NCBI GenBank assembly: GCA_050012475.1
Contig: JBEKHC010000102.1
Span: 1-17,084 of the forward strand
Reading direction: 5' to 3'
Length of the DNA: 17,084 nt
From: Candidatus Velthaea sp.
GTDB taxonomy: Bacteria > Vulcanimicrobiota > Vulcanimicrobiia > Vulcanimicrobiales > Vulcanimicrobiaceae
In this document: piece by piece, positions 1 through 17,084 of the stretch
Layout of the letters: each line of letters opens with the position of its first letter
Position numbering within the stretch: position 1 is the stretch's first letter
Made by a program: the position numbers and the translations under genes
The notes under the pieces: generated by a model
Told to the model about the DNA's origin: nothing
What the model saw: the letters and a program-made list of their open reading frames with translations, nothing else
The model's database searches: none

Positions 1-54
1 TCGGCTCCGCCGCTGGGTATACCCTCATGGGTGCTCGGTACGCCCAAACCGTCC

Positions 55-240
55 GGCTTGCGGCGTAGCCGCAAGCGCCAGCGCGACTTGCGGCCCAGCC
101 GCAAACGCCACCGCGACTTGCGGCTCAGCCGTAAACGCCACCTTGGCTTGCGGCACCGCGCAAACGCTGCCGCCGCTTGCGGCGCAGCCGTACGCGCTAC
201 CAAGGAGCCGTAACACCAGCGCGGCTTGCGGCGCAGCCGA
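55..240. repeat. Degenerate array of REP-like hairpin repeats (core CTTGCGGC-NNA-GCCGCAA), about 6 copies
   Basis: CTTGCGGC occurs at 57, 87, 117, 147, 176 and 225, the first four at an exact 30-bp period. Best copy: GCTTGCGGCGTAGCCGCAAGC (56-76). Same unit as 6142-6228. Lies immediately 3' of the minus-strand gene ending at 250. Confidence 0.9.
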
Positions 241-249
241 GTCCGGCTG

Positions 250-1041
250 CTATGCGCGAAGCAAGAACGGCCGCAGCGCGCGCATGAAGTCGCCGAAACG
301 GGCGTCGGTTTGCGCGTTCGATTCCAGCTGTGTGTAGACGACGATCGCGTAGCGTTCGCCCGACGCGAGCGTCAAGATTCCGCCGTCGTGCGAAACTTCG
401 TCGGTGTCGCCGGTCTTGTGCGCGAAGCGGTCGCCCGGGGCGAGCCCGCTCGAGAGCTTCGTATTCCAAACTTGAGCCGACAGGGACCGGGTGATGCGCG
501 CTGCTCCGGGGACGTCCCGGCGGGCGATGCGCGAGAAGAGCTCACACGCTTCATCCGCCGGGTGGGCATTGCGGCCGTTTGCCTCAGGATCCTCGATCAG
601 CGGGAGCGCGCCGGACAATTTGCGGCGAATTGCGGTCGCGGGAAAGCCGAGCGCGGCCAGATCGGCGGTGGCGCGGCGGCGGTCCAGGCACTCGATGAGC
701 ATGTTCGTCGCGACGTTGTCCGAGCGGCTGAGCATGAGCGCGACCAGCTTCCCCAAGGTCGCAGACGCCCCCGGGACCAACGGTGACGGCGCGTCGTTGG
801 CCGTCATGTTGCTCGGTTCGACCACCAGCCGCTGCGACCAAGCGAAGCGCCCCTGGGTGACGGCAACTGCCGCGGCGATGGCGAGCGGGGTCTTGATCAT
901 GCTTGCCGGGTAGGGAGCGACCTTCGTTTCAACTGGAAAGGAGCGGCGAGCGTTCGAGTCGAGATCGGCCAGCTCGACCGCGGCTTCGCCAAGCCCCGCT
1001 TCTGCCGCGCAGCGGCCCAGGTGCTCCGGCATGATCAGCAC
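250..1041 (-). CDS. Class A beta-lactamase-related serine hydrolase (Beta-lactamase2 / PBP-A-like)
   Basis: Motifs PASMIK (SxxK), SDN and HKTG...SHDGG in class A spacing. No signal peptide. Start is GTG 1041 or ATG 1032. Confidence 0.88.
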   Translation of the reverse strand: MLIMPEHLGRCAAEAGLGEAAVELADLDSNARRSFPVETKVAPYPASMIKTPLAIAAAVAVTQGRFAWSQRLVVEPSNMTANDAPSPLVPGASATLGKLVALMLSRSDNVATNMLIECLDRRRATADLAALGFPATAIRRKLSGALPLIEDPEANGRNAHPADEACELFSRIARRDVPGAARITRSLSAQVWNTKLSSGLAPGDRFAHKTGDTDEVSHDGGILTLASGERYAIVVYTQLESNAQTDARFGDFMRALRPFLLRA

Positions 1042-1065
1042 GGAGTTTCGGAAGCCCGATCCCTG

Positions 1066-1085
1066 ATGCGTGTGGGTACTTGCAT
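1066..1085. promoter_or_regulatory. Putative TetR operator 1 (ATGCGTGTGGGTACTTGCAT)
   Basis: Imperfect 20-bp palindrome. Its reverse complement matches 1112-1131 at 17/20 positions. Overlaps the -35 box. Confidence 0.7.
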
Positions 1086-1108
1086 TATCTCGCGAACCCC
1101 GCTATACT
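1080..1108 (+). promoter_or_regulatory. Sigma70-type promoter TTGCAT-N17-TATACT
   Basis: -35 TTGCAT at 1080-1085, 17-bp spacer, -10 TATACT at 1103-1108. AGGA SD-like sequence at 1135-1138 before ATG 1152. Confidence 0.75.
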
Positions 1109-1111
1109 TTG

Positions 1112-1131
1112 ATGCAAGCACTTACACGCAT
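1112..1131. promoter_or_regulatory. Putative TetR operator 2 (ATGCAAGCACTTACACGCAT)
   Basis: Inverted copy of 1066-1085, covering the expected transcription start of an operon that contains a TetR gene. Confidence 0.7.
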
Positions 1132-1151
1132 TCTAGGAAAAGTCGCAGCAT

Positions 1152-2168
1152 ATGCCAATCGAGGAAGCCGTTCCAACGCTTCGATTTGAACAAGATGGAG
1201 AGGCGGCGCGCCACGAGATTGCCGCCTTGGTCGAGAGTTTGGCTCGCAGTAACCGTGAGAACCCCCGGCTGCGGGTGGTTATCGCCGGAGCGACGCTCTC
1301 GGCCGAAACGATCTCAACACTGATTACGGCGTTGCGCAAATTTCGCGAGCTGGGTGGCGCTATCGAGTTGCGGGGCGAGAGCGACGGCGTTCGGGCAGTC
1401 ATCGTGCTCAATGGTTTGGACCGCGTGTTCGCCTTTCCGCTGCTGCCGGAGGATGAAGCAAATCAGCCGCGCCGGCTGCCGCGCAAACGCAACGGGATCG
1501 GTCGGGCGGTACGGGCTGCCGCCGCGATGCTGGCGTTTCTCATCGGCTTGCCGGGTCTGGCTTCTCCGGCCCGTGCCGCTGTGGCCGACACCACCGATCC
1601 CAACGTGATCTTGGCACGGGTCATCGAACGCAACCCGAATCTTTCGTCGTATCAATCGCGGCTGCACGTCGATATTCGGCTAATCTCGTTTCCTTTCATC
1701 GGGCAGCATCTCGACGGCTCGACCTATTTCAAACGGCCGGCGAACTATGAGGTCGTGTTCGACCGGGTTCCCTCGTACGCCAAGGGTTTTGAAAAGCTTT
1801 ATAGCGACGTCGGCGATCCGTCGAACTGGGGTGGGCGATTTTATATCTCCTACGTTGGCGAACAGACGTTCGAGCAGCGCACCGATATCGTGCTGCACAT
1901 GGTGCAGCGCGTGCGTGGCATGATCGACCACGAAACGGTGATGATCGATCCGAACGCCTGGACCATCGATCAGATCCGTTACGATTATTACAACGGTGGC
2001 GTCATTACGATGACCCAGCATTTTACTGAGATCGGCGGCTACACGATGCTCAGCGCGCAAACCGCCGATATTAAAATACCGCACGTGCGCGCCGTAGCGA
2101 ACGGCACGTACACGGACTATCAGACGAACGTCGCGATCTCCGACGCCGTCTTCACGAAGAAGAATTAA
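1152..2168 (+). CDS. Fusion protein: N-terminal STAS-like domain, internal signal peptide, LolA-like (lipoprotein-sorting fold) domain
   Basis: aa ~49-93 LSAETISTLITALRKFRELGGAIELRGESDGVRAVIVLNGLDRVF follow the STAS pattern. aa 107-142 show basic n-region, hydrophobic h-region and ARA cleavage motif. The C-terminal domain has YFKRP and ends YQTNVAISDAVF, as in LolA-like proteins. Confidence 0.75.
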   Translation: MPIEEAVPTLRFEQDGEAARHEIAALVESLARSNRENPRLRVVIAGATLSAETISTLITALRKFRELGGAIELRGESDGVRAVIVLNGLDRVFAFPLLPEDEANQPRRLPRKRNGIGRAVRAAAAMLAFLIGLPGLASPARAAVADTTDPNVILARVIERNPNLSSYQSRLHVDIRLISFPFIGQHLDGSTYFKRPANYEVVFDRVPSYAKGFEKLYSDVGDPSNWGGRFYISYVGEQTFEQRTDIVLHMVQRVRGMIDHETVMIDPNAWTIDQIRYDYYNGGVITMTQHFTEIGGYTMLSAQTADIKIPHVRAVANGTYTDYQTNVAISDAVFTKKN

Positions 2169-2764
2169 TGCAGACAACGGCTCGCCCCGGCTCCTCCGCG
2201 GAAGATACCCGCGCGCGAATCCTCGCCGCGGCCAAAGCGATTTACGAGCAGAATGGTACTCGCGGCACCACGACACGCGAGGTTGCCGAGCGGGCCGGGG
2301 TGAACGAGGCGACGCTTTTCCGGCATTTTGGCAACAAGCACGCGCTGTTGCAGGCGATGCGCGAGAGCGCTTGCCCGCTGGCCGTCTTCGAGAGCGTGTT
2401 GGCCTCGCTCAGCGGTGATTTGGCCGCCAATTTGCGGACCATCGCGCAGTCGATGATCGAAACCATGCACGCCCGGCGTGCCCTCATGTGCATCTCGCTG
2501 GCGGAGGACGCCCAAGCCGAGAGCATGCCCGAGTGGCGCGGGCCGATGGAGATCATGCAGCGCTTGGAGGGCTTTTTCGCCGAGCAGATCCGCTTGGGGC
2601 AAATTCATGGGGACGCTCACCGACTAGCTGCCTATTTTATGGGGATGTGTTTCTCATACGTGATCGCGCGTAAGATTTGGGATTCGTACAGCATCAAAGA
2701 AGCCGATTTGGACTGTATGGTCGATATTTTCCTGAACGGAGTGAAAAGTGGAATCCCGTACTGA
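2168..2764 (+). CDS. TetR/AcrR family transcriptional regulator
   Basis: TRARILAAAKAIYEQNGTRGTTTREVAERAGVNEATLFRHFGNK helix-turn-helix. TAATG overlap with the upstream gene. Confidence 0.96.
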   Translation: MQTTARPGSSAEDTRARILAAAKAIYEQNGTRGTTTREVAERAGVNEATLFRHFGNKHALLQAMRESACPLAVFESVLASLSGDLAANLRTIAQSMIETMHARRALMCISLAEDAQAESMPEWRGPMEIMQRLEGFFAEQIRLGQIHGDAHRLAAYFMGMCFSYVIARKIWDSYSIKEADLDCMVDIFLNGVKSGIPY

Positions 2765-4145
2765 AGCACCGCCCAAGCCGGCCGGAGCGCCTGACGCTCG
2801 CGGCGCATCGGGCGCTCCGGTTGCTGAAGAGCCCTCCACGACGTCACGCCGGCGGCCCCCCGTCTGGCTGCTCGTCGTCATCGGCATCCTGGTCATCGCC
2901 GGTTTGATCTACGGCATCAAGTTCTTGATCTACGCGCTCGGTCACGAATCGACCGACGACGCGCGGGTCGATGCCGACACGGTGGCGATCACGAGCAAAA
3001 TCGGCGAGCGGGTCGACCGCGTTCTGGTGGACACCAACCAAGCCGTGACCAAGGGCCAAGTGCTGGTAGAGCTTGACGCCGTCGATGAGCGCTCGCGCTT
3101 GACGGCGGCGGTCGCCAATCGCCAGGCGCAACTCGCGCAGGCTCGCGCGGCACAAACGAACGTCGAGCTGACCACGGCGACCCAAGCGGCGCAGAATCAA
3201 CAAAACAGCGGTGAGATCGCGTCGGCCCAGGCGGCCATTCTCAACGCGTCCGCGTCGGCGACGTCGGCTCAAGAGCAGGTCGCCGCCGCCAAAGCCGCCG
3301 TAGCGCAGGCCCAAGCGCAGCTGCGGGTCGCGCAATCCAACGTCCCGAGCGCCCGTGAAGGGCTGGTGCGCGCGAACGCGGATCTCAACCGCACGACCGC
3401 GCTGGTCCGGACCGGCGACTTGGCGCAGCAGACGCTCGACGCCGATCGGGCGTTACAAGCCCAGGCGCAAGCGCAGTACCGTTCGGCGATCGACACCGTT
3501 TCCGCCGCGGAGACGGCGGTGACCCAGGCCCAGGCCCGCTATACGGCGGCCATCGCCAGCGCGAACGCAGCCGAAGCAGGCATCGGGTCGCAGCGCGGGC
3601 AGTTGACCACGGCGCAAGGCCGCTATGACGAGTCGAGCACGCCCTTCAAAATCGGCGCCGAAGAGGCGCAATACGCCGCCGCGCAGGCACAAGTGAAGTC
3701 GCTGGACGCGCAAGTCCGCACCGCGCAGGATCAACTCGGCTACACCGTCATTCGATCGCCCATCGACGGCTACGTCGGCGCCAAGAACATCGAGATCGGT
3801 GCCACCGTCGCGCCCGGGCAATCGCTGCTCGACATCGTCCCTCGCTACGGAACGTACATCACGGCCAATTACAAAGAAACGCAGCTGGGCAAGATCCGCG
3901 TCGGCCAAGACGTCGATATCAAAGTGGATGCTTACAAGGGCACGACGTTCCATGGCAAGGTCCAGACGATCGCCCCGGCTTCGCAAAATACATTCAGCCT
4001 CGTTCCGGCGCAAAATGCCACCGGCAACTTCGTCAAGGTGACGCAGCGACTGCCGATTCGCATCATCGTGACGGATCCGCCGGCCGCCATGCCGCTGCGC
4101 GTCGGCATGTCGGTCGAGACGTACGTGGATACCAAGTCACAATAA
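2748..4145 (+). CDS. emrA: EmrA/HlyD-family periplasmic adaptor (membrane fusion protein)
   Basis: N-terminal TM, ESTDDARV, long Ala/Gln coiled coil, and the PAQNATGNFVKVTQRLPIRI EmrA signature. GTG start after GGAG, overlapping the tetR end by 17 bp. Confidence 0.92.
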   Translation: MESRTEAPPKPAGAPDARGASGAPVAEEPSTTSRRRPPVWLLVVIGILVIAGLIYGIKFLIYALGHESTDDARVDADTVAITSKIGERVDRVLVDTNQAVTKGQVLVELDAVDERSRLTAAVANRQAQLAQARAAQTNVELTTATQAAQNQQNSGEIASAQAAILNASASATSAQEQVAAAKAAVAQAQAQLRVAQSNVPSAREGLVRANADLNRTTALVRTGDLAQQTLDADRALQAQAQAQYRSAIDTVSAAETAVTQAQARYTAAIASANAAEAGIGSQRGQLTTAQGRYDESSTPFKIGAEEAQYAAAQAQVKSLDAQVRTAQDQLGYTVIRSPIDGYVGAKNIEIGATVAPGQSLLDIVPRYGTYITANYKETQLGKIRVGQDVDIKVDAYKGTTFHGKVQTIAPASQNTFSLVPAQNATGNFVKVTQRLPIRIIVTDPPAAMPLRVGMSVETYVDTKSQ

Positions 4146-4188
4146 CGTTTGCGCGCGCCCCGGTCTGCGTCACCTAGAGGAGCACTGC

Positions 4189-6135
4189 GTGCATTCCCGA
4201 CTCCTTTGCCTTGCATTGAGTTCGATCGTCGTAGCGACGAGCGCCCAAGCCGCGAGCGCAAGACAACCACAACCGCAATCATCCTCCCCCGCCACGATGC
4301 GCTCGCCGTCTCCGGCGACGATGCAATCGGCGCCGCCGGGAACGCCCGGCGCCGCGCAGTCCGGTGCCGCGGGCTTGCCGCCGCCGCCGGTGCCGCCAGT
4401 GTTGCCGCCGGTGCCGAATGTCGCTCCCGGCTATTCGGCTCCCGCCAACGGTCCGCTGCCGACCGGCGCGCTCGTCGGCTTGAACGCCGAGCCGTTCGTC
4501 GGCATCGCGCTCGACGATGCCATTGGAATGGCGCTGGGCCGCAATACGGATCTTGCGATCGCGCAGTCGAATCAGCGCATCGCAAATTACCAAATCATCG
4601 CCGCGCGCGGTGCCTACGACGTCAAGTTTCAGCTTGCGCCGCAGTATCAGCATAGTTCGACGGCGGCGGTGAGTTCGTTTGAGTCCGGACCAGGCGGCGG
4701 ACCCGTCGTGCAGGACACGGCCGGCGCGACGGCCGGTTTCAACGGTGAGTTGCGCGGCGGACAGCATTACAGCATCAGCGCAAATCAGCAATACGTGAAC
4801 TCGAACGCGACGATCAACAGCTACAACCCGTTTTATACGACGGCGCTCAGCTTTAATTTCTCCCAACCGTTGGGCCGCGGCACCGGAACCAACGAAACCC
4901 GGCGCCAATTCGAGCTTTCGCTGGCGAACGCCCAAGCCAATCGCGCTCAGGCGCTCACGTCCGTCTCGCAGACGATCACCAATGTCTCGAACACGTATTG
5001 GAATCTCGTCGCGGCTTGGCGCAATGTCGGCATTCAAGAAGAAGGGCTGCGTCAAGCGCAAGCACAGGCGCAGTCCAATGCGCGGCTGGCCGCTCGCGGC
5101 GCGGTCGCGCCAGTTGACATCGTCGAATCGCAAACCCAAGTCAACGTTTTTCAAGACAACGTCTTCGCGGCGCTGGCGAACGTCCAGCGCTTGCAGACGC
5201 AGCTCAAGCAATTGATTTTGGCCAATCCGGGCGATCCGGTGTGGGTCGCCAACCTGGTGCCCACGTCGCCGGTCATCTCGCTGCCGGCCGAACCCGACCT
5301 CGATGCGCTGATCGTTTCGGCGCTCAAGAACCGGCCGGAAGTTGCGCAGCTGCGCGCCCAGCGCGATTCGGCAACGACGAACCTCGCCTATGCCAAGGAT
5401 CAACTCAAGCCCCAGGTCGATCTCAATCTCGGCTACGCATCCAACGGGTTTGCGGGTTTCTCGACCAATCCGACCGGAAATCCGATCTTTGCGCTCCTGG
5501 GTGAAGAAACTGCCGCAATCAACGAATTGCTTGCGCTCGCCGGCAATCCGCTGCCGGCGCTGCCGACCGGGTTCGGGACCAATCCGGCCTATCAAGTCGG
5601 CGGTTTGGGGCAGGCCTGGAAAAACACGCTCGACAATCGGTTTCCGACCTACACCATCGGGGTGACGTTTACGGTTCCGCTGGGCAATCGAACCGCCAAA
5701 GCGGAGTATCAAATTTCGCGCGAACAGGCCAAGCAAGTTGGCATCGAAGAGATCGCGCTGCTCGAACGGCTGCGGGCCGAAGCCGTCAATGCGATTCAGC
5801 AATTTCGCGAGACGCAATACCGTCTCGTCGCCGCAAGCCGCGCGCGCAGGGCGTCGGAGCGGGTGCTACTCGCCGAGCAGCGCCGCTTCAACGTCGGCAG
5901 TTCGACGACGTTCTTGGTGCTGCAGCGTCAGCTCGACGTCGCCAATAACCGCGGCCGCGAGTTACAAGCGCAGACCGACCTGAATAACGCGGTCGTCGAA
6001 CTCAACCGCGTCGGCGGCACGGTGTTCTCGACGTACCACATCGACGCGTCGGCGCTGGGAGCGCAAACGCTCGACGCGGCATCGCCGGACAAGACGCTGC
6101 TGCCCCCCGCATCTCCAACCGAGCCCAAGAAGTAA
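4189..6135 (+). CDS. TolC-family outer membrane efflux protein
   Basis: Signal peptide (SAQA), Pro-rich linker, and OEP motifs LDDAIGMALGRN, ALKNRPEV, LKPQVDL, EQRRFNVGSSTTFLVLQRQ. SD AGAGGAG before the GTG start. Confidence 0.93.
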   Translation: MHSRLLCLALSSIVVATSAQAASARQPQPQSSSPATMRSPSPATMQSAPPGTPGAAQSGAAGLPPPPVPPVLPPVPNVAPGYSAPANGPLPTGALVGLNAEPFVGIALDDAIGMALGRNTDLAIAQSNQRIANYQIIAARGAYDVKFQLAPQYQHSSTAAVSSFESGPGGGPVVQDTAGATAGFNGELRGGQHYSISANQQYVNSNATINSYNPFYTTALSFNFSQPLGRGTGTNETRRQFELSLANAQANRAQALTSVSQTITNVSNTYWNLVAAWRNVGIQEEGLRQAQAQAQSNARLAARGAVAPVDIVESQTQVNVFQDNVFAALANVQRLQTQLKQLILANPGDPVWVANLVPTSPVISLPAEPDLDALIVSALKNRPEVAQLRAQRDSATTNLAYAKDQLKPQVDLNLGYASNGFAGFSTNPTGNPIFALLGEETAAINELLALAGNPLPALPTGFGTNPAYQVGGLGQAWKNTLDNRFPTYTIGVTFTVPLGNRTAKAEYQISREQAKQVGIEEIALLERLRAEAVNAIQQFRETQYRLVAASRARRASERVLLAEQRRFNVGSSTTFLVLQRQLDVANNRGRELQAQTDLNNAVVELNRVGGTVFSTYHIDASALGAQTLDAASPDKTLLPPASPTEPKK

Positions 6136-6141
6136 CATCGC

Positions 6142-6228
6142 CGCGGCTTGCGGCGCAGCCGCAAACGCCACGCGGCTTGCGGCGCAGCCGCAAACGCCAC
6201 GCGGCTTGCGGCGCAGCCGCAAACGCCA
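6142..6228. repeat. Three perfect tandem 29-bp REP-like hairpin repeats (CGCGGCTTGCGGCGCAGCCGCAAACGCCA)
   Basis: Identical units at 6142-6170, 6171-6199 and 6200-6228, each containing TTGCGGC-GCA-GCCGCAA. They fill the gap between the convergent tolC and pgl stop codons. Confidence 0.97.
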
Positions 6229-6233
6229 CGGGT

Positions 6234-6983
6234 TCAGCGAAGCTGAACCCTGCTGCCCGCGAGCTGCGCCGCAGCCGCAGCGTCGACGAGCCAGGCGAGG
6301 TCGCCGGTTATGGGGGCGATGAGCTGGGCGGGAAAGCGGTCGGGTTCGTGTGGTCCCTCGAGAACGGCGGCGAGGGCTTGGGCTTTTTCGGCCCCGGCCG
6401 CCGTGATGGTGACGTGCCGGGCCGCGTTGAGCACGCGCGGCGTGAGGGTCACGCGGTAGCTGTTGAATTTCGGGACGAAGTTGGCGACCGCGAGGGCGCG
6501 ACCGTCGATCGAGGCGATCGTACCGGGGAAGAGCGAAGCGGTGTGTCCGTCCGGACCCATGCCGAGGTACACCAGATCGAAAACCGGCGCGTCGCCGAGC
6601 GTGTTCTTTAGCGTGGCGTCGTATGCTGCGGCGGCCGCGTGCGGTTCGACTTCGCCGCGTACGCGCTCGATCTGCGCGTCGGCGATGCCGAGCGGGGCGA
6701 AAAGCGTCTCACGCGTCATGCGATAGTTCGAGTCCGGATGATCCGGCGGCACGCAGCGTTCGTCGCCGAAGTAGAAGCGCAGTTTCGTCCAGTCCAGGCG
6801 CTCACGTCGCGGGCTGGCGGCGAGCCGGGCGTTCATGGCGCGCGGGGTCGAACCGCCGGCCAACGCCACGGCCGCCGAGCCGCGCGCCGCGATCGCGGCT
6901 CCGGCTAGGTCGATGAAGCGATCCGCGGCAGAGTCGGCAAGGGCATCCGCGTCGCGCAGAACGGTCAGAGATCGATCGGCCAT
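6234..6983 (-). CDS. pgl: 6-phosphogluconolactonase
   Basis: Motifs LAGGSTP, FGDERCVPPDHPDSNY, LGMGPDGHTASLFP and RVTLT. Confidence 0.97.
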   Translation of the reverse strand: MADRSLTVLRDADALADSAADRFIDLAGAAIAARGSAAVALAGGSTPRAMNARLAASPRRERLDWTKLRFYFGDERCVPPDHPDSNYRMTRETLFAPLGIADAQIERVRGEVEPHAAAAAYDATLKNTLGDAPVFDLVYLGMGPDGHTASLFPGTIASIDGRALAVANFVPKFNSYRVTLTPRVLNAARHVTITAAGAEKAQALAAVLEGPHEPDRFPAQLIAPITGDLAWLVDAAAAAQLAGSRVQLR

Positions 6984-7116
6984 AGCAGCCGCTTTCCCAG
7001 CATCGCCGGTCGTTTACCGCCTGCCGCCGGATTCGTTTGCGCTGGCTGCAACCGAGCCCCGGCGAGCGATGATTCGGTGCGGCGAATCGTGAAGGCGGCG
7101 CGTCCCGCGCCGGTCG

Positions 7117-7941
7117 TTATTTTATTTGGTGAACGTCCTCAGCGTTGAGCCGCAACCCACCGTTCTCGACGTCCAGAAGCCAGCGACCTTCGTCCACCGA
7201 CTGGGTGACGGTGCCGTTGTTTTCGCGATAGCGCGTGGTGATCCGAACGTTGACTGCATTTGCCGTATCGCCCGGCGTCGCCTCAACAGCGATGTGTTGC
7301 ACGAAGTCGTAGTATTTCACGTAGTCGGCAAAGGGGTTCTTGCGTTGCATTCTTTCCGACAGCATCCCGTACATCATTTGGAAATCGCGCTCGTTCGATA
7401 ACCGGTAATAGGTCTTGACGAAGTCGACGGCCGGAGTGAAAGCACTGGCCGATTCGGCTTGCAAGTCCGAACTAACCGCCGCGAACGAACCGGGAAGCGC
7501 CGTGGCGCTCCGGGACGTGTGCGAATAGGTCAGGATGACGATCGCCGCGATCGCGGTGACCACGAGTGGACGGATGGTCGACCGCGAGAGCGAACGCAAG
7601 AAGGCGCCCGGGCCATACTGATACCCGCACTTGGTGCAACGCTTGATCGGAGCCAGCAAACACAACAATCCAAGCGGAAAGAAGCACGAACAGATCAAGA
7701 TATGCGCCGGCGAGTATTTTATGGTAGAGTTGGCCTCGCCGCACTGCGGACAAACCGCGCCGCCGGCCGCGACATTGTGTGCCGGCTGGCGCGGTGCAGT
7801 CTGCGTCTGGGTCTGCTCGGACGGTGCGGCGGCTGGGGCGAGCGTTACGGTTGAGACCGTATTTGCGGTCGGCGTGAGTGTGCCGCAATACGCGCAAACG
7901 GCTCCGGAAAGTCCCGCGCCGCAGGCGCCGCAAGATGACAA
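7117..7941 (-). CDS. Membrane protein: zinc ribbon, BRI3/LITAF-like domain, TM helix, C-terminal NTF2-like domain
   Basis: CGACGAGLSGAVCAYCG; CPQC...YSPAHILICSCFFPLGLLCLLAPIKRCTKCG; TM PLVVTAIAAIVILTY; FVKTYYRLSNERDFQMMYGMLS helical start followed by beta strands. TTG start after GAGG. Confidence 0.75.
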   Translation of the reverse strand: MSSCGACGAGLSGAVCAYCGTLTPTANTVSTVTLAPAAAPSEQTQTQTAPRQPAHNVAAGGAVCPQCGEANSTIKYSPAHILICSCFFPLGLLCLLAPIKRCTKCGYQYGPGAFLRSLSRSTIRPLVVTAIAAIVILTYSHTSRSATALPGSFAAVSSDLQAESASAFTPAVDFVKTYYRLSNERDFQMMYGMLSERMQRKNPFADYVKYYDFVQHIAVEATPGDTANAVNVRITTRYRENNGTVTQSVDEGRWLLDVENGGLRLNAEDVHQIK

Positions 7942-8178
7942 GACAAGCCTCGTAAAAAGAAGATTCGCGAACCCTTATAAGGTTCGGCCTGCCGTTTCGA
8001 AACATTTAGCAGGCGGACGCCGAGCGGTACTCGGGTCGTGGGCACAGCACGCCGTCCGTAGCGGCGATGCTAAAAACGCTTTCGTTGCCAGCCGATACTA
8101 GTTCCGTAGCAGCAACCGGCATTCACATTGGCAATGGGGCCGCTGGTCGCTACGTCTGCGTCCGTAGATGGAGTTCGC

Positions 8179-8733
8179 GTGTCGCCCACATCCGTGAGTT
8201 GTGCATCGTGTGCCGCGCCGCTTAGCGTTGGTTCGGTAAAGTGCGACTACTGCGGCGTGCAGATCGGAGGCGTCGCGCTGCCGCGCACCGACGAGCCGGG
8301 TTGGGCATCGCCGTTTGCACAAACGCCTGGCACTTCGGGCGCATCAGTCGACGCGGTCTATACGCCCGCGCAGCGCGGACCGGTCGACCTGGCAAAGTTT
8401 TGGCCGGCCGTTAACCGCTGCTTTTATAAGTACTCGATCTTCACCGGCCGCGCTTCGTTAGCCGAATACTGGTGGTGGACCGTTTTCACGTTCGTGGCCA
8501 CCATCGTGCTGGGCGGCATGAGCCATTCGAGAAATCCGCTTCCCGGGATCTTTCAAGTCGCAGCGTTCGTTCCGACGATGGCGGTGACACTGCGTCGATT
8601 GCACGACGTTCGCGAGAGCGGTATGAGCTATTTGTGGATCCTTACCATCGTGGGCGGATTCTACGTGCTCTATTTACTATGCAAACCTTCAGACCGCGGG
8701 CCGAATATGTATGGCGCTCCGGACCCGATCTAG
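8179..8733 (+). CDS. DUF805 (YhaH/YhaI-like) inner membrane protein with N-terminal zinc ribbon
   Basis: DUF805 motifs KYSIFTGRASLAEYWWW, AVTLRRLHD and GPNMYG. N-terminal CASCAAPL...CDYCG. GTG 8179 follows GGAG (ORF track start is 8128). Confidence 0.88.
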   Translation: MSPTSVSCASCAAPLSVGSVKCDYCGVQIGGVALPRTDEPGWASPFAQTPGTSGASVDAVYTPAQRGPVDLAKFWPAVNRCFYKYSIFTGRASLAEYWWWTVFTFVATIVLGGMSHSRNPLPGIFQVAAFVPTMAVTLRRLHDVRESGMSYLWILTIVGGFYVLYLLCKPSDRGPNMYGAPDPI

Positions 8734-8815
8734 ATGAATTCGTCTCGGCTTCGCTCGACGACTGCCAAGGCGGCCCGTCTGGTAGGCGCCGGCCGTCCGC
8801 AGAGGAGAATCATTC

Positions 8816-9865
8816 GTGGCCATCATTGACGTCGTGAAATGGGATGGTTCCCCCCACGTTCTCGCTTGGAAGTATCCTTCGGAAGCGCTGTCGACGTGGA
8901 CCCAACTCATCGTAAACGAAACACAAGAAGCGTATCTGGTCAAAGGTGGCGTCTACGTGGGACCGATCGAGGCCGGCCGGCACACGCTCTCGACGGAAAA
9001 TATCCCGGGACTGTCCGGATTGATCGGACTGCCGTTCGGAGGGCGTTCGCCCTTTACGTCGGAGGTTTGGTTCGTCAACCGCGTGGCCAATCTTGACGTC
9101 CGCTGGGGAACGCCCGATCCGATCCAGCTCGCGGACCCGCAGTACAAGTTGATGCTGCCGGTCCGGGCATACGGGCAATACGGCGTTCGGATCATTGATT
9201 CGCGCAAGTTCTTGATCCGGCTGGTTGGAACGCTGCCACAGTTCGAGGCGTCGACGTTGGCCGAATATTTCCGGGGCGTGTTCATAACTCGAATCAAAAC
9301 CGAGATTGCTAACGCGATCATCATCAACGGTCAGTCGGTGCTCGATATATCGACGGAACTCGGCAAGCTATCCGAGATGCTGCGGGTCTCGCTTTCCGAA
9401 GATATGGCGACGTATGGTCTGAGTCTCTTGCAGTTCAACATCAACTCGATCAATGTCCCGGACTCCGATCCGGCAGTTCAAACGTTGAAAGCGGCGCTTG
9501 CCAAACGCGCGGAGATGACGATCGTCGGATTCAATTACCAACAAGAGCGCAGCTTCGACGTGATGCAGCAAGCTGCCGCCAACGAAGGAACCGCCGGCGC
9601 CGTGATGGGGACGGGTCTCGGAGCGGGTATGGGCGTCGCGATGGGAATGCCCATCGGCCAAAGTTTCATGCAGGCGGGAAGTCAGGTGAAGGTCGAGGCG
9701 GCAAAAACGCCTCCGGAGGAGCCGGCGGTATCGTCAAGTGCCGACCGGATAAAATCTCTGCGCGAACTTGCCCAACTGCGAACCGATGGCATACTCACCG
9801 AGGCGGAGTTCGAGGCCGAGAAGCAGCGAATTCTCAATCCAGCAGGAAAAGGCAGCGGTTCATAA
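8816..9865 (+). CDS. SPFH/band-7 domain protein (YdjI-like) with C-terminal SHOCT domain
   Basis: LAWKYP...QLIVNETQEA...GRHTLSTENIP...GGRSPFTSEVWFVN...RWGTPDPI...VRAYGQY. C-terminal LRELAQLRTDGILTEAEFEAEKQRIL. SD AGGAG. Confidence 0.92.
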   Translation: MAIIDVVKWDGSPHVLAWKYPSEALSTWTQLIVNETQEAYLVKGGVYVGPIEAGRHTLSTENIPGLSGLIGLPFGGRSPFTSEVWFVNRVANLDVRWGTPDPIQLADPQYKLMLPVRAYGQYGVRIIDSRKFLIRLVGTLPQFEASTLAEYFRGVFITRIKTEIANAIIINGQSVLDISTELGKLSEMLRVSLSEDMATYGLSLLQFNINSINVPDSDPAVQTLKAALAKRAEMTIVGFNYQQERSFDVMQQAAANEGTAGAVMGTGLGAGMGVAMGMPIGQSFMQAGSQVKVEAAKTPPEEPAVSSSADRIKSLRELAQLRTDGILTEAEFEAEKQRILNPAGKGSGS

Positions 9866-10327
9866 ATGAACGAGGTTCGATCGACCGGCGCCCCGGTTCG
9901 ATACGCTCGGTTTGCCGGCGTCATCGCCGGCCTGGCGACGGTCGTGATCGGCGCAATAAACGGGATCTCGCTGTTGGCCGGCAGGCCGTCAACGGTGTCA
10001 TTGTGGCTATTCGCCATCTCGGTCGGACTACTGCTCTGCGCAGCGACCTTTTTTGGCCGGTCGATTGCGAGCGATGCTCCCGCATTCGCGCTCATCGGGC
10101 CGGCTTCGTGCTTGAGCGCGCTGTTGTGTCTGATCTCGGGATATGCGCTCTACCTGGCCGTCAACCACGCGAATCCAACAGCGGTCTGGTCGTTCGACGT
10201 CGTCTTCGCTGCCGTGTTCTTTATCGGGTTGGGCATCCTCAAAGCGGCACAGTCGATCGTGGGAAATGCGTCGCTTTCGGATCGCTTCGCGTCGCCGGCG
10301 ACGCAGGCCAAATCGGATGAATGGTAG
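9866..10327 (+). CDS. Hypothetical four-TM membrane protein
   Basis: ATG directly follows the SPFH stop (TAAATG). Four hydrophobic segments. Confidence 0.72.
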   Translation: MNEVRSTGAPVRYARFAGVIAGLATVVIGAINGISLLAGRPSTVSLWLFAISVGLLLCAATFFGRSIASDAPAFALIGPASCLSALLCLISGYALYLAVNHANPTAVWSFDVVFAAVFFIGLGILKAAQSIVGNASLSDRFASPATQAKSDEW

Positions 10328-10340
10328 CGCCGAACGCCAT

Positions 10341-10371
10341 GGATTCGCGGCGCGTTCAGCGCCGCGAATTC
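10341..10371. terminator. GC-rich hairpin between convergent genes, possibly a bidirectional terminator
   Basis: Perfect 11-bp stem ATTCGCGGCGC (10343-10353) / GCGCCGCGAAT (10359-10369) with a 5-nt loop. No clear U-tract. Confidence 0.6.
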
Positions 10372-10373
10372 TG

Positions 10374-11375
10374 TCAGGCCGTGAGCGTGCCGACCATTCG
10401 CAGCGCCGACTCGAAAAGATCGTCCGTGCGCGGTTCCAGGATTGCGCGTTCGAGCAGTGAGGGACTGTCCACGGCTTGCAGCGGGACGAAGCGTCCGGGC
10501 GTCTCGTTTTTTCCGGTGGCCTTGACGAACACGACATTTTCGTCCTGATCGGAGACCCTTGCGCTATAGCGCGTGCTCTCCGTCGAGACTTCGATTGCCC
10601 AAATGCGGCGGATGCGGCCGGCGCGCTCGGATGAGAACGGGATATGGGCGCCGGCGGCGTCGCTGAACTCCAAGTGCGCGGTCGCGGTCCAGCCGAGCGC
10701 ACTCGCGAGCCAGCCACTCAAGTACAGTGCTTCCGCCTCGGATCCGGAAACGATTCGCAGCGAGCGGACGGAATAAAGTTCTTCCCTCAAGGTGGGATCG
10801 TCGAAGAAACGAGCGATCATGTCCTGCCACGGACGCAAACGCATCCACGCCAGATCGCGCAAGCGAATATTCTGACGGCGCGATAAAAAGTGCGTCAATT
10901 CGATCACGGTCGCGCCGTCGTTGCGCGTCCCGGACGAATCGACCACCAGCGAGTCGGCCAGTTCGACGAGCGCGTCAAACGCCGGTTGGCCCGTGATCCC
11001 CTCGCCCGTCCACCACAGCAAGGTCGGCAAGCCGTTCATGGTCAGCGAACCGGTCAGCTCGCGAATCTCGTCAGCCGACATCCCCGTCACGCCGATTTCG
11101 ACGCGCTCGCCATGAACGGTAATGTTGGCATCGTCTGCGGCGCCCGGCTCGCTGCGCACGAGCTTCGCGCCGGGCGGGGTGTCGGGACAGGCGTCGAGCA
11201 AGATCGCCCGGGCCGGATGCTTCTCCAAAATCTTCGTCGTTCGCTCGAGGACCCAAGCTCGAAAGTTGATGTCGTCGATCCAAACGATGAAGTTCATCGT
11301 CGTCGCGGAGACACTCGTCTTGCCGAGTTGCTCGCGCAGCAGGTCGAAGTCCGTCGAGGCAATCGGAGCGGTCAT
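10374..11375 (-). CDS. opcA: Glucose-6-phosphate dehydrogenase assembly protein OpcA
   Basis: TMNFIVW, HPARAILL, LPTLLWW, LVVDS, DLAWMRLRPWQDMIARFFD, LSGWLASALGW. ATG 11375 overlaps the zwf stop (ATGA). Confidence 0.93.
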   Translation of the reverse strand: MTAPIASTDFDLLREQLGKTSVSATTMNFIVWIDDINFRAWVLERTTKILEKHPARAILLDACPDTPPGAKLVRSEPGAADDANITVHGERVEIGVTGMSADEIRELTGSLTMNGLPTLLWWTGEGITGQPAFDALVELADSLVVDSSGTRNDGATVIELTHFLSRRQNIRLRDLAWMRLRPWQDMIARFFDDPTLREELYSVRSLRIVSGSEAEALYLSGWLASALGWTATAHLEFSDAAGAHIPFSSERAGRIRRIWAIEVSTESTRYSARVSDQDENVVFVKATGKNETPGRFVPLQAVDSPSLLERAILEPRTDDLFESALRMVGTLTA

Positions 11376-12958
11376 ATCTTTCTCCACTCACGTCCGTCTG
11401 CGGCGAGCAAACGTTCCGACGACGCAGGGCCTTGCCCGCCTGCGGCATAGTTGGGAAAGGTCTCGTCCGGTACGTCCGACCAGCGTTCGAGGATCGGCAT
11501 CACGGCTCCCCACGCCGCTTGCACCGCGTCCCAACGTGTGAACAGCGTCGCATCGCCGCGCATGGCGTCGCCGATGAGCCGCTCGTATGCCGGCGGTGAC
11601 ACAACGCCGAATCCGGTGCCGTAGTTGAAGTCCATCGTCACCGACCGGATGTGCATCTTGGGGCCGGGAACCTTCGCCGAGAAGCGCAGCGAGATGCCCT
11701 CCTCGGGTTGGATCTTCATGATGAGCACGTTGTTGTCGATCGTGTCGCCCAGTTCGCCGAAGAGCCGGTGCGGAATCGACTTGAAGCGCACGGCGATCTC
11801 GGAGCCTTTACGGGCCAAACGTTTGCCCGAACGAAGATAGAACGGAACGTCGGCCCAGCGCCAGTTGTCGATATAGAACTTGACTGCGGCATACGTCTCA
11901 GTGTTCGAGTCGGGAGCGACGTCGGGCTCGTCGCGATAACCCGGGACCGGCTTGCCGGCGATCGATCCGGCGTCGTATTGGCCGCGCGCGGTGTCCATGA
12001 ACACGCGGTTCCGGTCGATCGGCCGCAGCGCGGTGAGCACCTTGAACTTCTCGTCGCGGATGGCCTCGAAGTCCGAGAGCGCGGGCGGCTCCATCGCCAC
12101 GAGCGTCATCAGGTTGAGCACGTGGTTTTGGATCATGTCGCGCAGCGCGCCGGCATTGTCGTAGTATCCGCCGCGCTGTTCGACGCCGACGGTTTCGGCG
12201 GCGGTAATTTGAATCGAGTCGACGTAGCGGCGATTCCAAATTGGCTCGAAGATGACGTTGGCGAAGCGCAGTGCCATGATGTCCTGCACCGGCTCTTTGC
12301 CCAGATAGTGGTCGATGCGGTAGACCTGGCGCTCGTCGAAGGCTTTCTCGACCTCCGCCTGCAGCGCGCGCGCCGAGTCGAGATCGGTGCCGAACGGCTT
12401 CTCGATGATGATGCGCGTCCAACCGTTTTTGTTGCTGCGCTGTCCTAAACCGGACTGCTCGATCATGTCGATGATCGGTGAAAACAGCGACGGCGGCGTC
12501 GACAAGTAGAACAGCCGGTTCGAGCCCGTGCCCAACGTCTTGTCGTTATTTTCGATGTGCTCGCGCAGCGCGTGAAAAGACTTGACGTCGTCGAAGTCGC
12601 CCGAGATGTACGAGATACGTTTCTCGAAGTCGCTCCAGATCGGATCTTTGGCCGGCCCGCTGCGCGAGAACTCGTCGATCGCCTTCTTCATTTCGGCGCG
12701 GAATTGCTCGTCGGTATAGCTGCTGCGCGAGAAACCGACGATGCCGAAGTCGTTGGGCAGCGTGTCTTCGAGCCGCAAATTGTAGAGCGCGGGCATGAGC
12801 ATGCGCTTCATGAGGTCGCCGCTGGCGCCGAAGAAGATGACGTTGCACGGGTCGTGGATGCGATTCGAATCGATCCCCGCCCGCAACGGGTTCGGCCGCG
12901 CACGCGGCGCGGGGAACCCCGGCCGCATGAGCGTGGCTGACGCGGAACTATCGGACAT
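11372..12958 (-). CDS. zwf: Glucose-6-phosphate 1-dehydrogenase
   Basis: FGASGDL, EKPFG, YRIDHYLGKE, NWRWADVPFYLRSGK. ATG 12958 has a GGGAGG SD (preferred over 13024). Confidence 0.97.
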   Translation of the reverse strand: MSDSSASATLMRPGFPAPRARPNPLRAGIDSNRIHDPCNVIFFGASGDLMKRMLMPALYNLRLEDTLPNDFGIVGFSRSSYTDEQFRAEMKKAIDEFSRSGPAKDPIWSDFEKRISYISGDFDDVKSFHALREHIENNDKTLGTGSNRLFYLSTPPSLFSPIIDMIEQSGLGQRSNKNGWTRIIIEKPFGTDLDSARALQAEVEKAFDERQVYRIDHYLGKEPVQDIMALRFANVIFEPIWNRRYVDSIQITAAETVGVEQRGGYYDNAGALRDMIQNHVLNLMTLVAMEPPALSDFEAIRDEKFKVLTALRPIDRNRVFMDTARGQYDAGSIAGKPVPGYRDEPDVAPDSNTETYAAVKFYIDNWRWADVPFYLRSGKRLARKGSEIAVRFKSIPHRLFGELGDTIDNNVLIMKIQPEEGISLRFSAKVPGPKMHIRSVTMDFNYGTGFGVVSPPAYERLIGDAMRGDATLFTRWDAVQAAWGAVMPILERWSDVPDETFPNYAAGGQGPASSERLLAADGREWRKI

Positions 12959-13046
12959 CGACGACCTCCCCAGCCGCGCCGGCGCGCGACGCGCGCGCCT
13001 CGGTGTTCGCGCACATGCGCTCAAATCCGATCATCCCGTGTTGCAC
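12948..13046 (-). pseudogene. gnd: 5' relic of 6-phosphogluconate dehydrogenase
   Basis: 32-codon frame (M)QHGMIGFERMCANTEARASRAG... aligns without gaps to the usual Gnd N-terminus MQLGMIGLGRMGANMARRLxRAG. It has a GAGAAAAGG SD-like sequence and sits directly upstream of zwf. Confidence 0.75.
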
Positions 13047-13112
13047 GAATTGCCTTTTCTCGGACCCCCCGGCCGTGGGGCCACGCGCAAGTAAAGGCCG
13101 GTTGGCATCGCG

Positions 13113-14255
13113 TTAGCGGGTCGCGGCTACCGCGTCCGGCGCGGCCAGTGCCTGCTGCTTCTTGGTGATCGCGGCAAGCATCTGATCGAACGAGTCGGCG
13201 AACGACTTCACGCCCTCGGCCACCAGCTGGTCGGTAACGTCGGCGAGCGAGATGTTGAGCTTTGCCAGCGCGTCGAGTGAAGCGCGCCCGCCGTCGAGGT
13301 CGGCCGAGATGGTGTCGGCCTGAACTTTGCCGTGATCGAGCAGCGCGTCGAGCGTTTGGGGCGGCACCGTATTGACGGTGTTTTGGGCCACGAGTCCTTC
13401 GACGTACATGAGGTCGCTGAACGCCGGGTTCTTGGTTCCGGTCGAGGCCCACAGCGGCCGCTGGACGTGCGCGCCGTGTTTCCCGCGAGCATCGGCGAAC
13501 GCCGGACCGTCGAAGAGCCCCAGAAACCGCTGGTAGATGATCTTGCTGTTGGCGATCGCGATCTTTCCGATCAGTCCGGCGGCGGCCGAATCGCCGGCTT
13601 TCACTTTGGCGTCGAGCAGCTTGTCGACGGCGGTGTCGATGCGCGATACGAAGATCGACGCCACCGACGCGATCGTATCGACCGGCGCGCCTTTAGCGAT
13701 GCGGTCGTTGATGCCGTCGATGTACGCTTGCGCCGCGGCTTCGTAGGCGTCGACGGAGAACAGCAAAGTCACGTTGACGTTGATGCCCGCTGCGATCGAC
13801 GCCCGAATGGCCGGCACGCCTTCGGGCGTTCCGGGGATTTTGATCATGACGTTCGGCCGGTCGACGTCTTTCCACAACCGCGCGGCGGCGGCGATCGTCG
13901 CTTCGGTGTTGCGCGCGAGCGTCGGCGAGACTTCCAGCGAGACGTAACCGTCGGCGCCGTGGGTCGCGTCGTACAGCGGGCGAAAGGCGTCGCATGCGCT
14001 GCGGATATCGCGCACCGCCAGCGCCTCGAAGAGGTCGCCGCTGTCGGTGACTTTGCCGATGAGCGTCCGCAGCTGCTCGTCGTAGTCGTCACCGTGCCCG
14101 ATGGCCTTTTCGAAGATCGTCGGGTTGGAGGTCATGCCCCGCAGCCCTTGATCGATGAGCGCTTTGAGTTCGCCCGAAGCGAACATCGAGCGGCGGATGT
14201 TGTCGAGCCAGATGCTCTGGCCGAGCTCGGTGAGTCGTTGCATCTGCGTTGCCAT
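13113..14255 (-). CDS. tal: Transaldolase (long type 2 form)
   Basis: GQSIWLDNI, GMTSNPTIF, VSLEVSP, NVMIKIP, INVNVTLLFS, QRPLWASTGTKNP. Confidence 0.97.
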   Translation of the reverse strand: MATQMQRLTELGQSIWLDNIRRSMFASGELKALIDQGLRGMTSNPTIFEKAIGHGDDYDEQLRTLIGKVTDSGDLFEALAVRDIRSACDAFRPLYDATHGADGYVSLEVSPTLARNTEATIAAAARLWKDVDRPNVMIKIPGTPEGVPAIRASIAAGINVNVTLLFSVDAYEAAAQAYIDGINDRIAKGAPVDTIASVASIFVSRIDTAVDKLLDAKVKAGDSAAAGLIGKIAIANSKIIYQRFLGLFDGPAFADARGKHGAHVQRPLWASTGTKNPAFSDLMYVEGLVAQNTVNTVPPQTLDALLDHGKVQADTISADLDGGRASLDALAKLNISLADVTDQLVAEGVKSFADSFDQMLAAITKKQQALAAPDAVAATR

Positions 14256-14276
14256 GATGCTTGTCCTTCTCTGTCG

Positions 14277-16268
<1,992 letters not shown>

Positions 16269-16409
16269 ACAACTCCCGTTTGCGGCCATGGGACCGTGCC
16301 GCCGCTGCTTTGCGTGTGTCCGACCGAGGTTCGCTCCGCAAGGCGCCATCCTTCTCCTACCCAGATCGACCGCGGGGTGCTCTCGCGTTGCCGGTGAACG
16401 TGAGCCGGA

Positions 16410-17084
16410 ATGAACGTGACGGAACTCGAGGCGGCGATTGTGACCCTCGACGGGCACCCGGAGGACATCCGGAAGAAGCGCGGCAAGGCGATCGACCGGG
16501 TCATCGCGTTGCTGGATCGTGGCGAACTGCGCGTCTGCGAGCCGGGCGACGGCGGCTGGGTGACGCATCCGTGGATCAAACGGGCGATTCTGTTGTATTT
16601 TCAGCGCTTGGATTCGGTCGCGATCAATCCCGGCAAAGGCCGAACGGACGGCCCCAGCTACTTCGACAAAATACCGACCAAACGCAACTTCGAGGAAAGC
16701 GGTGCGCGTTGCGTGCCCGGCGGCGTTGCGCGGTTTGGCGCGTTTCTCGGCCGCGGGACGATTCTGATGCCGGGTTTTGTTAATATTGGCGCGTACGTCG
16801 ATGCCGGTTCGATGGTCGACACCTGGGCGACGGTCGGCTCGTGCGCGCAAATCGGCAAGAACGTGCACCTCTCGGGCGGAGTTGGAATCGGCGGTGTGCT
16901 CGAGCCGCCGCAAGCGCAGCCCGTCATCATCGAAGACGGCGCCTTCATCGGTTCGCGTTGCATCGTCGTCGAAGGCGTGCACGTCGAGCGCGAGGCGGTG
17001 CTGGGCGCGGGTGTCGTCCTGACCGCGTCGACGCCGATCGTCGACGTGCGCGGGAGCGAACCGGTGACGAGCAAAGGCCGGATC
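16410..17084 (+). CDS. dapD: 2,3,4,5-tetrahydropyridine-2,6-dicarboxylate N-succinyltransferase, truncated by the window edge and absent from the ORF track
   Basis: Own translation: [10 protein letters not shown]...[12 protein letters not shown]...[10 protein letters not shown]...FDKIPTK...[44 protein letters not shown]. Confidence 0.96.

Follow-up and report, generated by a model that had tools for sequence, protein, structure and literature searches.

The analyzed stretch of DNA (17,084 nucleotides, hereafter the window) raises the question of whether one bacterial gene can truly join a STAS domain to a secreted LolA-like domain, and what becomes of its product. The gene lies at positions 1152–2168 bp of the forward strand and, according to the ORF list, is a single open frame encoding 338 aa. 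Modeling with AlphaFold2, based on 60 homologues, led to two confident domains separated by a low-confidence linker (aa 98–143). The protein consists of a STAS domain (aa 4–96), a signal-peptide-type linker and a LolA-superfamily domain (aa 146–338). Pfam and NCBIfam searches named neither domain in the window protein (STAS_2 was matched at E 0.11, below the cut-off); fused and split orthologues passed the Pfam STAS cut-off of 22.6 bits with scores of 33.6–48.6 bits.

An earlier note, made from the letters of the window alone, proposed that the fusion is real, and this was borne out by homologues, genomes and read runs. The homologue search gave 601 matches, and 119 of the 120 evaluated among the matches listed covered 89–100% of the query, as expected if homologues keep the fusion. 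Named records among them belonged to Vulcanimicrobiota (Eremiobacterota), with Candidatus Velthaea being the closest. The order-wide search revealed a match at E ≤ 1e-50 in 220 of 251 genomes, a tally that takes in genomes marked as unpublished; outside such overall tallies, none of the conclusions draws on unpublished genomes. At least 53 genomes matched the whole profile without a stop (hand count of the matches listed), and the fused form was found in at least 52 Vulcanimicrobiota genomes of 20 genera, one unpublished genome being left out. In addition, contigs from two RNA and two DNA read runs crossed the junction between the STAS and carrier domains, and no indel was found within the gene in any of the four runs. 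Thus, the fusion is genuine. Errors of this kind do occur, and a relative (L107) has a frameshift within the carrier domain; however, the coverage of the homologues, the number of genomes and the indel-free runs refute an assembly artefact or a recent stop loss in the window genome, which retains practically no probability. An ESM Atlas record that starts at L26 was rejected as indicating the true start because the domain would then lack strand 1 together with half of helix 1, and homologues begin further upstream.

Structure comparison revealed the STAS beta/alpha fold in the N-terminal part (1161–1439 bp, + strand), in agreement with the earlier note. When this part was folded alone, VIA-align matched it with TM1081 (Z 9.4, rmsd 3.4, 96 aligned residues), SpoIIAA (Z 8.8), RsbV (Z 8.5) and MlaB (Z 6.6), and STAS-containing entries made up all of the top 16 rows. 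The sequence of the domain is degenerate. STAS_2 was matched at E up to 0.1 by 27 of 60 homologues, the window protein being below the cut-off, and PDB sequences searched with a profile yielded STAS matches at E 1.1–1.3 only.

The DSTG motif of RsbV from the window genome aligns with S50-A51-E52-T53, the acceptor position being alanine (A51). The acceptor serine is therefore lost, as had been read previously from the tetrapeptide SAET. Ser or Thr occupies this position in 5/30 window-type, 13/22 other fused and 24/37 split sequences; the loss is a trait of the window sub-lineage and not of the fusion as such. The RsbV residues reported to contact RsbW are D23, Y53, S56, R84/R87 and I91 (PMC7340262). 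In the window STAS, S56 corresponds to A51, Y53 to T48 and R87 to A82, I91 is kept as L86, and the alignment of the D23 loop is ambiguous. No Arg or Lys was found at the R87 position in any of the 30 window-type sequences. Because the phosphorylatable serine and RsbW-contact residues have been lost, the domain probably does not have a canonical anti-anti-sigma role. At the same time, R62 and L89 are invariant (89/89 sequences), R65 is present in 88/89, and the end of helix 2 (L-R-x-x-R-E-x-G-G) matches RsbV of the rsbV-rsbW-sigB operon of the window genome. STAS is the fastest-evolving part of the protein (58–64% identity within the genus vs. 82–86% for the carrier domain), and its dN/dS was about 0.2 relative to congeners, with a median of 0.52 over 282 of 435 pairs (rough figures). 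Judged by its residues, it would be a conserved binding module that has departed from the kinase switch.

The operon of the window genome that encodes RsbV is of a canonical rsbV-rsbW-sigB type and is located on contig C83 (L151:650–2261). In two of 151 genomes searched, a window-type STAS carries a strong transmembrane helix at its C-terminus and lacks a periplasmic domain (L171:2652–3107 and L177:2483–2959, both on the minus strand); it is encoded near gatB. This is the form that an N-terminal cleavage product of the fusion protein would take.

The C-terminal domain (1578–2165 bp, + strand) was assigned to the LolA3/DUF1329/TP0789-like branch of the LolA superfamily by structure matches and an ESM Atlas cluster, so the LolA-like domain suggested earlier was found as well. 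The best match was 3bk5 (Z 14.6, rmsd 3.7, 183 aligned residues), followed by the DUF1329 structure 4z48 (Z 14.0), LolA3 (9tp6, Z 13.0), NE2245 (Z 12.1) and canonical LolA (Z about 10). Foldseek also matched the domain with the superfamily (E 3e-11). The matches to 3bk5, 4z48, LolA3 and NE2245 extend over 180–184 residues at 8–14% identity. An Atlas cluster attributed to PF17131 matched the domain at 0.91, and Pfam gave no match for it, including canonical LolA (PF03548). The AlphaFold2 model and structure matches include the unclosed beta-barrel with a helical lid, and conserved aromatic and aliphatic residues are F180, W226, F230, M257, Y277, Y279 and Y280. The fold and the operon described below suggest that the domain is a putative periplasmic shuttle of lipophilic cargo for a pump. 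No canonical LolA was found in the window genome (94% complete). It does contain, in unrelated contexts, two secreted paralogues of the carrier domain that are not fused (C49:4097–4744, 35% identity; C30:11250–11879, 24%).

The two domains are connected by a Pro/acidic spacer with a basic n-region (aa 97–121; 1440–1514 bp, + strand), which does not contain an in-frame ATG, GTG or TTG, and by a hydrophobic h-region (aa 122–137) with the c-region S-P-A-R-A (aa 138–142; together 1515–1577 bp, + strand). A signal peptidase I cut is predicted after A142. The signal-like stretch spans R107–A142, and both P139 and A142 show a conservation of at least 90% across 60 homologues, which upholds the earlier reading of a Sec-type signal ending at aa 142. 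According to our own scores, all Sec/signal peptidase I features are present, namely a basic n-region, a moderate h-region, a helix breaker and A-x-A. The helix that follows the predicted site is simply helix 1 of the LolA fold and is also found in unfused copies. The window genome contains three signal peptidase I genes.

The linkers of 52 fused proteins were compared with the N-terminal signals of 37 split and 13 STAS-less orthologues using simple scores of our own; the p-values overstate the differences since the sequences are related and not independent. Fused, split and STAS-less sequences had best 12-residue Kyte–Doolittle values of 2.48, 2.55 and 2.51, respectively (p 0.45). The 19-residue insertion score was +2.28 in fused linkers vs. 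+2.78 (split) and +3.33 (STAS-less) in unfused ones (p 0.015), i.e., fused linkers are slightly more anchor-like. Both groups are far from all six EmrA anchors, which scored −0.3 to −3.5. A-x-A was found in 49/52 fused, 32/37 split and 10/13 STAS-less sequences. The c-region motif of a breaker plus A-x-A, which was chosen after the sequences had been viewed, is present in 48/52 fused linkers vs. a shuffle mean of 24, and none of 1000 shuffles reached 48. The n-region is more basic in fused linkers (3.1 vs. 2.0 K/R). No lipobox cysteine was found in any of the 102 loci, which argues against a lipoprotein (signal peptidase II) signal, and no conserved twin-arginine motif of the Tat type was found, a loose RR pattern occurring in 14/52 fused linkers but not in that of the window protein. 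Thus, the internal linker is signal-like: its weak hydrophobicity equals that of the signals with which unfused orthologues begin and differs from that of true anchors. In RsiV, signal peptidase has been proven to act on an internal AXA that lies behind a cytoplasmic domain (PMC4183432), and the conserved AXA of that protein can stay shielded until the ligand binds (PMC6066255).

The fusion gene heads a transcribed TetR-EmrA-(EmrB)-TolC operon. Its stop codon overlaps the start of a TetR-family regulator gene (PF00440; 2168–2764 bp, TAATG), which is followed by genes for an EmrA-type periplasmic adaptor (2748–4145 bp; TIGR00998, E 1e-65, below the cut-off) and a TolC-type outer-membrane channel (PF02321; 4189–6135 bp), all on the plus strand and assigned by these profiles and synteny. 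TetR and EmrA genes were found downstream in 26 of the 31 loci examined (3 duplicates among the 31). In nine of the loci examined a 1.5-kb gene, missing in the window, lies between the EmrA and TolC genes; its product was identified as an EmrB-type MFS protein, with MFS_1 being confirmed in all four relatives tested. Contigs of two metatranscriptomes, both from one study, covered positions 1153–5936 at a depth of about 30–240, compared with about 0–7 in the flanks, and DNA runs covered 30/30 bins of the window stretch. Since contigs and runs were those found with the window stretch, the RNA cover indicates transcription only.

A sigma70-type promoter (TTGCAT-17-TATACT; 1080–1108 bp, + strand) precedes the gene, and its position is conserved across loci. 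It was absent from the list of a consensus scan because its −35 element matches only 3/6 positions. AGGA is located at 1135–1138 bp; its distance of 13 nt to the ATG of the fusion gene is long. The promoter and ribosome-binding site had been placed before the STAS part in the earlier note, correctly; the TetR-EmrA-TolC operon, the two operators and the existence of split and lost states of the locus were missed there. The promoter is flanked by two imperfect palindromes. Operator 1 (1071–1084 bp) is an imperfect palindrome with the consensus TGCAAGTACTTGCA that overlaps the −35 element and is conserved in fused, split and STAS-less loci, and operator 2 (1113–1126 bp) lies just downstream of the −10 element. 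With a loose pattern, a half-site or more was found in 100/102 loci, in all states. A genome scan gave 33 hits above 13 bits, where operator 2 was the top-scoring site and the only paired one. A wider regulon was therefore rejected, the window genome having no second operator pair among its single sites. The operator pair is probably bound by the TetR of the operon, which, as is general for the family, may repress its own synthesis.

Note that a gene for a class A beta-lactamase-like serine protein (PF13354; 250–1041 bp, − strand) diverges from the operon in the majority of loci and shares the operator region; its product contains the SxxK, SDN and KTG motifs and has no evident signal peptide. 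The window genome also contains a second EmrA-TolC pair (C152:1050–6822), 83% and 80% identical to that of the window. This pair lies behind an EmrB gene and a different divergent TetR gene and is preceded by the 3′ tail of the TetR gene of the window operon joined to a truncated oxidoreductase-like gene. It could be a recombined hybrid that supplies the EmrB missing from the window operon, contamination also being possible.

Comparison of 112 hand-picked loci revealed that 55 fused, 38 split and 19 STAS-less forms occupy one syntenic locus with the same operator–promoter region. Ten rows were dropped before statistics (3 duplicates, 1 frameshifted and 6 deletion derivatives or out-of-operon copies), which left 52, 37 and 13 loci, respectively. 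The carrier gene starts −4 to +7 nt from the STAS stop in all 37 split loci, with ATGA or GTGA overlaps in 19 of them; in 12 the two genes are in frame and one point change short of fusion. These arrangements suggest that the split STAS and secreted carrier genes are translationally coupled. Programmed read-through of the in-frame stop codon (TAG or TAA) that separates STAS from the signal in those 12 loci was rejected because each has its own start 0–3 nt past the stop.

In trees of the carrier domain (80 rows, LG+G4 without a mixture model; 37 loci, mostly near-duplicates, were left out), all 30 fused rows and six STAS-less rows formed one branch with no split rows. Its support was 95 (SH-aLRT) in the quick tree and 94/87 in the careful tree, short of the level at which branches were starred. 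The simplest history would be a secreted carrier in front of which a STAS gene was added, followed by one fusion; an orthologous operon from another taxonomic order (MarR-carrier-EmrA-EmrB) has no STAS. The split-to-fused direction is favoured, and fission from a fused ancestor is possible, because the deep split locus L109 is unplaced in the tree (58/11). STAS has been lost at least seven times on starred branches. In three cases a STAS-less copy that kept its signal groups as sister to fused copies (100/98, 100/100 and 97/94), and L049 has a visible internal deletion of STAS. Conversely, one genome (G013) carries STAS-TetR-EmrA without the carrier gene. Thus, the STAS and carrier modules do not depend on each other.

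In a sister family, fused copies (L047:2836–3921 and L048:3629–4717) lie outside the operon and have no operator, and one genome also has a STAS-deleted copy (L049:3919–4656); the fused copies were probably transferred as a unit. No relative was found in the viral contigs or plasmids searched for a mobile origin. Among the matches listed, none of 64 genomes outside the order gave a full STAS-plus-signal match. An ESM Atlas cluster of 344 aa (score 0.86), labelled mostly as Acidobacteriota and containing STAS_2 in 12% of its members, is possibly an analogous fusion in another phylum.

All these characteristics allow us to assume, with a probability of about 0.6, that signal peptidase I cuts the product as a precursor, which releases a lipid carrier into the periplasm to serve the pump and leaves a cytoplasmic STAS tethered to the membrane. 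This corresponds to the first option of the earlier note, a tethered STAS plus a released carrier, which is now supported. Its ancestor would have been a pair of coupled neighbours heading the TetR-repressed operon, one encoding STAS and the other a secreted LolA-fold protein, which became one frame while the Sec signal of the carrier was kept. One transcript, whose RNA cover was seen, would begin at the promoter at 1080–1108 bp, and translation would begin only at 1152 bp, as indicated indirectly by the lack of an internal start. STAS would fold in the cytoplasm, the internal signal would insert with its N-terminus inside, and Sec would export the C-terminal domain. Since the motif is retained, signal peptidase I may cut after A142 without a ligand. 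The freed domain, because of its fold and operon, could shuttle lipophilic cargo through the periplasm for the pump, as LprG does with Rv1410c. STAS would stay on the inner face of the inner membrane via the signal stub as a phosphorylation-independent binding module. The weakest step is its partner: even granting such a precursor, it is with somewhat less than even odds that we would name the cytoplasmic parts of the operon (TetR or the pump), RsbW being less likely. The absence of EmrB from the window operon speaks against a cut precursor.

An unlikely alternative is a one-component transmembrane sensor, intact or cut only when the LolA-fold pocket binds lipid, as in RsiV, with lipid binding changing the effect of the tethered STAS on TetR, the pump or the RsbW–SigB switch. 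The fused form is stable in 52 genomes of 20 genera, its linker has a more basic n-region and a slightly better insertion score, and the sensors RseB and MucB have the same fold (Foldseek E 1e-5). In addition, STAS with a true anchor in two genomes indicates that a tethered STAS is viable, and a helix also follows the site here, as in the RsiV precedent. However, the 37 split orthologues cannot signal in this way, each module has been lost without the other, the h-region is signal-like rather than anchor-like, and the post-site helix belongs to the fold even in unfused copies. Because of the split orthologues, a linker no more hydrophobic than unfused signals and the independent loss of the modules, the uncleaved sensor offered earlier as the second option is disfavoured, while the domains, the fusion and the serine loss of that interpretation stand. 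For the fused lineage, it is distinctly improbable that the carrier and STAS genes have become a one-component envelope sensor, in which lipid loading of the LolA-fold pocket gates the signal-peptidase cut and the non-phosphorylatable STAS, tethered or released, acts directly on TetR; if true, a STAS anti-repressor would couple periplasmic lipid load to efflux without a sigma factor or kinase.

It is also rather improbable that the precursor is cut but that only the carrier matters, the STAS stub being a tolerated passenger that is degraded or nearly idle. The repeated loss of STAS, its fast evolution and the erosion of its phosphorylation site and RsbW contacts would fit a passenger, but the near-invariance of R62, R65 and L89, the dN/dS values and the one locus that retains STAS without a carrier argue against it. 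It seems highly improbable that the carrier is translated from a start within the frame, or that ribosomes re-initiate close to the signal, either of which would make the fused frame incidental. Some in-frame ATG, GTG or TTG occurs in 22/52 fused linkers (ATG in 5/52), and GGAGG is located at 1447–1451 bp in the window; however, 30/52 linkers, that of the window included, contain none, an SD-like start was found in only 2/52, the ATG adjoining GGAGG is out of frame, and M126 lies inside the h-region.

The protein was compared with known systems. LprG–Rv1410c is a mycobacterial LolA-fold lipoprotein and MFS exporter encoded together (PMC10576003). LprG is among the fold matches of the carrier (E 2e-5), and in both cases a LolA-fold carrier accompanies a pump, EmrB-type MFS genes being present in operons of the relatives. 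Unlike this pair, the fusion has no lipobox (0/102), is encoded with tripartite EmrA-TolC components under TetR control and carries STAS, and EmrB is missing from the window operon. LolA3 is a protein of no known function that binds LolB only very weakly (PMC13103446). The entries seen for LolA3, 3bk5, NE2245, 4z48 and PF17131 have no N-terminal cytoplasmic domain, in contrast to the fusion. RsbV/SpoIIAA share the STAS fold, and the helix-2 end is that of the genome's RsbV, but the STAS of the fusion would be membrane-tethered, its acceptor serine and kinase contacts are replaced, and its neighbours are TetR, EmrA and TolC, with no anti-sigma kinase or sigma gene nearby. MlaB, the stand-alone STAS subunit of MlaFEDB from a lipid-transport operon, acts on its transporter, binds the ABC ATPase and keeps Thr52 (PMC7367683). 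The resemblance to the fusion would lie in STAS being encoded in a lipid-transport operon; however, it is a weaker structural match to the STAS part, and no ABC ATPase partner was seen in the examined loci. Thus, membership in the RsbV/SpoIIAA, MlaB, canonical LolA and lipoprotein classes fails on the tested features.

RsiV, an anti-sigma factor with ligand-gated signal-peptidase cleavage (PMC4183432, PMC6066255), has the same order of a cytoplasmic domain, a hydrophobic segment, an AXA site and an extracytoplasmic ligand-binding domain. Unlike RsiV, the fusion appears to have no cognate sigma factor, and it has split orthologues and halves that are lost independently. No conserved sigma gene was found near the loci, only one of which has a sigma gene nearby. 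Fusion of two neighbours with a retained signal peptide has a parallel in FbcH of Bradyrhizobium, a cytochrome b-c1 precursor in which the signal peptide of the second gene was kept and which is cut into two. The FbcH products are both membrane subunits of one complex, whereas the present fusion would give rise to a regulator in the cytoplasm and a soluble carrier in the periplasm.

Databases label members of the fusion as hypothetical or STAS-domain proteins. In the literature searched, which covered few subscription journals, no description of the architecture or the operon was found, judged from listings and abstract openings. Both the components and the principle are known; their combination appears to be undescribed. 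In bacteria it is rare for a gene to give rise to one cytoplasmic and one periplasmic protein via an internal signal-peptidase site, and in this family of soil and peat bacteria one gene probably yields proteins on both sides of the inner membrane. Split, fused, carrier-only and STAS-only states at one locus of one family form a natural series in which the origin of a transmembrane signalling architecture from two adjacent genes can be addressed. The operon suggests that a lipid carrier similar to LprG works with an EmrAB-TolC pump in diderm bacteria whose lineage yielded no canonical LolA. It also suggests a role of STAS beyond the partner switching of sigma factors.

Two further features of the window were observed. 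GC-rich palindromic repeats of 29–30 nt, which are REP-like, are located at 54–250 and 6142–6230 bp. Three identical copies follow tolC, and the beta-lactamase-like gene is followed by about five degenerate copies; the window genome contains 22 strict copies at 20 places. At 7117–10,327 bp, four genes of lower GC content, apparently missing from congeners, are inserted between pgl and opcA/zwf. From reading of their sequences, they encode a zinc-ribbon membrane protein, a DUF805-like protein, an SPFH-like protein and a small membrane protein.

Follow-up and report, generated by a model that had tools for sequence, protein, structure and literature searches.

A BRI3-family zinc-ribbon domain in a bacterial membrane protein with a putative anchoring role

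The window analyzed here, a stretch of 17,084 nucleotides from Candidatus Velthaea sp., contains a gene, ORF 7117-7941, whose product and neighbors are laid out in Table 1. The start codon is TTG, assigned because homologues begin just ahead of the first CxxC. An initial annotation of the DNA drew attention to one segment of the translation, CPQC followed by 8 residues, a Cys-rich hydrophobic segment with FFPLG, 2 residues, and KRCTKCG, and that layout was found as described, with 34 residues between the two knuckles. The segment was further claimed to be combined with a second zinc ribbon, a linker, a transmembrane (TM) helix, and an NTF2-like domain, and here too the annotation was borne out by the DZR match, the structural model, and the structural comparison given below. 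After the second knuckle come 169 residues, including the TM segment and the NTF2-like domain.

Table 1. Features of ORF 7117-7941 and of the surrounding insertion
Feature	Position	Strand	Basis
Gene for 274-aa membrane protein (zinc ribbon, linker, BRI3 domain, TM helix, NTF2-like domain)	7117..7941	-	ORF, Pfam, model
N-terminal zinc ribbon, aa 3-25, two CxxC	7867..7935	-	Pfam DZR E=1.6e-4, below cut-off
Flexible low-complexity linker, Ala/Pro/Thr/Gln-rich, aa 26-60	7762..7866	-	Sequence; low pLDDT
BRI3 (PF10164) core, aa 64-106: CxxC knuckle, strand, helix-FPLG-helix hydrophobic hairpin (aa 78-97), strand, CxxC knuckle	7624..7752	-	Pfam, profiles, model
Turn with YGxG, then an amphipathic basic helix and one TM segment (aa 109-143, hydrophobic core at ~123-140)	7513..7617	-	Model helix 111-143
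NTF2-like domain, aa 166-274, probably extracytoplasmic	7117..7446	-	Structural match
Divergent gene, zinc ribbon + DUF805 membrane protein	8128..8733	+	Pfam DUF805 E=1.8e-18; sole DUF805 copy in genome
SPFH (Band_7_1) + SHOCT gene, inside insertion, not a conserved neighbor	8816..9865	+	Pfam; locus searches
Small hydrophobic membrane-protein gene, no family, last in insertion	9866..10327	+	ORF, Pfam
Four-gene insertion between pgl and opcA, 3.4 kb, ending at REP-like repeat (10326-10376)	6985..10375	.	Congener comparison, GC3

The protein is rare as a whole. A homologue search at full length returned only the product itself and one near-identical variant, and a search with the full protein in 40 relatives gave a single match, limited to the NTF2-like part. 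The PDB held no sequence match at E<0.5, NCBIfam no model near its cut-off, and PHROGs no match. The C-terminal domain aligned with the ectodomain 7sjy (RsgI9 S1C-NTF2) with a VIA-align Z score of 12.7 and an rmsd of 2.6 over 104 residues, a value that ties with other NTF2-like folds; over the 50 chains listed, Z ranged from 10.3 to 12.7 for model residues ~162 to 274. Foldseek gave nothing for this region at E<=0.001. The TM segment is only moderately hydrophobic; its hydropathy of 1.75 is the lowest found when it is compared with the 35 homologues (out of 43 parsed) that have a downstream TM segment. A promoter scan of 6950-8300 returned 0 sites, and RNA (two runs of one study, taken as a small share) yielded a single 236-nt contig piece, which falls on the NTF2-like part; the BRI3 part had none. 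We note that a 221-residue ENA protein (P0002) is 97% identical to the C-terminal part of the product and has its N terminus in another frame across the BRI3 domain; either the assembly is in error or the record comes from a related strain in which the frame has shifted.

The gene belongs to a group of four that forms an insertion, as the matches of pgl and opcA lie only 29 to 140 bp apart in 3 of 3 congeners. Moreover, GC3 is 0.69 to 0.75 in the inserted genes and 0.79 to 0.85 in pgl, opcA, zwf, and tal, and BLAST finds the right-flank repeat 33 times in the genome. Downstream of pgl (6142-6230) there are also three REP-like units of 29 nt in tandem. The repeat at the right end of the insertion is of a second class, distinct from these units, and 7095-7112 resembles 10347-10364 in 16 of 18 positions.

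That the core is related to animal BRI3 was supported in several ways. Pfam BRI3 matched the whole protein at E=5.5e-7 and 30.5 bits, above the gathering cut-off of 25.9, and the core alone scored 25.7 and 25.3 bits, slightly under it. The match was the only one in its own genome, and none was found in 14 control genomes. An animal-type HMM was built from 119 BRI3 cores (116 of the 120 best rows plus three found earlier; many named, some not), the eukaryotic seeds of which had first been retrieved with bacterial queries. When run against 73,031 six-frame segments of the genome, this HMM placed ORF 7117-7941 at rank 1 with 20.8 bits, the next segment reaching 9.9. It gave the isolated core 25.4 bits, a score that was reached by 0 of 2000 spacer shuffles and by 1 of 2000 sequences in which only the hydrophobic 18-mer was shuffled, and it also retrieved all 68 genome, all 80 metagenome, and all 9 viral loci described below. 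In the opposite direction, a profile from 31 mostly unnamed bacterial-type homologues retrieved named BRI3 proteins of Mytilus and Dufourea, and the core of ORF 7117-7941 used as a query retrieved a chytrid protein. Finally, profile-profile comparison of the bacterial type with BRI3 (hhalign) gave 97.8% and a pairwise E of 8e-13 over 50 almost gap-free columns, with the hydrophobic hairpin, of consensus FFPLGL, in register. The BRI3 likeness claimed in the initial annotation is thus well founded. The profile comparison that it had suggested gave a divided answer, as zf-LITAF-like (PF10601) matched the core at E=2.8 with 8.6 bits against a cut-off of 23.8, which is not significant, and the LITAF family was absent from the top 25 families when the 81 aligned members were compared with HMMs.

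Might a generic bacterial zinc ribbon and a generic FPxG helical hairpin simply mimic BRI3? The core is short (42 residues) and scores near the Pfam cut-off, the first retrieval of the animal profile's eukaryotic seeds with bacterial queries favors shared words, a similar FFPxGL hairpin without knuckles occurs at three loci, and atlas neighbors include Pmp3-bearing clusters, all with scores of <0.9. Convergence, however, sits poorly with a gap-poor profile match over 50 columns, with the shuffle controls, and with knuckle spacers of 34 residues in ORF 7117-7941, 35 in animals (119 of 119 animal-type cores), and 36 in the stand-alone bacterial proteins. Moreover, each of the 81 aligned members matches Pfam BRI3 at E<=0.1. 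We consider convergence very improbable and are highly confident that residues 64 to 106 form a genuine BRI3-family domain homologous to animal BRI3.

How the domain folds was approached by modeling. An AlphaFold model of the full protein (28 sequences; pLDDT 80, pTM 0.43) has a strand at 72-75, helices at 78-86 and 90-96, a strand at 99-102, a long helix at 111-143, and an alpha/beta domain at 169-273, and a model of the domain alone (81 sequences; pLDDT 83) again gave strand-helix-helix-strand. The modeled hairpin helices are 9 and 7 residues long, each much shorter than a bilayer span, with a kink at FPLG. The domain model had 20 structural matches, weak (Z 2.0 to 3.3) and mostly to zinc ribbons spanning both knuckles, among them NrdR (Z 3.3) and TFIIS (Z 3.2). 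Both knuckles are thus predicted to sit in one zinc ribbon, and the LITAF-type layout proposed at first, with paired knuckles around a short helical hairpin, agrees with the model. A fold search with the BRI3 domain placed an iridovirus LITAF-domain model at rank 12 (E=0.27), and neither sequence nor fold revealed a solved relative of the domain. Conservation points the same way; the second knuckle retains its Cys pair in 35 of the 43 homologues parsed, and of the remaining 8, 7 carry His at or beside the fourth position, an exchange that fits a metal site. Arginines 116, 120, and 124 precede the TM helix, and such basic residues suggest that the N-terminal part is cytoplasmic and the NTF2-like domain outside.

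Alternatively, the hydrophobic segment might be an ordinary TM helix that leaves the knuckles on opposite sides of the membrane with no common metal, and its peak 19-residue hydropathy, 2.46, does exceed that of the downstream TM segment. An invariant Pro-x-Gly in mid-segment, the two short helices of both models, and the joint conservation of the knuckles, His exchanges included, all speak against a simple membrane span, and the equivalent debate over LITAF was resolved in favor of the monotopic form (PMC5095921). We regard an ordinary TM helix as extremely unlikely. By analogy with LITAF, residues 64 to 106 very likely adopt a monotopic, zinc-clamped hairpin topology, and the model and the Cys-to-His exchanges are consistent with a single zinc and with both knuckles in the cytoplasm.

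BRI3 domains are widespread in bacteria. A search of 1.84 billion representatives gave 46 matches, 44 of them on the BRI3 domain, including the query protein and one chytrid; the other two (P0022 and P0037) matched solely at linker-side residues and were discarded. A fourth Pfam BRI3 match in the phylum (G208, L007) was likewise discarded, as it had two internal stops and lacked the motif. Of 43 parsed homologues, 35 run on into a TM helix and 17 start with a zinc ribbon similar to that of ORF 7117-7941. A fixed BRI3-YGxG-TM core is joined to N termini that vary (ribbon, SHOCT, or GYF_2) and to C termini that also vary (none, NTF2-like, or TonB_C). One homologue (P0025) is a 565-residue membrane protein with two BRI3 repeats at its end. 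A pattern scan of 185,579 genomes found 68 BRI3 loci in 14 named phyla, a lower bound because the scan pattern is exact, and 3 of these were extended forms; the other 65 were stand-alone proteins, the majority 53 to 57 residues long. RefSeq automatically names bacterial stand-alone members "DUF2367 domain-containing protein," and atlas labels suggest that DUF2367 is an older name of PF10164. The description "eukaryote-like" therefore overstated the rarity.

The stand-alone form has a regular neighbor. Of the 65 genome loci, 56 (from 10 named phyla) have a DUF2752 gene on the same strand within ~270 nt, as judged with a model built from neighbors in those same loci, a few of which are near-duplicates. 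Out of 197 metagenome loci, the best 80 were examined for DUF2752, and 77 carried it; none of these loci had served to build the model. An N-terminal segment common to the DUF2752 proteins linked to BRI3 is missing from four unlinked paralogues. A DUF2752 gene paired with a 55-residue BRI3 gene at L047:4529-5150 exemplifies the two-gene module (module set L024-L088). Complex prediction for a stand-alone BRI3, its neighboring DUF2752, and zinc scored 0.00, with the fold of the partner uncertain, and so counts neither for nor against a complex. No DUF2752 was found in the four phylum genomes with extended forms, whether that of Candidatus Velthaea (94% complete) or G144, G183, and G260. At three loci (L056:192-518, L057:5157-5483, and L064:5216-5482), a 109-residue protein with the same FFPxGL hairpin, no CxxC knuckles, and no Pfam match is encoded between the BRI3 mini-gene and DUF2752, and at three others (L055, L083, and L088) the mini-gene is duplicated in tandem or nearby.

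Nine viral contigs also carry the domain, all as stand-alone copies without DUF2752. At 8 of the 9, the copy lies amid tail genes (labels were tested at some loci and extended to the rest by BLAST cluster). At L012-L019, the copies are inserted in runs of phage tail genes, close to the tape measure gene and, in five loci, on the strand opposite to it; they look like morons. A position amid phage tail genes is typical of morons.

The origin of the domain was considered with a quick, unrooted IQ-TREE of 148 cores over 52 columns, after 11 of 159 candidate rows had been removed as duplicates or as too short; its eukaryotes were animals, one chytrid, and one unnamed record. The 24 eukaryote-type rows formed one branch (SH-aLRT 96) and the stand-alone bacterial family a separate clade (SH-aLRT 100), while the extended forms, including the product of ORF 7117-7941, made up an unresolved grade. 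A comparison of bacterial with eukaryotic sequences had been proposed at the outset, and because the protein falls outside the eukaryotic branch, the tree does not support its recent transfer from the sampled eukaryotes. Being unrooted, of 52 columns, and narrow in its eukaryotes, the tree gives no direction of transfer. We speculate, as a possibility that we hold rather loosely, that a zinc-clamped wedge of the BRI3/LITAF type is an old prokaryotic module, rather than one that arose in eukaryotes, and an interchangeable membrane anchor. In at least 10 named phyla it would stand alone and be paired with DUF2752; beside DUF805 it would be fused to outer domains and to ribbon, SHOCT, or GYF tags; and phages would carry it as a moron. 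The 55-residue form would be its minimal unit and DUF2752 its partner, and it may have been ancestral to eukaryotic BRI3 and perhaps to LITAF/CDIP1.

Within the phylum Vulcanimicrobiota, to which a relative from the same family labeled Baltobacteraceae also belongs, 4 of 401 genomes contained the extended form, and the gene that recurs beside it encodes DUF805. DUF805 adjoins the extended BRI3 gene in 4 of 5 genomes (that of Candidatus Velthaea [G000], G144, G260, and a Gemmatimonadota MAG, but not G183), a sample in which four genomes come from one family, and in G000 and G144 the copy beside BRI3 is the only one in the genome. Orientation differs among genomes, the two genes being divergent, codirectional, or convergent. 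DUF805 is not rare, as it scored above cut-off in 31 of 151 phylum genomes, a tally that includes the unpublished genome G036. In G144, three consecutive codirectional genes with ribbon tags encode DUF805, a BRI3-TM protein, and a ribbon-TM-NTF2-like protein. The NTF2-like domain of the latter is 39% identical to the C-terminal domain of the product of ORF 7117-7941, which thus resembles a fusion of two neighbors, and the fused BRI3-TM-NTF2-like form also occurs in three other homologues. Four nearby membrane-protein genes of G144 (NTF2-like, BRI3, DUF805, and trypsin-like; L090:8387-13095) start with similar zinc ribbons, which suggests a common cytoplasmic tag.

The initial annotation instead saw a sensor or adaptor working with an adjacent SPFH protein. 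The SPFH gene is not adjacent; it is on the opposite strand, two genes off, divergent from BRI3 and past the DUF805 gene. Might the protein nonetheless serve an SPFH-based membrane stress complex, as B. subtilis YdjG may do beside its band-7 protein? BRI3 and SPFH genes share one insertion, YdjG combines two zinc ribbons with an NTF2-like domain and a TM segment within a pspA/band-7 operon (PMC11237479), and Band_7_1 with SHOCT is the commonest SHOCT architecture (PMC3581485), SHOCT also being found at the start of some extended BRI3 proteins. A single-sequence query, however, found no SPFH match beside BRI3 in any of the other loci, whether from genomes (68), metagenomes (80), or viruses (9). 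Moreover, the SPFH subtype occurs in 88 of 401 phylum genomes (a tally that includes the unpublished genomes G036, G247, and G347) and not in G144, G183, or G260, none of which carries Band_7_1 on its BRI3-bearing contig; the Band_7_1 matches of G260 are on other contigs. The domain order, too, is unlike that of YdjG. We conclude that a partnership with SPFH is unlikely and that DUF805 is the recurrent neighbor. Within the host family, the SPFH subtype was seen in 6 of 296 other genomes, all weak matches, and it is common in other families of the phylum, a distribution consistent with acquisition.

Could the insertion be a module for defense or exclusion, in which the BRI3 wedge changes the membrane and blocks phage entry or DNA injection? 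It is sporadic and recent, as judged from its rarity in the phylum and from a site that is empty in 3 congeners, and stand-alone copies in viral loci mostly lie amid tail genes, with labels assigned in part by BLAST cluster. PADLOC 2.0 (2023 library), however, matched 0 of 8 proteins at E<=0.01, and no effector domain was found. Moreover, with the BRI3 cluster itself (and its ribbon-bearing DUF805 genes) set aside, DUF2752 is the only neighbor cluster to exceed 5 of 78 loci. We consider a defensive role improbable, marginally more so than a role with SPFH.

How the protein acts can be proposed by analogy. We think it probable, on balance, that the protein carries its BRI3 zinc-ribbon hairpin as part of a nonenzymatic membrane anchor or adaptor encoded in a horizontally acquired cassette. 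A hydrophobic helical hairpin would be inserted in a zinc ribbon between the two CxxC knuckles and, as in LITAF, one Zn ion would clamp it while it enters the cytoplasmic membrane from the inside, reaching into the inner leaflet but not spanning the bilayer. The first ribbon, the linker, and the BRI3 domain would be cytoplasmic, the next helix would span the membrane, and the NTF2-like domain would face outward, where it may bind an envelope ligand. The most likely role is a nonenzymatic one, in which the protein would be the anchor or adaptor in a small cassette for envelope sensing or membrane scaffolding that was presumably gained by horizontal transfer. The wedge and ribbons might dock on a partner multipass membrane protein, which in this insertion is probably the DUF805 protein with its ribbon tag, and the stand-alone bacterial form would pair with DUF2752 instead. 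That the adaptor acts together with DUF805 is a tentative proposal, for which we would put the chances slightly under even. We conclude that the product of ORF 7117-7941 is a real variant of a known family without earlier description, the function of which we infer.

The BRI3 family and the automatic DUF2367 naming of its bacterial members were known already. Among the papers listed in a largely open-access literature, none described bacterial BRI3/DUF2367 members, none dealt with DUF2752 or DUF2367 by name, and none reported LITAF in Asgard, phage, or archaea; nor did the search turn up an experiment on zinc binding or topology for any member of the BRI3 family. The surprise is lessened because DUF2367 is annotated automatically, because dispanins provide a precedent, and because the fusion is rare and lies in a lineage-specific insertion. 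A 55-residue bacterial BRI3 with a fixed genomic partner, together with the extended forms, nevertheless makes it possible to test directly in bacteria whether such domains bind zinc, insert monotopically, bend membranes, and bind partners. Bacterial BRI3 proteins could serve as simple models for a poorly understood human protein family, and their distribution raises the question of where this membrane anchor originated.

How the protein compares with known systems depends on the part considered. With eukaryotic BRI3 it has in common GxCPxC, an aromatic residue followed by S/T, the FFPLGL hydrophobic hairpin, a basic residue before CxxCG, and a low-complexity segment ahead. Animal and chytrid BRI3 proteins have a Pro/Tyr/Gln-rich N-terminal tail and stop shortly after the second knuckle, whereas the product of ORF 7117-7941 has an extra zinc ribbon at its N terminus as well as a TM helix and an NTF2-like domain, such that its BRI3 domain is not C terminal. 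Human BRI3 is a poorly characterized membrane protein of 125 residues (PMC6451842). The bacterial DUF2367 protein (53 to 57 residues; e.g., WP_082985932.1 of Bizionia) is the same domain, with ~40% identity to the core, but unlike our protein it stands alone, forms its own clade, and is paired with DUF2752.

LITAF/CDIP1 (PF10601) likewise has two Cys pairs flanking a hydrophobic helix. Its zinc-clamped, monotopic membrane insertion was predicted (PMC5142333, PMC5095921), and a 1:1 zinc content and two cytoplasmic termini were measured experimentally (PMC5095921). LITAF is also reported to tubulate liposomes. LITAF domains are described throughout eukaryotes, and prokaryotic homologues go unmentioned in the cited portions of these papers (PMC5142333, PMC5095921). 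LITAF proteins also have N-terminal PSAP/PPxY motifs (PMC5095921), which are absent from the translation of ORF 7117-7941, and the HMM match is not significant and the hairpin domain not C terminal. Thus, the domain would work like LITAF, by analogy, but on the tests run it is not a LITAF member. B. subtilis YdjG, compared here by description only, is encoded in the pspA-ydjGHI operon near a band-7 gene and shares zinc ribbons, an NTF2-like fold, as well as a TM segment, but its parts are in another order and no BRI3 hairpin is described (PMC11237479). Finally, the dispanin/CD225 (IFITM) family, although unrelated to BRI3 in sequence and without zinc knuckles, is another small membrane module known from animals that is also found in several bacterial phyla and for which a bacterial origin has been proposed (PMC3282796).
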